Shown here: positions 1 through 64,000 of the stretch, piece after piece
Position numbering within the stretch: position 1 is the first letter of the stretch
Layout: each line of letters begins with the position of its first letter
Assembly (NCBI GenBank): GCA_041583775.1
Contig: JBFHFF010000004.1
Coordinates: forward strand, 66,428-130,427
Reading direction: 5' to 3'
DNA: 64,000 bases
From: Candidatus Moraniibacteriota bacterium
GTDB lineage: Bacteria; Patescibacteriota; Minisyncoccia; Moranbacterales; DUUL01
Program-made: the position numbers and the translations under genes
The notes under the pieces: generated by a model
The model's database searches: none
What the model was told of the DNA's origin: nothing
The model's input: the letters and a program-made list of their open reading frames with translations, nothing else

Positions 1-150
1 GAATTTATCAAAAAAGCATTCTTCTTGATTATATTTTCCATTTTTTAAAAGAACCATTAGAATACTCTACAACAATTAGAATAAAAAAGAAATGTTTTAA
101 AGAATGACTTTATTTCTAATTAAATTTCTCTGCAAATTTCCCTTTTAAAA

Positions 151-196
151 AATCCAAAAACAAAACGCCCCTGACTAAATTATATAAAGTCAGGGG
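151..196 (-). terminator. intrinsic terminator downstream of the 221..604 gene
   Basis: Perfect 9-bp stem cccctgact/agtcagggg (168-176/188-196), followed on the minus strand by a T-rich run. Confidence 0.5.
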
Positions 197-220
197 GTGC
201 AATTAATTGAGGTATGTGTC

Positions 221-604
221 TTAAGGAGATTTTGTCTCATATGGGTCTCTTTGAAACAAAGCCCGATTATGGAAGCTCAATTCACTTTTGGCACTTTCTT
301 TTATTATTTCCAAAAGAGCTTCCTCTCCAATTAATTCTTCGATTATATCTTTTTCGATAAATAAACCGGAAATTCTAACCCTTTGACGCCCCAAGTGAAA
401 GTCAATGTCTTCAGCAGTAATGTTTTGTCGAGGTAATTTTTCCGCAATATACACATGTGGGGGTATTTCAAAAGCAGTATGTGCCCCTATTTCTCTTTGA
501 ATATAATTAACTATATTAGCAAGTTCGGATCTTGCCAAAAAACCAGAAGAGAAAATATTTTCGTATTCATACATTCCAGATTTTTTGTTCATATAAATCT
601 CCAC
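221..604 (-). CDS. hypothetical protein (127 aa; start may be the internal Met at 592)
   Basis: ORF with no motif I recognise. Confidence 0.5.
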   Translation of the reverse strand: MEIYMNKKSGMYEYENIFSSGFLARSELANIVNYIQREIGAHTAFEIPPHVYIAEKLPRQNITAEDIDFHLGRQRVRISGLFIEKDIIEELIGEEALLEIIKESAKSELSFHNRALFQRDPYETKSP

Positions 605-717
605 GGGCTTGGGTTACTCTTGGATGACAAAAGTACTAAAACTACAAATAATAATGCACACTCCCAACCTAAATGTCAATAGTGTATTTGGAAAACATCA
701 ACAAATAAAAGAAAAGG

Positions 718-793
718 GGCAGCAACTCTGAATAGAATTGCTGCCAATTTTTTGATGTCCCGCCTCGGTCCTTTGATTGAAATTAGGCGGGAC
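718..793. terminator. tandem hairpins / bidirectional intrinsic terminator downstream of rmlD
   Basis: ggcagcaa...ttgctgcc 8-bp stem (718-745) flanked by an A-run and a T-run; adjacent 9-bp stem gtcccgcct/aggcgggac (757-793). Confidence 0.5.
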
Positions 794-937
794 GAAATTT
801 CAACACCTTAATAATAACACTTTGATTTTTTTGGTCAATTTATATAAAAAACGAAGAAAAATAAGAAATAAAAAAGGACACAAATGCCATTCCTTGGTCC
901 TTTTTGGTACTTTAAATTATCCAGCACATTTCAACTC

Positions 938-1804
938 TTATTTTCCTAACCACTCCTTCAATGCCTCTTGATAACTTCTTAGTTTTGGAAATTTAGTGTT
1001 CAAAAGCACCGTCGAGGGTGCCCTCTTTGCTGGTCTTGGAAACGCATCTGCGCCAACAGGATTAACCTTTACATTTTCAACTTCAGCAATTTTGAAAAGT
1101 TCCAAAACCCCTTCATACCAAGTAGCTGGTCCTTCGTTTACTAAATGATAAATTCCATATTCGTATTTTTCTTCATATAACCTCTTGACTGAATTCGCCA
1201 AATCAACAACAAAAGTAAAACAAGAGCGCTCATCATCCACAACATTTAGCTCATCACGCTCTTTTGCAAGCGCAAGCATTACCGAAAAAAAACTTTTCTT
1301 AGCATCCTCTGAAATTCCAGGATCTCCAAAAAGTTTTGAGACTCGCACTAGATAAAATTTTTCTCCCACGGCTTTCACATTCTCCTCCCCTATCACCTTT
1401 GAAATGCCATAGTTTGAAATTGGAGTTGTTAGATCATTTTCGGTATATTCCCTTTTTTTGCCATCAAAAATATAATCTGTAACAAATTGAACAAAAGTTG
1501 CATCAAGATTCTTGGCAAGCTCTGCCAGAAAACCTGGAATTTCCCCGTTAAGCTCTTTTGCGAGTGCAAAGGCATCTTCATTTGTTTCTGCTGCATCTAC
1601 ATCATTAAAAGCCACACAGTTAACAATTAAATCAGGCTTTGCAAGTGTGATATTGTCTTTTACTGATTTTTTATTTAGAAGATCTAGGTTCTCCTTGTCC
1701 CAAGCTTGTACATCATATTTTCCATCTTTATAGAAAACTTTCACAATTTCTTTGCCAAGCATCCCTTTTGCACCTAAAATTAGAACTTTTTGCTTTTTTT
1801 TCAT
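938..1804 (-). CDS. rmlD: dTDP-4-dehydrorhamnose reductase
   Basis: N-terminal Rossmann motif LILGAKGMLG, RmlD-like length and sequence, operon with rmlB and rmlC. Confidence 0.85.
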   Translation of the reverse strand: MKKKQKVLILGAKGMLGKEIVKVFYKDGKYDVQAWDKENLDLLNKKSVKDNITLAKPDLIVNCVAFNDVDAAETNEDAFALAKELNGEIPGFLAELAKNLDATFVQFVTDYIFDGKKREYTENDLTTPISNYGISKVIGEENVKAVGEKFYLVRVSKLFGDPGISEDAKKSFFSVMLALAKERDELNVVDDERSCFTFVVDLANSVKRLYEEKYEYGIYHLVNEGPATWYEGVLELFKIAEVENVKVNPVGADAFPRPAKRAPSTVLLNTKFPKLRSYQEALKEWLGK

Positions 1805-1809
1805 TCTTT

Positions 1810-2820
1810 CTATTTATTATACTGTATTTTATAATATTCTTGATACTCACCTGATTTTATCTTTTTCCACCAATCTTGATTTTCTACATACCACTCAACT
1901 GTTTTTTTAATTCCACTTTTAAAATCAATTTGTGGCTCCCAACCTAACTCTTTTCTTGCTTTTGAAAAATCAATTGCATATCTCAAGTCATGTCCTTTTC
2001 TGTCTTCAACATATTCAATTCGATCTTCTCCTTTTTTCATTAAGCTCAAAATTTCTCGAGTTATTTCCATATTTGTTCGTTCTGATGCACCACCAAGACA
2101 ATAAGTCTCTCCTATTTTTCCTTTTTTAATAATCATTTCAACTCCACGATTATGATCGTCAACATGAATCCAATCACGAATATTCTCACCTGTGCCATAT
2201 ACTGGTATTTTCTTTCCTTCGATTAAATTTGTGACAAAAAGTGGAATCAATTTCTCTGGAAACTGATATGGACCATAGTTATTTGAACAATTAGAGATTG
2301 TGATGGGCAATTTATGTGTATGAAAATATGCCCGCACAAGATGGTCAGATGCGGCTTTAGAGGCTGAGTATGGGCTTCTTGGATCATAAGGAGTTTTTTC
2401 ATTGAATGACTCATCTTTCATTCCTAGCGCGCCAAAAACTTCATCAGTTGAAATATGATGAAATCTCACATTTCCATTATTTTTTGCTGCATCAAGTAAA
2501 TTCATTGTTCCATTCACATTTGTTTCCACGAAATCCTTACTACTTAACACTGAACGATCAACATGCGATTCTGCTGCAAAATGAACAACTAGGTCAAACT
2601 TTTCATCCCCAAAAAGATTATTCAGAAATTCTCCATCGCAGATATCTCCTTTAATAAATCTATATCTCTTATTACTCTCTAAGTCTTTAAGATTTTCCAA
2701 ATTTCCAGCATAAGTCAAAGCATCAAGATTAACAATCTCATCTTTTGAATTATTTTTAATCCAATAATGGACAAAATTGGCACCTATAAATCCCGCACCT
2801 CCCGTAACTAAAATCTTCAT
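1810..2820 (-). CDS. rmlB: dTDP-glucose 4,6-dehydratase
   Basis: VTGGAGFIGANFV NAD-binding motif, SDR-extended fold, 336 aa. Confidence 0.9.
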   Translation of the reverse strand: MKILVTGGAGFIGANFVHYWIKNNSKDEIVNLDALTYAGNLENLKDLESNKRYRFIKGDICDGEFLNNLFGDEKFDLVVHFAAESHVDRSVLSSKDFVETNVNGTMNLLDAAKNNGNVRFHHISTDEVFGALGMKDESFNEKTPYDPRSPYSASKAASDHLVRAYFHTHKLPITISNCSNNYGPYQFPEKLIPLFVTNLIEGKKIPVYGTGENIRDWIHVDDHNRGVEMIIKKGKIGETYCLGGASERTNMEITREILSLMKKGEDRIEYVEDRKGHDLRYAIDFSKARKELGWEPQIDFKSGIKKTVEWYVENQDWWKKIKSGEYQEYYKIQYNK

Positions 2821-2835
2821 TTATTTTTAATTTAA

Positions 2836-3390
2836 CTATTTTTTAAAAGGAGTTTTAAAATCCTTAAAGTTCTGTAAATTATTGTCCTTTTCTGAAGTTA
2901 TCGGATTTCTATCAAGTGGCCACTCAATAGCTAGTATTGGATCATTCCAAACAATTCCACTATCCGATTCTGGAGCATATAAATTATCAACTTTGTAAAC
3001 AAATTCTGTGTTTTCCTCTAATGTGCAAAAAGCGTGAGCAAATCCCCTTGGAATATATAACATTTTCTTATTTTTTGCAGAAAGTTCAAATCCCTCCCAT
3101 TGTCCAAATGTGGCAGAGTCTTCCCTTAAATCTACAATAACATCATAGACACTGCCCGCAACAACTCTAACGAGTTTTGATTGAGCATTAGGTGGAAGTT
3201 GAAAGTGCAACCCTCTCAAAACCCCCTTCTCAACTGAGAGCGAATGGTTGTCTTGAACAAAATCATCTTTGATTCCATTTTTTGCAAATAGCTCTTTTGA
3301 ATATGATTCTAAAAAGAAGCCTCTGTGATCTTCAAATACCTTTGGCTCAATTAAAAAAGCACCTTCAAATTTTGTTTTGATAAAATTCAT
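2836..3390 (-). CDS. rmlC: dTDP-4-dehydrorhamnose 3,5-epimerase
   Basis: Cupin-type RmlC sequence (FEDHRGFF...), 184 aa. Confidence 0.85.
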   Translation of the reverse strand: MNFIKTKFEGAFLIEPKVFEDHRGFFLESYSKELFAKNGIKDDFVQDNHSLSVEKGVLRGLHFQLPPNAQSKLVRVVAGSVYDVIVDLREDSATFGQWEGFELSAKNKKMLYIPRGFAHAFCTLEENTEFVYKVDNLYAPESDSGIVWNDPILAIEWPLDRNPITSEKDNNLQNFKDFKTPFKK

Positions 3391-3477
3391 TATCTATTTA
3401 TTTTTAAAGTTAATTAAAAGCAAAATAATTTTAGCACGCGAAATTATTTTTTAAAAGCTTTGATAAAATATAATAAA

Positions 3478-3508
3478 AATGCCTCAGTTTAAAACTGAGG
3501 CATTTTTA
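3478..3508. terminator. bidirectional intrinsic terminator
   Basis: 12-bp perfect stem aatgcctcagtt/aactgaggcatt with a 3-nt loop (taa), A-run before and T-run after. Confidence 0.65.
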
Positions 3509-3520
3509 TTATATTAAATT

Positions 3521-4909
3521 CTATTCTTCTTTGCTAATCTCCCAGTCTTCCCTCAATTCAACTTCATATCCTGAGCCCTTACCTTCCTTATCTATAATTT
3601 TAATCTTACCTGCGACTGAAGCAATCCCTGATTGCTTTTGAATAAGAATTTTGTAGTCTTCAAAAGTTACATTCTCAGGTAAATCATATGCAAATGAAAT
3701 CGTTTTAATCGTTCCAACGGGAACATTTACAATTCCACCAAAGAATTTCTTACCTCCCTCGGTTCCATACTTAATCTGAGAAATATTCTCGGAACTCGCC
3801 AACCAACTGTTATTTGGCACAAAAATTCTCAAATAAGAGCTGTAGTCCTTAATATACCAATTTCTTTGCCTTCCTGTATGACTATAGACAATATCCAATG
3901 TTGCTCGTGGCTTTTCTTGAGAAAAATCAATTGTATAATCAAAAGTTCGCTTCATTACTTGATCAGTCTTATATGAAGCCAAATTTGCATCAACCATCAT
4001 TAAAAAATCTTGTTGTGCATCTTTTAGTTTTCCGTCCCAACCAAGTGTTTTAATTTTTTCCTGAAGTTCGACATCCTTGAAATAAACCATCACATCCTTT
4101 TCATTTAAATGCTTCTCCGCCTTTTCCAATAGCATTCTCTTGTCAGAAAGACTCATTTTTTCAGCTTTTTTTAAAATTGCTTTTGCCAAATCTTTCATTA
4201 TATATTTTCTTTCACCCTCGGATATACCTTGCTCTACATAACCTTTTTCGACTTGATATTGAAGTTTTTCAATAGCATTTTCAGCATTATATTCCCCTGA
4301 AAAACCAGGAATCGTTACGGGTCCTGTAATTTCCAAAAATGAAGGTAGCAACTTTGTAGAGATAGCAACTACACCATCAAGGCTCTCCGCCCCACCCTCA
4401 AGACGATACAATTCTTCTGCTTTTTCTGCGTTTACCATAAAATCTGGTGACCAATTTGAATCTCTTAATTCCCAATCAGAAACTCCTAAAAGAGCTTCCA
4501 TTGGAAATGGTGGTGTAACTTTTGTATCAACCCCAGAATCAAATACATTTGTATCATGAGTATCTATTGCAATAACACTCTCCCCCTTAATCTTTAAAAT
4601 ACCAAAAGAACCTATGTATCCGCCCCCGGGACGCAATTCGTTGTTGTTTTGAAATAAAATCAAAAAAGTTTTTTCTTTATTTGTTGCTATTTCCGGAACT
4701 ATACTAAAAATCGTAGTTAGTTCTTCTTTTCTTTCATCGTCAATTGGCAAAACCTTAACAACTGAATTTGCAACCTTACTAATTGATACAAATTTGTTGT
4801 TATTTGTTATTTGCAAAAAAAAGTACCAACCAGTTAAAAATAGAATCGCAACAATCCAAAATTTCAATAGAAATTTATTTTGACGACTTTTTTTATCCAT
4901 ATCCAACAT
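3521..4909 (-). CDS. membrane-anchored protein, DUF4012-like
   Basis: N-terminal TM helix and a PGGGYIGSFG motif region; family assignment from memory only. Confidence 0.45.
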   Translation of the reverse strand: MLDMDKKSRQNKFLLKFWIVAILFLTGWYFFLQITNNNKFVSISKVANSVVKVLPIDDERKEELTTIFSIVPEIATNKEKTFLILFQNNNELRPGGGYIGSFGILKIKGESVIAIDTHDTNVFDSGVDTKVTPPFPMEALLGVSDWELRDSNWSPDFMVNAEKAEELYRLEGGAESLDGVVAISTKLLPSFLEITGPVTIPGFSGEYNAENAIEKLQYQVEKGYVEQGISEGERKYIMKDLAKAILKKAEKMSLSDKRMLLEKAEKHLNEKDVMVYFKDVELQEKIKTLGWDGKLKDAQQDFLMMVDANLASYKTDQVMKRTFDYTIDFSQEKPRATLDIVYSHTGRQRNWYIKDYSSYLRIFVPNNSWLASSENISQIKYGTEGGKKFFGGIVNVPVGTIKTISFAYDLPENVTFEDYKILIQKQSGIASVAGKIKIIDKEGKGSGYEVELREDWEISKEE

Positions 4910-4957
4910 ATTTTTTAAATTAAATCTTTTAATAAAATTATTCTTTCTTCCTATTCC

Positions 4958-6496
4958 CTAATCTATTAACTTTGTTTCAGTTAAGCCAAAAACAATCTGT
5001 CTTTGTTTTAGGTTAAGTATTGCACCGTATAGAACCCAGAAAACTAATGCCGCAGGTCCAAAAAGCAAAGTGTTGCTTGTTAAACCCATAAGCAAAAATT
5101 CAAAATAAATCGCAATAATCATTATCAGCCAAATTCTCTTTGAGCCATCCGATCTAATATAAACACCTCTTAGATCTTTAAAATATTGATACAAAGCACC
5201 CAAAAAAACAGTAATCCCTATCAAACCAAAGTTATTCCAAATAACTAAATATGAATTATGTATTCTCTCTTCACTTCCAGATTGATTTGCCTTATCCACC
5301 TTCCAGCCGCTTCCCCAAATAAAGTTTTGTTTAATTTGCTCAAAACCAGAAAACCAATTTTGCAAACCTTCTCTTTGTTCAATGCTTACTGGATGAAAAG
5401 ATGGAAGAATCAATGTTAAGGTGATCAAAAAAACTGCCATCGACGAAATCAACCGGGCTTTTCTTAAAAGAATTCCCACTATAAACAAGCCAATCCCCAA
5501 AGCTATCAATGCAATATATGAAAAAGTCAGCATAAGAGCAACGCCTTGGATTAACAGTAAAAAAAATAACATTGTCTTACTTCTTAGAAATTTTGAAATA
5601 TTCTCACGAACAAAACTTTCTTTTATTCGTTGGAATAACCTTTCTCTTAAAAAGTTAGCCCTCTCGATTGAATATGCAGAATCAAAAAGTTTAACTTTTT
5701 CCTCAATTATACTTAATGGCCTGATCTTTTTTGATCGTTTTTTAGCGTTTAAAATCATTCCGATTGTAATAGTAATCGATATTAAAAGTAGTGGCGCAAG
5801 CGCATTAGCACCAACCCTTAAAATAAATCCATCACCCAAAAAACCATTCACTTGATATGTAACGGAAGAAAAAATTGGACTCTGAACCTTTCCGGCTGAA
5901 ATACCAAGTCCACTAGAAGATTGCCAAGATATTAAAAAAGCAATAATTCCAAAAATCGAATGTGCAACACCTGCTGTCACTAATAGACTAAAAAATCTTT
6001 TTAAACGCTTTTGTGTTTGAAAGAAATAGTGAAAAGTTGTTAAAATTAACCAATAAAAAAGAATCGCAAAACTAAGAGACCAAACGCTACTATCTATTTC
6101 AACACTAAAATATTTCCCAAAAGAAACAATGCTCAATCCTGAGATTAGGAGCAATAAAAAATAAAAAGTTAGTTTATTCAAAGAAACTTTTACATTTTCA
6201 AAAACAATTGAGATTAGCCCAATAAAGGCAAGGAGCGTTAACAATAAATCCGAAATAGTTGTGGTGTTTGGAGTTATTTTTGTTGAAGGAAACATTATTA
6301 CAATCAAAAAAAGAAAGAGCCACCCCCTGGAAAAACTTTTCTGAAAAACCGCAACCGAGATAAATAACAGTAGTGTTGCTGCGGCTAATGTAAAATTCAA
6401 AGTAGTGACTAAAATCAACGCAAAAGCAACAATTCCTGTTGCCAAAGTAATTGCAGTCTCTTTTAAGCTATTTCTAACAAAATTTACTAATTCCAC
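4958..6496 (-). CDS. polytopic membrane protein, O-antigen ligase/polymerase-like (Wzy_C)
   Basis: Many TM helices; HNSYLVIWNNFGLIGITVF matches the Wzy_C H..NxxL..ExG signature. Confidence 0.6.
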   Translation of the reverse strand: MELVNFVRNSLKETAITLATGIVAFALILVTTLNFTLAAATLLLFISVAVFQKSFSRGWLFLFLIVIMFPSTKITPNTTTISDLLLTLLAFIGLISIVFENVKVSLNKLTFYFLLLLISGLSIVSFGKYFSVEIDSSVWSLSFAILFYWLILTTFHYFFQTQKRLKRFFSLLVTAGVAHSIFGIIAFLISWQSSSGLGISAGKVQSPIFSSVTYQVNGFLGDGFILRVGANALAPLLLISITITIGMILNAKKRSKKIRPLSIIEEKVKLFDSAYSIERANFLRERLFQRIKESFVRENISKFLRSKTMLFFLLLIQGVALMLTFSYIALIALGIGLFIVGILLRKARLISSMAVFLITLTLILPSFHPVSIEQREGLQNWFSGFEQIKQNFIWGSGWKVDKANQSGSEERIHNSYLVIWNNFGLIGITVFLGALYQYFKDLRGVYIRSDGSKRIWLIMIIAIYFEFLLMGLTSNTLLFGPAALVFWVLYGAILNLKQRQIVFGLTETKLID

Positions 6497-6728
6497 TTTG
6501 CTATAAATTCAAAAATTAAATTACCTTAAGCTTTTATCTCTAAATTGTTTTAATATAGCATAAAATTAAATATTTGGCAAGTGTTTTAAAAACTTGAATT
6601 TATCTCTTTCTTCCCCTATACTTTAAGTGTATAAATTAGACAACTTCTATTTAAAGATAAATTCAAAAAGACTTGAAATAAGAACTTTCTTTGTCTAAAA
6701 ATTCCTTAAAATAAAAAATTCAATATAA

Positions 6729-8147
6729 ATGAATATGAAAAAATTTTTAAACTACGCACCTTTGGTATCTGCGTTGCTTTTTTTAATAACATTACCGCTA
6801 AATATGCGGATTGTTTTTAATTTCGAAGAAATAAGGCAAATAGAAGGATTTCGTGAGAATGTTTCCATTTCTCTTTTTTCTTTTGATATCATCCTGCTGT
6901 TATTGCTAATTTTTTCCCTACCCCCCTTGTTAAAATTTAGAAAGTTTAATTATACACTTAGCAATGCTAAGAATTTTTTTAAAAACCCCCTAAACCCCCT
7001 AAACCTCCTAATTTTATGGTTTCTCATATCTCTTTTATTCGCCGTTAATTTTCAAATTGCTTTCTATGTTACTATGCGACTCTTGATTGCAATTATAGCA
7101 TTTTCACTGCTATACAAAGTTTTAAATAGTAAGAGAGAGTTTTTTGTCTTTGCATCATTCGCACTCTTTGTTTCTGGTTTCGTCCAGAGTGTTATTGGAA
7201 TTTTTCAATTCATTTTTCAAAAATCAATTGGTTTAAAATTTTTCGGCGAAAGTGATATCGCAAACACCATCGCTGGAGTTGCTAAATTTGAAATGGCTGG
7301 CAGTAAAATAATCAGGGCATATGGCACATTTCCTCACCCCAATGTTTTTGCCGCTTTTCTACTACTATCTTTCACTGCTGGAATCTGGCTAGTTTTATAC
7401 GCAAATTTTTCAAAAAAATCTAGTTTTTTGAATATTTTTATGCCCAGCGCTTTATCAGTCATTATTGCCGGAATCGCACTTTCCTATTCTCGTTCCGTTA
7501 TTCTCATCTTCATTGTCTTTGTGTTAATATTACTTTTCACTCACAAGGAAAAAGGATTACAAATCTTCAGACAAATTTGTGGACATCTTCATATACCCAG
7601 AATGCTTCAGAGCTCTTTTGGTATCTTGCTAATTTTTTCGTTATTATTTGTTTCATACAACACACTTTCCCCTCGTATCTGTATTAGCCATTGCTCAAAT
7701 GACAATTCCATTAATTTACGGCTCAAATATTTAAAAACCGCCTGTTCCACTATTGTTACACATCCACTGCAAGGGGTTGGAATGGGAAATTTTGTCACTT
7801 TCCAAAAAGAAAGAGGGGTAAAAAACATAGAACCTTGGGAACAACAACCAGTTCACAATCTCTATCTTCTAATTACTAGCGAAATTGGATTAATTGGACT
7901 AACCCTGTTCCTGTATACAGTTATTTGCTTAGGATTAATTTTTAGAAGAGGTTTTTTCAGAAGACTACACAACCCATTTACTTTATGTTTTTTTGGTTTT
8001 TTAGCTCTTGGCTTCATTGATCATTATTTCTGGACACTACCTCAAGGAATGCTTATTTTCTGGGCTTGTCTTGCATTTTTTCACTCATCCGTTAAGATTA
8101 CTAAAGTTCAAAAAACGGCAACTATTCCGAAAAATATTCAGTCTTAA
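6729..8147 (+). CDS. second O-antigen ligase/polymerase-like (Wzy_C) membrane protein
   Basis: Polytopic; HNLYLLITSEIGLIGLTLF Wzy_C-like motif; divergent from the previous gene. Confidence 0.6.
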   Translation: MNMKKFLNYAPLVSALLFLITLPLNMRIVFNFEEIRQIEGFRENVSISLFSFDIILLLLLIFSLPPLLKFRKFNYTLSNAKNFFKNPLNPLNLLILWFLISLLFAVNFQIAFYVTMRLLIAIIAFSLLYKVLNSKREFFVFASFALFVSGFVQSVIGIFQFIFQKSIGLKFFGESDIANTIAGVAKFEMAGSKIIRAYGTFPHPNVFAAFLLLSFTAGIWLVLYANFSKKSSFLNIFMPSALSVIIAGIALSYSRSVILIFIVFVLILLFTHKEKGLQIFRQICGHLHIPRMLQSSFGILLIFSLLFVSYNTLSPRICISHCSNDNSINLRLKYLKTACSTIVTHPLQGVGMGNFVTFQKERGVKNIEPWEQQPVHNLYLLITSEIGLIGLTLFLYTVICLGLIFRRGFFRRLHNPFTLCFFGFLALGFIDHYFWTLPQGMLIFWACLAFFHSSVKITKVQKTATIPKNIQS

Positions 8148-8159
8148 TTCTATATAAAA

Positions 8160-10847
8160 ATGTCAAAAAAAGAAACAAGGGAAATTGCAAAAACTTACTC
8201 ACCCAAAGATTATGAAGAAGAGATCTACAAAAAGTGGGAATCTTCAGGAGCTTTCAATCCTAAAAATCTTAAACTTCCAGAAAATGCAAAGGGTTATTCG
8301 ATTGTAATGCCACCACCAAATGTGACTGGGACTTTGCATATGGGCCATGCTGGAATGTTGGCATATCAAGATATTTTGACACGATTCCATAGAATGCGGG
8401 GATTTAGAGCGCTTTGGCTTCCTGGCACTGATCATGCTGCCATTGCAACACAAACGAAGGTTGAAAAGCTTATTAAAGAAGAAGGGCTTTCTAGACATTC
8501 TCTTGGCAGAAAAGCATTTCTTGCTAGAGTTGATGAATTCGCACAAAAATCCCATGATACTATCGAAAATCAAATCAAGAAAATGGGATCCTCTTGTGAC
8601 TGGTCAAGAGAGGCTTTCACTTTAGATAAAACCAGGAATAAGGCCGTAAATCTAGTTTTCAAATTGATGTATGAAGACGGTTTAATCTACCGAGGAGAGC
8701 GTGTTGTTAATTGGTGTCCTCGTTGTCACAGCACACTAGCTGATGATGAGGTTGAATATAAAGAAGAAACTGGAAAACTTTATTGGTTAAAATATGGTCC
8801 TTTTGTACTTGCCACTGCCCGACCAGAGACAAAGCTTGGCGACACGGCCGTTGCAGTTCATCCTAGCGACAAACGCTACAAAGAAATGGTGGGTAAAGAT
8901 TATGAAATCCAAGGAGTTTTGGGGAAATTTACAGTTAAGGTAATTGCTGATCGCTCAGTTGACCCAGAATTTGGTTCAGGCGCTGTAAAGGTAACTCCTG
9001 CACATAGTTTTATTGATAATGAAATAGCTGCAAGGCACGGAATTCCTATGAAGAAAATCATAGATGAAGATGGGAAAATGATGGATAATTGTGGGAAATA
9101 TACAGGAATGACAACACTTGAAGCCCGAGAAGCCATTGTTAAAGATATGCAAGAAATGGGATTGATTGATCATATAGAAGAAAATTATGAACATAAACTC
9201 TCTCTTTGTTATCGCTGTGACACTGTGATTGAGCCACTTCCCTCCTTACAATGGTTTATTGATGTTAACAAAAAAACCAATAACTTAGGAGGAAAATCCA
9301 TTAAAGAAATTTGTGTTGAAGCTGTAAAAAGTGGTGTTTTTGAAAAAGAAAAAATCAATATCATTCCCGAGCGTTTTGAAAAAAACTATTTCAACTGGAT
9401 GAACGATCTCCGTGATTGGTGCATATCTCGTCAAATTTGGTACGGACACAGAGTTCCTGTTTGGTATAAAGACGAAGAAATTTTCGTAGGAGAAGAAGCT
9501 CCTGCTGAGGAAGGTTGGTTACAAGATGAAGACACTCTTGATACTTGGTTTTCTTCTGGAATGTGGACCTTTTCAACTCTTGCTAATAACCCTGAACAGA
9601 TCAAGATTAAAAATGGAAAGCTTGTTATAAATTCTGCCGATTTCAAAAATTTTCACCCTACAAATGTCCTAGAAACTGGCTATGATATTTTGTTTTTCTG
9701 GGTTGCAAGAATGATTATTATGACAACATATGCTATCGGGGATATTCCTTTTAAAGATGTCTACCTACACGGATTGATTTTGGATGAAAATGGAAAAAAA
9801 ATGTCTAAATCAAAAGGAAATGTAATTGATCCACTTGATATGATTGAAAAATTTGGAACAGATGCAACGCGACTCTCTTTGGTTATCGGGTCCACTCCAG
9901 GAAAGGATATTAAACTTTCGGAAGGGAAAATTGAGAGTATGCGAAATATGGTAAATAAACTTTGGAACATTTCACGATACATCATCCAAACTATCGAGGT
10001 TGATAACTCACCTATAGATAAAACAAAGTTAACCATTGCTGATAAAACTATTTTACAAGGAACCAGAAATCTAATTGAAAAAGTTTCTTCTGACTTGAAG
10101 GAATATAAATTTTCCAGATCTGCTGAACTTTTGAAAGATTTTTCTTGGAATGAACTCGCTGATTGGTATCTAGAGGCAACAAAATTTGATAGCGGAACAG
10201 AAAAGAAAAAAGTTCTAACGCTTGTTCTAAAAGATCTTTTAAAAATCTGGCACCCTTTTATTCCTTTTGTAACAGAAACCATTTGGGAACAATTTAATGA
10301 CTCTTTATTGTTAACAGAAAAGTGGCCCACCATAAAACAATATAATGACATTCTTAGTGATTTTGACGATACAGACCTTCATCTTTTTGACAAAACCAAG
10401 GAAATTATTTCCGCAATCAGGAACATTCGAGCTGAATACAAAGTTGCACCAGACAAGAAAATCGAAGTCATAATCTACGCAGGAGATAAAACAGACTTCA
10501 TTCGCTCACAAGAAACTCTTATCAAAAAGTTAAAAACGGGTATTGGAAGACTAATAATAGAAAGGAGTGGTAATAAAATTGCTAACGCTGTTTATATTTC
10601 TCAAAGCGAAGTGGAAATTTATATTCCATTTGGAGGTTTGGTTGATGCAGAAAAAGAAAGGAACCGACTAAATGAAGAACTTTCACAAGTTAGAAAATAT
10701 CTCAATTCGATTAAGAAAAAACTTCAAAACAAAGCATTTATTGAAAATGCTCCAAAAGAAATTGTTGCAAAAGAAGAGGAAAAAATCGCTTTAGCTGAAG
10801 AAAAAATCAAGAAAATAGAAATCTTCATTAAACAACTGTCCAACTAA
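8160..10847 (+). CDS. valS: valyl-tRNA synthetase
   Basis: PPPNVTGTLHMGHA (HIGH) and KMSKSKGN motifs, 895 aa, C-terminal coiled coil. Confidence 0.95.
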   Translation: MSKKETREIAKTYSPKDYEEEIYKKWESSGAFNPKNLKLPENAKGYSIVMPPPNVTGTLHMGHAGMLAYQDILTRFHRMRGFRALWLPGTDHAAIATQTKVEKLIKEEGLSRHSLGRKAFLARVDEFAQKSHDTIENQIKKMGSSCDWSREAFTLDKTRNKAVNLVFKLMYEDGLIYRGERVVNWCPRCHSTLADDEVEYKEETGKLYWLKYGPFVLATARPETKLGDTAVAVHPSDKRYKEMVGKDYEIQGVLGKFTVKVIADRSVDPEFGSGAVKVTPAHSFIDNEIAARHGIPMKKIIDEDGKMMDNCGKYTGMTTLEAREAIVKDMQEMGLIDHIEENYEHKLSLCYRCDTVIEPLPSLQWFIDVNKKTNNLGGKSIKEICVEAVKSGVFEKEKINIIPERFEKNYFNWMNDLRDWCISRQIWYGHRVPVWYKDEEIFVGEEAPAEEGWLQDEDTLDTWFSSGMWTFSTLANNPEQIKIKNGKLVINSADFKNFHPTNVLETGYDILFFWVARMIIMTTYAIGDIPFKDVYLHGLILDENGKKMSKSKGNVIDPLDMIEKFGTDATRLSLVIGSTPGKDIKLSEGKIESMRNMVNKLWNISRYIIQTIEVDNSPIDKTKLTIADKTILQGTRNLIEKVSSDLKEYKFSRSAELLKDFSWNELADWYLEATKFDSGTEKKKVLTLVLKDLLKIWHPFIPFVTETIWEQFNDSLLLTEKWPTIKQYNDILSDFDDTDLHLFDKTKEIISAIRNIRAEYKVAPDKKIEVIIYAGDKTDFIRSQETLIKKLKTGIGRLIIERSGNKIANAVYISQSEVEIYIPFGGLVDAEKERNRLNEELSQVRKYLNSIKKKLQNKAFIENAPKEIVAKEEEKIALAEEKIKKIEIFIKQLSN

Positions 10848-10879
10848 TTCAAGGTGTCGGGTGTAAAACAAAAATCAAA

Positions 10880-11356
10880 GTGAAAAAACAAATACCACAA
10901 ACTATGCTAATCTTTTTTGTATTTGGTATAATATCGGGATTCTTATCCCTTATTATAATGGCGCTAATTCCTTCGAAATTTGCTAACAATGAAACTATTT
11001 TTAGCATTTCCTTGCTTGCCTCTATTGAAGAAATTGTTAAATTTTCACTTCTTTATTTCATTTTCTCAACACATTCTATGAATTTATTTCCAAAAATTCT
11101 AAGATTACTCATCCTTCCTGTTTTTCTTGGTTTGGGTTTTGGATTTTTTGAACTTTCAATGATATTTTTTGGACAAGCGAATCTTCCAACTGAGGCATTT
11201 TTTCCTACCGGTATACATATAATTTCAGCTATTTTACTTGCCAATGCTGTTGATGTTCTATATTTAAGTGGCTTAAAAATTCGCTCCCTAACCTTTCTAC
11301 TGTTGGCAGTTTTTATCCATATATGTTATAATGTCACTATAGTTAAGATTATCTAA
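10880..11356 (+). CDS. small polytopic membrane protein, possibly a PrsW/CPBP-like intramembrane protease
   Basis: Hydrophobic 158 aa with an EEIVK (EExxK) motif and later His and Asn/Asp residues; weak. Confidence 0.35.
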   Translation: MKKQIPQTMLIFFVFGIISGFLSLIIMALIPSKFANNETIFSISLLASIEEIVKFSLLYFIFSTHSMNLFPKILRLLILPVFLGLGFGFFELSMIFFGQANLPTEAFFPTGIHIISAILLANAVDVLYLSGLKIRSLTFLLLAVFIHICYNVTIVKII

Positions 11357-11397
11357 TCTTAGAGTTTTTAAGGATTATAAAAAAATAAAAGTAGAAA

Positions 11398-11979
11398 ATG
11401 ACAAAACAAAAAAAATCCTTTTTTGAAAAGCTAACTGGCATCAAAAAGATTACTGACGAGGACCAGTTTGAAGAATTGGAATTACAAGAATCGCCAGAAG
11501 GGGGCTTCGTAACACAGTTTGAATCACAGGAAGAAGATATATATGAATTTCCTGAAGAACAAGAACCTGAAGAACAAATTCAACAACAATATATTCAAAA
11601 ACAACCTATGCAACAACAACAAGAAGAGTTTGAACAACCAATTGAATCAGAAGGTCAACTAACAATTGATGTATATCAAACAAATGATGATATCGTCATC
11701 AAATCAACAATCGCAGGAGTAAAACCAGAGAACCTTGATGTGAATATCAACAATGATATGGTAACCATACGAGGAGAAAGACAACAAGATGAGGAAATTT
11801 CTAGCGATAACTATTATTATCAAGAGTGTTATTGGGGTCCATTCTCAAGAAGTGTAATTCTTCCTGTTGAAATTGTCGCCGACAAAGCTGAAGCCACAAT
11901 GAAAAATGGCATTCTAACATTGAAACTACCAAAGGCTGACACAACAAAGACTAGAAAAATTCAAGTTCGAGGATTCTAA
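11398..11979 (+). CDS. Hsp20/alpha-crystallin small heat-shock protein with a Q/E-rich N-terminal extension
   Basis: Alpha-crystallin domain (LTIDVYQT...ILTLKLPKA) preceded by a low-complexity acidic/Gln-rich region. Confidence 0.8.
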   Translation: MTKQKKSFFEKLTGIKKITDEDQFEELELQESPEGGFVTQFESQEEDIYEFPEEQEPEEQIQQQYIQKQPMQQQQEEFEQPIESEGQLTIDVYQTNDDIVIKSTIAGVKPENLDVNINNDMVTIRGERQQDEEISSDNYYYQECYWGPFSRSVILPVEIVADKAEATMKNGILTLKLPKADTTKTRKIQVRGF

Positions 11980-12008
11980 AGAATTGATTTTAAACTTTTT
12001 ATACTGAA

Positions 12009-12031
12009 AGCCAGCCACAAGCTGGTTTTTA
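12009..12031 (+). terminator. intrinsic terminator after the Hsp20 gene
   Basis: gccagcc...gctggtt hairpin followed by a T-run. Confidence 0.45.
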
Positions 12032-12107
12032 GCTCCCCATCGTTCACATTGCAAATTTTTATTTATTTCAAACTTGAGAAAAATAAAATTCAGTTTATTC
12101 TAAGTAT

Positions 12108-13526
12108 ATGAATTCCATTTTAAATAAATTATTTTCAATAGTTCTATTTTCCACCTTATTCACGGTAGGTTTTTTTGCTGATTCAAGTTATGCCACAGGC
12201 AACGAACAACTCTTCTTTAATGATAACACAAACCTCCAAGAATACTTGGAAACAAATTTTGATTTACAACTTCAAGAGAAAAAGTTTTCATTTAAACCTA
12301 GCGATTTCGCCACTTGGAAGATAGATTTTACCTTAGAGGAAGAATATTATTCTGAAATAGAAAAGAGTACTCTCTGTCAAGATGGCATTTTCACAGACTC
12401 CAATATAGATAACTCTCTTATTGACAAATATTTTTCAATTTGCGACTTAACTAAAACCATAAATTCGATTGAGAACTTTAAAAAGGGTGCAATTCTAAAA
12501 ATAGACGAGCAAAAGGTTGAGCAATTTGTATCAACTTTAAGTGAAAAGGTTTTTTCTTTACCCAAAAATGCCAAGGTTCAAATGAAATTCGAAGACAACA
12601 TCGAAATCACTGGGGGAAATACAGAAAAAAATACTGCTAAAGAAGACCAAGAAAAACTAAAGGGGGAATTAGAAATTATAACACCTGCTGAGTCGGGCTT
12701 TTCTCTTGATGAAGAAACGACTACTGAAATTATCTTAACTGCCCTACAAAAATCTCAAGAAGAAAGAGTTTTTCAACTACCAATGAAAGAAGAAAAACCG
12801 AAAATTTCAAAAGAAACTTTAAGCGAATTAAAAATAAATGATCAAATAGGACACGGGGAGTCAAATTTTGCTGGTTCACCAAAAAATAGAATCTACAATA
12901 TAAATCTTGCAACTAACAAATTTAACGGAATATTGTTAAGTCCAGGCGAAGAATTTTCTTTTGTTACTATTCTGGGACCAGTAGAAAAAGAAACTGGCTA
13001 CAAAGAAGAGTTGGTCATTAAAGACAATAAAACAATCCCTGAATATGGCGGAGGTGTATGCCAAGTATCAACAACTGTTTTTCGGGCAGCCCTCAACACG
13101 GGACTTAAAATCACCGAGCGACAAAACCATTCATATCCAGTCCAGTATTATAACCCACAAGGAACAGACGCCACTATATATTTGCCAAATCCTGATTTGA
13201 AATTTATTAACAACACTCCTGGATACATTCTCTTTCAACCATCCATTGAGGGAAATAAGTTAACTTTTGATTTTTTTGGTGAATCAGACAACAGAAAAGT
13301 TGAAATTGAGGGACCGAAGGTCACCGAACGAACATCTGAGGGCGTTTTAAAAATCAAACTAAAACAAATCGTAACAGACGCAAATGGTAAATTAATTTTT
13401 GAAGACACTTTCAATAGTGTATATGATAATCCTGCTAAATACCACGAAACTGAAATTCTGAAAATAAAACCTGACAATTGGTCCGTTCGTCAGTGGAATG
13501 ACTATAAGAAAAGTCATAATATGTAA
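12108..13526 (+). CDS. secreted VanW-domain protein
   Basis: Signal peptide; C-terminal GGGVCQVSTTVFRAALNTG VanW signature. Confidence 0.75.
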   Translation: MNSILNKLFSIVLFSTLFTVGFFADSSYATGNEQLFFNDNTNLQEYLETNFDLQLQEKKFSFKPSDFATWKIDFTLEEEYYSEIEKSTLCQDGIFTDSNIDNSLIDKYFSICDLTKTINSIENFKKGAILKIDEQKVEQFVSTLSEKVFSLPKNAKVQMKFEDNIEITGGNTEKNTAKEDQEKLKGELEIITPAESGFSLDEETTTEIILTALQKSQEERVFQLPMKEEKPKISKETLSELKINDQIGHGESNFAGSPKNRIYNINLATNKFNGILLSPGEEFSFVTILGPVEKETGYKEELVIKDNKTIPEYGGGVCQVSTTVFRAALNTGLKITERQNHSYPVQYYNPQGTDATIYLPNPDLKFINNTPGYILFQPSIEGNKLTFDFFGESDNRKVEIEGPKVTERTSEGVLKIKLKQIVTDANGKLIFEDTFNSVYDNPAKYHETEILKIKPDNWSVRQWNDYKKSHNM

Positions 13527-13557
13527 ACTCATTAACAACACTTAACATCAAAAATCT

Positions 13558-14412
13558 ATGTATTTTTTATTTGATATCGGTGGAACAAAAACCAGAGTCG
13601 CTATTTCAGTCGATAAAAAAACAATATCTGATTATAGAATATTGGATACTCCTGATAATTTCAAAGAAGGGGTCAGGTTAATCGTATCCACTGCTATTGA
13701 ACTTTCAAAAGGGGTGAGGATAACGGCAATCTGTGGCGGAGTTGGAGCTCCTTTAAACAAAGAAAAAAGAAGTGTAACTCTTTCTTATCGAAACATAGAC
13801 AAGTCTCTTTCTAGTTGGGCTGGCGAACCTTTGTATGATGAGCTTGAAAATAAACTTGGAGCGCCTGTCTTCTTGGAAAATGATGCATCTATCATCGGAA
13901 TAGCAGAGGCCGCTCAAATCGAAAATTACAAAAGCAAGATCATTGCTTATTACACAGTTAGCACAGGCGTCGGTGGTTCACTTATTAACTATGGTAAAAT
14001 TGCTCCGAACAAATTTGGCTTTGAACCAGGTAATCAAATTATCGACCCCTCACAAACGCTTTGCCCTAACTGTGAGAAGCCAGGGAGATTAGAAGATCTA
14101 ATTGGAGGAAATTATATCAAAAAAAGAACTGGCAAACTGCCAGAAGAAATTAATGACAAAGATTTTTGGAATAATATAGAAAAATTTTTAGCAATTGGGT
14201 TGATAAATTCAACAGTACATTGGTCTCCCGATATCATTATTTTAGGTGGTTCTTTAATGCGGAAAATTTCAATTGAAAATATTAAAAGACATTTCAAAGA
14301 AAAACTTCTTATCTATCCAGAACTACCAGAAATAAGGTTAGCAAAACTGGAAAACCTAGGGGGATTGGAAGGAGCAATAACTTTTTTAAATTCAAAACTA
14401 GAAAATAACTAA
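13558..14412 (+). CDS. ROK-family sugar kinase (glucokinase-like)
   Basis: N-terminal DIGGTKTRVA ATPase motif; CPNCEKPG cysteine motif. Confidence 0.7.
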   Translation: MYFLFDIGGTKTRVAISVDKKTISDYRILDTPDNFKEGVRLIVSTAIELSKGVRITAICGGVGAPLNKEKRSVTLSYRNIDKSLSSWAGEPLYDELENKLGAPVFLENDASIIGIAEAAQIENYKSKIIAYYTVSTGVGGSLINYGKIAPNKFGFEPGNQIIDPSQTLCPNCEKPGRLEDLIGGNYIKKRTGKLPEEINDKDFWNNIEKFLAIGLINSTVHWSPDIIILGGSLMRKISIENIKRHFKEKLLIYPELPEIRLAKLENLGGLEGAITFLNSKLENN

Positions 14413-14424
14413 TTTTACAAATAA

Positions 14425-14452
14425 AAAAACAAGCTTATTTACTTGTTTTTTT
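14425..14452. terminator. bidirectional terminator between convergent genes
   Basis: acaag/cttgt hairpin flanked by an A-run and a T-run. Confidence 0.4.
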
Positions 14453-14461
14453 ATTTATTTT

Positions 14462-14956
14462 TTATTTTAAAATTCTAATAACTTCCACCTTCCCTTCACT
14501 GCCCTCTTCACTTGACTCTTTTACTGAGATTACTTGTCCTATTTCTAAACTTGCAAAATTTGCAGCAATATCGGGATTTTCTTTTGTTTTTTTGTCAGAA
14601 AAAACAACTCTCGTCAAGGGGTCTGTTTGAAACATTAAAACCTTGCCAGCATTTTTTGCTTCTGATTCTCCAATCTCAACAATAATCTCTTCTTGTGAGG
14701 CTGCTAACAACATACCAGCGACTTCAGTGTCTATATCTTTTTGTATTTTATTTTTTTCAAAAACGAAAACTTTTGGATGTGATACTTTTCTAACTCTTTC
14801 TTTTTTAACTACTTTTTTGAATACAGAACCATCTTTTTTAAATTGTGCAATCTTAAAAGTTGCAATACTAAAAAAAGCAAAAATAAAAACTATGCCAATC
14901 AAAACAGCAAGATCTGAAGGAAAAACCCCTTTTCTTTTTTTTGAAAATGTTTTCAT
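14462..14956 (-). CDS. hypothetical TM-anchored protein
   Basis: ORF trimmed to Met MKTFSKK..., because the longer ORF would overlap tRNA-His. Confidence 0.5.
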   Translation of the reverse strand: MKTFSKKRKGVFPSDLAVLIGIVFIFAFFSIATFKIAQFKKDGSVFKKVVKKERVRKVSHPKVFVFEKNKIQKDIDTEVAGMLLAASQEEIIVEIGESEAKNAGKVLMFQTDPLTRVVFSDKKTKENPDIAANFASLEIGQVISVKESSEEGSEGKVEVIRILK

Positions 14957-14982
14957 TTTTTTGTATTTTGTTTTTAAATTCT

Positions 14983-15055
14983 GGGCGACTAGAGGGAATC
15001 GAACCCTCGTTAGCGGTACCACAAACCGTCGTTCTACCGTTGAACTATAGTCGCC
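14983..15055 (-). tRNA. tRNA-His (GTG)
   Basis: Cloverleaf read by eye: extra G at -1, acceptor GCGACTA/TAGTCGC, anticodon loop TTGTGGT, C73. Confidence 0.8.
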
Positions 15056-15180
15056 ATCATACTAAATAAGCAATTAAATGCTTATACAAGAAACATTATA
15101 TCATAGCAAATAAAATTAACAAGAGTTGAGAAAATTCAAACATTCGACTTATCATTCAACCCATCTAAAAATCCTCTAGA

Positions 15181-16182
15181 CTAAACAATATTTCTTTCTT
15201 CGTTCTTTTGAAATTCTTCAATATTTTCAATGGTTGTGTTGTAGATTCTTTCGATTGCCTCTCTACTATTAAAAGCGTTATGTGGCGTGAAAACAACATT
15301 TTCCATTTCAAAAATTGCTTTATCTCGAAATACTCCTCGTAATTTTTCAGTATTTTTCTCTGATGAGAGAAGTTCCCTCTCTTCTTGAATAGACTCTTCT
15401 CCCTCAATCACATCCAGACCAGCTCCTGCTATCCTACCATTGCTCAATGCTTCATATAAAGCCTCAGTATCAACTAAAGCACCTCTGCTAGTGTTGATTA
15501 AAATCGCAGAATTCTTCATTTTTTCAAAAGAATCGTGATTTATCAAATGAAAAGTGTCTTCATTAAGAGGAACACTCAAAGAAACAATGTCCGAATTTAC
15601 TAAAACTTCATCTATTTCGCTTGTATATTTGAAGTTTAAAACTTCGGCCAAAATCTCGTCCCGATATTTATCATAAGCGATTACATTCATACCGAAACCT
15701 TTGGCAATTTTAATAATATGTTTTCCGATGTGCCCAACCCCAATTACTCCCAGTGTCTTCCCACGAAGATCAAACCCTTGCAAACCAACGATTGAAAAAT
15801 CATTCCTCTTACTTCTTAGATATGATTTATGCACATGTCTTGATAGCGACAAAATCAATGCAAAAGTGTGCTCTGCAACAGTGTTTTCACCATAAAAAGG
15901 CACATTTGCAACTTTTATTCCACGCCTTTTGCATTCCTCCATATCAATATGATCGAAACCAGTTGAACGAGTAGCAATAAATTTAAGATTGTGGAATTTA
16001 TCTAAAACTTCCTTGGAAATTTTAGAATAAATAAAAATAGAAATAGCTTCCGCCTCAGAATCACCTTCTTTAAGTTCTGCCTCATGAGCAAGATCTTCAT
16101 AAAAATCAACATCATGGTTTGCTAATTTATTTTGAATAAAAGACTGAAATTCGGGCTGTGCTTCAAAAAACAAAACTTTCAT
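15181..16182 (-). CDS. D-isomer-specific 2-hydroxyacid dehydrogenase
   Basis: GVIGVGHIGKHI NAD-binding motif, 333 aa. Confidence 0.8.
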   Translation of the reverse strand: MKVLFFEAQPEFQSFIQNKLANHDVDFYEDLAHEAELKEGDSEAEAISIFIYSKISKEVLDKFHNLKFIATRSTGFDHIDMEECKRRGIKVANVPFYGENTVAEHTFALILSLSRHVHKSYLRSKRNDFSIVGLQGFDLRGKTLGVIGVGHIGKHIIKIAKGFGMNVIAYDKYRDEILAEVLNFKYTSEIDEVLVNSDIVSLSVPLNEDTFHLINHDSFEKMKNSAILINTSRGALVDTEALYEALSNGRIAGAGLDVIEGEESIQEERELLSSEKNTEKLRGVFRDKAIFEMENVVFTPHNAFNSREAIERIYNTTIENIEEFQKNEERNIV

Positions 16183-16342
16183 ATTTATAAAATTATTTTA
16201 TTACTTTTAATTAATTGTAACACCTTTAAGTCTTAAAAACTAGTAAGATGCTAAAAAAGAGCCTTTCCACACATTCTCTTTGCCCCTGACCGAAATATTT
16301 AGCAAAGCTACACAAAATTATTTCATCTCAAAGTAATAAAAC

Positions 16343-16370
16343 AAAAAAAAACGGTCTAGGACCGTTTTTA
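16343..16370. terminator. bidirectional intrinsic terminator downstream of the tRNA-Lys/Arg pair
   Basis: A9-acggtc-tag-gaccgt-T5. Confidence 0.55.
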
Positions 16371-16412
16371 TGCACTGTGTTAAATATAACACCACCTTAA
16401 AATACCATCTTG

Positions 16413-16486
16413 TACGCCTGGCAGGACTCGAACCTGCAACCCCTTGATCCGAAGTCAAGTACTCTATCCAATTGAGCTACAGGCGC
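16413..16486 (-). tRNA. tRNA-Arg (TCG)
   Basis: Cloverleaf by eye; anticodon loop CTTCGGA; G1-U72; 3' end ...A-CA. Confidence 0.75.
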
Positions 16487-16505
16487 ATATAATCTGCAAT
16501 AATTG

Positions 16506-16578
16506 TACACCATGCAGGATTTGAACCTGCGACCGTTCGCTTAAGAGGCGACTGCTCTACCGACTGAGCTAATGGTGC
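16506..16578 (-). tRNA. tRNA-Lys (CTT)
   Basis: Cloverleaf by eye; anticodon loop CTCTTAA; G1-U72. Confidence 0.75.
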
Positions 16579-16659
16579 AAAAATAAAATGTAAACTACAA
16601 AACTTAGCATAAACCAAAAAAACATTTTCGTCAATATGAAAAAGATTGATTGATCTTCG

Positions 16660-17685
16660 TTAAATTACTTTTTTAACAACATCTCTATAGTCATTTAAGT
16701 TAATAATATAATCAATTGTTCTCGCTAATTTTCTATGGCTATGCCTAATTAAGGCTCTCTCGTCAGCAATTTTATCTGCCCTACTATATTCTTGTTCTTT
16801 GCCAAGTAAATGAGCTGTTATAATTTTACACCTTCTTTTTTTATCTTTTGGTGGTTTTTTAAATTCCAAGACACTCTCTCCTCTTTCTTCGTATTTCCTT
16901 TTTAATGTTTGTGTTGGTTTTTGAGTGTTGAAAATAGCATAATCAATTCTTTCTTTGCCAATATATTTATTAATTGAATCAATATAATCCCCCAATAAAA
17001 AACTTTCTGTGTGGCCCTTTTTGTTTACCAAATTTGCAACATAAACAACTTTAGCTTTTGTCTGGATTAGTGCTTTAGAAATTCCACTAACCAATAAGTT
17101 TGGAATTATGCTACAATAATGATTTCCTGGACCAATAACAACTATATCCGCATTTAAAATTGCATTAACGGCCTTTAGGTTTGCTCTCGCAAAAGGCTTT
17201 AAATATATTTCCTCCAAACCAATTGATTCAATGTCATCACTTTTATTTATCTCGGCTTCTCCGGAGACAATACTTCCATCTCTAAGCTTAAGTTGAAGAT
17301 TTACATTGCTTTTTGTAACTGGAATAACTTGGCCACGAACATTTAAAGCCTTCATTGCTACATCAAGTCCCTCAGAGAAATCGCCTTTCATTTTTTCCAG
17401 ACCAGATAGAAAGAGGTTGCCAACAGCATGCCCCTTTAATTCCCCAGCTTCAAAACGATAATTGAATAAATCCCTCCAAATAAGTGGTTGTTCGCTCAAT
17501 GCCACGAGACATTGCCTTACATCACCTGGGGGCAAAACCCCTAATTCATCACGAAGTCTACCAGTAGACCCTCCATCATCAGCCATAGAAACTACTGCAC
17601 TAATATCAAAATCAAAATTTCTTAATCCTGACAATAAAACAAAACTCCCCGTCCCGCCTCCTATGGTTACAACTTTCTTCCTCAT
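16660..17685 (-). CDS. YvcK/CofD-like (UPF0052) gluconeogenesis-factor family protein
   Basis: VTIGGGTGSF...MADDGGSTGRLR signature. Confidence 0.8.
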   Translation of the reverse strand: MRKKVVTIGGGTGSFVLLSGLRNFDFDISAVVSMADDGGSTGRLRDELGVLPPGDVRQCLVALSEQPLIWRDLFNYRFEAGELKGHAVGNLFLSGLEKMKGDFSEGLDVAMKALNVRGQVIPVTKSNVNLQLKLRDGSIVSGEAEINKSDDIESIGLEEIYLKPFARANLKAVNAILNADIVVIGPGNHYCSIIPNLLVSGISKALIQTKAKVVYVANLVNKKGHTESFLLGDYIDSINKYIGKERIDYAIFNTQKPTQTLKRKYEERGESVLEFKKPPKDKKRRCKIITAHLLGKEQEYSRADKIADERALIRHSHRKLARTIDYIINLNDYRDVVKKVI

Positions 17686-17689
17686 TTGT

Positions 17690-19102
17690 TTAAGCCTTAA
17701 TTTCTTGCTTTAATTCCTCCAAAGCCTTTTCTAATTGTGGATCTTTTTTGTTTTTATAATCTTCTTCAGTCATTTTCACTTCAACATCTGGCTCAAGACC
17801 AACTTCATGTATTGAAGTTCCTTTCGGAGTTAACCATTTAGCAATTGTGATTTTTATGTTTGATTCATCACTCAATTCTAAGAGTTGCTGAACAGACCCC
17901 TTTCCAAAACTTTTTTCACCTATTAGTTTCACACCCTTTATATCTCTTAATGCGCCAGCAAGAATCTCTGAGGCACTTGCACTTCCACCATTCATTATCA
18001 CAACAATAGGTATGTTTAATAACTTATCTACCTTCTTACCTGCTGTGAACGGAACCTTATTATCACTCCTTCCCTTCTCCCAAACTACAACTTCTCCGTT
18101 TGAAACAAAAGTCGAAGCCATATCAACAGCAACATCCAAATAACCTCCTGGGTTATTTCTCACATCGATAATTAATCCATCAACATTGTCAATAATTGCT
18201 GTACTGATGGCTTTATCAAAATTTTCCCCAGTGTTTTCAAGAAACTTAGAAACTTTTATATATCCTATATTTCCTTCCTTTTTCTCATATTTAACGCTTT
18301 GTAATTCAATTACACCTCGAGTAATTTCAATTTCAACAGTCTCTCCCGTCTCACCTCTGGCGACAGTCAATTTTACAATCGTGCCCTTCTCTCCCCGAAT
18401 TCTTTTCACCGCATCATCAACAGTCATTTCAAGCGTAATTTCATCAAAAATTTTCACAATTATATCTCCAGCTCGTAAATCAGCTTTTTCAGCTGGAGTT
18501 CCCTCTAGTGGTGCAATTACTGTGAGCATTCCGTCTTTCATTCCCAGTTCTGCTCCAATTCCTTCAAAACTACCTTCCATATCTGTGTTAAAATCTTTTG
18601 CTTCTTCAGGGTTCATATATGCTGAATATGGATCACCGGATGCCGACACCATACCCTTAATTGCACCATAAATTCTTTTTTCCGGATCTAACTTATCAAT
18701 ATCTACGAATTTATCATCCATTTGTCTCCATGCCTCCCAAAAAACACTCATATCAACATCCTCAAGTTCTTTCTTATTAGCACCAAAGAAAATATCATTA
18801 GACCTTGAAGAAGGGTTTATAATATTTGAAATCTTATTTGATATAGTCTCTCCTCTCGAAGATTTGTTGCCCAAAAGAAATCCCACGAAAAATATAACCA
18901 CCACCAAAGTAACAATGCCAAAATAATTCTTCTTCTTTGAAATTTTATTAATTGAATTAAGACTATTGCCATCCGAATTGTCAGGATAAACATCTTCTCC
19001 GGTTTTTATTTCCTCTAAGGATTGAGCGTTTTGCTCTTTTTTGAACAAATTTGTGTCCGTTTTTTTTTCTACCTCTTCTATAATATTATTTTTTTTTGGC
19101 AT
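17690..19102 (-). CDS. ctpA: carboxy-terminal processing protease (S41) with PDZ domain
   Basis: GGSASASEILAGAL S41 motif; N-terminal TM and low-complexity region. Confidence 0.8.
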   Translation of the reverse strand: MPKKNNIIEEVEKKTDTNLFKKEQNAQSLEEIKTGEDVYPDNSDGNSLNSINKISKKKNYFGIVTLVVVIFFVGFLLGNKSSRGETISNKISNIINPSSRSNDIFFGANKKELEDVDMSVFWEAWRQMDDKFVDIDKLDPEKRIYGAIKGMVSASGDPYSAYMNPEEAKDFNTDMEGSFEGIGAELGMKDGMLTVIAPLEGTPAEKADLRAGDIIVKIFDEITLEMTVDDAVKRIRGEKGTIVKLTVARGETGETVEIEITRGVIELQSVKYEKKEGNIGYIKVSKFLENTGENFDKAISTAIIDNVDGLIIDVRNNPGGYLDVAVDMASTFVSNGEVVVWEKGRSDNKVPFTAGKKVDKLLNIPIVVIMNGGSASASEILAGALRDIKGVKLIGEKSFGKGSVQQLLELSDESNIKITIAKWLTPKGTSIHEVGLEPDVEVKMTEEDYKNKKDPQLEKALEELKQEIKA

Positions 19103-19110
19103 ATTTTTAA

Positions 19111-19953
19111 CTATTTTTCTTGATTAAACTCATCGTGAGGGTTTTTCTTTCCCATAAACTTAGAGAAATATTTGACAGAGCTTACAATATGAGCCCTCGT
19201 ATATTTATTAAACAGAACCGAATTCAAGACATTCTTGCTAGCACTCGCCCTTCCGTGATAATGGAAGACTTTTATATTTGGGTTGTAAATCACTTTGTAT
19301 TTTTTTTCCCAAAAGCGCCTACACCAATCAACATCTTCAAAATACATAAAATATCTACTATCATATTTACCCACCACATCAACAGCACTTCTTTTTGTCA
19401 TCATAGCACTTCCCATAACCCAATCAGCACTAAAAGACTTATTTGTTGCTTGTTCTTTTTTCATCAAGAATTTTTCCAAATGTTTTTTTGCGAAACCCAT
19501 TCTTCCCAAAAAAGTTCTTCTATAAAAAACTGTTATCGGGGAATAAAATTTAAAACAAGACTGTTGAACAGAATTATCAAAATTGATTAACTTTGGTGCA
19601 ACAATGCCAACAGTGTCATCCTTCTCGATAAATTTCAGCAATTTGCTTACAGCATTGTCTTTGATTATTATATCAGCATTTATAATAAACAAAAATTCAC
19701 CCTTGGCTCTCCCAAGTCCTTGATTAACTAATGCCCCAAATCCCCTATTCCTTTTATTTGATATAAAAACAACACCACTAAAACACTCTCTAAACAAATC
19801 ATATGTCTTTTCCTCGGTGCTACTATCCGCAACAATTACTTCATATTCTAAATCTTTGATACTTTTTTGAATTGACTCTAGACAGAGTCGGAGCAACTCA
19901 GTGTTTTTGTATGATGTAATTATAATTGATAACTTGGGTTTGCTTACCCTCAT
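19111..19953 (-). CDS. family 2 glycosyltransferase
   Basis: LSIIITSYKN...VADSST GT2 N-terminal signature. Confidence 0.75.
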   Translation of the reverse strand: MRVSKPKLSIIITSYKNTELLRLCLESIQKSIKDLEYEVIVADSSTEEKTYDLFRECFSGVVFISNKRNRGFGALVNQGLGRAKGEFLFIINADIIIKDNAVSKLLKFIEKDDTVGIVAPKLINFDNSVQQSCFKFYSPITVFYRRTFLGRMGFAKKHLEKFLMKKEQATNKSFSADWVMGSAMMTKRSAVDVVGKYDSRYFMYFEDVDWCRRFWEKKYKVIYNPNIKVFHYHGRASASKNVLNSVLFNKYTRAHIVSSVKYFSKFMGKKNPHDEFNQEK

Positions 19954-19969
19954 AAGTTAGGGTTATTTT

Positions 19970-21349
19970 TTACTTTGATGTTTCTATTTTCAAGACAGTC
20001 TTAGTTTCGGTATGCGAAATTACTTTGGTTCCCTCTGGAATGTTTAGGTCTTCTATTTTAAAATTAGTAGTCCCAGTTTCTTTTATTTTATGCAATTTAC
20101 TAAGATCGATTGTAATTTGATTTTCACTATAACTTCCCTCTATTTCAATCTCAAAAATCTTTTGGGTCACTTCTGTTTTATAACCGCTAGAAGCATCCAC
20201 TGAACCAGTAACTTTAATTGGGATCGTTCTAATCCTTCTTTGTGGTTTAGCTGATTGCTTTATAGGATCAACATCGCTTTGTCTTGCAATTGTAAAAATA
20301 TTTTTACAAACCTCCTGAATTTCAGAATAATTATATGCTCCAGCTCTTGGAACAAGGACATATCCAGCCCCTTGTATATCTTCAGGCACCGTTAATAGAC
20401 CCTCTTCTGTATTTTCTAGAACCCTTTGGTATGTTTCAGCATTTTGCATACCTACATACTCATCAAAAAACCCTCTCATTTCGCTCGGCGGAATATCTGT
20501 TTTTACATTATCTCCAATTGCATCTAATATTTTACTTACTTTTCCAAAATCTGCCAGAGTTCCACGAGAAATCATTTTATCTCTCAATGCCTTCAGAACA
20601 ACTTGTTGTCTTTTCGCGCGATCAAAATCTGAAGTATTCTCCCTTGCGCGAACATAGCAAAGTGCCGTATCCCCAGTCAGATGATTGTCGCCTGCAGGCA
20701 AAATAAATTCTCCCCCGCATTCATTTCCTTTGACGAACTGCGAAACTTCATAAAAAGGTGTTTCAAGGTTAACATCAACACCATCTACAGCATCTATTAG
20801 TTGCTTAAAGCCAGTGAAATTGATTGAAGCTGCATAATGAATGTTTAGCCCAGTAATTTCACCAACAATTTTTTTCATTTGTGAAAGACCCTCGTTTTTT
20901 CCACCCTGCTCTCCATATGCATGAACTGCATTTATTTTTGAATAATTTTCTGCTCCAGGATTTTTAACATACAAATCTCTTGGAATTGAAACTAGTGCAA
21001 TTTTATCCTCATCTTTCTTTAATGAAACTACCATATTAACATCTGATAAAAGATCGCCTCCTAAAATATTTGTACCTCTTACTCCTAATAGCAAGATATT
21101 CGTCCTTCCATCACTTTCTTGCTGAACATCATCTCCTGATGCAACACTAAAAAGACTTTTTATTGCAGACTGATTTCCTCCTGAAATTTTGCTCAAAACG
21201 CTACCTGATTTATATAAAAAACCTCCACCTATAGCCAAAAAAGCAAAAATAACAACAGCAAAAAACCAAAAAACCTTTTTTTTATAAAAAGCTTTATTTT
21301 TCTGTCTTTGTAGGCCAGCTCTACTTTTTTGCCCTAGAAATGTTCTCAT
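19970..21349 (-). CDS. LytR-CpsA-Psr (LCP) family protein with C-terminal extension
   Basis: TM anchor, TNILLLGVRG...DVNMVVSL...IPRDLYV LCP core. Confidence 0.8.
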   Translation of the reverse strand: MRTFLGQKSRAGLQRQKNKAFYKKKVFWFFAVVIFAFLAIGGGFLYKSGSVLSKISGGNQSAIKSLFSVASGDDVQQESDGRTNILLLGVRGTNILGGDLLSDVNMVVSLKKDEDKIALVSIPRDLYVKNPGAENYSKINAVHAYGEQGGKNEGLSQMKKIVGEITGLNIHYAASINFTGFKQLIDAVDGVDVNLETPFYEVSQFVKGNECGGEFILPAGDNHLTGDTALCYVRARENTSDFDRAKRQQVVLKALRDKMISRGTLADFGKVSKILDAIGDNVKTDIPPSEMRGFFDEYVGMQNAETYQRVLENTEEGLLTVPEDIQGAGYVLVPRAGAYNYSEIQEVCKNIFTIARQSDVDPIKQSAKPQRRIRTIPIKVTGSVDASSGYKTEVTQKIFEIEIEGSYSENQITIDLSKLHKIKETGTTNFKIEDLNIPEGTKVISHTETKTVLKIETSK

Positions 21350-21479
21350 ATAGAAATTTATTTAATTACTTATTTTTTATTTTTTACTAACAAACTCAAC
21401 AAATCAAATATACACCTTTTGTCATTAAACTTCAATAGTATTAATGGCAATTTTAGACTATATTAAAATTGCTTATTTT

Positions 21480-22655
21480 TTATTTTAATTTTTTATATAA
21501 ATTCAATGTTTGCTCTGCGTTTTTTCTCCAATTAAAATGTTTTGCCCTAGAATTACCTTTCTTAATTAACTCCAATACAAAACTTTCCTTAGTAATTATT
21601 AGCAACAACTTCTCTAAGAAATCATCTTGATTATCGTGCTTGTAGATTACCGCAGCACCTGAACAAATCTCTGGCATACAAGAGGCATCAGTTGAAATAA
21701 CAGGGGTTTTACTTGCCATTGCCTCAATCGCTGGCAATCCGAATCCTTCATAGTTAGAACAAATAGATAATGTTTTTGCTGCCTTGTAATACATAGGCAA
21801 ATCCTCATTAGAAATAAACCCTGAAAAAATAATTTGCCTTGCAATCTCTGGCGACTCTTTTTTAATTTCGTCAAAAACTTGATCAATTTTCTTATCATAA
21901 TTATGCCCAGCCCTATTGCCCCCGATAACTAAATGCAATCTATTAACAGACTCATTTTGAGCAAATTTTTGTTTAAAAGCAGTAAAACTTTTAAGTAGAA
22001 AAGGGATATTTTTCCTTGGTTGTAAAGTGCCTACATATAAAATAAAATCTTTTGGCAATTTATGCTCTTTTTTGAATAGTGCCAATTCCTGCTCCGAGAC
22101 TTCACTAAAAAAATCTTTTGAAGCACCACCATTATAAATCACTTCAATTTTTTCTTCTGGAATTTTATACACATCAATAATTTCTTTTTTTGTAAATTCC
22201 GAAACAGCAATAATTTTATCAGCCCTTTTCAAAGACAACGGAATAAATCTATTTAAAAGAAAAAGATCTTTTTTATCTATAAATTCTGGATATCTAGCGA
22301 AGGAAATGTCATGAATCGTTGTGATTAATTTAACTTTCCCAGGAAGCCATATTGGCGTGATATATTGAACATGCAAAATGTCCACAGGAAACTTTTTTAT
22401 AAAAACAGGCAAAGACCAAAATGTCCAAAATGCTTTTTTAGATGGCAATACTGAATAGATTTCAAATTTTCCATTTTCCTTGTGAACAAATTTACCCTCT
22501 ATTTCTTTCAGCTTGCACTCACTTTTTTCATCTGTAAATAAAGAAAAACTATCCCCTGAGTTCATTTCCAAAAGATTTCCCACCAATTGCAAAGTAACGG
22601 TTTCGTCTCCCGTTCTATTTTTTCCTATGGTTCTAATATCGAGTCCTATTTTCAT
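21480..22655 (-). CDS. family 4 glycosyltransferase
   Basis: GT4 C-terminal region (FILYVGTLQPRKN..., EGFGLPAIEAMA). Confidence 0.8.
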   Translation of the reverse strand: MKIGLDIRTIGKNRTGDETVTLQLVGNLLEMNSGDSFSLFTDEKSECKLKEIEGKFVHKENGKFEIYSVLPSKKAFWTFWSLPVFIKKFPVDILHVQYITPIWLPGKVKLITTIHDISFARYPEFIDKKDLFLLNRFIPLSLKRADKIIAVSEFTKKEIIDVYKIPEEKIEVIYNGGASKDFFSEVSEQELALFKKEHKLPKDFILYVGTLQPRKNIPFLLKSFTAFKQKFAQNESVNRLHLVIGGNRAGHNYDKKIDQVFDEIKKESPEIARQIIFSGFISNEDLPMYYKAAKTLSICSNYEGFGLPAIEAMASKTPVISTDASCMPEICSGAAVIYKHDNQDDFLEKLLLIITKESFVLELIKKGNSRAKHFNWRKNAEQTLNLYKKLK

Positions 22656-22740
22656 AATAAACTGAGACTGTTTATTTTTTGTTTTTGTGTTTTTATTTCA
22701 GCTATAAAGATAACTAGCACTTGTCTAGACTTTTTCTTTG

Positions 22741-22814
22741 TAGCGGCGAGAGGAGTTGAACCTCTGACCTCGGGCTTATGAGTCCCACGCTCTAACCAAC
22801 TGAGCTACGCCGCC
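22741..22814 (-). tRNA. tRNA-Met (CAT), elongator or Ile2/lysidine type
   Basis: Cloverleaf by eye; anticodon loop CTCATAA; G1-U72. Confidence 0.7.
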
Positions 22815-22915
22815 AATTTGTTATTTTACATAAAAAAATCAATCTTCTACAAACAATTTTCAACTTATATATGAGATTGAAAACTGAGCATCGAAAATTG
22901 AAAATCAAAATTTTG

Positions 22916-22989
22916 TTGCGGGGACCGGATTCGAACCGATGACCTACTGGTTATGAGCCAGTCGAGCTACCAGACTGCTCCACCCCGCG
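22916..22989 (-). tRNA. initiator tRNA-fMet (CAT)
   Basis: CGCGGGGTGGAGCAG...CCCCGCAA, very similar to E. coli tRNAfMet and with the diagnostic C1/A72 mismatch. Confidence 0.8.
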
Positions 22990-23055
22990 ATTGGATAGTT
23001 GTCTTGAACCAACTTGATACTATTCTTACACAAAAAACTTTCTCTGTCAATTAAG

Positions 23056-24573
23056 TTATTTTTTGTTTATAATATGTACTCCTCCTTTTCTTAGTGTATT
23101 TTTTATTTTTGCTTGAGCATGCGCAGTCTTAACGAACCTCAGCCAGTCACGACTTGGCAGTTTTTTCTCTTTTGATGTAACGATTTCAAGCAAATCTCCA
23201 TTGTGAATCGTATAGTCAAGAGAGACCATCTTACCATTTGCTCTCGCACCCATTGCTCTGTCACCAATTTCTGAATGAATTCTATAGGCAAAATCTATAG
23301 GAGTTGCACCTTCTGGCAATTCTATTACATCTCCACTTGGAGTAAAGGCAAATATATGATTCTTAAAAAAATCAAATTTAATTGAACGCCAAAAATCATC
23401 ACTCTCTCCACCGGTTTCGGTATGCCATTGTTTTAATTGTTGCACCCACTCCAATTCTTTCTCCGGAACTTCAGCAGCTTTAGGCTCTCTTCTTAAAACA
23501 ATATCGGTCCATGTTCTGCCTTGTGTATATATCCAATGAGCCGCAATTCCATATTCAGCCTCATCATGCATTCGCTCTGTTCTGATTTGAATTTCAAGTA
23601 TTTTTCCTTCTGGACCAAAAACTGTTGTATGGATTGATTTATATCCATTTGGTTTTGGAAGAGATATATAATCTTTAATACGACCTATAAGTGGCCTGTA
23701 CTTTCTATGTACAATCCCTAAGGTTTCATAACAAGCAGCAACCGTTGTAACAACAAGTCTAATTGCAACCAGATCATAAACCTTGTCAATGTCCATATCA
23801 CGCTTCTCGAGTTTTTTATATAAACGATAATACCTTTTTGCTCTTCCGTGAATATCGACTAATTTTATCCCTGCACCCTTTAATTCAACTTTCAGCTCTT
23901 CAATCGCTGATTCTATATATTGTGCACGAGACTTATATGCTTCAGTTTCTAATTTAACTGTCTCTTTGTACTTTTCTGGCTCTAAATACTTAAAAGCTAA
24001 GTCTTCAAGCTCTCCCTTAATTTCACCAATTCCAAAACGATTTGCAATCGGAACAAAAATTTCCATCGTCTCTTTTGCAATCCTAAATCTCTTTTCCTCA
24101 GGTAATGCGTCAAGCGTTCTCATATTATGCAACCTATCTGCAAGTTTGATAAGTATTACCCGAATATCAGCAGCCATCGCCATAAACATTTTCCGCAGAT
24201 TATCAAGATAATACTCTTCGATACTTCCCTTTAATCTGACATGTCCCAGTTTTGTTACGCCTGCCACAATAAATGCGACTTCATTTCCAAACGCTTTTTC
24301 TATTTCATCCAGTGTGATATTTGTATCCTCTGGGACATCGTGTAGAAGCGCTGCCGTGACTGTAACCGAACCAAGACCCATAGTCACTAGAGTTGCAGCA
24401 GTTTCAACACAATGAACAAAATAATCTTCTCCTGACCTTCTTTTTTGTCCCTCGTGCGCTTTTTTAGCTAAATCATAAGCCTTTGAGATCCGCTCAATCC
24501 GTTTACTATCATAAGGAGTCTTTCTTAAAGAAATAAGTTCCTTTAATGTTTTTGGCTGTATAACTTCTGGCAT
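23056..24573 (-). CDS. rel: short RelA/SpoT homologue (HD hydrolase + synthetase + TGS only)
   Basis: HDVPEDT HD motif, synthetase region, TGS-like end; 505 aa, so it lacks the usual C-terminal regulatory domains. Confidence 0.8.
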   Translation of the reverse strand: MPEVIQPKTLKELISLRKTPYDSKRIERISKAYDLAKKAHEGQKRRSGEDYFVHCVETAATLVTMGLGSVTVTAALLHDVPEDTNITLDEIEKAFGNEVAFIVAGVTKLGHVRLKGSIEEYYLDNLRKMFMAMAADIRVILIKLADRLHNMRTLDALPEEKRFRIAKETMEIFVPIANRFGIGEIKGELEDLAFKYLEPEKYKETVKLETEAYKSRAQYIESAIEELKVELKGAGIKLVDIHGRAKRYYRLYKKLEKRDMDIDKVYDLVAIRLVVTTVAACYETLGIVHRKYRPLIGRIKDYISLPKPNGYKSIHTTVFGPEGKILEIQIRTERMHDEAEYGIAAHWIYTQGRTWTDIVLRREPKAAEVPEKELEWVQQLKQWHTETGGESDDFWRSIKFDFFKNHIFAFTPSGDVIELPEGATPIDFAYRIHSEIGDRAMGARANGKMVSLDYTIHNGDLLEIVTSKEKKLPSRDWLRFVKTAHAQAKIKNTLRKGGVHIINKK

Positions 24574-24622
24574 TAAATATTTCTAACTAATTTTTATTTT
24601 CTACATTTAAATGTTCACAAAT

Positions 24623-24898
24623 CTAAATCCTCTTTTTCCTTTCATTATCTTGCTTTTCTGGTACATTGTCAACTCCTCCCTCATTCCAAGGATGACAGCG
24701 AATTACTCTGCGAAATCCTAAATAAGAGCCTTTAATTGAACCAAAGCGTTGGATTGCTTCTAGTGTATATTGCGAACAGGTTGGATGAAATCTACAAGTT
24801 CTTTCACTATAAAAATAGGAGAAAAATCCAGTATCTCTTGAAAGTGTTTTTTGATATAACTTTATTAAAAAAATAAGAATATTCTTCATCAATAACAT
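24623..24898 (-). CDS. yidD: membrane protein insertion efficiency factor YidD
   Basis: Conserved YidD core ...CRFHPTCSQY...GFRRVIRCHPW. Confidence 0.8.
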   Translation of the reverse strand: MLLMKNILIFLIKLYQKTLSRDTGFFSYFYSERTCRFHPTCSQYTLEAIQRFGSIKGSYLGFRRVIRCHPWNEGGVDNVPEKQDNERKKRI

Positions 24899-25037
24899 CT
24901 CAAAGATTACACCCCTCTTTTAATTAAATACTTTTTCCTAAATTTAGCAAGCAATCCAAATTCTCTTTTAAATATACTTTTTTTTTGCTAAAATAATAAA
25001 AAGCAAGTAACACAATAACAAATACATACAAAAATTT

Positions 25038-25955
25038 ATGATAAATGAGATCAAGGGAGAAAAAATGAGTTGGATTGATATCCAGAATCCAACCTCTAAA
25101 GACATTTTATATCTTAAGAATAACTTCAATTTAGATACTCTCGTTCTCGATGAATTCACTTCCCCATCACAACGACCGCGTGCACAAGAGTTTGATAATT
25201 GCCTCTACCTAGTAATGCACATTCCCATTTTTGACCGCTTAAAAAGGGTCACTTCCCCCGGAGAACTTGACATTGTAATCACAAAAGATCATCTCATAAC
25301 TTCTCACATTGGCGATAATCTTCCGTTAAAATCGATTGTAAAAGAATTTACTGAAAATGAGATTGCCAAAAAGAATTCGATGTCTGATACAACAGGGTTA
25401 CTTTTATACTTTATCTTAGAAAAACTCTTAGATTCTTGTTTCCCTAAAATCGATCACATTAATGAACAATTAAATGAAATTGAAAAACAAATTTTCAACG
25501 GAAATGAAAGGGGAATGGTCAAAGAAACATCTCTTGTCAAAAGAGATATTCTGGCCTTCAGAAGAACTCTAAAACCTCAAAGGAGCATTCTCGAATCACT
25601 CGTTCAAAAACATTATGTGCTTTTGGATGAGAATTTGAATAAATATTTTCAGGAACTTATCGGAATTAATATCAGGGTCTGGAATGCCCTTGAAAATACA
25701 AAAGAAGTGATTGAGTCCTTAGAAGAAACAAATAATGCGATGGTTTCCTATCAAATAAATGAAGCGATGCGATTTTTAACCTCCATATCCCTTATCACCT
25801 TCACCCTTTCAGTAACTGTCGGAGTTTTCGGGATGGCACCCTTTGAATCATTCTCTATAGCAAAAAATCCCATAACTTTTTGGGTGATTCTTCTCTTTAT
25901 GGCTCTTACGGCTACATTTTTGCTCATATTTTTCAAGAGAAAAAAGTGGTTGTAG
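25038..25955 (+). CDS. CorA-family divalent cation transporter with GMA in place of the GMN signature
   Basis: CorA-like soluble domain (LAFRRTLKPQRSILESL), YQINEAMRFLT, two C-terminal TM helices; FGMAPF where YGMNF is expected. Confidence 0.7.
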   Translation: MINEIKGEKMSWIDIQNPTSKDILYLKNNFNLDTLVLDEFTSPSQRPRAQEFDNCLYLVMHIPIFDRLKRVTSPGELDIVITKDHLITSHIGDNLPLKSIVKEFTENEIAKKNSMSDTTGLLLYFILEKLLDSCFPKIDHINEQLNEIEKQIFNGNERGMVKETSLVKRDILAFRRTLKPQRSILESLVQKHYVLLDENLNKYFQELIGINIRVWNALENTKEVIESLEETNNAMVSYQINEAMRFLTSISLITFTLSVTVGVFGMAPFESFSIAKNPITFWVILLFMALTATFLLIFFKRKKWL

Positions 25956-26095
25956 AATTGGTGAAAAACAAAAAATGCAAATTTTATCAATACACTGATT
26001 TTAGCTCAATATATTGAGAGAATTATTTGTAAAAATAGCTATTCTAACATAGAATCAAATAAATCAGAGTTTCAAATAGTTTCATCGTTCTCAAA

Positions 26096-27670
26096 ATGAA
26101 GATGCAAAACTCTTTTTGGAAAATTACCTGCACAACATTTAATCATTGTACCTCCATCATGTCCAACTTTTTATTGAAATCAACTTTTATTGTCCTTATC
26201 TCCGAAATTATTTATAACCTCTCTGGCTACATCATTCATGCAGCCGTGGGACGACTTTTGGGTCCTGCTGATTATGGACGCTTTGCTATCATCGTGACAC
26301 TCACTACTATGACCATAGTACTCATCGGACAAAGTATTCCAACTGCTATGTCGAAATATTTAAGCGAAGTTTTTGAAAACAAAAAAGAGCTCATTAAGAT
26401 TATTAAATGGCAAACAATTAAAATTCAAACAATTATAGTTGGTGGCGCAACTATTTTATTTTTTCTTATTTCACCGCTCATTGCGCTAGCTCTAGGCGAC
26501 TCAAGCCTTACCAACCTCTTCCGCTTGTCATCGCTTGTCATTCCAGCTTTTGCTGCCGCTTCTTTCTATTTCTATTATTATACCGGCTTGCATCGTTTCA
26601 AAATTCAAGCATTTCTCAAAACAAGCCGTGGTGTCTTAAGAATAACTTTTATTATTGGATTAGCACTTATATTAAAACCATATGGTTTGGCCATCCAGGG
26701 CGCAATTCTAGGCTATGCTGCTGCACCTTTTGTTTTGTTTTTAATTGGCTTAGGAATTGATAAGTTTAAAATCAAAAAAGAATTACAAGCCGTTTCACCA
26801 CAAAAAGACAAGGGAATGTCTTTTGATTGGAAAAAATTAACTTCTTTCGCTTGGCCAGTAACAATATTTTTAATTGCCTATCAGCTCTTAAACACTATTG
26901 ACCTCTATCTCGTGAAAGGGATTTTGCATTCCGACACACAAACAGGTGTCTATAATGCTGCTTATACCGTTGGCTCTATCCCCTACAATTTATTTTACGC
27001 ACTCACTATTATTCTCCTACCAGCAGTTTCGAAGTCAACATCCTCCAATAATAATCAAGAAACTAAGAAAATCATTAGTCAATCACTACGCTTTTTAACT
27101 ATGTTTCTTGTGCCAGTTTGCCTGCTTATGTCTTATTTTTCTTTACCGCTTGTTAATATTTTTTATTCGCATGAATTCTCCGCAGCTGCACCAGTTATGT
27201 CTATATATGTCATCGCTGAGGGCTTTCTAACTATTTTCTACATCCTAACTTTCATCTTAAATGGAGCTGGGAAAGTAAAAATTCCAATGTATGCAGCGAT
27301 TGTTGGTTTGTTACTTAATATTTTCATCACTTATTTCTTAGTTAAAATTTATGGTCTCTTGGGAGCAGCTAGTGGCACCGCTATTATGTCTTTAGTTATA
27401 ATGATTTTTGGATTAATCTACACTTACCGAGAATTCGGCTATCTTTTCCCGCTTAAAAGTTTTTTCAAAATCTCACTAGCATCTTTCTCGATGATTTCAA
27501 TGGCCTTCTTTTTTCCACGCACTGGATATCTGTTTATTGTCTATTCCGCTCTCCTTTTTGCTTTCTATATTCTTTTGCTTTGGATCTTTCAAGAACTTAA
27601 AAAAGATGATTTAGTAATTTTTAAAAACATTCTAAATAGGAAAAAACAAAAAAAGCCCTTGCATAGTTGA
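26096..27670 (+). CDS. MOP-superfamily polysaccharide flippase (Wzx-like)
   Basis: About 14 predicted TM helices, 524 aa, Wzx/MurJ-like. Confidence 0.65.
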   Translation: MKMQNSFWKITCTTFNHCTSIMSNFLLKSTFIVLISEIIYNLSGYIIHAAVGRLLGPADYGRFAIIVTLTTMTIVLIGQSIPTAMSKYLSEVFENKKELIKIIKWQTIKIQTIIVGGATILFFLISPLIALALGDSSLTNLFRLSSLVIPAFAAASFYFYYYTGLHRFKIQAFLKTSRGVLRITFIIGLALILKPYGLAIQGAILGYAAAPFVLFLIGLGIDKFKIKKELQAVSPQKDKGMSFDWKKLTSFAWPVTIFLIAYQLLNTIDLYLVKGILHSDTQTGVYNAAYTVGSIPYNLFYALTIILLPAVSKSTSSNNNQETKKIISQSLRFLTMFLVPVCLLMSYFSLPLVNIFYSHEFSAAAPVMSIYVIAEGFLTIFYILTFILNGAGKVKIPMYAAIVGLLLNIFITYFLVKIYGLLGAASGTAIMSLVIMIFGLIYTYREFGYLFPLKSFFKISLASFSMISMAFFFPRTGYLFIVYSALLFAFYILLLWIFQELKKDDLVIFKNILNRKKQKKPLHS

Positions 27671-27909
27671 TAACTGCAGGGACTTTTATGTAAATCGTTG
27701 CCAGGTTATTTTATTAACCTGATTGTCAACGGGTAGTGGCACTCTTTCCCGTTGACTGCGTTTAATATAGCAATTGTTATATAAATCACCCAATGTTTTC
27801 TCTCCCATTTTTTCCTCCTAATTGATAGGTTTTGGACTTAGTGTCCGTTTATTTCAACATTGATAATAAATTAAAGCACAATGCTGAGTTTATGTCAAGA
27901 TGTTGGGTT

Positions 27910-27938
27910 TTGACACAACCAAAAAAGTATCCTACACT
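27910..27938 (+). promoter_or_regulatory. candidate sigma70-type promoter for the T-box leader
   Basis: TTGACA-17 nt-TACACT about 280 nt upstream of cysK. Confidence 0.35.
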
Positions 27939-27944
27939 TAAATT

Positions 27945-28193
27945 GTTCTTTAATTTCACTAAAAAATCTTGACCAAGGAAGCGTGCGCCTTGTTCGTCTA
28001 TGCAAATAGACAGATTATGAGAGTAAAACCTTGAAGAATTTCAAGACAATTCTCATCGGTAGAACCCGTAACAGTTCAATGAAGGTTTTCTCTAGTATTA
28101 TTTACAAGAGAAAATGAATAAAGGTGGAACCGCGAAATTTCTCGCCCTTTTATGAAAAGTATTTTTCATAAAGGACGAGAGATTTTTTGTTTT
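27945..28193 (+). promoter_or_regulatory. T-box riboswitch-like leader upstream of cysK-cysS
   Basis: AATAAAGGTGGAACCGCG (28116-28133) matches the T-box consensus AGGGUGGNACCGCG with a UGGA bulge; strong terminator hairpin tctcgccctttt...aaaggacgagag plus a U-run (28138-28193); no ORF in this 520-nt region. Confidence 0.65.
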
Positions 28194-28220
28194 ATACCCC
28201 TCTAGTAATAACCTCTCAAA

Positions 28221-29123
28221 ATGAAAAAAACCACTGACATCACAAAACTGATTGGCAACACTCCCCTGATAAAATTGAGTTCTTTTTGTGGCGAAAACTT
28301 TGACATCTATGCTAAACTAGAAGGAGAAAACATAGGTGGTTCTATTAAAGATCGTGTCGCTCTAGCACTAATTCAAGATTTAGAAAAAAAAGGGTTGTTA
28401 GGTAATAACAAAACAATCTTCGAACCATCCTCAGGAAACACTGGAATTGGCCTCGCAATGATTGGAACAAAAAAGGGATATCCTGTAAAAATCATGCTTC
28501 CAGAAAATGCCACTCCTGAACGAATAGCTATTTTAAAGATGTTTGGAGCTGAAGTTATTTTCTGCAAAAAAGAGGAATGGAAGGGAGACACAGCCATAGA
28601 AATGGTAAAAAAAATGACTTCTGAGGATAATTCGCTAGTCATGCCAAATCAATATGAAAATGAGGCTTGCGTACAAGTACATTTCGATACGACCGGAAAA
28701 GAAATCGTTGAACAACTTCCAGACATCACTCATCTAGTGGCCACGGTTGGTACAGGTGGTACAGTTACTGGAGTTGGAAAAAGAATGAAGTATTTTAATA
28801 ACGAGATTCAGGTTGTTGGTATTGAAATAGGACAAAATTCAACAATTCCTGGTCCTAGAAATCTAGATACATTTATTCCAAAAATTCTCAATTCAAATTT
28901 TATTGATCAAAGCCTTAGAATAAAAAAAGAACCAGAAGTATATGAAATACACAAGAAACTTTGTATTTATGAGGGATTATTCTATGGAATTTCCTCAGCA
29001 GCCACTCTCTACGGAGCTTTGAAAATAGCTGAAAAAATCAAACCTTCCAGCGGAAAAAAGGCTCAAATCGTTTGCATATTCCCCGATCGTGGAGAAAAAT
29101 ATCTAAGTCAGTTCATCAAATAA
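28221..29123 (+). CDS. cysK: cysteine synthase (O-acetylserine sulfhydrylase), PLP-dependent
   Basis: GGSIKDRVA PLP-lysine motif, SSGNTGIGLA. Confidence 0.85.
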   Translation: MKKTTDITKLIGNTPLIKLSSFCGENFDIYAKLEGENIGGSIKDRVALALIQDLEKKGLLGNNKTIFEPSSGNTGIGLAMIGTKKGYPVKIMLPENATPERIAILKMFGAEVIFCKKEEWKGDTAIEMVKKMTSEDNSLVMPNQYENEACVQVHFDTTGKEIVEQLPDITHLVATVGTGGTVTGVGKRMKYFNNEIQVVGIEIGQNSTIPGPRNLDTFIPKILNSNFIDQSLRIKKEPEVYEIHKKLCIYEGLFYGISSAATLYGALKIAEKIKPSSGKKAQIVCIFPDRGEKYLSQFIK

Positions 29124-29143
29124 TCACTTTAAATAAAAAATAA

Positions 29144-30589
29144 ATGTTCAAGCTATTCAACACCCTTTCAGGAGAAAAAGAAGAATTCAAATCAATTGAA
29201 GTGGGAAAAGTCAAGATTTATACCTGCGGACCAACAGTTTATGATTATGCTCATATTGGAAATCTTTGTGCCTATATTCACGCAGATACACTAAAGCGTT
29301 CCCTGGAGTCCTTTGGCTATGAAGTGCGCCACATTGTGAATATAACTGATGTAGGACATCTAACTGCAGATGAAATAAATCAGGCGGATTCTGGTGAAGA
29401 CAAAATGTTAAAAGCGGCGTTAAGAGAAAATAAAAGCTCAGAAGAAATTGCAAACTTTTACACAGAACAATTTTTCAAAGACATTGAGATTCTGAACATT
29501 GAAAAAGCCAATTATTATCCTCGCGCCACAGCTCATATATCACAAATGATTACTATCATCAAAACTCTGATTGAAAAGGAGCTTGCATATGAAAATAATG
29601 GTAATGTTTTTTATGATGTTGAAAAATTCAAAGAATATGGAAAACTTTCCAAGAAAAAAATAGCTAATCTAAAACACGGCGCAAGACTCGAAAATCATCC
29701 AGACAAAAAACATTCTTATGATTTTGCACTTTGGTTGAAGGCACCAAAAGACCATATTTTGAAATGGGAAAGCCCTTGGTCGATTGGATATCCAGGTTGG
29801 CACATTGAATGTAGCGCAATGTCAATGGAATATCTTGGAGAGACACTAGATATTCATACTGGTGGCGAAGACCACATTTTTCCACATCATGAAAATGAAA
29901 TTGCTCAATCAGAAGGTTGTACTGGAAAACTTTTTGCAAATTTTTGGTTTCACAATAGATTTTTGCTTGTCAACTCTCAAAAAATGTCAAAGTCTAAAGG
30001 AAATTTTTATAGATTAGGGGATATTATTGAAAAAGGTTTTTCACCAATGGAGTTTAGGATGTTGGTCATAAGCTCTCATTACCGCTCCAGTTTGAATTTT
30101 ACTTGGGATGGAATGGAGCAAGCCAGAAAGAATCTTGAAAAAATTTCTCGTTTTGTTGAAAATATTAAAGAAGTAAGAGAAAATGCTAAGTCTGTAAATG
30201 ATAATGATCTGGTGGAATTAAAAAAATATGAATCGGACTTTTTTGAGGCAATAGAAGATGATTTAAATATTCCCAAGGCTTTAGGTTTTTTATTTGAATT
30301 AATGACATTAGTCAATAAAAATATTGCTGAGGATTCTTTTTCCTCAGAAAATTCAACTTCTATACTTGTTTCTTGGAACAAAATGAATAGAATTTTAGGA
30401 TTAGAGTTGGAAGAAAAAGAGCACACTAAGATTCCAGATGAAATTATCAATTTAGCTAAAAAAAGGGATGATGCTAGAAAAGGAAAAGATTTTGAAAAAG
30501 CAGATGAATTCAGAAAGCTTGTAGAGGAAAAGGGTTATCTAATTCTAGACACCCCAAATAATTTTGAAATTGTCAAAAACAAGAAATAA
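29144..30589 (+). CDS. cysS: cysteinyl-tRNA synthetase
   Basis: HIGN, PGWHIECSAM, KMSKSKGN motifs. Confidence 0.95.
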   Translation: MFKLFNTLSGEKEEFKSIEVGKVKIYTCGPTVYDYAHIGNLCAYIHADTLKRSLESFGYEVRHIVNITDVGHLTADEINQADSGEDKMLKAALRENKSSEEIANFYTEQFFKDIEILNIEKANYYPRATAHISQMITIIKTLIEKELAYENNGNVFYDVEKFKEYGKLSKKKIANLKHGARLENHPDKKHSYDFALWLKAPKDHILKWESPWSIGYPGWHIECSAMSMEYLGETLDIHTGGEDHIFPHHENEIAQSEGCTGKLFANFWFHNRFLLVNSQKMSKSKGNFYRLGDIIEKGFSPMEFRMLVISSHYRSSLNFTWDGMEQARKNLEKISRFVENIKEVRENAKSVNDNDLVELKKYESDFFEAIEDDLNIPKALGFLFELMTLVNKNIAEDSFSSENSTSILVSWNKMNRILGLELEEKEHTKIPDEIINLAKKRDDARKGKDFEKADEFRKLVEEKGYLILDTPNNFEIVKNKK

Positions 30590-30662
30590 AAAGGTGACCA
30601 GAAAGAAGATTCTTCCTTGGCCACCTCTATGGCGGACAAGCTATGTTGTTTTTCATAGCTCC

Positions 30663-30944
30663 TCACATCATAAGTGTTGCGGTTTTCTTTCCTTGAAGAG
30701 GAAAGAAAACCCAGGTTTCAAATTCGTGCTTAATCCTCTCCGCCAAAAGATTGGCTTCGACAGAATTGAATTCTTTTTTCAATCTCTCCAGATATCTGGA
30801 GAAGATGCCTGAAATCAACTGCTCCTCCTCTTGGGAGTCTAAGACCTCGCCAACAAACTGCTCGGCGACAGAAATTAGGCGCTGATCATTGAGATCAACT
30901 GTTAACTCACCCACTGCTGTAAGAATGTAAAATAATTCGGCCAT
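30663..30944 (-). CDS. small acidic helical hypothetical protein (93 aa)
   Basis: Start MAELFYIL preceded by a perfect SD AGAAGGAGGT; the upstream part of the longer six-frame ORF overlaps dusB on the other strand and is discarded. Confidence 0.55.
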   Translation of the reverse strand: MAELFYILTAVGELTVDLNDQRLISVAEQFVGEVLDSQEEEQLISGIFSRYLERLKKEFNSVEANLLAERIKHEFETWVFFPLQGKKTATLMM

Positions 30945-30960
30945 AATAATACCTCCTTCT

Positions 30961-31926
30961 ATGAAAAAAATTCCAAAATTAATTCTAGCCCCTATGGCTG
31001 GTATCAGCGATCTCCCATTTCGGATTATTTGTAAAGAACTTGGAGCTGATACTCTATATTCCGAAATGCTTTCCTCAACTGGTGTCCATTTCACACTACA
31101 GAAGAATCTTGTTTTTGTCAACTCTTGCAAACAAGATTCTCCGCTTATTGTCCAGCTTTTTGGGAACAATCCCAAATATTTTACCTCTGCAACAAAAATC
31201 ATTGACAAATTACCTAAAATTGAAGAGCTCGGAGGAAAAACTGCTCCTCGTCGACCAGAAGGAATTGATATTAACTTTGGTTGCCCCGTGAAAAAAGTAA
31301 TGAAACAAGATAGCGGTTGTGCACTTATGCGTGACCCGAAATATGCTAGGGAAATAATAAAATCAGTATTAGACAACACATCCCTTCCAGTTTCAATCAA
31401 AATTAGGGCTGGAATTGACAATGTTAACGCCTTTAATTTTCTCGAAGAAGTCGCTGACTTGAACTGGAAAACATTAATGGTTCACGGAAGAACCTATAAG
31501 GAAGGTTTTTCTGGTGAAATTGATTCTCAGATGATAAAGAAAATCAAAGAAAAATATCCTAAAAAAGAAATTATTGCTAATGGCGGTATTTTCACACCAG
31601 AAATCGCCAAGAGGGTTTTTGAAAAAACAAAAGCTGATGGACTTGGAATTGCTCGTGGTTGTCTTGGTAACCCTTGGTTATTTAAACAAATAAAAGAATA
31701 TTTCCAAACAGGAAAATATTCAAAGCCATCCTTAGAAGAAATAAAAAGAGTCGCGTTAAGACACTGCGAATTAATTGAAAAATATAAAGGGAAAGAAAAT
31801 GTTTTTGAAATGAGAAAACATTTAGGTTGGTACTTCAAAGGATTCCCAGACGCAAAAAATCTAAGAGCAAACCTTTTTGCTGTGAAAGATTTCGATGAAA
31901 TCAAGGATATTTTGGCTAAACTGTAA
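30961..31926 (+). CDS. dusB: tRNA-dihydrouridine synthase
   Basis: LAPMAGISDLPFR...GCP Dus family motifs. Confidence 0.85.
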   Translation: MKKIPKLILAPMAGISDLPFRIICKELGADTLYSEMLSSTGVHFTLQKNLVFVNSCKQDSPLIVQLFGNNPKYFTSATKIIDKLPKIEELGGKTAPRRPEGIDINFGCPVKKVMKQDSGCALMRDPKYAREIIKSVLDNTSLPVSIKIRAGIDNVNAFNFLEEVADLNWKTLMVHGRTYKEGFSGEIDSQMIKKIKEKYPKKEIIANGGIFTPEIAKRVFEKTKADGLGIARGCLGNPWLFKQIKEYFQTGKYSKPSLEEIKRVALRHCELIEKYKGKENVFEMRKHLGWYFKGFPDAKNLRANLFAVKDFDEIKDILAKL

Positions 31927-31954
31927 CAAAAGTATTCGTTAAAAATAATAATCT

Positions 31955-31992
31955 AAAAAACCCCGTTTATCGAAAAAGATATCGGGGTTTTT
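31955..31992. terminator. bidirectional intrinsic terminator between dusB and the lipoprotein gene
   Basis: aaccccg...cggggtt stem flanked by A6 and T5. Confidence 0.55.
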
Positions 31993-32011
31993 AGATTTTA
32001 TCTTTACAAAA

Positions 32012-32674
32012 CTACAAACCTTTTTGCATCTGCTCCATTTGTTTTTGAAGCTCTTCCATATTTTGAGTTTGATTCTCTAATCCTTCCATCATCTTGCAAG
32101 TATCGATAAATTGAATATCAGTTGGAATTTCAAAATCAATTTCATCAACCTCCTGACAATTCATCTTCAATTCATTTTCTTGCATCACGATATCATCGAC
32201 ACTTTCAAATTGATTTTCTCCTTGAGCAACCTCATCCTCTTGAGCATTTGTCTTTATATTTTCCAAACAACTTCTTGTCATTTTTGTTCCCTGGCTTCCA
32301 ACGCCTTTAGTCCAGGAATAATATACTTCCCCATCAAAAACTGAAATTGCTTCCATATCAGTGGCATTTGTCTCTGCTCTGAATTTAGCACCATCAATAT
32401 ATGTTGTCACATTTACTTCGCCGTTCCCTTCTTTCATTTGATATTCACATCTCACTTTTGCTCCTCTTCCTATCAAATCAGCAAGCCCACTTCTCTCCAT
32501 TGTTTGCATCATGGGTTCATCACCACTATTTTCCACTACATTTTTTATCTCACTTGTCTTTGAATCACCAGACAAATCCTGGTTGATATTTTCATCAGTT
32601 GCTTTTTTATCACAACCAGCCAAAGAAACGCAGAACAAGCCAGCGATTAAGAGCATTTGAATTTTTTTGCTCAT
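32012..32674 (-). CDS. lipoprotein, hypothetical
   Basis: Signal peptide with lipobox LAGC. Confidence 0.6.
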   Translation of the reverse strand: MSKKIQMLLIAGLFCVSLAGCDKKATDENINQDLSGDSKTSEIKNVVENSGDEPMMQTMERSGLADLIGRGAKVRCEYQMKEGNGEVNVTTYIDGAKFRAETNATDMEAISVFDGEVYYSWTKGVGSQGTKMTRSCLENIKTNAQEDEVAQGENQFESVDDIVMQENELKMNCQEVDEIDFEIPTDIQFIDTCKMMEGLENQTQNMEELQKQMEQMQKGL

Positions 32675-32708
32675 TTTTTTGATATTTAAAACTTAATATA
32701 ACAGACTA

Positions 32709-33338
32709 TTAAATTTCCTTTCTACCATCTAAGGCTCCCAATAAAGTCATTTCATCAGCATATTCAATGTCACCACCGGTTGGTAGTCCTCTCGCGATTC
32801 TGGTCACTTTTAAGTTCAATGGTCGCAAAATTCTTCCAAGATATAAAGAAGTTGTTTCGCCATCAGTTGTCGGGTTTGTTGCTATAATTATCTCTTTTAT
32901 CTTTTCTCTTTTAGCCCTTTCCACCAATTCATTGATTTTGAGTTTTTTGATTTCATCCGGACTCATAACACTCAGATTTCCTCCGAGCACATGATACAAA
33001 CCAAGGAAGCGACGGGTCTTTTCAAAAGCAATCACATCTAATGGCTCCTCCACAACACAAATAATACTTTCGTCTCTTTTTTTACTTTTGCAAATATAGC
33101 ATTCCCCTTCTTCTTCAGATATATTATAACATCTTGAGCAATAATGAACATTCGTTGCGAACTCGTGCAGTTCTCTCGCAAATTGTTTGATGCTTTCTGG
33201 GTTCTGTTTGAATAAATACAAAACTAATCTTTCGGCCATTTTTGGTCCAACAGAAGGAAGCGAAGAAAATTGATCGATTAATTTTTGGAAGGTTTTTGGA
33301 AACACTTTTTTAATTTTATTTTTAGTAACTAGACACAA
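32709..33338 (-). CDS. recR: recombination protein RecR
   Basis: C4 zinc finger CSRCYNISEEEGECYIC plus Toprim domain. Confidence 0.9.
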   Translation of the reverse strand: MCLVTKNKIKKVFPKTFQKLIDQFSSLPSVGPKMAERLVLYLFKQNPESIKQFARELHEFATNVHYCSRCYNISEEEGECYICKSKKRDESIICVVEEPLDVIAFEKTRRFLGLYHVLGGNLSVMSPDEIKKLKINELVERAKREKIKEIIIATNPTTDGETTSLYLGRILRPLNLKVTRIARGLPTGGDIEYADEMTLLGALDGRKEI

Positions 33339-33341
33339 ATT

Positions 33342-34733
33342 CTACTGTGTATGATGCTTGTCTAGTGTGTGAAACGAGGTTGACTCTTCATTAAAATACA
33401 AACTAACTTGCCCTGTGGGGCCATTTCTATGTTTTGCAATGTGGACTTCAATAATATTCTTATTTTCTGTATCAGGATTTTCTCGATCTTCACGATATAA
33501 AAACATCACAATATCAGCATCCTGCTCAATTGATCCTGATTCTCGCAAATCTGAAAGTTTAGGAATCTGAGGACTTCGAGACTCAACAGCACGAGAAAGC
33601 TGTGACAAAGCAACTATCGGAACATTAAGTTCTTTCGCAAGATTCTTTAATCCTCTTGAAATTTCTGAAATTTCATTTACTCGTGATTCCGACTTTCCGC
33701 GGCCCTCCATCAACTGCAAATAATCTATAATTAATAAATCTAAACCATGCTCTGCCTGCAAACGCCTAGCCATTGTTCTCATTTCCATTATATTAGCAGT
33801 AGCACTATCATCAATATGAATAGGAGCTTCAGACAAAATACCCATAGCCTCTCCTATTTTTTGAAAATCATCATCTTCTTCATCAAGATTTCCCGTCCTC
33901 AAGGCCCATAAATTAACTTTGGCTTCCGCACTCAACATCCTGTCCACCAACTGATCGGATGACATCTCCAAAGAAAAAACTCCAACAGAAGCTTTTGTTG
34001 CAACCGCAGCATGACGAGCAATCTGTAAAGCAAAAGAAGTTTTTCCAATAGCTGGTCGTGCAGCTAAAATAATTAGATCTGATTTTTGTAAACCTGAAAG
34101 AAGATTGTCAATATCACGCATCCCCGTTTCAACACCTCTAAATTTATCCTTATTTTTATGCATATCATCAATTCGCAAGAAAGCATTTTCAAGTAAAGAG
34201 TTTATTGAAGAAAATTCTTGCTTTGCAGAAGAACTTGAGATTGCAAAAAGTTTTTGTTGAGCGTTGTCCATAATCTCATCAATGGGACGAGACTCCTCAT
34301 ATCCCATCTCCACAACATCAGAAGCGGCTGAAATTAGATATCTTAACGAGGATTTATTTTTCACAAGCTTTGCATATGAAACAACATTTGAAGCACTTGG
34401 AACAGCATTAATAAGTTCTGTTAAATAAGTTCTTCCTCCTACAGTTTTCAATAAACTCTTTTCTTTTAGCCTCGATGAGATATTCAAAATATCCAAAGGC
34501 GATTGTTCATTATACAATTCCTGGATTACCTCAAAAACAATTTGATTTTTATCATTATAAAAATCACTTGGCTTGATAATGTCAGCTACTTTAACGATTG
34601 CATCTTTATCCAACATAATAGAGCCCAAAACAGACTCCTCCGCCTCATTGTTATGAGGTGGCATACGCAAACGATCTCGGTGAAGTGTTGTTACTTGCTT
34701 TTGTTTGTTTATAGTTTTTTCTGTTCTTTCCAT
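33342..34733 (-). CDS. dnaB: replicative DNA helicase
   Basis: DnaB N-domain, Walker A ARPAIGKTSFAL, 463 aa. Confidence 0.9.
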   Translation of the reverse strand: MERTEKTINKQKQVTTLHRDRLRMPPHNNEAEESVLGSIMLDKDAIVKVADIIKPSDFYNDKNQIVFEVIQELYNEQSPLDILNISSRLKEKSLLKTVGGRTYLTELINAVPSASNVVSYAKLVKNKSSLRYLISAASDVVEMGYEESRPIDEIMDNAQQKLFAISSSSAKQEFSSINSLLENAFLRIDDMHKNKDKFRGVETGMRDIDNLLSGLQKSDLIILAARPAIGKTSFALQIARHAAVATKASVGVFSLEMSSDQLVDRMLSAEAKVNLWALRTGNLDEEDDDFQKIGEAMGILSEAPIHIDDSATANIMEMRTMARRLQAEHGLDLLIIDYLQLMEGRGKSESRVNEISEISRGLKNLAKELNVPIVALSQLSRAVESRSPQIPKLSDLRESGSIEQDADIVMFLYREDRENPDTENKNIIEVHIAKHRNGPTGQVSLYFNEESTSFHTLDKHHTQ

Positions 34734-34821
34734 TTGTTTTAAGCTATCTTTCGTACTCGCAGTTTTACAGTATATCCAATCCCTCGACTTTTTACAAGCT
34801 AAGCTTTTAATGACTAATTAT

Positions 34822-35340
34822 TTAGCCTATTTTATTCAATCCTTTTATTTTTCGAGAATTTTGATGACAAATTGCAACTGCCAAAGCATCGGCTGCATCA
34901 TCTGGTTTTGGAATTTTTCTAAGCCTCAAAAACTGTTTGACCATCTGCTGAACCTGAGTCTTGTCTGCTTTCCCATACCCAGTAAGCGCCCGCTTTACTT
35001 GTAATGGCGTGTACTCGCCAATTGGTAGTTTTGCTCTTGCACATATCAAAAGCATCACTCCACGAGCCTGAGCTACCTTAATTGCCGTTGTGACATTATT
35101 ACAAAAAAATAAATCCTCTATTCCGACTTCATCTGGTTTATACTTCGCTATTATTGTTTCTAAATCATTAGCAATTTCTTTTAATCTTGCGACATTTTCC
35201 TTGTTTTTTGAAGTTTCAATTGCACCATAAGCAACCATTTCACAAATTCCATTTTTTTCAACAATCACACCCCATCCAGTCGTAGCTGTTCCCGGGTCGA
35301 TTCCTAGAATTGTTATTTCTTTTTTTTGTTTTAAATTCAT
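34822..35340 (-). CDS. ruvC: Holliday junction resolvase RuvC
   Basis: ILGIDPGTATTGWGV catalytic N-terminus. Confidence 0.85.
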   Translation of the reverse strand: MNLKQKKEITILGIDPGTATTGWGVIVEKNGICEMVAYGAIETSKNKENVARLKEIANDLETIIAKYKPDEVGIEDLFFCNNVTTAIKVAQARGVMLLICARAKLPIGEYTPLQVKRALTGYGKADKTQVQQMVKQFLRLRKIPKPDDAADALAVAICHQNSRKIKGLNKIG

Positions 35341-35351
35341 ACAAACTTTAT

Positions 35352-36068
35352 CTAATTTAAGTTGTCAAAAATATCAACCACATCGTCTTGTTCATCGAGA
35401 GCCATTAAAAGTTTTTCGTATTTTTCTTGAGTGCTCTCATCTATTTCAATTGTATCCTTTGGAACATAGCCAATTGAAACAGCGGCTATTTTCAACCCGG
35501 CCTTTTCGAAAGATTCTTGAACCTTTTGAAGCCTTGTAACCTCTGTATAAACAATCCACACATCTTCCTCTTCTTTATAGTCTTTCGCATCAGCTTCTAT
35601 AAAAAGCATTTCTAACTCCTCGTTATCCATCTGAGGTTTTTCAATTTCCAAAATTCCCACCTGCTCAAATTGCCAACTCACACTTCCCCCCTCAACCATT
35701 TTACCACCATTCTTATTTAAAGCATTACGGACTTCGGAAAGAGTTCTGTTTTTGTTATCAGTTGCTGTTTTTATAAGCATAGCAACTTGTCCTGGTCCAT
35801 AACCCTCATAAACCAACTCTTCAATAACAACACCGTCTTTATTTTCTCCCGTTCCAGCCTTAATTGCCCTTTCCATATTATCCTTTGGCATATTAGCATT
35901 TCGCGCACGATCCATTGCCATACGAAGTTTAAAATTCATATCCGGGTCACCACCCTCACGAGCTGCTATTGTAATATCTTTAGCAAGTTTCGTAAAAGCA
36001 TTGGACCGTTTTGCGTCCAAAGCTGCTTTTTTGTGTTTGATTGTCGACCATTTTGAATGTCCTGACAT
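35352..36068 (-). CDS. yebC: YebC/PmpR-family transcriptional regulator
   Basis: MSGHSKWSTIKHKKA conserved N-terminus. Confidence 0.9.
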   Translation of the reverse strand: MSGHSKWSTIKHKKAALDAKRSNAFTKLAKDITIAAREGGDPDMNFKLRMAMDRARNANMPKDNMERAIKAGTGENKDGVVIEELVYEGYGPGQVAMLIKTATDNKNRTLSEVRNALNKNGGKMVEGGSVSWQFEQVGILEIEKPQMDNEELEMLFIEADAKDYKEEEDVWIVYTEVTRLQKVQESFEKAGLKIAAVSIGYVPKDTIEIDESTQEKYEKLLMALDEQDDVVDIFDNLN

Positions 36069-36298
36069 ATATATTTAGCTTAAAATTGTTATTTAAAATT
36101 GTTTGTCATTATAACACCAAGAAAGGAGGTTGTCACTTCTCTCTTAGCCTCTTTTCACTTTTTATTTCAAACTTCATAAGAATGATATAGGAAATAGAAT
36201 AATCAGGTAATGAACAAAGAAATATTTCGTTAGCACTAAAACATTATCCCGACACCGATTGAGGCTACATTTATTATCTGCAATTGAATAAAACATTT

Positions 36299-38275
36299 CT
36301 AATCTCCTTCAACAATAGAACTCTCTAGAACTGCTTTTTCTAAAGTTTCTCCTTCTTTTTCAATCTCTCCCCTCTTTCTATCAAAATACCATTCATAGAT
36401 TTCTTTGGTGATTGGCACCGCCCAAGAATGACCCTCTCCTCCACCTTCTACTAAAACAATCATTGCCAACTCTGGATTTTCAAAAGGTGCAAATGAAGCA
36501 TACCATGAATGCAATTTTTTATCCGCTCCAAATTGTGCTGTTCCAGTTTTACCTGCAGTTTCAACATCCAAACTTCGCAAACTTGAACCAGAGCCACCAT
36601 CTGAAAAAACAGTATCTCTCATCCCTTGTCGAACTATTTCTATTGTTTCTTTTGAGACAACTTGTTCTTCAGTTATTTCTGGAGCTAAAATTTCCACTTC
36701 CCCAGTTTCCGCATGTATGATCTTATCAACTACTTTTGGCCTAATTGATTTGCCTCCATTTGCAATGATAGAAATCGAATGTACTACTTGCAAGGGCGTT
36801 GCTGTAACATATCCCTGTCCAATTGAAGCATGATAAGTATCCCCAATATACCATTTTTCTCCAAACCGTTTGAATTTCCAATCTCCACTTGGTACATTTC
36901 CCTTTTGCTCTCCTGGCAAATCAATTCCAGTAACTTCACCATATCCAAACATTTTAGCATAAATCTCCATTCTTTTTATACCAAGACCTCCAATATCTCC
37001 CCATCCGCCCGTTACTGTATAGAAGAAAACATCACAACTTTGAGCAATTGCTTTTCTCACATCTGTAATTCCGTGCGTTTTCCAATCCGGAAATGCCCAG
37101 GAACCTACATGAATTGATCCCGTACAATTGACTTGGGTTTTTTCTGTAATAACACCTTCTTCCAGTGCAGCGGCTGCCATCATAATCTTATAGGGAGATC
37201 CTGGCGGATATTCTCCTTTAATCGTTCTGTCTAAAAGAGGCTTGTTTTCGTTATTAATTAATTCTGAATATTCACTATTCGAAATTCCTCGCGCGAACAT
37301 ATTATTATCAAAACTCGGCAGACTCACCAAAGCCCTCACGCCTCCGGTTTGTGGATTAAGTGCTACTATAGCAATTCCAGTTGCATCTTTATTTTCCTCA
37401 AGTACTTTCTGGGCGATTGTGGTGATTTCTTTCTGCAATTTTGCATCAACATGTAAAATTAATTCATCTCCAGAAACTGGACTCACTTCTCCTAAATCTT
37501 CTTTAATATTTCCGACAGCATCAACCTCAAAACGCTGCATTCCATGAATCCCATGTAATTGTTCTTCATAGGTATACTCGACACCGCTTTTACCTACATA
37601 ATCAGTCATTACATAAGAAGAATTTTCTCTAAGCTCTTCCTCGGTAATTTTTCCATCATAACCAATTATTTTTGAAAAAATCTCCCCATCTACATATTCT
37701 CGTCTAGCTGTCTTCCCAATATAAATACCAGGAAACTCGGCTGATCTTTCAATAATCTCAAAGGCTTTCTCTTGTTCAATACTTTTCTGAATCAAATAAC
37801 TTCTCCTGTCTGTTTTTGGAACTTGTGTCATTTGCAAGAGAATCTCTTCTTGATCCAAATCACCCCCTAGAAGTTCCGCCAACCTTGCCACTAAATCTTT
37901 CCACGCATTCTCATCCTCTGGCAAATTCAAGGGCACAAAGACAACTTCAAAACTAGGAATATTTAACGCCAAAACTTCTCCATATTCATCACGAATAATT
38001 CCCCTTGGAGCCTTGACAACAACTTCCCTAACTCGATTATTTTCAGCAACCTCCTTATAATAAGGCCCTTTAGTAACTTGAAGAAAGAATGTCCTGGAGA
38101 ATAAAATTATAAGTAAAATAAAAATCGCTACCCAAAGTAACTTCTTATCGTTCTTAGTCGAGTCAACTTGCCTGTCATCATCTTCAAATCTAAAATCAGC
38201 ATCCTCAGAAACATATTCCAAAGGATTTTCTATATCAAAATCTCTATTTGTAAACCTTTTCTTATCGTTAAACAT
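36299..38275 (-). CDS. mrdA: penicillin-binding protein 2 (transpeptidase)
   Basis: PBP dimerisation and transpeptidase domains (SxxK, KTGTA); adjacent to mreBCD. Confidence 0.8.
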   Translation of the reverse strand: MFNDKKRFTNRDFDIENPLEYVSEDADFRFEDDDRQVDSTKNDKKLLWVAIFILLIILFSRTFFLQVTKGPYYKEVAENNRVREVVVKAPRGIIRDEYGEVLALNIPSFEVVFVPLNLPEDENAWKDLVARLAELLGGDLDQEEILLQMTQVPKTDRRSYLIQKSIEQEKAFEIIERSAEFPGIYIGKTARREYVDGEIFSKIIGYDGKITEEELRENSSYVMTDYVGKSGVEYTYEEQLHGIHGMQRFEVDAVGNIKEDLGEVSPVSGDELILHVDAKLQKEITTIAQKVLEENKDATGIAIVALNPQTGGVRALVSLPSFDNNMFARGISNSEYSELINNENKPLLDRTIKGEYPPGSPYKIMMAAAALEEGVITEKTQVNCTGSIHVGSWAFPDWKTHGITDVRKAIAQSCDVFFYTVTGGWGDIGGLGIKRMEIYAKMFGYGEVTGIDLPGEQKGNVPSGDWKFKRFGEKWYIGDTYHASIGQGYVTATPLQVVHSISIIANGGKSIRPKVVDKIIHAETGEVEILAPEITEEQVVSKETIEIVRQGMRDTVFSDGGSGSSLRSLDVETAGKTGTAQFGADKKLHSWYASFAPFENPELAMIVLVEGGGEGHSWAVPITKEIYEWYFDRKRGEIEKEGETLEKAVLESSIVEGD

Positions 38276-38808
38276 TACATTTTGTCTATTTTAATTTCCC
38301 TATTACCTATACCAAACACTCTTTCGATAAACATAATCAACTGATAAAATAATAATCCGACTATTGATGAAAATCCAGCTACTAAAAAATATTTAATTGA
38401 AAGATCAATAGTTAATATTTGGTCCGTTATCTTAATCCAAACAAGAAAAGTAGAAAAAAATAAGGAAAGAATGTCGGAAAAAATTACCCCCGCAAACACA
38501 ATTAGCGCAATAGTTAGAAAGTGCATCTCTTTTAAAGCAATTTTCTTTCTCAAAAGATCAATCAAAAAAACTAAAACTGAGAAGTTAATCACATAAAATC
38601 CAAGTGGTGCTTGAGAGAAATAATCCATCAAAAGTCCACCAAAAATCGCCCAACCTATACTCTCAATATAATTTCTGCGTAGAAACACAGTCAACAAAAA
38701 GCTCAACAATATTCCTGAATTTATCGTCTCAAACTTATCAATCATAGATAAAAAGGAATATTGCAGGAAAAATATCAATAAAATAAATAAAAAAATTGTT
38801 TTCTTCAT
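38275..38808 (-). CDS. mreD: rod shape-determining protein MreD
   Basis: Small polytopic membrane protein downstream of mreC. Confidence 0.6.
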   Translation of the reverse strand: MKKTIFLFILLIFFLQYSFLSMIDKFETINSGILLSFLLTVFLRRNYIESIGWAIFGGLLMDYFSQAPLGFYVINFSVLVFLIDLLRKKIALKEMHFLTIALIVFAGVIFSDILSLFFSTFLVWIKITDQILTIDLSIKYFLVAGFSSIVGLLFYQLIMFIERVFGIGNREIKIDKM

Positions 38809-38813
38809 TTGCT

Positions 38814-39623
38814 TTAGTTTTCTCCTCTTACAACCCAGACAGCTCTCAATTCGTCTGGTTGGAAAGGTAGAACTAGAGAAGTTTTTTGAAAAAGCTGGTC
38901 AGCCGTTGGTGTTGCCTCTTGTGTATAACCAATCAAAAATCCTCTTGGCAACAAACCCCCAACACCTGAAGTTATTACGGTATCTCCTTGCTCTATTTTT
39001 ACAGCCTGCGGAATCATATCCAGAACAATTGAAGTTCCAAATTGTCCCCTTGCAATTCCTTTTGTTTCAGCTTTAATAAGCTCAGCATTTATTTTTGAAT
39101 TCCTATTTATCAATAATTCTACATTACAAGATTTCTCGAAAACTTCTGAAACCTTCCCAACGAAAATTCCCTCCCCCACTATGACTGCCATTTGTTCTTT
39201 TATTCCATCCTTTCCTCCCTTATTTAAGTGAATCATTTCTCCTTGCTCCTTTAAATCTTTTCCAACAACAAGTGCACTAATTAGGGAATATTTTTCTCTT
39301 GGTGCTAAATCAATTTGATTTCGCAATTCTTCATTTTCATTTTCCATATCCTCCAATCTTGCGATATTGGCTTTCAAATTAATATTCTCTTCAAATAAGC
39401 TTTTATTTTCTTTTTTTAAATTACCAATCTCTACCACAAAAGAGAATTTATCATCAACCCACAAACCAACTCCTGAAAAAAACCCTGCAATAGGATTTGT
39501 AGCACTACGAACTGAACTTTCTAGTGGTTTTTTGTCTGATTTTCTACCAAAAAACATTATAATCATTGTAAGAAAAATGACTATAAATAAAATTGTTATA
39601 TTGCTTCTTTTCGACAATTTCAT
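38814..39623 (-). CDS. mreC: rod shape-determining protein MreC
   Basis: TM anchor, coiled coil, MreC beta-domain. Confidence 0.8.
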   Translation of the reverse strand: MKLSKRSNITILFIVIFLTMIIMFFGRKSDKKPLESSVRSATNPIAGFFSGVGLWVDDKFSFVVEIGNLKKENKSLFEENINLKANIARLEDMENENEELRNQIDLAPREKYSLISALVVGKDLKEQGEMIHLNKGGKDGIKEQMAVIVGEGIFVGKVSEVFEKSCNVELLINRNSKINAELIKAETKGIARGQFGTSIVLDMIPQAVKIEQGDTVITSGVGGLLPRGFLIGYTQEATPTADQLFQKTSLVLPFQPDELRAVWVVRGEN

Positions 39624-39655
39624 GTTGTTTTTTGCTTTTATCTATGACTCCTTAG

Positions 39656-40714
39656 TTACCAGAGTCGCTTATCATCACTAGACTCCATCAAAACGCCTCT
39701 TAGTTCATCTAAATTTTCCAACACCACTCCAGTGCCCCTAACAACAGCCGTCAAAGGATCCTCCATTCTCTTAACTGGCATTTCTGTTTGCTCTGCAATC
39801 AATCGGTCCAATCCTCGAATCAAACCTCCTCCTCCTGCCAAAATAATTCCTCTTTGCATAATATCTCCAACCAATTCTGGAGGAGTTTCTTCAATCGCAG
39901 ATTTAATGCTATTCACAATAATTTTAATAGATCTCGAAAGTGCCTCTCTTACCTGTGTATCGTTTATTATAACTTCTTTTGGTAAACCGCTAATCAAATC
40001 TCTACCACGAATTGCCATCTCAAGCTCATCTTCAATTTTATAAGCACTTCCAATTGCAATTTTAATATCTTCAGCGCTTCTTTCGCCCAAAAGTAAATTA
40101 TGTTTATCACGAGCAAAACGAATCACATCTTCATTCATCTCATCCCCAGCAACTCTCAAACTTCGACTAATTACAACACCTCCCAATGAAATAACTGCTA
40201 CCTCAGTTGTTCCACCTCCAATGTCTACAATCATATTTCCAGCTGCATCCTGCACTGGTAATCGTGCCCCAATTGAAGCAGCCATAGGCTCATCAATTAA
40301 AAAAGCCTCTCTAGCACCAGCACTAATTGTTGCATCAAAAACAGCTCTTTTTTCAACCTCCGTAACACCAGAAGGAATTCCAACAATAACTCTTGGCCTA
40401 GGCAAGAGAGTAAAGGTATCAGCGTGAATTTTTTGAATAAAATATTTCAACATCTGCTCTGTTGTTTCATAATCAGAAATAACTCCGTCGACTAAAGGTC
40501 GTGAAACAACAATGTGTCCTGGTGTTTTTCCGACCATTTTTCGAGCCTCTTTTCCAATTGCTAAAAGTTGACCAGTTCTTTTGTTTACAGCAACAACAGA
40601 GGGCTCGTTAATTACAATTCCCTTCCCCTTAACATAAACAAGGGTGTTTGCTGTTCCTAAATCTATTCCAATATCATGAGATATTCTCCCAAAAAGGTTA
40701 TTCCATAAATTCAT
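39656..40714 (-). CDS. mreB: actin-like rod shape-determining protein MreB
   Basis: IGIDLGTANTLVYV..., 352 aa. Confidence 0.95.
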   Translation of the reverse strand: MNLWNNLFGRISHDIGIDLGTANTLVYVKGKGIVINEPSVVAVNKRTGQLLAIGKEARKMVGKTPGHIVVSRPLVDGVISDYETTEQMLKYFIQKIHADTFTLLPRPRVIVGIPSGVTEVEKRAVFDATISAGAREAFLIDEPMAASIGARLPVQDAAGNMIVDIGGGTTEVAVISLGGVVISRSLRVAGDEMNEDVIRFARDKHNLLLGERSAEDIKIAIGSAYKIEDELEMAIRGRDLISGLPKEVIINDTQVREALSRSIKIIVNSIKSAIEETPPELVGDIMQRGIILAGGGGLIRGLDRLIAEQTEMPVKRMEDPLTAVVRGTGVVLENLDELRGVLMESSDDKRLW

Positions 40715-40762
40715 ATTCTTTTTTCGACTTTATATTATACTCACCGACCAAGTGACAAAAAC

Positions 40763-41254
40763 CTATAGCTTCTTTACAATCTTAAACCCCTGTCTTTGCC
40801 AATCCAAAAAACCAAGTTCTAAATTATAAATATTTGTATATCCTTTATCGGAAAGCTTTTGTGCTACAAAAGAACTCCTGCTTCCGCTCCTACAATATAA
40901 TGCAATTTTTTCACTTTTCTTAATTTTCAGCTCATCGAAAAACTCATCAAATCTTGTAGACGGAACTAATTTAGCGCCCTCGATATAACCAGCGTTAAAT
41001 TCATAACCCTCCCTAACATCAAGATTCCAAACACCTTTTTTTTCAATAAGTTCTTTATATTCTTCTGTTGATAATTGCTTTACCATATTTTTATTTTTTA
41101 AAGCACTTTTATTATCCCTCTCCTTATACTTCTCTTGCCCTAAGAAAGAAATTATAATTACAATCAAAACCAAACAAAATCCAGCCAATACTATTCTAAA
41201 ATTCATTTTTATTGATATATTTCGATAAAACTTCAAACAAACTTTCTTTGTCAA
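40763..41254 (-). CDS. rhodanese-domain sulfurtransferase (membrane-anchored)
   Basis: YCRSGSRS active-site Cys loop. Confidence 0.75.
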   Translation of the reverse strand: MTKKVCLKFYRNISIKMNFRIVLAGFCLVLIVIIISFLGQEKYKERDNKSALKNKNMVKQLSTEEYKELIEKKGVWNLDVREGYEFNAGYIEGAKLVPSTRFDEFFDELKIKKSEKIALYCRSGSRSSFVAQKLSDKGYTNIYNLELGFLDWQRQGFKIVKKL

Positions 41255-42917
41255 TCATCTTAGATTCATTTAAAGATCGTTCTTTAAATTCAACCTTGCC
41301 TTGCTCAATTGTTTTTGGACTAATCACAACTCTAAAAGGACAACCGATAAGATCGGCATCAGCAAATTTTCCACCTGGGTTTATATCACGATCATCATAC
41401 AGAACTTCGATTCCTTTCTTTTGAAGTTCTTGATAAAATTCATCAATTTCTTTTTGCGCAGATCCATCTTTTCCGGGAATTCCAATGAGATGTACTTGAT
41501 ACGGGGCCAATTGTGGAGGCCAGATAATTCCTTTTTCATCATGATGTTTTTCAACAACCGTTGCAACATTTCTATCTAATCCAATTCCGTAACAACCCAT
41601 ATAATATTCTTGATTTTCCCCATTAGCATTAACAAATGTCGCTTTCATCTTTGATGAATAGTGCTTCCCTAATTGGAAAATATTTCCAACCTCAATACCC
41701 TTCTTTTCTTGCAATTTTTGTTTTCCATCTTCAGTCGAAAAACCATTTTTGGCCATAGCAATATCTGCAGTAATTTTATGCTCAAAGTCTCTTCCATAAT
41801 TAACATTAATTGAATCTGTTTTTTCTTCTTTTTGCCCTCCGATAAAGTTTTTCACCGTTCTTAATGACAAATCCCCAACATAAAGACAATTTTTATGTCC
41901 CCAAGAATGAACATAGCCAGTTTTTGTTCCAATGGATGCAAGATCTTTCTCTTTCGCATCTTCGAGCGCTCCCACCATATCAAGCACTTGCTCTAGCTTT
42001 GTTTTGTTAATTTCCAAATCGCCTCTAATTGTTGCAATTATAATATCTTCTGTAATGCGATTTTTATATACAACATTTTTCAAAAATCTAGCAGCTGGCA
42101 GATTATAATGTTTTTGAGCATCTTCCATTGTCTTAACCCACTCTGGTTGTTCTATTATTTCAAAATCTAAAATTTTATCTTCTGGATTTATTTCCCCCCT
42201 TTTGAATTTAGCCACATCTTCGTGTGCAACATATTTTTCGTCTTCTGAAACAAAAAAAACACTTTCTCCAGCATCACTTTCTACTACAAATTCATGACAA
42301 TAATCTCCTCCAATATAACCATTGTCAGCTTCCACCGCATATGACTTCATCCCCAATCTTTCAAATATTCGAGTATAAGTATCCCACATAGTTTGATATT
42401 CTTTTTTGAAACATTCCTCACTCGCATGGAAAGAATATCCGTCTTTCATCACAAATTCACGAACCCGAAGAAGTCCACCTCTCGCACGAAGTTCATCACG
42501 AAACTTTGAAGAAAATTGATAAATATGAAAAGGTAAATCCTTATAACTAATATTATAACCTCTGACCAAATCAACAATCATCTCTTCAGCTGTTCCACCA
42601 AGCGCAAAAGATGAACCACGACGGTCTTCTAATGTCATAAGCTCAAATCCAGCAGTATCTGTTCTGTTAGTTTCTTTCCAAAGTTCCAAAGGATGTAATG
42701 TTGGGGTTATCATCTTTTGAGCACCAGCCTTGTTCATTTCCTCTTCGATTATTTTCGCAATATTATCCCTCACTTTTATCCCAAGTGGTAAAAAATAATA
42801 TCTTCCAGCTGTTGATTCACGAATAAAGCCACCTTGATATAGATATTTATGACTAATTGCTTTTAGTTCTTTTGAGATTGTTTTTGAGGTCTTTCCAAAT
42901 AGCTTTGATTGGCGCAT
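41196..42917 (-). CDS. proS: prolyl-tRNA synthetase
   Basis: Class II aaRS motifs; start set at MRQSKLF rather than the upstream in-frame extension. Confidence 0.9.
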   Translation of the reverse strand: MRQSKLFGKTSKTISKELKAISHKYLYQGGFIRESTAGRYYFLPLGIKVRDNIAKIIEEEMNKAGAQKMITPTLHPLELWKETNRTDTAGFELMTLEDRRGSSFALGGTAEEMIVDLVRGYNISYKDLPFHIYQFSSKFRDELRARGGLLRVREFVMKDGYSFHASEECFKKEYQTMWDTYTRIFERLGMKSYAVEADNGYIGGDYCHEFVVESDAGESVFFVSEDEKYVAHEDVAKFKRGEINPEDKILDFEIIEQPEWVKTMEDAQKHYNLPAARFLKNVVYKNRITEDIIIATIRGDLEINKTKLEQVLDMVGALEDAKEKDLASIGTKTGYVHSWGHKNCLYVGDLSLRTVKNFIGGQKEEKTDSINVNYGRDFEHKITADIAMAKNGFSTEDGKQKLQEKKGIEVGNIFQLGKHYSSKMKATFVNANGENQEYYMGCYGIGLDRNVATVVEKHHDEKGIIWPPQLAPYQVHLIGIPGKDGSAQKEIDEFYQELQKKGIEVLYDDRDINPGGKFADADLIGCPFRVVISPKTIEQGKVEFKERSLNESKMIDKESLFEVLSKYINKNEF

Positions 42918-43066
42918 AGATTTTCTTAAATTATATTGGTTTATCTTATCCAAAATCAGCCTAGTTTCGGTGTTTTTCTTTTCTAAACTTAGAAGACAAA
43001 AAAACACCCCAATTTATCCTATCTTAGCGAATAAATCAGGGTGTGTCAAAGCAAGAAATGTGCAAC

Positions 43067-44245
43067 CTAAAACAATTCTTTAATTTTCTGCAAAATCTCG
43101 AAAGTTTTGAAGTCTTTTATTGTTATTAAAGCCATCAAAGACATTAAAAAAACAAAACCTGCTGTATGTACTATTCCCTCAACTTTTTCACTAACTGGTC
43201 TCCCTTTTAATTTTTCAATCAAAAGGAAAAGAATTCTTCCACCATCTAGCGCTGGAAAAGGCAAAAGATTGATAACAGCTAAATTAACAGAAAGCATCGC
43301 GGCAAATTGCAAAGTAAATGCAAGTCCCATTTTAGCAACTTGTCCAGTCATCACTGCAATACCAATTGGCCCTGCAACATCAGAGTTCATTGGTTTTGGC
43401 GTAACAAGTCGCACAATCAAGTCTCCTAGAAACTTAAAGATTGCAACAACAATTCGTCCTGTTGTTTCAACACCCATCCACATTGACTGAAAGAATCCAT
43501 ATTTCGCAAATTGGGTTCTCATCAATTCAACACCAATCGATCCTTGACCATCAGGCACATCTTCTTTGTTTCTCACAAAAAGTGAAACTACCTCAGCTTC
43601 CCTATCTCCTGGATGAAGTATTTTTATATCAACATTTTGGCCTTCTTTATTTTCTGTTGCTTGTTTTAAATCAGAAACTTTCAAAACTTTAGTTTCTTTG
43701 CCATTATCCACAACAGCAACAATTACATCACCTGCTTCTAGTTTTGCTTCTGAAGCTGGCGTGTTTTTAGCCACAGCAGTGATTTGAACTTTTGGATCTG
43801 ATGCATTCTCTTCGTCACTAATTGCTTCTGGCAGTCCCAACCAAAAAGCAAAACCAAAAAACAGTGCTCCTATAACAAAATTCATTGCTACTCCGGCAAA
43901 AAGAACTTTAAATCTAACAAGAATTTTTTGACTTGCAAATGAATCTGGGGCCTCCCTTTCTTCTCCGTCCTCACCCTTTATCTTTACAAAACCTCCAATG
44001 GGGATCAAATTTAAGGAATAAAGTGTTTTATCTTTACCCCTAGATTCTTTTCCAACCTCTTTTCCACCCCAAACCCAACGCAATTTCCCTTTTTTATCTC
44101 TATAAAAACCAGCCACTCTTGGGGGGAAACCAAGTCCAAACTCTTCACAAGCAATTCCATTTCTTCTTGCAACAAAAAAATGCCCTGCCTCATGAACAAA
44201 AACAAGAGTTCCAAGAATTACTATAAAAACTATAACTGCTGTCAT
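43067..44245 (-). CDS. rseP: site-2 (M50) zinc metalloprotease RseP with PDZ domain
   Basis: HEAGHFFVAR HExxH in TM1, PDZ insertion. Confidence 0.85.
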   Translation of the reverse strand: MTAVIVFIVILGTLVFVHEAGHFFVARRNGIACEEFGLGFPPRVAGFYRDKKGKLRWVWGGKEVGKESRGKDKTLYSLNLIPIGGFVKIKGEDGEEREAPDSFASQKILVRFKVLFAGVAMNFVIGALFFGFAFWLGLPEAISDEENASDPKVQITAVAKNTPASEAKLEAGDVIVAVVDNGKETKVLKVSDLKQATENKEGQNVDIKILHPGDREAEVVSLFVRNKEDVPDGQGSIGVELMRTQFAKYGFFQSMWMGVETTGRIVVAIFKFLGDLIVRLVTPKPMNSDVAGPIGIAVMTGQVAKMGLAFTLQFAAMLSVNLAVINLLPFPALDGGRILFLLIEKLKGRPVSEKVEGIVHTAGFVFLMSLMALITIKDFKTFEILQKIKELF

Positions 44246-44319
44246 TTATTTCCTTTCTTTAATTTTTTTATTTAATGTTTTATATTGTAAAAACCACAAA
44301 CTCAAACTATTCAACAATA

Positions 44320-44877
44320 TTAAACTTGCATAACTTCAACTTCTTTCTCTTTTGAAAGTTCTTCAATTTTTTTATTCTGCTCATCAACAATTGCTTGTAA
44401 ACGATCTTTTTGAGTGAACTTTTCATCCTCTGCGATTTCACCATCTTTTTCCATTTTCTGAATCATATCCCAAGCTTCTTCACGAACTTTTCGCACCTTT
44501 ATTCTTGCATCTTCAGTTTTCTTTCCAACAACCTTAACTAATTCAATTCTCCTCTCTTCTGTTAATGCAGGAAAGGATAATCGGATGACATTTCCGTCGT
44601 TTGTTGGATTGATATTCAAATCAGATTCTTTAATTGCTTTTTCGATATCAACAAGACTGTCCTTACTCCAAGGTGAAATTATAACAGTTCTTGCATCAGA
44701 GGTAGAAACTGAAGCAACCTGTTGTAATGGTGTTTTCGCTCCAAAATAATCTATTTCTAGATTATCCACCAATCTCACATTTGCCCTTCCTGTTCTAATT
44801 GTTTTTAAATCTTCTTTAAAAAAATCAATAACCTCTTCAAAACTTTCTTTTGCTCTCTCTAAAGCTATACTATTCAT
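44320..44877 (-). CDS. frr: ribosome recycling factor
   Basis: 185 aa, conserved Frr sequence. Confidence 0.9.
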   Translation of the reverse strand: MNSIALERAKESFEEVIDFFKEDLKTIRTGRANVRLVDNLEIDYFGAKTPLQQVASVSTSDARTVIISPWSKDSLVDIEKAIKESDLNINPTNDGNVIRLSFPALTEERRIELVKVVGKKTEDARIKVRKVREEAWDMIQKMEKDGEIAEDEKFTQKDRLQAIVDEQNKKIEELSKEKEVEVMQV

Positions 44878-44904
44878 TAGTTTTTTTTAATTGATTATAT
44901 TTTC

Positions 44905-45966
44905 TTAAAATGGGAATATCCCCATACCCGAACTTTGTACTACTTTCCTTGTGCCAAAATAAATCTTATTTGTATCCTCTGGATCTACAACAACCATCTC
45001 AATCTTCCTTGATGGCACAGAAAACTGAATGGGCTTCCAACTTTCTCCTCCATTCTCAGTTTTATAAATTGCGTTTCCTGATATGAAGTATATTATTTTA
45101 TCATTCCTAGGATCAATTGCAATCCCCTTTGAAGAAATAGCTTCTGGTCGCACTAAAGTATTAATTGTTTCTAGTGTTGCACCTCCATCTATACTTTTAT
45201 GCAAACCTTTATTATCACTCACAAAAACAATTCCCTCTTGATATGGATGTGGAATTAGATTATAAATCACACCCTTACTCGCGATAGCAGAAAATGTCGC
45301 TCCTCCGTCGTCAGATCTTTTTGCACCAGTTTTCGTTGTTACAAAATACAACTTGTCAGTATTTACACTATCAAATTTAATCAAATTAATCCCACTTTTC
45401 TCCCAAAGAACTGTTGTCCAAGTTGCCCCCGCATCGGAAGTTTTATACAAAGCACCTCCCGAATCACCAGCATATAATTCCTGCGGCCTTCTTGGGTTTA
45501 GGGCGATATTAAAAACAGATCCCTCCTTTGTTCTTTGTGTGAAAACTTCTCGCCACTCCTTTCCACCATCAACAGTCTTCATTATCTTTCCGACACCATT
45601 AACTATCGCAGGAACATATATCTCATTAGTGTCGCTTGGGTTAATCTCAACATCTCTAACATTCTTAAAATCATTGTTATCTTTCACCCAATTCTCCCCT
45701 TGATCCTCACTCCGATAAATTCCGCTTGGTGTCCCAACATACAAAATTTTAGAATTCATTGGGTCCATTGTAAAAGCTAAGATATCTGCTGTCCCCAAAG
45801 TGCCACCTCCGCCCAAAGTGTTTTTTTGTTCAAAATTTAAAGCGGCATCATCACTTCTATAAACCCCACCTTTGGTGTCTGGTGCCTTTTGTTGAATTCC
45901 ACAACCAGAGAAAATAACTGGGAGACAGAGCGTGAAAATTGTTGCTACGATTTTTTTTGTTTTCAT
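44905..45966 (-). CDS. lipoprotein with BNR/Asp-box repeats (Ycf48-like beta-propeller)
   Basis: Lipobox FSGC; repeated SxDxGxTW motifs (SDAGATW, SDDGGATF, SIDGGATL, TENGGESW). Confidence 0.7.
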   Translation of the reverse strand: MKTKKIVATIFTLCLPVIFSGCGIQQKAPDTKGGVYRSDDAALNFEQKNTLGGGGTLGTADILAFTMDPMNSKILYVGTPSGIYRSEDQGENWVKDNNDFKNVRDVEINPSDTNEIYVPAIVNGVGKIMKTVDGGKEWREVFTQRTKEGSVFNIALNPRRPQELYAGDSGGALYKTSDAGATWTTVLWEKSGINLIKFDSVNTDKLYFVTTKTGAKRSDDGGATFSAIASKGVIYNLIPHPYQEGIVFVSDNKGLHKSIDGGATLETINTLVRPEAISSKGIAIDPRNDKIIYFISGNAIYKTENGGESWKPIQFSVPSRKIEMVVVDPEDTNKIYFGTRKVVQSSGMGIFPF

Positions 45967-46187
45967 TTTTTGTTTTTATAGAAGTTTACAAAGTCTTTAT
46001 TTACAACCACTTGTTTTTATTTTACGATATTTCGCGTCTTGTGGCAAATAAAAAACTGTTTTCAGTCTAATTTCGAACTCCTTTCCAGTTCATCTAAAAC
46101 ATACGGACTTTTCTATATCCATATATAATTATTTAAAAAACCAGAACAAACAATCCCCACAAACCTCTAATTGATAATTATAGGGTT

Positions 46188-46219
46188 CAAAAAACTCGCA
46201 ACAAAAATTACGAGTTTTT
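46188..46219. terminator. bidirectional terminator immediately downstream of groES
   Basis: aaaactcg...cgagtttt 8-bp stem flanked by A and T runs. Confidence 0.55.
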
Positions 46220-46236
46220 GATTTATTCAAAGAAAA

Positions 46237-46518
46237 TCATTCAACAATTGCTAAAATCATATTCTTAGATGCATCTAAAATTACAAACTTTTCATCCTCT
46301 ATCTCAACTTCAGTTCCACTATATTTCTCATAAAGAACAGAGACACCTTTCTTAATTTGAGGATTCACTTTTTCACTTTCACCAACTGCGACAACTGTTC
46401 CAATTTGTGATTTTTCCTTTGAGGCTGTCTCTGGAAGAACAATGCCCCCTCTCGTCATTTCCTCTATTTTCGGCACTTTAACAACCACATTACTCCCAAT
46501 CGGTGTTATTTTTTTCAT
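46237..46518 (-). CDS. groS: co-chaperonin GroES
   Basis: GGIVLPETA...GTVVAVG; 93 aa. Confidence 0.9.
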   Translation of the reverse strand: MKKITPIGSNVVVKVPKIEEMTRGGIVLPETASKEKSQIGTVVAVGESEKVNPQIKKGVSVLYEKYSGTEVEIEDEKFVILDASKNMILAIVE

Positions 46519-46606
46519 ACTTTTAATTTTATTTAATTATTTAGCAAACAACTCCTTTGACTGCTAAAATTTTACCAATTTCACCATTATTGTCAACTTT
46601 CGCTCC

Positions 46607-47056
46607 TTATTTCTCCAGCTTAAGGAGTTGATTAAGCTTTTTTTCTACTCGAATTAGTGTTTTCTGGACTTCTTTTATTTTCCTTTCTGAACTTCTATCT
46701 GTTGCTAAGTCTATAATAGCCCTTTTTCTATCACGATCTGCTTCTCTGTTTTGACTCATCAAAATAATTGGTGCTGTATAAGCAGCCATAATACTCAAAG
46801 CAAGGTTCAGAAAAATGAAAGGGTATCCATCCCAACCAGAGAACCAAGAAACAATGTTGAGTAAAACCCAAATAATTATAAAAAATGTTTGAAAAAGAAT
46901 ATAATTCCAACTACCCAACATATTCGATGCTATATCAGCAAGCCTTTGGCTTTTAGTTCTTTTTGCATACCCTCTTCCGTATACATTTTTCTGTTTGAGC
47001 AATTCTAGTTCTTTTTGAGTTAGTTCAACTTTCGCTTTTCTTGTTCCTTTGAGCAT
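46607..47056 (-). CDS. DUF1003-family membrane protein
   Basis: Two TM helices plus an IILMSQNREADRDR motif typical of DUF1003, recalled from memory. Confidence 0.55.
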   Translation of the reverse strand: MLKGTRKAKVELTQKELELLKQKNVYGRGYAKRTKSQRLADIASNMLGSWNYILFQTFFIIIWVLLNIVSWFSGWDGYPFIFLNLALSIMAAYTAPIILMSQNREADRDRKRAIIDLATDRSSERKIKEVQKTLIRVEKKLNQLLKLEK

Positions 47057-47332
47057 CGCTTTTTTGTTTTTATTTTTAATAATTTTTTAATATTTCCTAA
47101 AATTTCTCAATCACATTAACATAGAAAGTATACCACACATAGAAACAAGTTCCCAGAACTACGGGCAAACAAAATTAATTTCCAAAACTCAAGTGGCAGC
47201 AGATTTCTCCACCAAAGATCCCTAATTATCACTGATAATCTTTTTATTTCAAAACTAAAATATTTGTAGCTAAACACAAACTATACTACAATAGAAGAAC
47301 TTACCAAACTAATAATAGAAAGTGATGAAATA

Positions 47333-47953
47333 ATGAAACAAAAAATGAAGTTATCCCCAACTGAAATTTTTGAATCCTACAAAAAATTACTCTTTTCAAC
47401 AAAAATATTTTCAAAAGAGTTTATTTTTGTTTTTTTGTTGTTTTTTCTATTCACCGGAATGGGTGTTTTTATTGCAAAATCAAATCCCGAGTGGACAGAA
47501 GAATTTGTCACTACTGTCGCTGAAAGCTTTATCGAATTAGCTCAAAAAAATAATATGGCTATCTGGTTTTATATTTTTTCTCACAACCTATTTATTTCTA
47601 TCACTCTTATTGCATTTTTCTTCTTTTTAGGAGTGGTTCCAATTTTGGCATTATCGTTAAATGGTTTAACAATCGGCATCATAATTGCTCACTCGGCAAG
47701 CAGATTAAATATCAGTGATGTTTTCTTAGCCATTATCCCTCATGGGCTTTTTGAAATACCGGCCTTTCTAATCGCAGCGGCATTATCACTCTACCTTTCG
47801 AGAAAATTTCTCTTTCTCTTTGGAAAAAAGAAGCATAAATTCAAAAAAGATTTTTTCTTTGCTATTAAAATAGCTCTGTTTGTAATCACACCTCTATTGT
47901 TATTAGCATCCATTATAGAAACTTTTATCACACCACTTCTTTTAGCAATTTAA
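47333..47953 (+). CDS. SpoIIM/DUF95-like membrane protein
   Basis: Polytopic; IIPHGLFEIPAF motif. Confidence 0.55.
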   Translation: MKQKMKLSPTEIFESYKKLLFSTKIFSKEFIFVFLLFFLFTGMGVFIAKSNPEWTEEFVTTVAESFIELAQKNNMAIWFYIFSHNLFISITLIAFFFFLGVVPILALSLNGLTIGIIIAHSASRLNISDVFLAIIPHGLFEIPAFLIAAALSLYLSRKFLFLFGKKKHKFKKDFFFAIKIALFVITPLLLLASIIETFITPLLLAI

Positions 47954-47955
47954 TA

Positions 47956-49233
47956 TCATTGTTTTATCATCTTATTTAGCTCACCTATCCTAAAGCTTTT
48001 TAGATTTCCCAAAGAATCTTCACTTACTATTATATCAAAATGAAACTCAGTTTTTCCCAGAACCTGGCCCTCTTTAGCTCCCCCGATTATCACTGAAAGC
48101 TCTTGTCCTTTAAATTTATTTTCATATTCATTCTCCAATTCCTTTGAAATTTGTCTGAGTTTTTTTGCTCTTGTTTTTTTAGTCTCTTTTTTGATTTGAT
48201 CTTTCATTCTAGCTGCTGGCGTTTTTTCGTGAGCTGAAAATTGAAAAACATGGGCATTGCTAAAGCCAATTTCTAGACACAGTTGAACTGTTTGCTCAAA
48301 ATCTTCTTCCGTTTCTCCTGGAAATCCAACAATCACATCGGTTGTTATTGCTATATTCGGCATCAATTCACGAGCTTTTTTAACTCTTTTTCTAAAATAA
48401 TTCCTTGTATATGGCCGATTCATCGCACTTAGAATCTTATCACTCCCTGATTGCAATGGAAAATGCAAATGTCGACAAATTTTACTACTTTTCGCCATAA
48501 GCTCCAAAAGTTTGTCGTCAACATCAACGACCTCAATTGAACTGAGCCTCACTCTTCCCAATTCTTTTATTTTTATAATTTCTTCCAGCAAATCGCCAAG
48601 ATTACAAGTTGCAGAGTTCTTTTCTTTTCCATAAAGTCCAAGGTGAATTCCACACAAGACAACCTCTCGATAACCTGCCTCTATGGCTGCTCTAATTTCC
48701 TCCAAGACCTCTTCTCTTGGCCTGGAGGATAATTTGCCCCTGGAATAAGGAATGATGCAGTAGGAACAAAACTGTTCGCATCCATCTTGAATTTTCAAAA
48801 AATAACGAGACCTCTCCCCCTCTCCCGGTGGAACGATTTTCAAGCTACCTAGTTTTTCACATTCATTGTTCAGTTGAGTATTTTTCAGATTAACAAAAAA
48901 TTTTTTAATTTCAGCTACCAATTTTTTATGATCACCAACTTCCCAAATCAAATCTGCTTTTATTTTTTTCATTTCCTCAGGATATATTTTTGCCCAACAT
49001 CCCAAAAGCACTGTTTTGGCATTTGGGTTTTCCCTTCCTATCGCAGCAAACATCCTTCGCCCTTTTGCGATTGAAGTCTTTGTAACGGCGCAAGAATTAA
49101 CAATCGCAAGCCCAACCTCTTCTGAGTCTTCAAAGGAATGTTCAAAACCAGCGTCTATAAGTAATTTTCTTAGTGCAAGGGAATCGTATTGATTGACTTT
49201 ACAACCCAAAGTTTTTATAATAAATTTTTTCAC
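47956..49233 (-). CDS. MiaB-family radical-SAM methylthiotransferase (MtaB/RimO-like)
   Basis: N-terminal MTTase domain, CEQFCSYC radical-SAM cluster motif, C-terminal TRAM-like region. Confidence 0.8.
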   Translation of the reverse strand: MKKFIIKTLGCKVNQYDSLALRKLLIDAGFEHSFEDSEEVGLAIVNSCAVTKTSIAKGRRMFAAIGRENPNAKTVLLGCWAKIYPEEMKKIKADLIWEVGDHKKLVAEIKKFFVNLKNTQLNNECEKLGSLKIVPPGEGERSRYFLKIQDGCEQFCSYCIIPYSRGKLSSRPREEVLEEIRAAIEAGYREVVLCGIHLGLYGKEKNSATCNLGDLLEEIIKIKELGRVRLSSIEVVDVDDKLLELMAKSSKICRHLHFPLQSGSDKILSAMNRPYTRNYFRKRVKKARELMPNIAITTDVIVGFPGETEEDFEQTVQLCLEIGFSNAHVFQFSAHEKTPAARMKDQIKKETKKTRAKKLRQISKELENEYENKFKGQELSVIIGGAKEGQVLGKTEFHFDIIVSEDSLGNLKSFRIGELNKMIKQ

Positions 49234-49559
49234 AAAACTAAAGTTTAAATTTAATAACTTAGAGTCTAACCCGAAAATGATTTCTTTTCAACAAAATCCT
49301 TGTGTATCTTAAAAGGTACCTTTTAAGGGAAGGGGGTGGGAAATCTGTCTTTATTTGTCATCCTCAGCTTGACTGGGGATCTATTAGGCTCTACACAGCA
49401 ATTTTTAACACAAACTATCTCAGTTTGGCTTCAAAGTAATCTTTTTGTTTATTGTTCTGTATTTTCTGTCTCTCAATCTAATGGATTCCCGACTCCTCGG
49501 GAATGACAATCTTCCTCATCTAATTGTTGTGTTGAGTTTTTTTATTGAAAATTCACACT

Positions 49560-50158
49560 TTATTTCTCAATCACAATAAAATCCCCTTCTTCTAGCGCAT
49601 GAATGGGAAGTGATTTGTCTCCATATTCCTCCAACTCTTTTTTTGCATTTTCCCAATCAATTGGTCCTCTTGGGTCATTATTGCCATAGGTTCCATTGAA
49701 ATGAGGAATAAACTTAATTGGCAGAATTCTCAAACCCTCCAAACAGTCTCTCCAATCACAAGTCCATGAAAAAGTGGTTAGAATACTCGAACCAGCAGAG
49801 CTCGTCGCCACGACTTTTCCTTCAAAAATCTTTTCTAAATCAAATTGATCAAACCAAAATCGCAACACAAATAGTCATCCCCTCCTTGGATAATAATAAT
49901 ATCGTTTTTTTCTGCTTGTTTTTCGAATGTTACTGGAAATGCTAAATCAAAGACTAAGCTATCTGCTTTTCCTGTCAGAGAAGCAAATCTTTCACTATAA
50001 GCTTCAAACCTCGTCTCCCAGCTTTCTCGAGGCTGTGCAAAAAAACAATAGAGAATTCTAATTTCCCCTTCAAAACCAACAAGGATTTCATTCAAAAAAG
50101 CCAACTCCTTCTCGGGATATTTTTTAGCGCCACCCGAATTTAAGATATATTTTGTCAT
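49560..50158 (-). pseudogene. S51 (peptidase E / cyanophycinase-like) peptidase gene split by a single frameshift
   Basis: Upstream ORF ends ...IIIQGGDDYLCCDFGLINLI*; the +1 frame continues LRFWFDQFDLEKIFEGKVVATSSAGS (the S51 SAG nucleophile region) from a GTG. Confidence 0.55.
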
Positions 50159-50210
50159 TTGTATTATAACTATAAATTATAGATGAATTTATTTTAACAA
50201 GGTTATATAG

Positions 50211-50250
50211 AAAAACAAAAAATCCATCGCATATGCGAGGGATTTTTTTA
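50211..50250. terminator. bidirectional intrinsic terminator at the edge of repeat copy 1
   Basis: A-run, atccatcgcatatgcgagggat imperfect palindrome, T7. Confidence 0.55.
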
Positions 50251-50463
50251 TGTGGACCCTAGTAACTTTTCTTGGAACACCTTCTTAAATACCATTGTTG
50301 AGTGGCAACCTACCATCCAAAGGATTAAACAAGGCTTTGTTTAATCGCTTATATAAAGAATTCTGTGCTATATAACATATACACAATAGGATAATGGAAC
50401 ATCTATACGTACAAGGCATTAAAATATGAAGAGATTTCAATAAATAGAAGGTGGTATTTTGAA
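50222..50463. repeat. copy 1 of a ~245-bp diverged direct repeat (att-like element)
   Basis: About 88% identical to 51831..52075 by manual alignment; starts with tatgtggaccctag, which matches the tRNA-Ala 3' end. Confidence 0.8.
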
Positions 50464-50531
50464 AAAAGCGAATGTTCAGGGGGCATCCAAAAAACAATCT
50501 TTATTTAGATCATTTTAAAGGACGCGCACTT

Positions 50532-51101
50532 CTATAAGCCATTTCTTACAAAAGAAAACAGCTCATCTACTGTCTTCTTTTCTATGAACTTACCATACGC
50601 TCCGTACTTATTATTGAATTCTACGAAAAGTTCTTTATAGTTTTTAGAAAAATCTGGAGAAGTTAAATCAGGCCCTTGATCTAAATTTTGAAACATAAAT
50701 TTTCTCATTCTCACAAGACCAGTATATTGCTTCTTTTCATTCTCATTAAAAAGAGTATCAATTAAATAGATTTCATAAGCAACATAAAAAGTAGCTAGAT
50801 TGCAAACGACTTGGTCTGAATTTAAAATATTCAAACCTTTTTTAAAAATCTCGTCCTCTTCTTCGATTAATCTTCTTTTTATGTCATCATCTTCAATTCC
50901 TTCTAAATCTTTTTCAAAATCATATGTTAAGTTAGGGATTGCCCAATTTAAAGCTCGTGCTAGCAGTTGCAACCCAAATTCATCATTCTCTAATTTCTCT
51001 TCTTCTATAAATTTATCAGCGACTCCCATAACTATAGCATCGTGAATGAGATTATTCGCTTTTAAGGCATTTTTAAGCCTATTTTTCTTTAGCCAAAACA
51101 T
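50532..51101 (-). CDS. hypothetical protein (189 aa)
   Basis: ORF between the two repeat copies; no motif I recognise. Confidence 0.5.
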   Translation of the reverse strand: MFWLKKNRLKNALKANNLIHDAIVMGVADKFIEEEKLENDEFGLQLLARALNWAIPNLTYDFEKDLEGIEDDDIKRRLIEEEDEIFKKGLNILNSDQVVCNLATFYVAYEIYLIDTLFNENEKKQYTGLVRMRKFMFQNLDQGPDLTSPDFSKNYKELFVEFNNKYGAYGKFIEKKTVDELFSFVRNGL

Positions 51102-51274
51102 ACTTTTAGTTATTACTGCTTAATATTTTCACCTTCATTTTTTCTCTTTTTCCAAAATTATTGTGAATTCTACATTTTTCCCGTATCTTTTATCTCAAAT
51201 TTACGAGAGGGTTCAAAGCAGGGGCCATTGAACCCACTATAAAACAAAACACCAGACGTTCATTTTTCGATTCC

Positions 51275-51583
51275 CTATCTTAGATGATTTATAGAATCCT
51301 CTATTTCATTAAGCATACTCCTAGTTTCGAAGTCATTATAATCTTTTTTATCTTGTATGGACTTCAACTTATCAGTCAATTCAAAATTTTCATTCAAACT
51401 TTTGATAAGATTGTTCTTTTGAAAGACTTTACTATGATAATACGCCACCAATCCCAACATCCCATAATATGGCAAAGCAACCGCCCAAACAGAGTCAAAT
51501 TCAACAACTGCAAAATAAATCAAAACGGGAACAACAAAAAGAACAACTAAAAAGAATGAATTCCATAAATTCCCTTTTGACAT
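51275..51583 (-). CDS. small two-TM membrane protein with a charged C-terminal tail (holin-like topology)
   Basis: Two hydrophobic helices followed by a K/D/E-rich tail. Confidence 0.5.
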   Translation of the reverse strand: MSKGNLWNSFFLVVLFVVPVLIYFAVVEFDSVWAVALPYYGMLGLVAYYHSKVFQKNNLIKSLNENFELTDKLKSIQDKKDYNDFETRSMLNEIEDSINHLR

Positions 51584-51830
51584 AATAAATCAATTTAACA
51601 ATTAAATAATTAATTCACAAGTTCAACTGCTTCTGCCTTAAACCCTTAAACACTCCATCTCCTTAACATCACCCTCATCTGCCACGTAGCAACGTTTATT
51701 CTATATCAACCCAAAACTCGCTACATTTAAAGTTTACCACCTAAGACTAAATAAGAAAACCTCAGTAAAGCAATATTTTTTCCAATACCCCCTTGCATTC
51801 AAATCCACAACAAACTATTCGTAAACAAAA

Positions 51831-52075
51831 GAATCCCTCGCTGATGCGAAAGATTCCTTTTTGTGTGGACCATAAAGACTTTTATTGTAACACCTTTTTA
51901 AATACCATTATTGAGTGGCAACCTACTGTCAAAAGGGTTAAACAAAGCTTTATTTAATAGCTTATATAAAGAATTCTGTGCTATATAACATACACGCAAT
52001 AAGATAATGGAACATTTATACGTATAATGCGTTAAAATATGAAGAGATTTCAATAAATAGAAGGTGGTATATTGA
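51831..52075. repeat. copy 2 of the ~245-bp direct repeat, with an adjacent terminator hairpin at 51831..51863
   Basis: Manual alignment to copy 1; gaatc...gattc hairpin plus T-run; tgtggaccataaag is a degenerate copy of the tRNA-Ala 3' end. Confidence 0.8.
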
Positions 52076-52235
52076 ACGATGTCCGAACTTTTTTTATTGA
52101 AAAGGAGAAATGTACCGACTCTTTTGCTGTGGCAAATTTAGCTTATTAAAGATATTTAGTTATTTTTGAATATGCCTCATACTCTCATTGCTAGTAAAAA
52201 GCTTGATGAAAGAAGGGCATATCAAAAAATGAAGG

Positions 52236-53204
52236 TTAGTAAGAAAAACTTTCAAAACTTTTTATATCATTTCTTAAATTAGTTTTTCTTGTGATAGCTC
52301 CGTCACTTGCTCTTTCAATAATATTTCCTACAGAAAACTTTCCTAGTTTATTTTTTGTGTAAAGGTTTTTTGCAAAATACAACTCTGCTTCTGGACTCCT
52401 ACCAAAATTATTCGCATTTATAATATGTGTCTCGCAATAAATGATAGCGCTTACTTCTTTAAGCTGATTATTGCAAAAATAATTTGTTGGTATTCGAACT
52501 TTTCTAGCATCTTTTTCAATTTCTATATGTTCCCTAAGCTCATAACCCATCCCATCTGAGGAGCCTCCTCTCATCGGGAATACATCGTTTCCCCTCCCAT
52601 AAACTGTTGCTTCTATTGCACGGCCTCTAAATAGAGTTTCGGTATTATTTCCATTAATAGCGATTAAAAATGGTTCACATTCACTACATACATTACCCAA
52701 ATATTTTTCCCTATACTTTTTGTATTTCTTTGTCAGGGCATTGCTTATCCTTGCTATTCGCGGATCAAGAGCTTTGTAAATATCGCCACTTTTTGGGCTG
52801 TCATCAACTTCCTTATTTTTTCCAGGTGTAGTTATAATAGCTTCAATCCAAATATTTCTTCCATTCACTCTTACCTGTATATCAGGTCCCTTTCCATTGT
52901 TTGGAACCAATTCATAGCCATTATCCATAAGAACTGTTGCTAAATACATTTGCCAAGAAAATGCGTTAAATCCTCTGTTCTTTCTCGAGCGTAGATTCTT
53001 GAGAAAGTTTGGCTCGGCATATTTTTCATATCTCCCCCATAAAGACTCAAGCCATTTTTTCGTCTCTTCCCTACCCTTTCCACAACAAGTAATTATATAA
53101 GTAGAATCAAGACTTGGATTGTCCTTAATGCATTTTTTCAGCTCATCATCAGATGTAATCTGAGCAAAATCGTGAATAAATATTTTTTCGTGTCTACTTT
53201 TCAT
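52236..53204 (-). CDS. hypothetical protein (322 aa), possibly with a PD-(D/E)xK-like nuclease core
   Basis: GPDIQVRVNGRNIWIEAI resembles a PD...E motif, but the Lys is not evident; last gene of a three-gene operon; its start overlaps the upstream stop (ATGA). Confidence 0.5.
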   Translation of the reverse strand: MKSRHEKIFIHDFAQITSDDELKKCIKDNPSLDSTYIITCCGKGREETKKWLESLWGRYEKYAEPNFLKNLRSRKNRGFNAFSWQMYLATVLMDNGYELVPNNGKGPDIQVRVNGRNIWIEAIITTPGKNKEVDDSPKSGDIYKALDPRIARISNALTKKYKKYREKYLGNVCSECEPFLIAINGNNTETLFRGRAIEATVYGRGNDVFPMRGGSSDGMGYELREHIEIEKDARKVRIPTNYFCNNQLKEVSAIIYCETHIINANNFGRSPEAELYFAKNLYTKNKLGKFSVGNIIERASDGAITRKTNLRNDIKSFESFSY

Positions 53205-53581
53205 TGTTTTTTATTAATATTAGCAATAAATTCCTCCAAGACATCTAGCACGGATAAAAATTCTCTTACTCTGCTTAGCTTGTTTATATTCTTCTTGTAT
53301 TCTAATTCATATCTAGCGAGTATAACTCTGTACTCGAAGATATCACTTTCCGAAGGAAATGCAGAAGGAAACATTCTGTAAACGAATTTTAGTAATCTTT
53401 CATTTTCTTCTATTCCCATTTTATGCTTATTCTCATATTCTTTTTCAACAGAATTTTCTTCCCAACCAACAGTCATTCTCCCCATTCCTCTAAAAAAATT
53501 TTTAAAATTTATAAGCTCATTAATTTTATTTTCAGAACTTTCGAAATAAGGGAAAAAAGGAATGTAATCATACCTGACCAA
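53201..53581 (-). CDS. hypothetical protein (126 aa; alternative start at 53485)
   Basis: The long form overlaps the upstream gene by 73 nt; the ATGA overlap with the downstream gene implies translational coupling. Confidence 0.5.
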   Translation of the reverse strand: MVRYDYIPFFPYFESSENKINELINFKNFFRGMGRMTVGWEENSVEKEYENKHKMGIEENERLLKFVYRMFPSAFPSESDIFEYRVILARYELEYKKNINKLSRVREFLSVLDVLEEFIANINKKQ

Positions 53582-54756
53582 GAAATCGGTTCCGTATCTG
53601 AGAACAAGCCATAGAATATTTTACTTAATTTTGGATCATATCCTACATTTCCTGAAATATTGTCCGATATTTTCTGCTCGGACCAAAAAATTACTTCTCT
53701 TAAGGAAACAAATGGTATTCTTCTCTTAGACTCCAAATTTTTAGCTTTTATTTTCCATTCCTTTGGATATGCTTTCCAAAACATCCACTCACTACTTATC
53801 TTATCTGAATTTGAAAACAAAATAGAGAGAAAAGAAATGAAAAAATTTTCAATATATTCAATATCATCAGAGTGTTTATCAAGATGAATTTTTACCAACC
53901 GCAAATATCGTCCATAACTTTTATCAAGAGATTGGATTTCTATATATTCCAGTACGGGATAAATTTCATAATCAAATGGAAACCATTTTTCGCTTTCCCC
54001 ATACCTTTCGGCTTTATAATACCATTCAAGTATTTCTTCTAAAGGAGACTTTTTTCCTGAATATATCAAGAAATCCTTATCTCTGTTCTCAATATTTCTA
54101 GAAAAATTGCCAAGTAAACTATTCAGAAGAGGTGTACCCTCTCTTTTATCAATCAAAATATTTATATTTTTTGAAAATATCTCAAAAAATTCCAACTCGC
54201 TATTTCTGTCATTTTCTTTAACTTTCCATACCGAAGTCCAAGCAGAAACATATTCTCTATCCTCTCTTATTTTTTTCAGAAATCCGTACCTATGATAATA
54301 TGGATCTTTTATCCAAATAATAAAATCGAGAATTATTTTAATTAATATACCTATTCCAACTAGCCAAATTACAAGTAATACATTTCTCATAACAAAACCA
54401 CTACCAAACCAAAAAAATGATGGCAAATATGACAACAAAAGAGTTATCAATATCAACCTGACATCAAATACTCTGTTTATAATTACTATCAAATCTAATT
54501 CTGAATAGTTTATATTTTCATTGTTTCTCTTAGTTCTAAAATAATCAGACAGCACCGCTATGGCCAAAGGAATCAATATTGTAAAGAGGGCTATGTTCAC
54601 ATTATGAAAATAATTTCCTAATTCCATAACTTGATTAGCAGTGTTGATACTTAAATATAAAAAAATAAACAAGAATATCACTTCTAAAATAAAAAATATC
54701 ACTTCTTTTTGGGAAAGTTTTTTTTGAAATGCTTTTCTCAACATTTTGTTTAACAT
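53509..54756 (-). CDS. hypothetical membrane protein (415 aa; 4 N-terminal TM helices plus a ~270-aa cytoplasmic domain)
   Basis: Hydrophobic N-terminus; no motif I recognise. Confidence 0.55.
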   Translation of the reverse strand: MLNKMLRKAFQKKLSQKEVIFFILEVIFLFIFLYLSINTANQVMELGNYFHNVNIALFTILIPLAIAVLSDYFRTKRNNENINYSELDLIVIINRVFDVRLILITLLLSYLPSFFWFGSGFVMRNVLLVIWLVGIGILIKIILDFIIWIKDPYYHRYGFLKKIREDREYVSAWTSVWKVKENDRNSELEFFEIFSKNINILIDKREGTPLLNSLLGNFSRNIENRDKDFLIYSGKKSPLEEILEWYYKAERYGESEKWFPFDYEIYPVLEYIEIQSLDKSYGRYLRLVKIHLDKHSDDIEYIENFFISFLSILFSNSDKISSEWMFWKAYPKEWKIKAKNLESKRRIPFVSLREVIFWSEQKISDNISGNVGYDPKLSKIFYGLFSDTEPISWSGMITFLFSLISKVLKIKLMSL

Positions 54757-55199
54757 AACAAATATTTCTTAATTTAGTTAGGATATTTATTTTAAACAGT
54801 TTTCCATAATAACTGAATCTAGGGGGAAAATCAATAATTTATATACAAAAAATACTTGCTAATAAACTTTTAAAAATACGAAAGATATGGTGTGTGGTGT
54901 TAGAATATTTTATTTTATAATTCCAGATTCAATTTACTTGCAGTTATTTTAAGAATCCTTCTTTCTCTGTTTCGAATTATTTCTTTGTCTCTTATTTTCT
55001 CTTTGATATTTTCATATCGTGTGGGATGAAAATACATCGATTAGTCCTCAATTTTTCAGCGCCTACTCGTCTTAAGGAATATTGCAACACAACATCAGGG
55101 TTTCCTGAGTGCCAACCTAAGGCACGCTTAATTACGTTAAAGCCATCTAAATCTTTTCTTATATTAAAACTTTTAATTAGGGACCCACCTCCTTGATGA

Positions 55200-55682
55200 T
55201 GCATAAATATTAACTTTCCAGATACCATAGAAAAATGGAATGCTACTGCAAGGGAGTTAGCACTAAAAGAAAAAGAAGTTGAAAATTACATCGACCTGCT
55301 GGCAAAAACCGCCAGTGATGTTGTTAGAAAGAAATATGAGCTTAGAGTCGAAGCCCTTGAGGAAGAGATTTCGGCATTAAAAAAACAGCCCTCGGTTGCT
55401 AAGCACCTGAACTGTGAAGACGCTATTTCAGAAGTATTGCATTTTCTTGGAACACCTGCTGATTATTGGCAAAAAACCAATCTGGAAGGCAAATTTATGG
55501 TACACAACCTTATATTCACAGAGAATCCAATCTTTGACTTGCAAAATGGATTTGGAACACCTAAAACTTCCCTTCCCTTCGCAATAAAAGACGCCATTCA
55601 CAATGACGTCTCTTCTATGGTGGACCCTAGGGGATTCGAACTCCTGACCTCCTCAGTGCAAATGAGGCGCTCTACCAACTGA
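55200..55682 (+). pseudogene. start-less remnant of a larger gene, tentatively a recombinase C-terminal coiled-coil tail, reading into tRNA-Ala
   Basis: Open frame begins right after a TGA at 55197-55199 with no ATG; heptad-like ALKEKEVENYIDLL...ELRVEALEEEISALKK; runs antisense across the tRNA-Ala 3' end. Confidence 0.3.
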
Positions 55683-55693
55683 GCTAAGGGCCC
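55618..55693 (-). tRNA. tRNA-Ala (TGC) with encoded CCA
   Basis: Cloverleaf by eye; anticodon loop TTTGCAC; G3-U70 alanine identity pair; 3' ...AGGGTCC-A-CCA. Confidence 0.85.
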
Positions 55694-55858
55694 ATATTAA
55701 ACTAATTTTAAATTTCTAATTTTTAAGTTTGAATGAATTTTTTAATTAATCAATTTCAAATTTAAAAACTAAAACTTACCTGGTTTTGCTATTCTTCATT
55801 AATAAATTAGAATTTGATTCGAAATTCACAATTCTTAATTCAAAATTATTTGAAAACG

Positions 55859-55935
55859 CTGTGGGCAATCCAGGAATTGAACCTGGGACCTCGTCATTAT
55901 CAGTGACGCGCTCTAACCATCTGAGCTAATCGCCC
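55859..55935 (-). tRNA. tRNA-Ile (GAT)
   Basis: Cloverleaf by eye; anticodon loop CTGATAA. Confidence 0.8.
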
Positions 55936-56248
55936 TTTATTTTTTTCAAAAATTTTCGTCACGATTAAATCACAACAGAAGTAATTATAACAAAAAAAAT
56001 AATATTGTCCAGTGTTTGAATAGAAAAACTCCAGAATATTGTTTTTAAGCTTTTATATAGCGTTTTTTGAATCTCAATAAACAAACTTTTTTCAACACAA
56101 AGGACAACAACAAATTCAAATCTCTCCCCTATTGCCAATTTAAGAATATTGTGTTAATCTAGGTTTTGTCTAAGAAAAAGGCACCCTAAAGCCAAGAAAT
56201 GGCCTTATTATTATTGTGCAGAATTTAAAATAATTATATTATTGAAAT

Positions 56249-56572
56249 ATGAAAAAAGGCATCCACCCAAAATACATCGAGGAAGCAACAATTAAATGTT
56301 CTTGCGGAAATGTTATCACAACTGGTTCGACATTAGAAAAAAAAGACATTGAAATTTGTAGCGCTTGTCATCCTTTTTATACCGGAAAGAAGAAACTCGT
56401 AGACTCAACCGGACGAGTTGATAGATTCAAACAAAGAATGGAAAAATTCTCTGCAATTGAAAAGGAAAAAGAAGAAGCAAAAAAGGCTGCTGCAAAGAAA
56501 GCGAAATCAACAACAAAGAAAGATGTTAAAAAAGTAGAAGCAAAAACTACTAAAGAAGCAGCAAAAAAATAA
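56249..56572 (+). CDS. rpmE: 50S ribosomal protein L31 with Lys/Ala-rich C-terminal extension
   Basis: MKKGIHPKY...CSCG...[10 protein letters not shown] zinc-ribbon L31 core. Confidence 0.9.
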
Positions 56573-56588
56573 TATTCGGTTGAAAAGT

Positions 56589-56623
56589 AAAAAACAGACC
56601 AAAGTTGACTTGGTCTGTTTTTT
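56589..56623. terminator. bidirectional terminator after rpmE
   Basis: acagacca...tggtctgt stem flanked by A6 and T6. Confidence 0.6.
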
Positions 56624-56653
56624 ACTTTGCTATTTTTTATTTTTCAATTAAAT

Positions 56654-57112
56654 TCATTTTTCACTCACTTTCATTGCTTGAAGGATTTTAATACAAAATA
56701 AATTAAAAGCTATTGCAAAAGGAATCCCCGCTAGACTCCAAGTGGTTAATTCGTTTAACTTTACAACCTCATTAACAGAGAAAAGGAAGCCCAAGAAAAA
56801 ACCAGAGAACATATATAAATTTAATAAACCAAGCTTGATTTCATCCTTTCTATATCGAAAAAAGAAAAACATAGGAATAAAGATTAATCCATAAAAAAAT
56901 CCTAGTATTATTCTTGAAAAGTCATTTGCATAAAATGCTCCCACAAAAGAAAATGTTACAACAAAAGAAAATGTAAAAACAAAAAGATAGTGTTTATTGA
57001 AGAATTGAGATTTAGACATATAGCTTGAAAATATTATTATTTTTATTAATTTTAACATACACAAATATAAATCCAAATTGATCCCCTTTGCATCAAAAAA
57101 CATAACTAACAA
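56654..57112 (-). CDS. hypothetical polytopic membrane protein
   Basis: Hydrophobic 152 aa. Confidence 0.5.
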   Translation of the reverse strand: MLVMFFDAKGINLDLYLCMLKLIKIIIFSSYMSKSQFFNKHYLFVFTFSFVVTFSFVGAFYANDFSRIILGFFYGLIFIPMFFFFRYRKDEIKLGLLNLYMFSGFFLGFLFSVNEVVKLNELTTWSLAGIPFAIAFNLFCIKILQAMKVSEK

Positions 57113-57135
57113 TTAGAATTTTTTATACATAAACA

Positions 57136-57573
57136 TTAGAGTGTTTTCTTGTAATAAAGTTTTATACACGAATTCAATTCTCCAATTAAATTCATATCAA
57201 GCGCTTTTATGGGATTAACCCATCTAAATTCTTTATGCTCTTTTTTGCTAATCGAAATTTCCGCTTTCCTTTTTAATTCAATATGAAAAATGTGATATAC
57301 AAAATCATATCCTGGATATTTCACAAAAATCTTTTTAAAATACACCAACTCTTTTTCTGATAATTCCTCCCCCGTCTCCTCCCTTGCCTCCCTTATCATT
57401 GCCTCTACTAAACTTTCACCCTCATTGACTTTTCCAGCGGGAACTCCCCAAGTATCACCCTCTGGTTTATAATCCTGTCGATGAAGTAAAAGTATTTCTC
57501 CAGCATATTCAAAAAAACAACTAACTATTTCAAATCGAGAATCGAAATTTTCTGGCCTTCTATGATAAATCAT
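57136..57573 (-). CDS. NUDIX hydrolase
   Basis: Nudix box GKVNEGESLVEAMIREAREETGEE. Confidence 0.8.
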   Translation of the reverse strand: MIYHRRPENFDSRFEIVSCFFEYAGEILLLHRQDYKPEGDTWGVPAGKVNEGESLVEAMIREAREETGEELSEKELVYFKKIFVKYPGYDFVYHIFHIELKRKAEISISKKEHKEFRWVNPIKALDMNLIGELNSCIKLYYKKTL

Positions 57574-57609
57574 GTTTCAATAAATTAAAACTCAAAAATC
57601 AATACTAAA

Positions 57610-58803
57610 TTAACTGGCTAGCTCTTTTTTATTAATAAAAAAGAACGATACTGTTAAGATAACAAATAAGAAAATGCCTAAAACTATATACCCCAATTCA
57701 TAAGAATAATTCATAATAAAACCAATTGTAAAGGGCACTATAAATTGAAAAAGTAATTCAATTTGATTTTTAATTGATATTGTAGTCGCCTTATAATTTT
57801 TATCAGAAATATGATTATTCAAGATATGACTCTCGATTAACTGAGCTCTTCCCCACATATAACCAATGACGATTATTATTATACTCGCAATTAAATATGG
57901 ATTATCAAAATAAGCTACAATAAAAAAATAAAAGGGGAAGAAAAATAATTCAAAGATCAACAACTGTCTCATTGTAAAATATTCTTCGATTAAGTATGCA
58001 TATCTTCCAACAAAAAACCAAACGAGTCTTGATAGCCCAAAAACAAAACCGACCCAAGCAATTGGATATCCCAATGTCTCCAAATAAACATACCTAAAAA
58101 CAGATTCCGCTATAACAAAGCCTGAAATAGCACTCACAAAAACAGCAAAAGGCAAAAAGTTTAATTTTCTTGTATCTTTAAATATTCTTGTTATAGATTT
58201 AATTTTATCCTTTGAAATTTTGATTTTATTCTTTGGATCAACAAAACTAAAAACAACTATTAGACCCAAAATATCAAGGAATAAACTTACATAAAAAGGC
58301 CAAATAATATCAATTTTCGTTAGAAATGGTAACAATATAATCAAAATAACACTAGCTAGAGAAACATTTCCTCTAATTCTGCCCATTAATTTTGAGTATT
58401 CTTTCCCTCTATTCAGCTTCTCTAAGGTTTCTTGCATAAACGCAGAATTAGTTCCTGAGGTGAAAGCAAATGAAACACTCATGCAAATAGAACCTAGGGC
58501 AAACCCATAAAAGTTTTGAACAAAAATAAAAGAAGATGTCGAGAATAGCATTAAAACTTTAGACAAAACTAATGTCTTTTTGTGCCCAAATCTATCAGCA
58601 AAGTAACCTGAAGGAATTTCGAAAAGAAAAGCAACAAGATTTCCAATACCTGAAAACAAACCGAGCATATTTGCAGTAGTATTGGGCAAAGTCAAAAAAT
58701 AAATCGACAGAATTGAGATATAAGCCCTTCTGCCCGTAAATATATAAACAAACATTTTCCAGATGTTGTTTTCTAAATTCCGCACCAAGATTTTATTTTC
58801 CAT
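57610..58803 (-). CDS. MFS transporter
   Basis: 12-TM topology, GYFADRFGHKKTL MFS motif. Confidence 0.75.
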   Translation of the reverse strand: MENKILVRNLENNIWKMFVYIFTGRRAYISILSIYFLTLPNTTANMLGLFSGIGNLVAFLFEIPSGYFADRFGHKKTLVLSKVLMLFSTSSFIFVQNFYGFALGSICMSVSFAFTSGTNSAFMQETLEKLNRGKEYSKLMGRIRGNVSLASVILIILLPFLTKIDIIWPFYVSLFLDILGLIVVFSFVDPKNKIKISKDKIKSITRIFKDTRKLNFLPFAVFVSAISGFVIAESVFRYVYLETLGYPIAWVGFVFGLSRLVWFFVGRYAYLIEEYFTMRQLLIFELFFFPFYFFIVAYFDNPYLIASIIIIVIGYMWGRAQLIESHILNNHISDKNYKATTISIKNQIELLFQFIVPFTIGFIMNYSYELGYIVLGIFLFVILTVSFFFINKKELAS

Positions 58804-58824
58804 AAATTCTTTTCATGTCCTTAT

Positions 58825-59535
58825 TTACAATCTCTTTTTTATATACTCCAATTCCTTCCTCTCTTCTCCAAATTTATCAAAAGTACTTTCTATAATAATC
58901 GGAATGTCTTTTTTTAGCAATGCGCTGATAATTTGATCTTTTTTTGTTTTAAACAAAGGATAATGCAAAAAATTTTCATCAAACCCGCTTATGTGATACT
59001 CAACGACTCTGTCTTCAAATTCTTTTTGAAAATCTATTGCCAATTGTAAAGATTTGTCATTCACAAAACAATGTTGCAAATCAAGTGTCAATCCAAAATC
59101 ATATCTCTCCAAAATAGACCTCATATCTTCTACTGTTCTGCCTGATTTTTTCCGATTATCCATATTCTCAATTGAAATTGGCAAATCTAAATATTCGCTA
59201 AATACATCCCAATCAATAATTGTATCTGTATGAAAAACCAAATTATTGATTTTATATTTTTCAACCAATGTCTTGATTTTATCCAATATTCTCTTAGAGT
59301 CTTGATTTTTTGCATAAACAAAACTTGGTGCATGCAAAGAGATGAAATCGAAAAAATGCAAATCGACATCCCTACTACAGATAAGGCTGTCGATTGCTTT
59401 TTCGTCTATACAATGTAATTCAATTGCATTTGCTTCCCCCTCGGCATAAAAACGAGTCATCGAATCAAAAGATATTCGTTCACTATGACTATCCTCTGTT
59501 CTATAAAACACACCATTACTAAAACCTATTGTCAT
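58825..59535 (-). CDS. xylose-isomerase-like TIM-barrel protein (sugar phosphate isomerase/epimerase or AP-endonuclease-2 family)
   Basis: LHAP...ISIENMD...LDLQHCF pattern typical of this fold; weak. Confidence 0.4.
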   Translation of the reverse strand: MTIGFSNGVFYRTEDSHSERISFDSMTRFYAEGEANAIELHCIDEKAIDSLICSRDVDLHFFDFISLHAPSFVYAKNQDSKRILDKIKTLVEKYKINNLVFHTDTIIDWDVFSEYLDLPISIENMDNRKKSGRTVEDMRSILERYDFGLTLDLQHCFVNDKSLQLAIDFQKEFEDRVVEYHISGFDENFLHYPLFKTKKDQIISALLKKDIPIIIESTFDKFGEERKELEYIKKRL

Positions 59536-59565
59536 TTTTCATAAATCAATCCTTTAGCATCATAA

Positions 59566-60834
59566 CTAAACACTTTCTTTCCCACAATTTGGGCAATGTG
59601 CTAGATATCTAATCTTCTTTCCTCCACAATTCTTACAAACCTCTTTTAACCTAAGTCCACAATCTGGACAAAAATTATGTTTGTAATTTATAGGAAAAGA
59701 GCATCCTGGACATTTTTTGTCTTTCAATCTTCTGACCGCGACTTTTTTTGTACTAAAAACTCTTTTTTGAATATAAAAAACAATTCCACCAAAAATTCCG
59801 ATTATCAAGAAAGTGGCACCATAATAAATTACATACCTCAAAAATGGCACTGCCAAGAAAAATCTAAACACTCTTGCAAGCCACTCTTTTGGCAAAATGT
59901 CATATAAAAAGACGACCATTACCTGCAAAAATAAAAACGCAAAAGCAGTGGTGATTGCTGTTAAAATGATTGTATAGGGACTGTTTCTTTTTTTGAATTT
60001 CAAATAATAGAAAACTGAAATTGCAAATAATGGCAAAATAAAAACCAGTGTCAAGAGAAATGCTTTGAATTTATACCACGCTTTTTTGTTTTGATAATAT
60101 TCCTGGGCTTCTTTGTAGCTTTGTTTCAAATCTTCCGTTGGTAATGCTAACCCCGCAATGATTTTGGATTTTTCGGCTTCAAGATTTTTTATCTGCTTTC
60201 TTAAAACTTCCCCGTTAGTTCTCTCAATTGAAATCTTATCTCTTATTTGTTGTATATTCATAATAGCCTCCTCTTCTGCCATTTTCTCTTGCAAACTGAG
60301 GTCATATTCCCCGTTCAATTTTTGAAACTCTAATTCTGCAGCATTAAGTTGTTTTTTGCTAAGTGCTATCTCTTTATTCAATGAAACAACCTCTTGAAGT
60401 TGAGGTTCCATTTCATTATATTTGACATCTATATCGAATCTCCTATCAACAGAATTGAAACCAACATATTCAGAACAATTTAAATGATTTGCATTAACAA
60501 TGTTTTCAGCAGATGACAGCGCACATTGAGATGGAGCAACTGGTTTCTCTAGAATATTTCTAAGATCTGCAAAAATAGTTTCCCCAACACCTATAACAAA
60601 AATGACCATAAAAAACAAAAGAACATATCCAAGTTTTGATGTCTTTTTTTCACTTATTTCCTCATATTCTTCATTAGAATCTCTATTTGCTAGTTCTAAT
60701 AGATCCATTCCTTGCTGTTCTTTTTCCTCATATGCAATTTCTTCGACCACCGGTTGAATTTTTTCTTTTTGTATAACTTCTTTTTGCGTAGCCTCAGCCA
60801 TCTGTTCTTTTTGCTTTTTTTCCTCGAGATCCAT
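59566..60834 (-). CDS. membrane protein with acidic coiled-coil N-terminus, three TM segments and a C-terminal double zinc-ribbon
   Basis: CPGCSFP...CPDCG...CKNCG...CPNCG; start set at MDLEEKK. Confidence 0.55.
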   Translation of the reverse strand: MDLEEKKQKEQMAEATQKEVIQKEKIQPVVEEIAYEEKEQQGMDLLELANRDSNEEYEEISEKKTSKLGYVLLFFMVIFVIGVGETIFADLRNILEKPVAPSQCALSSAENIVNANHLNCSEYVGFNSVDRRFDIDVKYNEMEPQLQEVVSLNKEIALSKKQLNAAELEFQKLNGEYDLSLQEKMAEEEAIMNIQQIRDKISIERTNGEVLRKQIKNLEAEKSKIIAGLALPTEDLKQSYKEAQEYYQNKKAWYKFKAFLLTLVFILPLFAISVFYYLKFKKRNSPYTIILTAITTAFAFLFLQVMVVFLYDILPKEWLARVFRFFLAVPFLRYVIYYGATFLIIGIFGGIVFYIQKRVFSTKKVAVRRLKDKKCPGCSFPINYKHNFCPDCGLRLKEVCKNCGGKKIRYLAHCPNCGKESV

Positions 60835-60968
60835 TTTTTTTGTTTTTAAAATTTTTAAGTAAAAAACTCTAGTTATGTTTATTATAATCCAAAAAAAGGT
60901 ATTTTTCAAAACCAACTTAAACCCATTTATAAAACTAATTTTGTTTATATTTTTAGACTATAAAAACT

Positions 60969-61355
60969 CTACTTTTTCTTTAATTCATCTCTAATCTCCC
61001 TCAAAAGCAAAACATCCTCAGGTATCTCAACTGGTTTTACTTCTTCCTTTTTTTGCAATTTACCTAATTGCTTGATTACAATGAAAATAGCAAAAGCTAT
61101 AATCACAAAATCAACCACTGAATTAATAAACAAACCATAATTCATTGTAACCGCCTCCGTCGTTGCCGTTGCTTTCTTGAGAGTAATTGCTAGATTTGAA
61201 AAATCAACACCACCCAAAAGAATCCCGATTGGAGGCATAATAATATCCGAAACAAAAGAACTAACAATCTTTCCAAAAGCAGCACCAATAATAATACCGA
61301 CTGCTAGATCGATAACATTGCCTTTTATGGCAAATTTCTTAAATTCTTGTAACAT
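60969..61355 (-). CDS. mscL: large-conductance mechanosensitive channel
   Basis: [37 protein letters not shown]. Confidence 0.9.
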
Positions 61356-61470
61356 AATTTTATGCTTACTAATTATTACTTATTATACACTATCGACCAT
61401 AAATAACAAATATTCTCGCCTCTATTCTAGGTACATTTGAATGGTTAATCGCCAAATTATTAAAAGCTTA

Positions 61471-62556
61471 CTAGTTAAATAAGTTTATATATACCCCATA
61501 CCCTTCTTCTTTCAATTCTTCCTTTGGTATAAACTTGAGTGCTGCTGAATTTATACAATAGCGCTCTCCTTTTGGCGCTGGCCCATCATTGAAAACATGT
61601 CCCAAATGAGAACCAGATTTAGCACCAAGAATTTCCGTACGCTTCACAAAGAATTTTCTATCTTCTTTTTCAACAACAGCATCCCCTGAAATTGGCTTTG
61701 TAAAACTTGGCCAACCTGTGCCAGATTCATATTTATCCTTTGAAGAAAATAACGGCTCCCCAGAAACAATATCGACATAGATTCCATCTCGCTTTTCGTC
61801 CCAATATTCATTTTCAAAAGCTCTTTCCGTTGCACCCTCCTGCGTAACCTTGTATTGTAATGGGGTTAGTTTGTCTAAATCAAATCCTGTTGTCTTCTTT
61901 AGATACTCCTTAACTTCCAGAGCATCGTTTTGCCAACTAGCTTCTAGAAACTTATCCCTTCCAGAACCTCTTCTGTAATATTTATATCTAAGGCCATTTC
62001 TGTCATAATAGTCCTGATGATATTCTTCGGCATTATAGAATTCACCCAGTGGCAGAATATTTGTAGCTATCTCTTTTTTAAAAATCTTAGCATCTGCAAG
62101 TTTTTGTTTTTCTTCTTCGGCGACTTGCTTCTCTTTATCAGTCACATAAAATATAGCTGAGGTATACTGATGTCCTCTATCGCCGAAAGAACCACTTGGA
62201 TCCGTAGGATCAACATGACGAAAAAAATATTGCACCAAGGTGCGATACTCTACTTTTTTTTCATCATAATACACCTGGACTGCCTCACGATGACCAGTTT
62301 TCCCAGCACTTACTTGGTCATATTTTGGATTCTCTATTTCACCTCCTGTATAGCCAGATATAACCTCTTCGACACCTGGGACTTTTTCAAAATCAGCCTC
62401 TACGCACCAAAAACATCCACCAGCAAAAGTAGCTATTTTCAAACCTTCTAAGTTTTTCGTTGGTTTTGATTTCCCTATTAACATAATTGTGATAGTTGCA
62501 ACTGCAACTGTTATTAATAATACTAACGATATCTTTAATTTTTTTTTAATTTCCAT
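61471..62556 (-). CDS. msrAB: membrane-anchored bifunctional methionine sulfoxide reductase MsrA-MsrB
   Basis: GCFWC MsrA active site; C-terminal [10 protein letters not shown]...RYCINS MsrB; N-terminal TM helix. Confidence 0.85.
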
Positions 62557-63089
62557 ATATTTAAAGCTAAAATATTAAAACTTCTTTCCAAATCTTTTCA
62601 CTAGCAAATATTATTGAACAAATAAATTATATTTTATCCAAAAAACCAACCTCATAAGCACTGAGATTTTCAATCCCCTTAATATACCCTTTCTCAAAAG
62701 AAGAATTCGAAAGAATGTCCACCAAAAGAGCACTTTCTGAAATATTTTTTATTATTTCTTCCATCGTCTTTGTGCTATTGAATTAGAATTTCAAAAGTTT
62801 ATACAGATGATTGATTGAATTTATCCTCTCTTTAAATTTGAATAAATTATCTACAAATTTTTATAAACCTAACTCAACAGTACAGACACACAAAGTTCGA
62901 AGTTTCACAATGTGTATAAATTATAACAAGTTTTTGCCATTTTGACAAGCAGAAAGCAAGAAAAATAGCCGTTTTATAACCAATAAACATTGACATTTAA
63001 GCATAAGTGTTGTATATGTAGAGATAGTTACTTGAAATTAGAAAAAACTGATTATTCAGTCTTCAATAAAAAATCTTGGGAGAGAAATT

Positions 63090-64000
63090 ATGGGAGATAT
63101 ACTAGCTTTAGGCAAAATGGAGCCCAATAAATTCGATAAAATAAAAAAACTTCAATTAGAGGGACTTAATCGAGAAAAGTTTCTCGAGGATGTCAGAGAC
63201 TTTATCTCAAAAATACCTAGTGGTGCTGATAACGCAAGAATTTTCTCTCCAACCGTAAGGAGGAAAATTATAACAGAAGGTGTTGTATCAGAAGAACTCA
63301 TCCAATTCATTTCACAAAGGAAAAGTGGTAGAGAACTTCTGACTAATTATGTGCCAGAAAATCCACCAAATAAGAATTACATCGCAAATCTAGAAACTAA
63401 GGTTGTGGTGAAAAAGGAATTGGCTGTCAAAATACTTGCTTCCGTGCGCAAAGTTACGGGGAAAAATAATTCAGAATTAGGGAAGCTTCTTGGATTATCA
63501 AGTAGAGACTTGAGGGACCTTTCTTCTGGCATCAATAAAATTTACCTCATTCAGTTAGAGTTTTTAGCTAGATTGTTTGGTTTTGATCAAGTTGTTTTTT
63601 TCAAAGAAATTCAACTCTCAATAGAAGACTGTTGTGAAGTTCAAACTAAGAATAGTTTTGAGTCAGAAAATCGACACTCTACGGCTGTTTCAACTGAAGC
63701 AGAAACTGTTCCAAGTGACGGTTTCAATGAACCACCTCCTAATGTAAGGAACGGAAGGGAATTAGGTCTGAAAATCGAAGAACTATATGTTCCGAAAGAT
63801 CAAGCTTATGAAGTTCTTTTGAAAATACAATCATTAACTAAAAAAACCCAAAGAGAATTAACTGCCATACTCAGATTATCCAAGGGTACACTCGAGGGAC
63901 TCCGCAAAAAAAGAAACAGGCTGCGCATTTCTCAGCTTGAATATCTCGCAAGGTTTTTCGAATACGACCGAGAAGATTTCTTTAAAAGAATCGGCTTTAC
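63090..64000 (+). CDS. hypothetical protein with two tandem HTH-like modules (partial; runs off the window)
   Basis: ATG after GGGAGAG; internal repeat ELGKLLGLSSRDLRDLSSG...QLEFLARLFGFD versus ELTAILRLSKGTLEGLRKKRNRLRISQLEYLARFFEYD. Confidence 0.5.
   Translation, partial: MGDILALGKMEPNKFDKIKKLQLEGLNREKFLEDVRDFISKIPSGADNARIFSPTVRRKIITEGVVSEELIQFISQRKSGRELLTNYVPENPPNKNYIANLETKVVVKKELAVKILASVRKVTGKNNSELGKLLGLSSRDLRDLSSGINKIYLIQLEFLARLFGFDQVVFFKEIQLSIEDCCEVQTKNSFESENRHSTAVSTEAETVPSDGFNEPPPNVRNGRELGLKIEELYVPKDQAYEVLLKIQSLTKKTQRELTAILRLSKGTLEGLRKKRNRLRISQLEYLARFFEYDREDFFKRIGF

What the first reader, a model, noticed from the sequence alone, without database searches (positions are those of the whole stretch)
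27910..28193. T-box-like leader in front of cysK-cysS
A 520-nt ORF-free leader contains a near-consensus T-box sequence, AAAGGTGGAACCGCG, followed by a strong intrinsic terminator (28138-28193) and a plausible TTGACA/TACACT promoter. A tRNA-sensing T-box in front of an aminoacyl-tRNA synthetase operon is the standard layout in Firmicutes, but it would be notable in this reduced-genome lineage. I could not place a Cys codon (UGC or UGU) in the predicted Stem I specifier region; the candidates there are AUG-A and GGU-U. The UGGA bulge predicts a tRNA with U73, which fits Cys or Gly, so the amino-acid specificity is unresolved.
Basis: partly seen in the sequence, partly recalled or inferred. Interest (0 to 1): 0.55.

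Follow-up and report, generated by a model that had tools for sequence, protein, structure and literature searches.

The report
Unusual cysteine T-box riboswitch in CPR bacterium
The leader in front of cysK-cysS is a real tRNA-sensing T-box attenuator, apparently specific for tRNA-Cys, but it is built differently from both known T-box types, which matters because it seems to work on transcription without parts thought to be required for that.

Summary
Window 27910-28193 contains a promoter, a T-box sequence (AAAGGUGGAACCGCG, 28120-28134), an antiterminator with the 7-nt UGGAACC bulge, and a competing terminator (-21 kcal/mol, U6). RF00230 matches at 48.6 bits (E 1.3e-7 for the whole window), below Rfam's gathering score of 93 because Stem I is only about half the model's length. 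Twelve further distinct leaders from Patescibacteria (CysK 53-87% identical) share the element. On their alignment 92% of cells pair (39-49% in slid controls), 31 of 47 pairs show compensatory changes, and 0/500 shuffles reach this. The IIA/B pseudoknot covaries too. No conserved K-turn and no elbow-binding distal platform are present, yet all 13 leaders end in an intrinsic terminator. Verdict: a real T-box of a previously undescribed architecture, in a CPR lineage. tRNA binding is inferred, not shown.

The parts
27910..27938 (+). Sigma-70-type promoter: TTGACA (27910-15), 17-nt spacer, TACACT (27933-38). The transcription start is inferred near 27945.
   Evidence: 10 of 12 positions match. 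An equivalent promoter is positionally conserved in the relatives.
27965..27969 (+). P1 5' strand (AAUCU), the base helix of Stem I. It pairs with 28012-28016.
   Evidence: MFE of the isolated Stem I. RNAalifold helix 8-11/97-100, with all 4 pairs showing double changes: AAUC/GAUU, AACC/GGUU, AGCC/GGCU, AGUC/GACU, CAGCA/UGCUG, CUCCG/CGGAG.
27971..27995 (+). Hairpin A, the specifier arm. Core stem C27974-G27978 / C27988-G27992, 9-nt apical loop AAGCGUGCG (27979-27987), with outer pairs G27971-C27995 and A27972-U27994.
   Evidence: The 19-nt core is invariant in 11 of 13 leaders, with one substitution each in L004 and L094. The two outer pairs covary (AU/GU/GC/UG).
27984..27987 (+). Inferred specifier: UGC (Cys codon, 27984-86) followed by the purine G27987.
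   Evidence: Invariant in 13 of 13 leaders. It is the only loop triplet whose tRNA has U73. It obeys the third-position C rule and the 3'-purine rule.
27996..28011 (+). Hairpin B (GUCUAU-GCAA-AUAGAC), a variable arm of the three-way junction.
   Evidence: All 7 pairs show double changes. Its length ranges from 13 to about 70 nt and its loop is not conserved.
28012..28016 (+). P1 3' strand (AGAUU).
   Evidence: Same evidence as the P1 5' strand.
28017..28056 (+). Stem II. Base helix 28017-28024/28049-28056, a purine-rich internal loop (AAAAC / ACA), and a distal hairpin 28030-28045.
   Evidence: Fold -11.2 kcal/mol, z = -4.2. 5 of 6 base pairs show double changes. RF00230 aligns it to its Stem II.
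28057..28077 (+). Stem IIA/B pseudoknot. IIA is C28057-G28059 with C28066-G28068. IIB is G28062-C28065 (GAAC) with G28074-C28077 (GUUC). It contains the F-box-like CCGUAA.
   Evidence: The pseudoknot covaries: GAAC/GUUC, UUGC/GCAA, UCGC/GCGA, AGC/GCU. Helices 6-7 show double changes in all 4 pairs.
28085..28115 (+). Stem III.
   Evidence: Fold -11.2 kcal/mol, z = -4.15. All 6 pairs show double changes.
28120..28150 (+). Antiterminator. Helix A1 is 28120-28124 with 28146-28150. The 7-nt T-box bulge is UGGAACC (28125-28131), with UGGA at 28125-28128. Helix A2 is 28132-28135 with 28142-28145.
   Evidence: The bulge is invariant in 13 of 13 leaders.
28135..28188 (+). Intrinsic terminator. The stem is 28135-28185 and the U6 run is 28183-28188. 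Its 5' arm includes the 3' strands of antiterminator helices A1 and A2 (28142-28150).
   Evidence: -20.2 to -21.1 kcal/mol, z = -5.8. An equivalent terminator with a U5-U8 run is present in all 13 leaders.
28221..29123 (+). First regulated gene: a CysK/CysM-family cysteine synthase (300 aa).
   Evidence: TIGR01136 E = 4.7e-85, below the curated cutoff. Sources name the homologues 'cysteine synthase family protein'.
29144..30589 (+). Second regulated gene: cysS, cysteine-tRNA ligase (481 aa), 20 nt after the cysK stop codon.
   Evidence: TIGR00435 at 461 bits, above its cutoff of 340. The cysK-cysS pair is conserved in all relatives.

Best explanation
This is a T-box transcription attenuator that senses the charging state of tRNA-Cys and controls the cysK-cysS operon.

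Proposed mechanism:
1. Transcription starts near 27945.
2. The leader folds into a three-way-junction Stem I made of P1, hairpin A and hairpin B, followed directly by Stem II, the Stem IIA/B pseudoknot and Stem III.
3. The GCA anticodon of tRNA-Cys pairs with UGC (27984-86), which is displayed in the invariant apical loop of hairpin A. The Stem II internal loop and the pseudoknot are assumed to buttress this short duplex, as they do in actinobacterial short-Stem-I T-boxes.
4. If the tRNA is uncharged, its 3' UCCA pairs with UGGA (28125-28) in the T-box bulge. This stabilises the weak antiterminator (about -5 kcal/mol) against the much stronger terminator (about -21 kcal/mol), and RNA polymerase reads through into cysK-cysS.
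5. Charged tRNA-Cys cannot do this, so the terminator forms.

The three-way junction appears to take the geometric role of the K-turn. There is no distal platform for the tRNA elbow.

Shown here: the sequence elements, all helices and the pseudoknot by covariation, the mutually exclusive terminator and antiterminator, and conservation across a Patescibacteria clade.

Inferred: tRNA binding, the identity of the specifier, the roles of hairpin B and Stem II, and the direction of regulation.
For: - RF00230 matches over the full model with E = 1.4e-9 locally and 1.3e-7 for the whole window. The 12 relatives tested also match, at 28.8-51.7 bits.
- There are 13 distinct leaders, from lineages whose CysK is 53-87% identical, all upstream of cysK-cysS.
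- RNAalifold, with no input structure, recovers P1, hairpin A, hairpin B, Stem II, IIA, Stem III and the antiterminator with its 7-nt bulge. 28 of its 44 pairs are compensatory.
- With the pseudoknot added, 92.0% of cells pair against 38.6-49.1% when partners are slid. 31 pairs show double changes against 11-18. The covariation score is 0.468 against at most 0.134. 0/500 shuffles reach any measure.
- A terminator that overlaps the antiterminator and ends in a U5-U8 run is present in 13 of 13 leaders.
- The hairpin A loop AAG(C/U)GUGCG and the bulge UGGAACC are invariant while mean column identity is 44%.
- Specifier by elimination: of the loop triplets, Lys, Ala and Val tRNAs have A73 and Ser tRNA has G73. 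The window's own tRNA-Lys, -Ala, -Arg, -Ile and -Met all have A73. CGU becomes UGU in L004. Cys has U73 in all domains of life.
- UGC obeys the third-position C rule and is followed by a purine, as in known T-boxes.
- Both downstream genes are cysteine-specific.
Against: - The RF00230 score is about half of Rfam's gathering score.
- The 5 core pairs of hairpin A never vary, so its stem has no direct covariation support. Only the two flanking pairs covary.
- No tRNA-Cys gene is in the window or in any fetched locus, so GCA and U73 were not verified for this lineage.
- The Stem II internal loop (AUAAAA/ACAA) does not match the GAA/AGUA S-turn consensus.
- The literature states that transcriptional T-boxes need the long Stem I with the elbow-binding motif, and that Stem II-containing T-boxes probably need the K-turn. 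Function without both is therefore unproven.
- No second T-box of this architecture with a different codon was found to confirm the specifier position.
Confidence: 0.75

Rival explanations
1. It is an ordinary class I T-box whose specifier sits elsewhere in Stem I. Candidates are the first reader's AUG-A or GGU-U, or the UGC-A (28002-28005) in the loop region of hairpin B.
For: In the window and in its closest relative L001, hairpin B reads UAUGCAAAU and UAUGUAGAU. That is UGC-A and UGU-A, both Cys codons followed by A.
Against: In the other 11 leaders hairpin B has unrelated loops (AAUA, UUCC, UUAAA, UUCG and others) and lengths from 13 to about 70 nt, with no conserved triplet. In the window its loop closes to a GCAA tetraloop. 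No single-stranded internal loop lies next to the P1 3' strand, because the junction linkers are 0-2 nt.
Confidence: 0.03
2. The T-box senses tRNA-Gly, which also has U73 in bacteria, and not tRNA-Cys.
For: UGGA fits U73 of bacterial tRNA-Gly as well as of tRNA-Cys. GGA-A occurs at 27977-27980, at the boundary between the stem and loop of hairpin A.
Against: G27977 and G27978 are paired inside the hairpin A stem, whose flanking pairs covary. GGA breaks the third-position C rule. There is no GGN in the unpaired loop. Both regulated genes are cysteine-specific in all 13 loci.
Confidence: 0.03
3. The invariant palindromic hairpin A (CAAGG-N9-CCTTG) is mainly a protein-binding site. It could be a DNA operator for a cysteine regulator or an RNA-binding protein site. 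In that case the T-box core either works with it or is a relic that attenuates without codon-anticodon recognition.
For: Both arms of hairpin A are invariant instead of covarying, unlike every other helix of the leader. That pattern is typical of sequence-specific protein recognition.
Against: The 9-nt centre is as invariant as the arms, which is unusual for a dimer operator. The T-box bulge, the pseudoknot and Stems II and III are all under clear selection, which makes sense only if tRNA is still the ligand, and a T-box needs a specifier. The loop holds exactly the expected codon plus a purine. No candidate regulator gene is conserved next to the locus.
Confidence: 0.08
4. The resemblance is due to chance, or it is a plain terminator with no sensing function.
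For: The match is below the Rfam gathering threshold. The antiterminator alone folds no better than shuffles (z = -0.44).
Against: E = 1.3e-7 for the whole window. The element is conserved with compensatory changes across 13 lineages. A weak antiterminator is the normal state of T-boxes.
Confidence: 0.01

Closest known systems
Class I (transcriptional) T-box riboswitches, Rfam RF00230, e.g. the Bacillus subtilis tyrS and glyQS leaders and Firmicute cysteine T-boxes
   Same: - A T-box sequence with the UGGN-ACC 7-nt bulge and antiterminator helices A1 and A2.
- A competing intrinsic terminator with a U-run.
- Stem III with flanking purines.
- Stem II followed by a Stem IIA/B pseudoknot with an F-box-like CCGUAA.
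- A specifier codon ending in C, followed by a purine, that matches the amino acid of the regulated aminoacyl-tRNA synthetase and biosynthesis genes.

   Different: - Stem I is about half as long: 41 nt where the model has 88.
- Stem I is a three-way junction.
- The codon sits in an apical loop on the 5' arm, not in an internal loop on the 3' side.
- There is no conserved K-turn (GA) motif and no distal double-T-loop platform for the tRNA elbow.
- The score is 48.6 bits against a gathering score of 93.
- The host is a Patescibacteria (CPR) lineage, not Firmicutes.
Class II (translational) T-box riboswitches with short or 'ultrashort' Stem I, i.e. the actinobacterial ileS leaders of Mycobacterium tuberculosis and Nocardia farcinica
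   Same: - The specifier is mounted in an apical loop of a short hairpin near the 5' end.
- There is no elbow-binding platform.
- Stem II and the IIA/B pseudoknot are present directly downstream, so they probably compensate for the missing elbow contact.

   Different: - The expression platform here is an intrinsic terminator with a U-run, not a sequestrator of the ribosome-binding site.
- No K-turn is visible. A structured but variable hairpin B is inserted between the specifier hairpin and the 3' strand of the base helix, which makes a three-way junction.
- The specificity is Cys and not Ile.
- The Stem II internal loop differs from the S-turn consensus.
- The phylum is different.
- The class II covariance model could not be run here.

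Membership tests
T-box riboswitch (RF00230, class I transcriptional) | Covariance-model score at or above Rfam's gathering score | tested here: not met
   48.6 bits against 93 for the window, and 28.8-51.7 bits for the relatives. The match is nevertheless significant (E = 1.3e-7 for the whole window) and spans model positions 1-219.
T-box riboswitch (RF00230, class I transcriptional) | T-box sequence forming an antiterminator with the 7-nt bulge 5'-UGGN-ACC-3' | tested here: met
   AAAGGUGGAACCGCG at 28120-34, with the bulge UGGAACC invariant in 13 of 13 leaders. Helices A1 and A2 are predicted by RNAalifold and are 93.6% and 94.2% paired.
T-box riboswitch (RF00230, class I transcriptional) | A mutually exclusive intrinsic terminator that overlaps the 3' strand of the antiterminator | tested here: met
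   Window terminator 28135-28185 plus U6 folds at about -21 kcal/mol, against about -5 for the antiterminator. The same arrangement is present in 13 of 13 leaders.
T-box riboswitch (RF00230, class I transcriptional) | Stem IIA/B pseudoknot with an F-box | tested here: met
   IIA (CGG/CCG) is invariant. The IIB pairs covary: GAAC/GUUC, UUGC/GCAA, UCGC/GCGA, AGC/GCU.
T-box riboswitch (RF00230, class I transcriptional) | Stem II carrying an S-turn (GAA/AGUA) | tested here: inconclusive
   Stem II is present and covaries (5 of 6 pairs). It has a conserved purine-rich internal loop at the position RF00230 aligns to the S-turn. The sequence is AUAAAA/ACAA and not the consensus, and its three-dimensional fold was not testable.
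T-box riboswitch (RF00230, class I transcriptional) | A specifier codon that matches the regulated gene's amino acid and is followed by a purine | tested here: met
   UGC-G at 27984-87 is invariant and is the only loop triplet compatible with U73. However, it lies in an apical loop and not in the internal Specifier Loop.
T-box riboswitch (RF00230, class I transcriptional) | A K-turn (GA motif) at the base of Stem I | tested here: not met
   The junction residues between P1 and hairpin A vary (UGAC, AUAA, AAAA, AAGA, CUAG, CAU, G). There is no linker on the 3' side that could hold the partner GA.
T-box riboswitch (RF00230, class I transcriptional) | A long Stem I with a distal double-T-loop platform (IDTM) that binds the tRNA elbow | tested here: not met
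   RF00230 aligns 41 nt where the model has 88. The only candidate arm, hairpin B, is 16 nt with a GCAA loop in the window, and it varies in sequence and length elsewhere.
T-box riboswitch (RF00230, class I transcriptional) | Bulge position N complementary to the discriminator base of the cognate tRNA | not testable with these tools
   No tRNA-Cys gene is in the window or in any fetched locus. U73 is an identity element of tRNA-Cys in all domains of life, which fits UGGA.
T-box riboswitch (RF00230, class I transcriptional) | Antitermination that depends on uncharged tRNA | not testable with these tools
   This requires in vitro transcription or a reporter assay.
Class II translational T-box (actinobacterial ileS type) | A short Stem I with the specifier in an apical loop and no elbow platform | tested here: met
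   The hairpin A apical loop carries UGC-G and no IDTM is present. The class is described.
Class II translational T-box (actinobacterial ileS type) | An expression platform that sequesters the Shine-Dalgarno sequence, with no terminator | tested here: not met
   All 13 leaders end in a G+C-rich hairpin plus a U5-U8 run, 18-420 nt before the ATG.
Class II translational T-box (actinobacterial ileS type) | A K-turn at the base of the short Stem I, essential for positioning Stem II | tested here: not met
   No conserved GA motif is present. A three-way junction takes its place.

The most novel reading that the evidence does not exclude
This is a third architectural class of T-box riboswitch. It acts on transcription and has no K-turn. 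Its three-way-junction Stem I presents the specifier on an apical loop and makes no contact with the tRNA elbow. It would be the first T-box described in the Candidate Phyla Radiation. If it is functional, it shows that co-transcriptional tRNA sensing does not require the long Stem I platform, and that a three-way junction can replace the K-turn in positioning Stem II.
Probability: 0.5. Interest if true: 0.75.

Novelty: new variant of a known kind. Interest (0 to 1): 0.66.

Why it matters
- **Current view of the field.** T-box work currently divides the family into two types. Long-Stem-I leaders act on transcription and need the elbow-binding platform for fast tRNA capture. Short-Stem-I leaders act on translation and can tolerate slower binding. 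The K-turn is thought to be needed whenever Stem II is present (review PMC7583486).
- **How this family departs from it.** This family combines a short Stem I with an apical specifier, no K-turn and no platform, yet it has a classical intrinsic terminator. It is therefore a natural test case for both generalisations.
- **Regulation in CPR bacteria.** It also shows that at least one clade of ultra-small CPR bacteria, for which almost no gene regulation has been described, keeps cysteine synthase and CysRS under tRNA-charging control.
- **Detection by standard pipelines.** The element falls below Rfam's gathering score, so standard annotation pipelines would not report it.

Tried and rejected
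1. My first idea after seeing one relative was that the hairpin B loop (UGC-A in the window, UGU-A in L001) was the specifier. I rejected it once 11 deeper relatives showed unrelated hairpin B loops.
2. The metagenome scan with the CysK alignment used very generic peptide patterns. It returned only CysK at 44% identity or less from other lineages (L006-L085). None of these carries a T-box sequence or hairpin A, so the single metagenome scan was in effect wasted.
3. The genome-contig scan gave only one useful relative (L001).
4. I searched for hairpin A with any triplet in place of UGC, to find sister T-boxes of other specificity. There were none in the fetched loci. The 83 hits in viral contigs had scattered triplets and no downstream T-box, which is about the chance expectation.
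5. I searched for a tRNA-Cys gene to read its discriminator base. None is in the window or in 60 loci.
6. A whole-window permissive Rfam scan found no second T-box.
7. Sherwood et al. 2015 (PMC4313828), the primary description of ultrashort Stem I, is not held in the library. The comparison therefore rests on the reviews PMC7583486 and PMC7778990 and on PMC11297988.
8. Literature searches for T-box with CPR, Patescibacteria, Parcubacteria or Saccharibacteria, and for T-box with a three-way-junction Stem I, found nothing relevant. This is absence from that library, not proof that the element is unreported.
9. I did not build a family-specific covariance model, because there was no collection left to search with it.
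Full report
**What is in the sequence.** All of the following lie on the + strand between 27910 and 28193.
- A promoter: TTGACA, 17-nt spacer, TACACT, at 27910-27938. It matches 10 of 12 positions and is the only promoter-like site in 27400-28400.
- The sequence AAAGGTGGAACCGCG at 28120-28134. The motif GGTGGNACCRYG occurs once in the 64 kb window.
- A long hairpin at 28135-28185, followed by UUUUUU. It folds at -20.2 kcal/mol against -6.9 ± 2.3 for shuffles (z = -5.8).
- A 300-aa CysK/CysM-family cysteine synthase at 28221-29123. TIGR01136 matches at E = 4.7e-85, which is below the curated cutoff.
- cysS at 29144-30589, 20 nt after the cysK stop. TIGR00435 scores 461 bits against a cutoff of 340.

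One detail is wrong. The 550-nt gap upstream of cysK is not an ORF-free leader. Positions 27688-27808 on the minus strand hold a 40-codon ORF with an AGGAGG Shine-Dalgarno sequence. Its start (MGEKTL...) matches the start of a 146-aa gene that is intact in a relative. The window also keeps that gene's end (...CHYPLTIRLIK*), but in a different frame. The ORF is therefore a deletion remnant. The true leader, from about 27945 to 28221, is about 276 nt.

**The Rfam test.** At Rfam's gathering threshold the window yields only seven tRNAs and no T-box. With E-value reporting, RF00230 matches 27960-28152 over the full model (positions 1-219) at 48.6 bits. E is 1.4e-9 in a 701-nt search and 1.3e-7 for the whole window against all 4227 families. 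The gathering score is 93. The alignment shows where the score is lost: Stem I has 41 nt where the model has 88. Stem II, Stem IIA, Stem III and the T-box/antiterminator all align well. The question became whether this is a degenerate relic or a real T-box with a different Stem I.

**Relatives.**
- A genome scan with the CysK protein found a Candidatus Moraniibacteriota MAG with 87% identical CysK and the same leader (L001; RF00230 47.4 bits). This places the window in the Candidate Phyla Radiation (Patescibacteria).
- A protein search gave a graded series of CysK relatives at 50-87% identity. Where they are named, the name is 'Patescibacteria group bacterium'.
- Exact-protein contig lookups recovered their loci.
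- In total there are 13 distinct leaders: the window, L001, L003, L004, L086, L087, L089-L094 and L096. All lie upstream of a conserved cysK-cysS(-dusB) block, usually downstream of corA.
- The 12 relatives tested give sub-threshold RF00230 matches of 28.8-51.7 bits.
- None of 80 more distant CysK loci (44% identity or less) has a T-box sequence or hairpin A. The element is therefore specific to one clade.

**Structure by covariation.** I aligned the 13 leaders with MAFFT (A2, mean column identity 44%). RNAalifold, with no structure supplied, predicted the following elements.
- A base helix P1.
- Two hairpins enclosed by P1 (A and B).
- The base of Stem II.
- Stem IIA.
- Stem III.
- An antiterminator made of a 6-pair helix, a 7-nt bulge (UGGAACC) and a 4-pair helix.

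Of the 44 predicted pairs, 28 have compensatory changes. I added the IIA/B pseudoknot and counted pairs with controls:

| Measure | Observed | Partners slid 1-3 columns |
|---|---|---|
| Cells forming a standard pair | 92.0% | 38.6-49.1% |
| Pairs changed on both sides | 31 of 47 | 11-18 |
| Covariation score | 0.468 | at most 0.134 |

None of 500 column shuffles reached the observed value on any of the five measures.

Pairs showing double changes, by helix:

| Helix | Pairs with double changes |
|---|---|
| P1 | 4 of 4 |
| Hairpin B | 7 of 7 |
| Stem II base | 5 of 6 |
| Pseudoknot | 4 of 4 |
| Stem III | 6 of 6 |

The pseudoknot changes GAAC/GUUC (window) to UUGC/GCAA, UCGC/GCGA or AGC/GCU in relatives. 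These are the defining helices of a T-box and they are under selection.

**Expression platform.** In all 13 leaders the 3' strand of the antiterminator is also part of the 5' arm of a much stronger hairpin. The terminators fold at -20 to -56 kcal/mol. The antiterminators fold at -4 to -8 kcal/mol, except in L092, where an insertion in the loop brings it to -25.8. Each terminator is followed by a run of 5-8 U, and its end lies 18-63 nt before the cysK ATG (207 and 420 nt in L087 and L092). This is a transcription-termination platform, not a Shine-Dalgarno sequestrator.

**Stem I and the specifier.** In isolation, 27960-28020 folds as a three-way junction, the same one RNAalifold finds in the alignment.
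- P1: AAUCU (27965-69) pairs with AGAUU (28012-16).
- Hairpin A: 27971-27995.
- Hairpin B: 27996-28011.
- The junction linkers are 0-2 nt.

P1 covaries heavily: AAUC/GAUU, AACC/GGUU, AGCC/GGCU, AGUC/GACU, CAGCA/UGCUG and CUCCG/CGGAG.

Hairpin B covaries but is variable in sequence, loop and length, from 13 to about 70 nt.

Hairpin A behaves in the opposite way. Its core, CAAGG-AAGCGUGCG-CCUUG, is identical in 11 of 13 leaders, with a single substitution in each of the other two (loop C to U in L004; stem U to C in L094). The two pairs that extend its stem covary (AU/GU/GC/UG).

The Cys-like UGC-A in hairpin B (UGU-A in L001) initially looked attractive. It is absent from the deeper relatives, so it is not the specifier.

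The apical loop of hairpin A contains UGC at 27984-86, followed by G27987 and then the stem. This is the arrangement known for T-box specifiers: a codon, then a conserved purine, then a helix, with a strong preference for C at the third position.

The other loop triplets can be eliminated:

| Loop triplet | Amino acid | Why it is excluded |
|---|---|---|
| AAG | Lys | A73 |
| GCG | Ala | A73 |
| GUG | Val | A73 |
| AGC | Ser | G73 |
| CGU | Arg | Becomes UGU in L004 |

The invariant bulge UGGA demands U73, which tRNA-Cys has in all domains of life. The window's own tRNA-Lys(CUU), -Ala(UGC), -Arg, -Ile and -Met all carry A73. Bacterial tRNA-Gly also has U73. However, the only GGN (GGA, 27977-79) lies inside the hairpin A stem, and both regulated genes are cysteine genes. 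I conclude that the specifier is UGC and the ligand is tRNA-Cys.

**What is missing.** There is no conserved GA (K-turn) motif. The residues between P1 and hairpin A are UGAC, AUAA, AAAA, AAGA, CUAG, CAU or just G, and there is no linker on the other strand. There is also no room for the distal double-T-loop platform that binds the tRNA elbow. The Stem II internal loop is conserved and purine-rich (AUAAAA/ACAA) at the place where RF00230 puts the GAA/AGUA S-turn. Its sequence differs from that consensus, so whether it forms an S-turn is open.

**Comparison with what is known.** According to the review PMC7583486:
- Short Stem I variants that lack the elbow platform belong to translational T-boxes, mostly actinobacterial ileS.
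[quoted passage not shown] PMC11297988 says the same about Stem I length. TBDB searched its short-Stem-I model only in Actinobacteria. The present family has the discriminator and terminator half of a class I T-box. Its decoding half works like class II, with an apical specifier plus Stem II and the pseudoknot, but it is built as a three-way junction without a K-turn. It fails one or more defining features of each class. I therefore file it as a new architectural variant of the T-box kind, not as a member of class I or class II.

Full-text searches found nothing for T-box with Candidate Phyla Radiation, Patescibacteria, Parcubacteria or Saccharibacteria, and nothing for a three-way-junction Stem I in a T-box. 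That is absence from one library only.

**Mechanism, and how sure I am.**
- Shown: all sequence elements, the helices and the pseudoknot, the mutually exclusive terminator and antiterminator, and conservation.
- Inferred from the established T-box mechanism: uncharged tRNA-Cys pairs GCA with UGC and UCCA with UGGA, which stabilises the antiterminator and allows readthrough into cysK-cysS.
- Inferred from anatomy: hairpin B stacks on P1 and sets the angle of hairpin A, taking over the K-turn's role. Stem II and the pseudoknot compensate for the missing elbow contact.
- Unexplained: why the stem of hairpin A is invariant in sequence instead of covarying. This could reflect extra contacts with the tRNA or Stem II, or a bound protein, and it leaves a minor rival explanation open.

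I put about 0.75 on the whole statement. I put more than 0.9 on 'this is a functional T-box-type attenuator' and about 0.7 on the specific Stem I reading.

**Limits.**
- No tRNA-Cys gene was available from this lineage.
- No sister T-box with another codon was found.
- There is no experimental evidence.

Noticed in passing
window 27688-27808 (-), compared with L001 3154-3594 (-): A 40-codon ORF with a perfect AGGAGG Shine-Dalgarno sequence is the remnant of a 146-aa membrane-protein gene that is intact in the relative. The start (MGEKTL vs MKEKTL) is kept. The end (...CHYPLTIRLIK*) is also kept but in a different frame, so the window has suffered an internal deletion.
   Followed up: partly
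window 55618-55693 and 55861-55935 (-): tRNA-Ala(UGC) and tRNA-Ile(GAU) lie side by side, as in a 16S-23S spacer. However, Rfam finds no rRNA anywhere in the 64 kb window, even with permissive thresholds.
   Followed up: no
window 22740-22989 (-); L093 93-462 (-): Two tRNA-Met(CAT) genes sit about 100 nt apart. The same pair is present at the equivalent place, upstream of yidD/corA, in a relative whose CysK is only 55% identical.
   Followed up: no
window 25038-31926; L003, L004, L086-L096: The gene order relA/spoT-like, yidD, corA, [T-box], cysK, cysS, small minus-strand ORF, dusB is conserved across the clade. The window has an extra MurJ/SpoVB-like flippase gene (26096-27670) between corA and the T-box.
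   Followed up: partly
L092 1765-2080; L087 2029-2295: In two relatives the T-box terminator ends 420 and 207 nt before the cysK ATG, against 18-63 nt elsewhere. L092 also carries a hairpin insertion of about 60 nt inside the antiterminator loop, and gene callers place an 85-aa minus-strand ORF in the spacer.
   Followed up: no
L089 2290-2328: One relative has a minimal Stem II, GCGGAAA-GAUAA-UUUCUGC. It lacks the distal hairpin but keeps the GAUAA purine motif, now as a terminal loop. This suggests that motif is the functional part of Stem II.
   Followed up: no
window 27651-27690: A G+C-rich hairpin (GCCCUUGCA...UGCAGGGAC), flanked by an A-run and a U-run, overlaps the stop codon of the flippase gene. 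It could act as a bidirectional terminator between that gene and the minus-strand gene remnant.
   Followed up: no
window 27945-27952 and the equivalent position in L001, L003, L004, L086: A short motif, (U)GUUCUUU, is conserved just downstream of the -10 hexamer in the closer relatives, around the expected transcription start. Its function is unknown.
   Followed up: no

What the first reader, a model, noticed from the sequence alone, without database searches (positions are those of the whole stretch)
49234..55940. Accessory island next to tRNA-Ala/tRNA-Ile, with hallmarks of a decayed integrative-element array
The 6.6 kb between the methylthiotransferase gene and rpmE contain only unrecognisable ORFs, a frameshifted peptidase gene, two diverged copies of a 245-bp element ending in terminators, and a possible start-less gene remnant (weakly recombinase-like) adjacent to tRNA-Ala. 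The island lies on the 3' side of tRNA-Ala, and partial copies of that tRNA's 3' end recur inside it. This is what serial integration at a tRNA gene followed by decay would leave. The cargo genes are therefore candidates for an undescribed defence or addiction function.
Basis: partly seen in the sequence, partly recalled or inferred. Interest (0 to 1): 0.7.

Follow-up and report, generated by a model that had tools for sequence, protein, structure and literature searches.

The report
Decayed serine-recombinase island at tRNA-Ala
A 5.4-kb stretch inserted at the end of a tRNA-Ala gene in a tiny-genome (Patescibacteria) bacterium is the worn-out remains of at least two mobile elements that used a serine recombinase; it carries a likely anti-phage nuclease gene, which makes it a fairly ordinary genomic island of a little-studied type.

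Summary
The genome is a Patescibacteria (CPR) genome. In its nearest relatives the order is rpmE, tRNA-Ile, tRNA-Ala, terminator, S51 peptidase, MiaB-like gene. The window has an extra 5.37 kb (50250-55617) exactly at the tRNA-Ala 3' end.

- **Recombinase remnant.** The start-less frame next to the tRNA is the C-terminal part of a large serine recombinase (LSR), truncated and with in-frame stops.
- **The "245-bp element".** Each copy is an attR-type junction: a 219-nt element arm, then a copy of the tRNA 3' end (CTAGGGTCCAC or TATGGTCCAC), then the native tRNA-Ala terminator. Two such junctions mean at least two integrations, or one integration plus a junction duplication.
- **Intact relatives.** Related CPR contigs carry the same architecture: an LSR gene that converges on, and overlaps, the 3' end of a tRNA.
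- **Cargo.** ORF322 is a PD-(D/E)xK-fold protein matching PADLOC PD-T7-5 and PD-T7-1. Its homologues sit inside type I restriction-modification (R-M) operons. ORF415 and ORF126 are one ~515-aa membrane partner gene broken by a -1 frameshift.
- **Not island.** The S51 peptidase pseudogene and both tRNAs are native.

This is a known kind of feature (a tRNA-linked integrative-element array) in an uncommon LSR-driven form. Interest is moderate.

The parts
47956..49233 (-). MiaB/RimO-family radical-SAM methylthiotransferase. Native flank, not part of the island.
   Evidence: Pfam Radical_SAM E 9e-28 and UPF0004 E 3e-17. Orthologues of 64-74% identity in L002-L004 keep the same neighbourhood.
49560..50158 (-). 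S51-family peptidase pseudogene. A native gene, broken by a 2-nt insertion at 49868-49869.
   Evidence: Weak Pfam S51 hit on the C-terminal half. The intact 198-aa orthologue in L002 is S51 at E 2e-7. The DNA alignment shows the 2-nt insertion. Orthologues sit next to the MiaB-like gene in L002, L003 and L004.
50214..50262 (-). Junction J3, the distal end of the island: a displaced copy of the tRNA-Ala 3' end (CTAGGGTCCAC, 50252-50262) followed by the native tRNA-Ala terminator (50214-50249).
   Evidence: Exact 11-mer shared only with the tRNA. The core plus terminator is 80-85% identical over 52-61 nt to the tRNA-Ala 3' end and terminator of L002, L003 and L004. Hairpin -14.8 kcal/mol, z -5.4.
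50263..50466 (-). Arm 1: the element-derived part of repeat copy 1 (the P-arm of an attR-type junction). It contains the palindrome TTAAACAAGGCTTTGTTTAA at 50325-50344.
   Evidence: 219 nt, 89% identical to 51858-52076. No similarity to the tRNA beyond chance. No Rfam family. Absent from 100 related loci and from one metagenome pattern scan.
50532..51101 (-). ORF189: an all-helical protein of unknown function, a recurrent passenger of small LSR + Rep elements. Cargo of the older, distal remnant.
51275..51583 (-). ORF102: a small protein with an N-terminal hydrophobic segment. Function unknown.
   Evidence: No Pfam, NCBIfam or PHROG hit. One non-significant PADLOC '2TM effector' hit at E 0.044. 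No homologue in the fetched loci.
51782..51819 (-). Vestige of a GC-rich mini-insert that follows the tRNA-Ala terminator in relative L002.
   Evidence: 30 of 38 nt identical to L002 6983-7021; 0 of 2000 shuffles reached the score.
51827..51874 (-). Junction J2: a degenerate copy of the tRNA 3' end (TATGGTCCAC, 51865-51874) followed by a second native-type tRNA-Ala terminator (51827-51862).
   Evidence: 81-86% identical over 43-59 nt to the tRNA-Ala end and terminator of L002, L003 and L004. Hairpin -19.2 kcal/mol, z -6.6.
51875..52079 (-). Arm 2: the element-derived part of repeat copy 2 (the P-arm of the tRNA-proximal element).
52236..53204 (-). ORF322: a restriction-endonuclease-fold (PD-(D/E)xK-like) protein related to the anti-phage proteins PD-T7-5 and PD-T7-1. 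Candidate defence effector.
53201..54756 (-). Partner gene: about 515 aa, with a hydrophobic, probably membrane-spanning N-terminal third. Here it is split into ORF415 and ORF126 by a -1 frameshift in a T run (A6 on the + strand at 53553-53558; T7 is needed).
   Evidence: Aligns end to end with the intact 516-aa and 514-aa genes that overlap the ORF322 homologues in L082 and L089. No Pfam, PADLOC or PHROG family.
55000..55619 (+). Large serine recombinase pseudogene: C-terminal ~200 codons only, with in-frame TGA TGA at 55194-55199. Its reading frame runs into the tRNA-Ala 3' end.
   Evidence: phmmer against 1.84e9 representative proteins gave 272 hits, best E 8e-41. Full-length hits of 515-545 aa match at residues ~380-500, and those hits carry Resolvase + Recombinase + Zn_ribbon_recom. 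tblastn of P0040 aligns window 55080-55628 across the stop codons. phrog_95 integrase E 0.007. The start near 55000 is approximate.
55586..55614 (-). Element-supplied hairpin plus U-run directly after tRNA-Ala. It replaces the native terminator and lies antisense within the LSR 3' coding region.
   Evidence: -14.7 kcal/mol, z -3.1. Homologous hairpins occur after the occupied tRNAs in L090 and L089.
55618..55693 (-). tRNA-Ala(UGC), the integration target. The shared core is at 55620-55630.
   Evidence: ARAGORN and Rfam, 68 bits. Identical to the tRNA-Ala of L002-L004 up to GGTCCAC, after which the sequence switches from native to element type.
55861..55935 (-). tRNA-Ile(GAU), native, probably co-transcribed with tRNA-Ala. 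A promoter-like site (TGGACA, 16 nt, TATAAT) lies at 56011-55984.
   Evidence: The same tRNA-Ile/tRNA-Ala pair occurs in L002, L003, L004 and L007.

Best explanation
The segment 50250-55617 is a composite, immobilised genomic island. It was built by site-specific integration of small large-serine-recombinase (LSR) elements into the 3' end of tRNA-Ala(UGC) in a Patescibacteria genome.

**How integration works.** Steps 1-3 are shown by sequence comparison.
1. The crossover lies within the last bases of the tRNA (CTAGGGTCCAC).
2. The incoming element rebuilds the tRNA end. It places its own hairpin plus U-run after the tRNA, encoded antisense within the 3' end of its recombinase gene.
3. The original 3' end and native terminator are pushed to the far end of the element, where they remain as an attR-type junction.

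**Order of events (inferred).**
1. An older element integrated. What remains of it is ORF102, ORF189, arm 1 and junction J3. It lost its recombinase side by deletion, and an attB-like tRNA + terminator was left at the proximal side.
2. A second, related element then integrated into the tRNA. It comprises the LSR gene, the ~515-aa membrane protein gene, ORF322 and arm 2. This produced junction J2.
3. Its recombinase later lost its N-terminal ~300 codons, including the catalytic domain, and gained stop codons. The array can no longer move.

**Cargo (function inferred, not shown).** The proximal element carries a two-gene operon. One gene encodes a membrane-anchored ~515-aa protein. The other is ORF322, a PD-(D/E)xK-fold protein of the PD-T7-5/PD-T7-1 kind. 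Most likely this is an anti-phage module in which the nuclease-fold protein is the effector and the membrane protein senses or regulates. In this genome the partner gene has a -1 frameshift, so the module may be inactive or only partly functional.
For: **Insertion.** In L004, L002 and L003 the interval between tRNA-Ala and the S51 peptidase is empty or holds other inserts.

**Junctions.** Alignment A5 shows that all tRNA-Ala genes are identical up to GGTCCAC. After that point there are two sequence types:
- The native type (ACAAAGAGAAATTCTTCGCATATGCGAGGGG T-run) is found in L002, L003 and L004 and after both repeat cores in the window.
- The element type (C.AGAAGAGACG...GCGTCTTTTATTG) is found after the window tRNA and after the LSR-occupied tRNA-Ala of L090.

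**Recombinase.** Searches identify the remnant as an LSR C-terminus.

**Same architecture in relatives.**
- L089: tRNA-Trp, LSR, and an 18-nt direct repeat 9.3 kb away followed by a native terminator. It carries the same 514-aa + 323-aa cassette.
- L092: tRNA-Gln, LSR + Rep + an ORF189 homologue, and a 17-nt repeat 4.45 kb away.
- L090: tRNA-Ala.

**Order of events.** The ~45 nt that follow terminator J2 are homologous to the sequence that follows the tRNA-Ala terminator in L002.

**Cargo.** PADLOC, PHROG, fold and gene-context evidence for ORF322. Partner gene and its frameshift.
Against: - No GC deviation marks the island.
- LSR integration normally destroys attB, so a second integration needs the extra deletion step inferred above. 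That step was not observed.
- The 219-nt arm was not found anywhere else, so its role as an element end rests on this locus alone.
- Both frameshifts could in principle be sequencing errors, although an independent Logan assembly shows the same split of the partner gene.
- No experiment links any of these proteins to phage resistance.
Confidence: 0.8

Rival explanations
1. There was only one integration event. The second copy of the 253-nt junction (arm + core + terminator), and the ORF102/ORF189 segment between the copies, arose later. Possible routes are duplication, gene conversion, or homologous (Campbell-type) insertion through the 253-nt homology.
For: The duplicated unit includes the native terminator, which simple serial integration by an LSR does not predict. 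In L002 a 57-nt block of tRNA 3' end plus terminator is duplicated exactly, which shows that such duplications or conversions happen at this locus.
Against: The two copies differ by 11% in the arm and about 20% in the terminator, which suggests separate origins or great age. ORF189 homologues are typical passengers of independent LSR + Rep elements. The sequence after J2 matches the native post-terminator sequence of L002. That fits a second integration into an attB-like site.
Confidence: 0.13
2. The 253-nt repeat is a functional RNA, read on the minus strand and ending in its own terminator. It could be a small RNA with a tRNA-like 3' end or a shared 3'-UTR element, rather than a recombination scar.
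For: Each copy lies downstream of a minus-strand operon and ends in a strong hairpin plus U-run. Whole-repeat folding gives z-scores of -3.2 and -3.4.
Against: Apart from the terminator, the two copies fold differently. There is no Rfam match. No further copy exists in the window, the fetched loci or one metagenome scan. The terminator part is clearly the displaced native tRNA-Ala terminator.
Confidence: 0.04
3. The interval is simply a fast-evolving native spacer region of this lineage with no history of mobility. On this view the recombinase-like frame and the tRNA-end copies are incidental.
For: GC content is like the rest of the genome. Relatives also have different genes in this interval: an AIR-synthase-like gene in L002 and a YceI-like gene in L003.
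Against: The LSR remnant is homologous (E 8e-41) to recombinases that sit in exactly this position at other tRNAs. The cargo cassette recurs in an intact repeat-bounded LSR element. Direct repeats of the tRNA end with the displaced terminator are present.
Confidence: 0.02

Closest known systems
Tandem arrays of integrative genetic elements (genomic islands) at tRNA/tmRNA genes, as mapped by Islander/TIGER (PMC4383910, PMC7192596). Accretion of decayed cis-mobilisable elements is cited from my own knowledge.
   Same: The element integrates into the 3' end of a tRNA gene and restores the gene. A displaced 3' fragment marks the far end. Further elements stack up, and old ones decay into integrase fragments and extra partial tRNA copies.
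   Different: Those arrays are overwhelmingly built by tyrosine integrases with longer identity blocks. Here the enzyme is a large serine recombinase, the shared core is only 7-11 nt, and the recombinase reading frame overlaps the tRNA end on the opposite strand.
Tycheposons of Prochlorococcus (bioRxiv 10.1101/2020.12.28.424599)
   Same: Both are small cargo-carrying elements with a site-specific integrase and often a replication gene. Both target island-associated tRNAs, occur side by side separated by partial tRNA copies, and leave degenerate remnants. A minority of tycheposons (27 of 937) use a large serine recombinase.
   Different: The phylum is different (Patescibacteria) and no sequence relationship was tested. 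The window copy has no replication gene; only the relatives L092 and L099 do. The cargo here is a defence-type nuclease cassette rather than nutrient-acquisition genes.
PD-T7-5 and PD-T7-1, single-gene anti-phage proteins from the E. coli pangenome screen (Vassallo et al. 2022, as cited in PMC10952713 and PMC10270631)
   Same: ORF322 matches both PADLOC profiles over about 210 residues and has a restriction-endonuclease-like fold. PMC10952713 lists those systems as PD(D/E)XK nucleases.
   Different: The match is remote (no BLAST-level similarity was tested) and covers about 60% of the profile. The canonical motif lysine is missing. In this clade ORF322 is translationally coupled to a ~515-aa membrane protein that the E. 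coli systems lack. In a sister clade it is embedded in type I R-M operons.
Serine-recombinase-mediated integration of the filamentous phage phiRSM at a tRNA gene (Askora et al. 2011, listed in the references of PMC7192596; the tRNA-Ser target is from my own knowledge)
   Same: A serine-family recombinase uses the 3' end of a tRNA gene as attB.
   Different: The phiRSM enzyme is a small resolvase-like protein in a phage. Here the enzymes are ~490-535-aa LSRs, in elements for which the PHROG scan of selected L092, L099 and L100 genes found no phage structural genes.

Membership tests
tRNA-targeting integrative genetic element / genomic island | The segment is absent from the same locus in related genomes. 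| tested here: met
   L004 has tRNA-Ala, terminator, S51 and the MiaB-like gene with nothing between. L002, L003 and L007 differ in this interval.
tRNA-targeting integrative genetic element / genomic island | The target tRNA is intact at one end, and a displaced copy of its 3' end forms a direct repeat at the other end. | tested here: met
   An 11-nt exact copy lies at 50252-50262 and a degenerate copy at 51865-51874. Each is followed by the native terminator.
tRNA-targeting integrative genetic element / genomic island | A site-specific recombinase gene lies at a junction. | tested here: met
   An LSR pseudogene abuts and overlaps the tRNA 3' end. It is not functional.
tRNA-targeting integrative genetic element / genomic island | The element can excise or circularise (attP/attB junctions are detectable). 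| not testable with these tools
   No read data were available. The catalytic domain is missing, so autonomous excision is not expected.
Large serine recombinase (for the remnant at ~55000-55619) | N-terminal Resolvase catalytic domain with the nucleophilic serine. | tested here: not met
   No such sequence lies upstream. The space is occupied by the partner gene on the other strand. The locus is a gene fragment, not a recombinase gene.
Large serine recombinase (for the remnant at ~55000-55619) | Recombinase domain and zinc beta-ribbon domain. | tested here: inconclusive
   tblastn of P0040 aligns across the second Cys pair of its Zn ribbon. Pfam and PHROG profiles do not detect the domain in the window frame.
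Large serine recombinase (for the remnant at ~55000-55619) | C-terminal coiled-coil region homologous to that of full-length LSRs. | tested here: met
   272 hits, best E 8e-41. Full-length 515-545-aa hits carry Resolvase + Recombinase + Zn_ribbon_recom.
PD-T7-5 / PD-T7-1 anti-phage proteins | Match to the family profile. | tested here: met
   PADLOC PDLC04110 E 2.5e-18 (profile positions 31-236 of 346) and PDLC04073 E 5e-14. These models have no curated cut-off.
PD-T7-5 / PD-T7-1 anti-phage proteins | PD-(D/E)xK nuclease fold and catalytic motif. | tested here: inconclusive
PD-T7-5 / PD-T7-1 anti-phage proteins | A single gene is sufficient to protect against phage. | not testable with these tools
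   Context only: this clade is coupled to a 515-aa partner, and a sister clade sits inside type I R-M operons.
Tycheposon-like elements | Integrase + replication module + cargo at an island tRNA. | tested here: inconclusive
   There is no replication gene in the window. The relatives L092 (O-like/DnaD-like) and L099 (rolling-circle Rep) have one. No homology to tycheposon genes was tested.
Any described RNA family (for the 253-nt repeat) | Covariance-model match. | tested here: not met
   Rfam finds only the tRNAs at gathering threshold. At E up to 5 there are only terminator-like chance hits.

The most novel reading that the evidence does not exclude
The window holds a decayed example of an apparently undescribed, Patescibacteria-wide family of very small (4.5-9 kb) mobile elements with these properties:
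- The large serine recombinase gene overlaps the 3' end of the target tRNA or tmRNA gene on the opposite strand.
- The element supplies a replacement terminator for the tRNA, and in some cases the CCA end.
- Some members carry a replication initiator gene.
- They ferry defence cassettes between these reduced genomes. One such cassette is a two-component variant of the PD-T7-5 kind (membrane protein plus nuclease-fold protein).

Associated 115-165-nt GC-rich mini-inserts, flanked by tRNA-end repeats, occur in L002, L082 and L095, with a vestige in the window. They might be non-autonomous members of the same system.
Probability: 0.35. Interest if true: 0.6.

Novelty: new variant of a known kind. 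Interest (0 to 1): 0.4.

Why it matters
Patescibacteria have tiny genomes, and little is known about how they exchange genes or resist phages. This locus and its intact relatives suggest that small serine-recombinase elements targeting tRNA 3' ends are one route by which defence genes reach these genomes, and that tRNA-Ala is a hotspot in this clade. The intact relatives (L089, L092) offer compact LSR/attP/attB sets that could be tested as recombination tools. The membrane-protein + PD-T7-5-like pair is a testable candidate two-gene defence module. The window copy itself is degraded and is of little functional interest on its own.

Tried and rejected
- **Rfam.** Searches of the window and of the region found no family for the repeat.
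- **Folding the repeat.** Only the terminator is shared between the two copies.
- **Arm as a decayed tRNA-Ala, tRNA-Ile or spacer copy.** Local alignments are no better than shuffles, p 0.4-1.0.
- **Other copies of the arm.** None in the window, none in the roughly 100 fetched loci, and none in a two-block pattern scan of metagenome contigs.
- **Word-index protein search with the remnant.** It found nothing. The exhaustive HMMER search was needed.
- **Pfam and PHROG on an extended remnant frame.** Neither detected the zinc ribbon.
- **ORF78 as a real gene.** It has no homologue and lies antisense to the LSR pseudogene. Rejected.
- **ORF189 function.** The confident AF2 model gives only generic helical-bundle matches, so its function stays unknown.
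- **Inovirus-type prophages.** I tested whether the ORF189-bearing LSR + Rep elements are of this type. No morphogenesis or structural PHROG hits were found. Not supported.
- **ORF322 against phage records.** No match. Against plasmids there were only 21-28% identity hits to hypothetical proteins.
- **Partner protein.** No PADLOC, Pfam or PHROG family.
- **afdb50 fold library.** It was unavailable.

Full report
**What is at the coordinates.**
All genes between 49234 and 55940 run on the minus strand. They are:
- a split S51 peptidase gene (49560-50158)
- ORF189 (50532-51101)
- ORF102 (51275-51583)
- ORF322 (52236-53204)
- ORF126 and ORF415 (53201-54756)
- tRNA-Ala(tgc) at 55618-55693 and tRNA-Ile(gat) at 55861-55935

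A repeat of about 253 nt occurs at 50214-50466 and 51827-52079. It is 89% identical over 219 ungapped nt. On the minus strand each copy ends in a hairpin plus U-run. It occurs nowhere else in the window. The 11-mer GTGGACCCTAG is found only in the tRNA-Ala 3' end and at 50252-50262; a degenerate copy lies at 51865-51874. GC content does not set the region apart, at 31.6% against 33.7% for the window.

**Synteny.**
The MiaB-like protein places the genome in the Patescibacteria. The nearest genome is a Candidatus Moraniibacteriota MAG (L002, 74% amino-acid identity), followed by L003 and L004 at 64%.
- L004 has tRNA-Ile, tRNA-Ala, a terminator, an intact S51 peptidase gene and the MiaB-like gene with nothing between them.
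- In L007 the tRNA-Ala ends 133 nt before the MiaB-like gene.
- L002 has a small duplication plus an AIR-synthase-like gene in this interval. L003 has a YceI-like gene.

The peptidase gene, the spacer next to the MiaB-like gene and the two tRNAs are therefore native. The window has 5.37 kb of extra DNA (50250-55617) exactly at the tRNA-Ala 3' end, in an interval that varies between relatives.

**The junctions.**
Alignment A5 is the key result. The tRNA-Ala genes of the window, L002, L003 and L004 are identical up to GGTCCAC.
- In the unoccupied relatives the next bases are ACAAAGAGAAATTCTTCGCATATGCGAGGGG followed by a T run, which is the native terminator.
- The same native-type sequence follows both repeat cores in the window, at 80-86% identity over 43-61 nt.
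- After the window's tRNA, in contrast, the sequence is CATAGAAGAGACGTCATTGTGAATGGCGTCTTTTATTG. This is homologous to what follows the recombinase-occupied tRNA-Ala in L090.
- That sequence folds into a hairpin plus U-run, so the element brings a replacement terminator. In the window and in L089 it also brings an encoded CCA.

Each '245-bp element' is thus a 219-nt element arm, then a copy of the tRNA 3' end, then the displaced native terminator. That is an attR-type junction.

**The recombinase.**
The start-less + strand frame that runs into the tRNA end had no hit in Pfam or in the word-index search. An exhaustive phmmer search found 272 homologues, the best at E 8e-41. Full-length hits of 515-545 aa match at residues ~380-500. 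Those proteins carry Resolvase, Recombinase and Zn_ribbon_recom domains. tblastn shows that the homology continues upstream to about 55080, across an in-frame TGA TGA at 55194-55199. The frame is therefore the C-terminal ~200 codons of a large serine recombinase. The catalytic N-terminal ~300 codons are gone. ORF78 on the opposite strand is best read as an artefact.

**Intact relatives show the architecture.**
- **L089.** A 533-aa LSR converges on and overlaps the 3' end of tRNA-Trp. An 18-nt copy of that end, followed by a native terminator, lies 9.3 kb away. The element carries the same two-gene cassette as the window.
- **L092.** A 489-aa LSR overlaps tRNA-Gln. A 17-nt repeat lies 4.45 kb away. 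The element holds a replication-initiator gene and an ORF189 homologue.
- **L090.** The closest LSR (61% identity over the remnant) overlaps tRNA-Ala(tgc).
- **L091.** The LSR 3' end overlaps what looks like a tmRNA 3' end (read by eye).

ORF189 homologues also occur in LSR + rolling-circle-Rep elements (L099, L100) and directly after tRNA-Ser (L095).

**Order of events.**
The ~45 nt after terminator J2 (51782-51819) are homologous to the sequence that follows the tRNA-Ala terminator in L002; 0 of 2000 shuffles reached the score. Before the proximal element arrived, the locus therefore looked like a native tRNA + terminator, followed by older inserted DNA that ended in arm 1, a core copy and a terminator. 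I infer at least two integrations of related elements, because the arms are 89% identical. An intervening deletion removed the first element's recombinase side. Tandem arrays of this sort are well documented for tRNA-targeting elements (PMC7192596; bioRxiv 10.1101/2020.12.28.424599). A single integration followed by duplication of the junction cannot be excluded.

**Cargo.**
ORF322:
- It matches PADLOC PD-T7-5 (E 2.5e-18) and PD-T7-1 (E 5e-14) and a PHROG of unknown function. PMC10952713 lists PD-T7-1 and PD-T7-5 as PD(D/E)XK nucleases.
- G104, G106, P107, D108, W119 and E121 are invariant, but the canonical lysine is not in place.
- Homologues at ~50% identity lie between hsdS and hsdR of type I restriction-modification operons in three separate contexts. 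Their neighbours include AbiEii and a Shedu-type nuclease domain.

The partner gene:
- The closer homologues (73-77% identity) are always preceded by an overlapping ~515-aa gene.
- ORF415 and ORF126 of the window align to that gene end to end. They are separated by the loss of one T in a T7 run.
- The partner has no family assignment.

ORF189 is a confident helical bundle with no informative match. ORF102 is unassigned.

**Verdict.**
Three amendments apply:
1. The recombinase is a serine recombinase, not a tyrosine integrase.
2. The frameshifted peptidase is a native neighbour, not island cargo.
3. The best defence candidate belongs to a described candidate family, although with an undescribed partner.

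The locus itself is a dead remnant. The wider family of LSR elements that overlap tRNA ends in Patescibacteria is the more interesting lead.

Noticed in passing
L002 6924-7150; L082 6868-7100; L095 7675-7870; vestige in window 51782-51819: A homologous GC-rich piece of 115-165 nt sits between a tRNA's terminator and a short direct copy of that tRNA's 3' end, at three different tRNAs (Ala, Trp, Ser) in different Patescibacteria. It starts with the reverse complement of the T-loop region. In L002 the flanking 57-nt block (tRNA end + terminator) is duplicated exactly. Pairwise homology is significant (0 of 1000-2000 shuffles). There is no Rfam match, and three sequences are too few to judge covariation. 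It could be a non-autonomous mini-element or a structured RNA.
   Followed up: partly
L086 5886-6827; L101 700-1641; L102 5173-6117; L103 7001-7945: Homologues of ORF322 (~50% identity) are inserted between hsdS and hsdR of type I restriction-modification operons. Their neighbours include AbiEii, RadC and a SduA_C (Shedu) protein.
   Followed up: partly
L091 4010-4045: The 3' end of a 528-aa LSR gene overlaps a sequence whose reverse complement (GGACGCGGGTGCAACTCCCGCCAGCTCCACCA) looks like the 3' end of a tmRNA gene. The contig ends there, so ARAGORN finds nothing.
   Followed up: no
L090 618-2180: The closest relative of the window's LSR is also broken, into a 64-aa Resolvase fragment and a 375-aa C-terminal ORF. 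Decay of these recombinases at tRNA-Ala may be common.
   Followed up: no
window 50325-50344 and 51938-51957: A near-perfect palindrome (TTAAACAAGGCTTTGTTTAA) is conserved in both repeat arms. It could be a protein-binding site.
   Followed up: no
window 49234-49559: The 326-nt spacer between the MiaB-like gene and the S51 pseudogene contains hairpin-forming motifs (for example GGATTCCCGACTCCTCGGGAATGAC). Only its first 92 nt are conserved with L002. A 28-nt stretch has weak matches in L028 and L045.
   Followed up: no
window 55984-56011 (-): The strongest promoter-like site in the region (TGGACA, 16 nt, TG-TATAAT; 11 of 12 matches) lies just upstream of tRNA-Ile. It could drive a tRNA-Ile/tRNA-Ala transcript that now ends at the element-supplied hairpin.
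   Followed up: no
L082 7225-8232 and 11032-11844; L089 7811-8932: Other cargo lies next to the two-gene cassette in relatives. It includes a 335-aa protein with an HExxH motif (read by eye), a 270-aa unknown protein and an SDH_protease-domain protein. None has a PADLOC match.
   Followed up: partly

What the first reader, a model, noticed from the sequence alone, without database searches (positions are those of the whole stretch)
50211..52075. Two diverged ~245-bp direct repeats, each fused to an intrinsic terminator
Copy 1 is 50222-50463 and copy 2 is 51831-52075. They align by eye at about 88% identity, with near-identical cores such as aataccattRttgagtggcaacctac and taaaatatgaagagatttcaataaatagaaggtggtat. 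Both copies abut a hairpin plus T-run terminator. The repeats bracket two ORFs, and each sits in the 3' region of a minus-strand gene (the 189-aa ORF and the three-gene operon). The ORFs inside the two copies are not conserved, so the element is non-coding. It could be an att/arm region of related integrated elements, a 3'UTR-derived sRNA, or a MITE-like repeat.
Basis: seen in the sequence. Interest (0 to 1): 0.6.

Follow-up and report, generated by a model that had tools for sequence, protein, structure and literature searches.

The report
Twin scars of recombinase-driven island insertion
The two repeats are the right-hand junctions left by two related mobile islands that inserted at the end of an alanine tRNA gene using a serine recombinase; this is an ordinary kind of genome scar, with the unusual detail that each scar carries the detached last 30 codons of the recombinase gene.

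Summary
The repeat is real: 50245-50463 and 51858-52076 are 89% identical without gaps, and each adjoins a diverged hairpin. It is not an sRNA or a MITE. Read in the direction of the minus-strand genes, each copy has four parts:
- about 119 bp of non-coding element DNA;
- 93 bp that encode, on the + strand, the last 30 residues of a large serine recombinase (LSR);
- the 6-bp core GTCCAC, identical to the 3' end of tRNA-Ala(UGC);
- the terminator that follows tRNA-Ala in a related genome.

About 5.4 kb separate tRNA-Ala (55618-55693) from the S51 peptidase gene here; relatives have 0.5 or 2.1 kb there and none of these genes. An LSR C-terminal remnant (55200-55631, + strand) runs into the tRNA antisense. 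In related elements the same tail is either contiguous with the LSR (attP form: L016, L021) or lies 5-6 kb upstream of it on the same strand, at the far end of L020's complete 6-kb element. In 35 of 44 homologous metagenomic loci the LSR's 3' end abuts an antisense tRNA-Ala or tmRNA gene.

So the copies are attR junctions of two decayed, related LSR islands, one carrying a PD-T7-5-like defence gene.

The parts
55861..55935 (-). tRNA-Ile(GAU), the first gene of the tRNA pair
   Evidence: ARAGORN; Rfam tRNA
55618..55693 (-). tRNA-Ala(UGC), the integration target and attL. The crossover core GTCCAC lies at 55620-55625. The encoded CCA and everything downstream come from the element.
   Evidence: ARAGORN; sequence; alignment with the tRNA-Ala 3' ends of relatives, which read ...GTCCACA
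55586..55614 (-). Element-borne replacement terminator for the tRNA operon. It is the antisense of the recombinase's C-terminal codons.
   Evidence: Fold -14.7 kcal/mol, z -3.7, followed by a U-run. An equivalent hairpin sits at the same place in L020, L015, L018 and L022.
55200..55631 (+). Pseudogene remnant: the C-terminal ~140 residues of a large serine recombinase. It has no start codon and reads into the antisense of the tRNA (frame open to 55682).
   Evidence: Translation. Library-wide HMMER: 301 hits, best 5e-42 at 61% identity. Full-length homologues carry Resolvase + Recombinase + Zn_ribbon_recom domains. tblastn with the L020 recombinase matches 55242-55676 at 61% identity, E 3e-50; this is the only recombinase-body remnant in the window.
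53509..54756 (-). Island A cargo: 415-aa predicted protein of unknown function
   Evidence: ORF list; no family hit above threshold
53201..53581 (-). Island A cargo: 126-aa ORF of unknown function
52236..53204 (-). Island A cargo: 322-aa protein resembling the PD-T7-5 / PD-T7-1 anti-phage defence proteins
   Evidence: PADLOC E 2.5e-18 and 5.2e-14; phrog_8571 E 2.6e-23
51958..52076 (.). Copy 2, non-coding part of the element end. In the circular form it lies 3' of the recombinase stop codon.
   Evidence: The corresponding part of copy 1 (50345-50463) is 92.4% identical to it. It is not conserved in other elements.
51865..51957 (+). Copy 2, detached recombinase tail ORF (VDHKDFYCNTFLNTIIEWQPTVKRVKQSFI*). 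The core GTGGAC at 51865-51870 marks attR of island A.
   Evidence: BLASTP of remnant + tail against P0131 runs ungapped across the junction. tblastn to the L020, L055 and L016 tails. Alignment A7.
51827..51862 (-). Copy 2 hairpin + U-run: the chromosomal tRNA-Ile/Ala operon terminator, displaced by island A
   Evidence: Fold -19.2 kcal/mol, z -8.4. Core + terminator + flank (51874 down to 51772) is 77.9% identical over 104 nt to the sequence directly 3' of tRNA-Ala in L013, E 2e-17.
51275..51583 (-). 102-aa ORF between the copies; a weak 2TM-effector-like hit only
   Evidence: PADLOC E 0.044
50532..51101 (-). 189-aa ORF between the copies, function unknown. Probably cargo of the older island.
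   Evidence: No homologue in any fetched locus outside this organism's own assemblies.
50345..50463 (.). Copy 1, non-coding part of the element end
50252..50344 (+). Copy 1, detached recombinase tail ORF (VDPSNFSWNTFLNTIVEWQPTIQRIKQGFV*). The core GTGGAC at 50252-50257 marks attR of the older island.
   Evidence: BLASTP ungapped across the junction to ...IVEW / IQDW of P0131. tblastn to the L020 tail E 3e-7, L016 E 1e-6, L055 E 6e-5.
50214..50249 (-). Copy 1 hairpin + U-run, the same terminator type as the tRNA-Ala terminator in L013
   Evidence: Fold -14.8 kcal/mol, z -6.1. 80-83% identical to both L013 core + terminator copies.
49560..50158 (-). Chromosomal flank: peptidase S51 (peptidase E-like) gene, split here by a frameshift
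   Evidence: Pfam PF03575. Intact 198-aa orthologues sit next to tRNA-Ala in L010-L013.

Best explanation
The window comes from a Patescibacteria (CPR) genome. Two related small integrative elements inserted one after the other downstream of tRNA-Ala(UGC). Both used a large serine recombinase (LSR) whose attP site lies inside the 3' end of its own gene.

Integration at the core GTCCAC, which is the acceptor 3' strand of the tRNA, has three consequences:
- The LSR gene body ends up beside the tRNA (attL), now reading into the tRNA antisense.
- The antisense of the LSR's last retained codons supplies a new terminator for the tRNA.
- The last ~30 LSR codons, plus ~119 bp of downstream element DNA, are carried to the far end of the island (attR). 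There they abut the core and the original tRNA-operon terminator.

Each 'repeat' is one such attR. Copy 2 closes island A (55620 down to 51865, 3.76 kb), which holds an LSR remnant, the 415-aa and 126-aa ORFs and a PD-T7-5-like defence gene. Copy 1 closes an older, more decayed island that retains the 102-aa and 189-aa ORFs.

Shown by sequence: the junction anatomy, the LSR homology, the tail homology, the target preference of the family, and the absence of the island from relatives. Inferred: the order of events; that the older island entered a duplicated pseudo-copy of the tRNA 3' end rather than the tRNA itself; and that neither island can now move on its own.
For: 1. Core. GTCCAC occurs in the tRNA-Ala 3' end (55620-55625) and at the terminator-proximal edge of both copies. 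GTGGAC is invariant in all 7 aligned junctions from 5 sources.

2. Displaced chromosomal flank. What follows the core in each copy is 78-83% identical to the sequence directly 3' of tRNA-Ala in relative L013. The window's own tRNA-Ala is followed instead by a different hairpin.

3. Island absent from relatives. L010-L012 and L013 keep the order L31 / tRNA-Ile / tRNA-Ala / S51 peptidase / MtaB-like gene. The tRNA-Ala-to-S51 gap is 0.5 kb in L010 and 2.1 kb in L013 (where it holds a 380-aa gene), against about 5.4 kb here. None of the window's island proteins has a homologue in those loci.

4. Recombinase. 55200-55631 (+) matches LSR C-terminal regions: 301 hits, best 5e-42. Full-length homologues carry Resolvase, Recombinase and Zn_ribbon_recom domains.

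5. Tail. The + strand ORF of each copy starts in the LSR frame at GTG GAC. BLASTP of remnant + tail against P0131 runs ungapped through the junction.

6. Tail in other elements. Homologous tails are contiguous with intact or partial LSR ORFs in L021 and L016 (attP form). In L020 and L055 they lie 5-6 kb upstream of the LSR on the same strand; for L020 both ends were read, giving a complete 6-kb integrated element.

7. Target preference. The LSR's 3' end abuts an antisense tRNA-Ala gene in 24 of 44 metagenomic loci and a tmRNA gene in 11 of 44. The same holds in L015.

8. Strand of the hairpins. G-U pairs make the copy 2 hairpin perfect only on the minus (tRNA) strand.
Against: - No intact recombinase is present. 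Island A keeps only ~140 C-terminal residues and the older island keeps none, so mobility is historical and untested.
- The left border of the older island cannot be found. There is no core and no LSR remnant between 51584 and 51770. Its history (entry into a pseudo-attB, then deletion) is therefore inferred from the L013 and L010 arrangements.
- The non-coding 119 bp is more conserved between the copies (92.4%) than the tail ORF (84.9%). The model gives that segment no role. Most tail differences fall at first codon positions rather than third.
- Tail homologues were recognised in only 4 of the 47 related LSR loci fetched (L015-L017 and L018-L061): L016, L020, L021 and L055.
- Only 64 kb of this genome was available, so other copies of the arm elsewhere cannot be excluded.
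Confidence: 0.85

Rival explanations
1. The copies are two paralogous small-RNA genes, or 3'UTR-derived sRNAs, on the minus strand, each ending in its own intrinsic terminator.
For: The whole 266-nt minus-strand stretches fold better than shuffles (z -3.4 and -2.3). The substitutions in the RNAalifold hairpin at 50373-50421 mostly keep pairing through G-U pairs on the minus strand, with one compensatory change. The non-coding part is 92% conserved between the copies.
Against: There is no Rfam match even at E = 10. On its own the internal hairpin is no more stable than shuffled sequence (z 0.06 and -0.78). With only two sequences, RNAalifold picks mutually consistent pairs by construction. No promoter-like site is shared by both copies. 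The terminator is accounted for as the tRNA operon's own. The core-proximal 93 bp is accounted for as coding sequence on the opposite strand.
Confidence: 0.05
2. A simple local duplication of ~245 bp, arising by slippage or unequal recombination and then diverging, with no mobile element involved.
For: Only two copies are seen, they lie 1.6 kb apart in direct orientation, and the pattern scans of the public collections found no genuine further copy.
Against: Each copy joins two sequences of different origin at exactly GTCCAC: a recombinase tail on one side and the flank of tRNA-Ala on the other. The same join is seen at the end of an unrelated complete element in L020. The sequence beyond copy 2's terminator continues to match the native flank in L013 for about 60 nt more, and copy 1's does not. 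A duplication would not produce that difference.
Confidence: 0.05
3. A MITE-like non-autonomous transposable element that landed twice near the terminator.
For: The arm is bounded by a weak inverted repeat, ACCACCTTCT ... AGAAGGTGT (18 nt, 72% in copy 2). Short-read assemblies break inside it.
Against: I saw no target-site duplication. Both copies abut the same tRNA-derived core in the same orientation. The assembly breaks are explained by the two copies alone. No genuine extra copy turned up in the pattern scans: the genome scan gave one chance hit, and the viral and metagenome scans gave none. Part of the arm is recombinase coding sequence.
Confidence: 0.02
4. The copies are P-arm regions of tyrosine-integrase elements, with arm-type binding sites in the conserved 200 bp.
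For: tRNA 3' ends are the classical target of tyrosine integrases (reviews PMC5704250, PMC12884075). L013 has a 57-bp perfect repeat of the tRNA end plus terminator, a length more typical of that class.
Against: No tyrosine recombinase was found in the island ORFs or in ten integrase-sized ORFs elsewhere in the window. The only recombinase remnant is a serine type and sits exactly at attL. Identity with the tRNA is only 6-12 nt. The arms contain no convincing repeated arm-type motifs.
Confidence: 0.03

Closest known systems
Tandem accretion of integrative elements and CIMEs (cis-mobilizable elements), e.g. ICESt1/ICESt3-related islands of Streptococcus thermophilus
   Same: Several att-type junctions in direct orientation at the 3' end of one target gene. 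Resident elements have lost their recombinase but keep att sites. A later element integrates beside them (described in review PMC5704250, which cites Pavlovic et al. 2004).
   Different: Those cases use tyrosine integrases and are ICE/IME-related. Here the recombinase is a large serine recombinase, the elements are only about 4-6 kb, and no conjugation or mobilisation genes were recognised.
Large serine recombinase (serine integrase) elements such as phiC31, Bxb1, SPbeta and SCCmec/Ccr
   Same: The Resolvase-Recombinase-Zn-ribbon architecture in homologues. A very short identical core between attL and attR. SCC elements likewise stack in tandem at the 3' end of one conserved gene (from memory).
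   Different: The classical examples target protein-coding or intergenic sites. The IME review notes that serine-recombinase IMEs disrupt dispensable genes, whereas tRNA 3' ends are typical of tyrosine integrases (PMC5704250). Here the target is tRNA-Ala or tmRNA, and attP lies inside the recombinase ORF. My literature searches found no description of such an arrangement for a serine integrase, but they were limited.
Elements whose attP lies inside one of their own genes: the SSV1-type archaeal integrase gene, split by integration, and the 'integration-dependent immunity' mycobacteriophages, whose attP lies inside the repressor gene (both recalled from memory, not checked here)
   Same: Integration changes the C-terminus of an element-encoded protein, because the crossover site is inside its ORF.
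   Different: Those are tyrosine-recombinase systems. SSV1 splits the gene into two large parts, and the mycobacteriophage case affects the repressor. Here only the last ~30 residues of a serine recombinase are exchanged for tRNA-antisense-encoded residues. No functional consequence has been shown.
Genomic islands in tRNA/tmRNA genes that restore the target gene (Islander/TIGER type)
   Same: The island sits at a tRNA 3' end, the tRNA is reconstituted, a fragment of the tRNA end is repeated at the far junction, and the island is absent from relatives (PMC12424338, PMC12884075).
   Different: The repeated tRNA-derived segment here is only 6-12 nt. The conspicuous 245-bp repeat arises instead because two related element ends and two copies of the chromosomal terminator lie side by side.

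Membership tests
attR junction of a site-specifically integrated element | The same crossover core is present at the target gene (attL) and at the far end (attR), in direct orientation | tested here: met
   GTCCAC at 55620-55625 (tRNA-Ala), 51865-51870 and 50252-50257. The core is invariant in 7 junctions.
attR junction of a site-specifically integrated element | Related genomes lack the island at the same locus | tested here: met
   In L010-L012 tRNA-Ala is followed by its own terminator and about 0.5 kb before the S51 gene. In L013 the gap is 2.1 kb and holds a 380-aa gene. The gap is about 5.4 kb in the window, and the window's island proteins have no homologue in those loci.
attR junction of a site-specifically integrated element | DNA beyond the core at attR is the original chromosomal flank of the target | tested here: met
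   Copy 2's core + terminator + flank is 77.9% identical over 104 nt to the 3' flank of tRNA-Ala in L013 (E 2e-17). Copy 1's is 80-83% identical over 58-61 nt.
Large serine recombinase integrative element | An LSR gene (Resolvase + Recombinase + Zn-ribbon domains) inside the element, next to an att site | tested here: inconclusive
   Only a C-terminal remnant of ~140 residues survives (55200-55631). It is 61% identical to the intact 532-aa LSR of L020, and its homologues have all three domains. The catalytic domain itself is absent from the window.
Large serine recombinase integrative element | The reconstructed attP (attL element side + attR element side) exists as a contiguous sequence in a non-integrated relative | tested here: met
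   In L016 and L021 the LSR body, GTGGAC and the tail form one open frame. BLASTP of the reconstructed window sequence is ungapped across the junction.
Large serine recombinase integrative element | Recombination between attP and attB is catalysed by the LSR at a 2-bp crossover | not testable with these tools
   Needs an in vitro or in vivo recombination assay.
Intrinsic (Rho-independent) terminator | A stable G+C-containing hairpin followed directly by a U-run on the transcribed strand | tested here: met
   -14.8 and -19.2 kcal/mol, z -6.1 and -8.4, followed by UUUUUUG and UUUUG on the minus strand. The consensus scanner did not list them.
Structured small RNA / Rfam family | A match to a curated covariance model, or structure beyond chance supported by covariation | tested here: not met
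   No match at gathering thresholds. At E up to 10 the only hits are terminator-like hits centred on the hairpins. The internal hairpin gives z 0.06 and -0.78. Two sequences give no usable covariation.
MITE | Terminal inverted repeats, a target-site duplication, and multiple dispersed copies | tested here: not met
   Only a weak inverted repeat. I saw no target-site duplication. Two copies in 64 kb. No genuine copy in the collection scans: one chance hit in genomes, none in viral or metagenome contigs. The rest of the genome was not available.
CIME-type decayed element in a tandem array | Flanked by att-type sites, with no functional recombinase of its own | tested here: inconclusive
   Island A has attL, attR and a truncated LSR, so it meets the definition. 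For the older island only attR is identifiable and its left border was not found.

The most novel reading that the evidence does not exclude
These repeats expose a clade of compact (~4-6 kb) cargo-carrying elements. Their large serine recombinase targets the alanine-type acceptor 3' end shared by tRNA-Ala and tmRNA, and its ORF spans attP. Integration therefore swaps a conserved ~30-residue C-terminal peptide (WNTF..I.EWxP) for tRNA-antisense-encoded residues. The antisense of the LSR's last retained codons doubles as a replacement terminator for the tRNA. The tail swap could act as a built-in switch that makes the recombinase behave differently in the integrated and excised states.
Probability: 0.3. 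Interest if true: 0.62.

Novelty: new variant of a known kind. Interest (0 to 1): 0.42.

Why it matters
For this window, a puzzling 'non-coding repeat with terminators' turns into a readable history: a tRNA-Ala hot spot in a CPR genome took in two related islands, one of them carrying a defence gene. That sets the island borders to the base.

More widely, the recombinase family behind it has three useful properties, all seen here by sequence only:
- It targets a near-universal site, the tRNA-Ala or tmRNA 3' end (35 of 44 related loci).
- It keeps the tRNA terminated through a dual-use coding sequence.
- It has its own C-terminus rewritten by integration.

If the tail exchange affects activity or directionality, it would be a simple regulatory principle for serine integrases. 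It could also provide a candidate set of integrases with a conserved bacterial landing site.

Tried and rejected
- Rfam at gathering and permissive thresholds found nothing relevant. L007's upstream region also had no tmRNA or Rfam family.
- The two-anchor DNA pattern in GTDB genomes gave one hit, shown by alignment to be chance.
- Arm patterns in viral and JGI metagenome contigs found nothing.
- blastn against the phage and plasmid collections found nothing.
- A protein search with the spurious minus-strand ORF of the repeat, meant to fish out other copies, found nothing.
- A protein search with LSR remnant + tail found nothing, a limit of the word index.
- The LSR alignment against viral contigs found no relative.
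- The idea that the arm is a degenerate copy of the tRNA body or of the tRNA-Ile/Ala spacer was rejected. Local alignment scores were no better than shuffles.
- The idea that the repeat is protein-coding on the minus strand, raised by blocks of 3-periodic substitutions, was rejected. Adjacent mismatches share a phase in 12 of 23 cases against about 7.7 expected (my count, roughly p 0.04-0.05). There is no long conserved frame. The real coding segment is the short + strand tail.
- A tail HMM found no further tails in the other LSR loci.
- A search for a recombinase among the island ORFs and ten integrase-sized ORFs elsewhere in the window found none.
- L015, L016 and L017 are too short to show both ends of an element.
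Full report
**The observation.** The repeat exists as described. The repeat finder reports one 219-nt family, 50245-50463 and 51858-52076, 89% identical without gaps at an offset of 1613. With the adjoining hairpins included, identity is 86.5% over 252 columns. Random 219-nt pairs from the window reach at most 41%. Both quoted cores occur exactly twice, against 0 expected. Each copy ends, at its low-coordinate side, in a hairpin that folds strongly on the minus strand (-14.8 and -19.2 kcal/mol, z -6.1 and -8.4) and is followed by a U-run. In copy 2 the stem is perfect only on the minus strand, because two of its pairs are G-U. All neighbouring genes are on the minus strand.

**Context.** The peptidase S51 gene just downstream of copy 1 has homologues named by their sources as Moranbacteria, Parcubacteria or Patescibacteria proteins, so the window comes from a CPR bacterium. 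Syntenic loci were obtained from four related contigs. L010-L012 are JGI metagenome contigs, and L013 is from NCBI assembly GCA_041596615.1. All keep the order L31 / tRNA-Ile(GAU) / tRNA-Ala(UGC) / S51 peptidase / MtaB-like radical-SAM gene, and so on.
- In L010 only about 0.5 kb separates tRNA-Ala from the S51 gene.
- In L013 the gap is 2.1 kb and contains one 380-aa gene.
- In the window the same tRNAs lie at 55861-55935 and 55618-55693, and about 5.4 kb separates tRNA-Ala from the S51 gene.

That 5.4 kb holds the 415-aa, 126-aa and 322-aa ORFs, copy 2, the 102-aa and 189-aa ORFs, and copy 1. None of these proteins has a homologue in the related loci. The region is therefore an island at the tRNA-Ala 3' end.

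**What the hairpin end of each copy is.** The window's tRNA-Ala ends ...CCCCTAGGGTCCACCA. On the minus strand, copy 1 ends ...GTTACTAGGGTCCACA followed by its hairpin, and copy 2 ends ...CTTTATGGTCCACA followed by its hairpin. In L013 the tRNA-Ala (...CCCCTAGGGTCCACA) is followed directly by a hairpin of the same sequence type, TTCTTCGCATATGCGAGGGG.
- Copy 1's core + hairpin is 80-83% identical to the L013 sequence.
- Copy 2's is 83% identical.
- For copy 2 the similarity continues past the hairpin, giving 104 nt at 77.9%, E 2e-17.

So the 'fused terminator' is the chromosomal terminator of the tRNA-Ile/Ala operon, preceded by a 6-12-nt copy of the tRNA's 3' end. The window's own tRNA-Ala is instead followed by a different hairpin (55586-55614, -14.7 kcal/mol). 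This is the standard signature of integration at a tRNA 3' end: the element supplies a new end, and the old one is displaced to the far junction.

**The recombinase.** Between tRNA-Ala and the 415-aa ORF there is no canonical gene. The + strand frame 55200-55682 is open without a start codon and runs into the tRNA in antisense. A full HMMER search of 1.84 billion representative proteins with 55200-55631 gave 301 hits (best 5e-42, 61% identity). The fragment aligns to residues ~380-505 of 520-535-aa proteins that carry Resolvase, Recombinase and Zn_ribbon_recom domains. It is therefore the C-terminal remnant of a large serine recombinase (LSR). tblastn with two intact LSRs finds no other remnant of the recombinase body in the window.

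**What the conserved arm is.** The C-termini of many homologues look like translated antisense tRNA (for example P0130 ...VDRTGLEPATSSVQMRRSTR). ARAGORN confirms that the LSR ORF in L015 overlaps an antisense tRNA-Ala(UGC). P0131 (locus L016) instead continues past ...LVD into a different tail, with no tRNA on its 1.8-kb contig.

In the window the LSR frame reads ...HNDVSSM-V-D at GTG GAC, which is the core. Each repeat copy carries a + strand ORF that starts at the same GTG GAC in the same frame:
- copy 1 (50252-50344): VDPSNFSWNTFLNTIVEWQPTIQRIKQGFV*
- copy 2 (51865-51957): VDHKDFYCNTFLNTIIEWQPTVKRVKQSFI*

Joining the remnant to either tail gives a sequence that BLASTP aligns to P0131 without a gap straight through the junction, to ...IVEW / IQDW.

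A metagenome scan with the LSR alignment returned 44 related loci. tblastn with the two tails found homologous tails in four loci, and in A7, which aligns seven junctions from these loci and the window, GTGGAC is invariant:

| Locus | Tail position | Relation to the LSR |
|---|---|---|
| L020 | 4412-4501 | About 6 kb upstream of the LSR's 3' end, same strand |
| L055 | 1552-1641 | About 5 kb upstream of the LSR, same strand |
| L021 | 4865-4954 | Inside an intact 532-aa LSR ORF (3359-4957) |
| L016 | 365-445 and 1620-1709 | The second is the end of the LSR ORF (816-1718); the first lies upstream of it |

L020 is a complete 6-kb integrated element. Its parts run in this order:
1. tRNA-Ala(UGC), whose 3' end is overlapped by the LSR ORF.
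2. The 532-aa LSR.
3. A MerR-like ORF.
4. Cargo genes on the opposite strand.
5. The tail.
6. GTGGAC.
7. Chromosomal DNA (tRNA-Ile).

In the A7 alignment the tail shows codon-level conservation across elements that are only about 60% identical in DNA (WN-T/H-F/L ... I/V-x-E/Q-W-x-P). The sequence beyond the tail's stop codon is not conserved, except between the two window copies.

**Family behaviour.** In the 44 loci the end of the LSR match abuts an antisense tRNA-Ala gene (UGC, GGC or CGC) in 24 and a tmRNA gene in 11. Nine show neither; one of these (L021) is in the attP form, and in several the match lies near a contig end. From general knowledge, the tRNA-like domain of tmRNA is alanine-accepting, so the shared target is plausibly the alanine-type acceptor and 3' end. 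In the closest clade (the window, L020, L015, L018, L022) the antisense of the LSR's last retained codons folds into a hairpin plus U-run immediately after the tRNA (-14.5 to -15.4 kcal/mol). The element thus brings a replacement terminator embedded in its recombinase coding sequence. Two more distant members (L024, L034) lack this hairpin.

**Model.** Each repeat is an attR. It consists of element non-coding DNA (~119 bp), the detached LSR tail (93 bp, + strand), the core GTCCAC, and the displaced chromosomal terminator. Copy 2 is the attR of island A (core to core, 55620 to 51865, 3.76 kb). Island A's LSR is truncated and its cargo includes a 322-aa protein that matches the PD-T7-5 and PD-T7-1 defence models (E 2.5e-18 and 5e-14) and phrog_8571. 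Copy 1 is the attR of an older related island.

The order of events is inferred, not shown. The sequence after copy 2's core matches the native flank of tRNA-Ala in L013 for 104 nt, so island A entered the tRNA when that flank was still adjacent to it. Copy 1 must then already have been 1.6 kb downstream. L013 carries a perfect 57-bp second copy of the tRNA end plus terminator, 171 bp after the first. L010 has a degenerate GGGGTCCAG + hairpin just upstream of its S51 gene. A pseudo-target upstream of S51 therefore seems ancestral, and the older island probably used it. Its left junction and its LSR have since been deleted, and I could not find them. This fits the published picture of decay to recombinase-less elements and tandem accretion (review PMC5704250).

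**Rivals.**
- *sRNA.* Rfam finds nothing. The favourable fold of the whole minus-strand stretches (z -3.4 and -2.3) has not been separated from the contribution of the terminator hairpin. The only internal helix that looked supported by substitutions is no more stable than shuffles. No promoter-like site is shared by both copies.
- *MITE.* There is a weak inverted repeat, I saw no target-site duplication, and the scans of public collections found no genuine further copy.
- *Plain duplication.* It does not explain why each copy is a join of recombinase tail and tRNA flank at GTCCAC, nor why the same join closes an unrelated element in L020.
- *Tyrosine-integrase arms.* No such enzyme was found, and the identity with the tRNA is too short.

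**What remains unexplained.**
- The non-coding 119 bp is more similar between the copies (92.4%) than the tail ORF (84.9%) and stops abruptly at 50463. The difference is 9 versus 14 mismatches and may not mean anything.
- Most tail differences are conservative first-position changes (V/I, Q/K, G/S) rather than silent ones. Copy 2 has lost the otherwise invariant Trp of the WN motif, which fits decay after integration.
- Tails were recognised in only four related loci.

**Novelty.** Islands at tRNA genes, displaced tRNA ends and tandem arrays are textbook (PMC12424338, PMC12884075, PMC5704250). Three things look unusual:
- A serine rather than tyrosine recombinase acts at tRNA-Ala or tmRNA. The IME review describes serine-recombinase elements as disrupting dispensable protein genes.
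- attP lies inside the recombinase ORF, so that integration exchanges its conserved C-terminal tail.
- The replacement terminator is encoded antisense to the recombinase's own codons.

Four literature searches turned up no description of this, but they were not exhaustive. The nearest analogies I know of (SSV1 integrase splitting, integration-dependent immunity in mycobacteriophages, SCCmec arrays) are recalled from memory.

**Verdict.** The finding itself is a relic and ordinary in kind. The family it points to is a modestly interesting variant.

Noticed in passing
window 52236-53204 (-): The 322-aa ORF matches the PADLOC models PD-T7-5 (E 2.5e-18) and PD-T7-1 (E 5.2e-14) and phrog_8571 (E 2.6e-23). 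It has no Pfam or PDB sequence match. It is likely anti-phage defence cargo in a CPR genome.
   Followed up: partly
window 49560-50158 (-): The peptidase S51 (peptidase E-like) gene is split into overlapping 107-aa and 102-aa ORFs by a frameshift. The same split appears in independent Logan assemblies (L004, L005). Orthologues in L010-L013 are intact at 198 aa.
   Followed up: partly
window 55618-55935 (-): tRNA-Ile(GAU) and tRNA-Ala(UGC), the pair that usually sits in the 16S-23S spacer, stand alone here. Rfam finds no rRNA anywhere in the 64 kb. The syntenic contigs fetched show the same pair between the L31 and S51 genes.
   Followed up: no
L013 7850-7910 and 8021-8078: The relative GCA_041596615.1 has a perfect 57-bp direct repeat (the last 16 nt of tRNA-Ala plus its terminator), 171 bp apart. 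The roughly 110-bp spacer begins with about 60 nt similar to the sequence after copy 2's terminator in the window. Its origin is unknown: a scar of an earlier integration, or a miniature insert.
   Followed up: partly
L010 8112-8270: A degenerate GGGGTCCAG + hairpin-like sequence lies just upstream of the S51 gene. Together with the S51 upstream region it is 69.6% identical over 161 nt to the window's copy 1 core + terminator + S51 upstream region. This suggests an old pseudo-target or scar shared by the lineage.
   Followed up: partly
L018-L061 (44 JGI metagenome loci): The C-terminal end of this serine-recombinase clade abuts an antisense tRNA-Ala gene (UGC, GGC or CGC) in 24 loci and a tmRNA gene in 11. 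That points to specificity for the alanine-type acceptor end.
   Followed up: partly
window 55586-55614; L020 10325-10376; L015 2070-2120; L018 1665-1718; L022 3672-3725: The antisense of the recombinase's last retained codons forms a hairpin plus U-run directly after the tRNA (-14.5 to -15.4 kcal/mol). This dual-use sequence would re-terminate the tRNA operon after integration. It is absent in two more distant members (L024, L034).
   Followed up: partly
window 50345-50463 and 51958-52076: The non-coding part of the repeat is more conserved (92.4%) than the tail ORF (84.9%) and ends abruptly a few bases after an SD-like AGAAGGTGGT + TTG on the + strand. Substitutions in 50373-50421 keep a weak minus-strand hairpin. 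No function is assigned.
   Followed up: partly
L016 365-445 and 1620-1709: A 1.8-kb Logan contig carries two recombinase-tail segments. One is contiguous with an N-terminally truncated LSR ORF. The other lies upstream of it and is closer to the window's tails. This may be another tandem arrangement.
   Followed up: no
L001, L004, L005, L006 (Logan assemblies of SRR292574xx): Short-read assemblies of the same organism break inside the repeat, at its 33-38-nt identical blocks. The island is therefore scattered over four contigs, and the two-copy structure is visible only in the longer assembly behind this window.
   Followed up: yes
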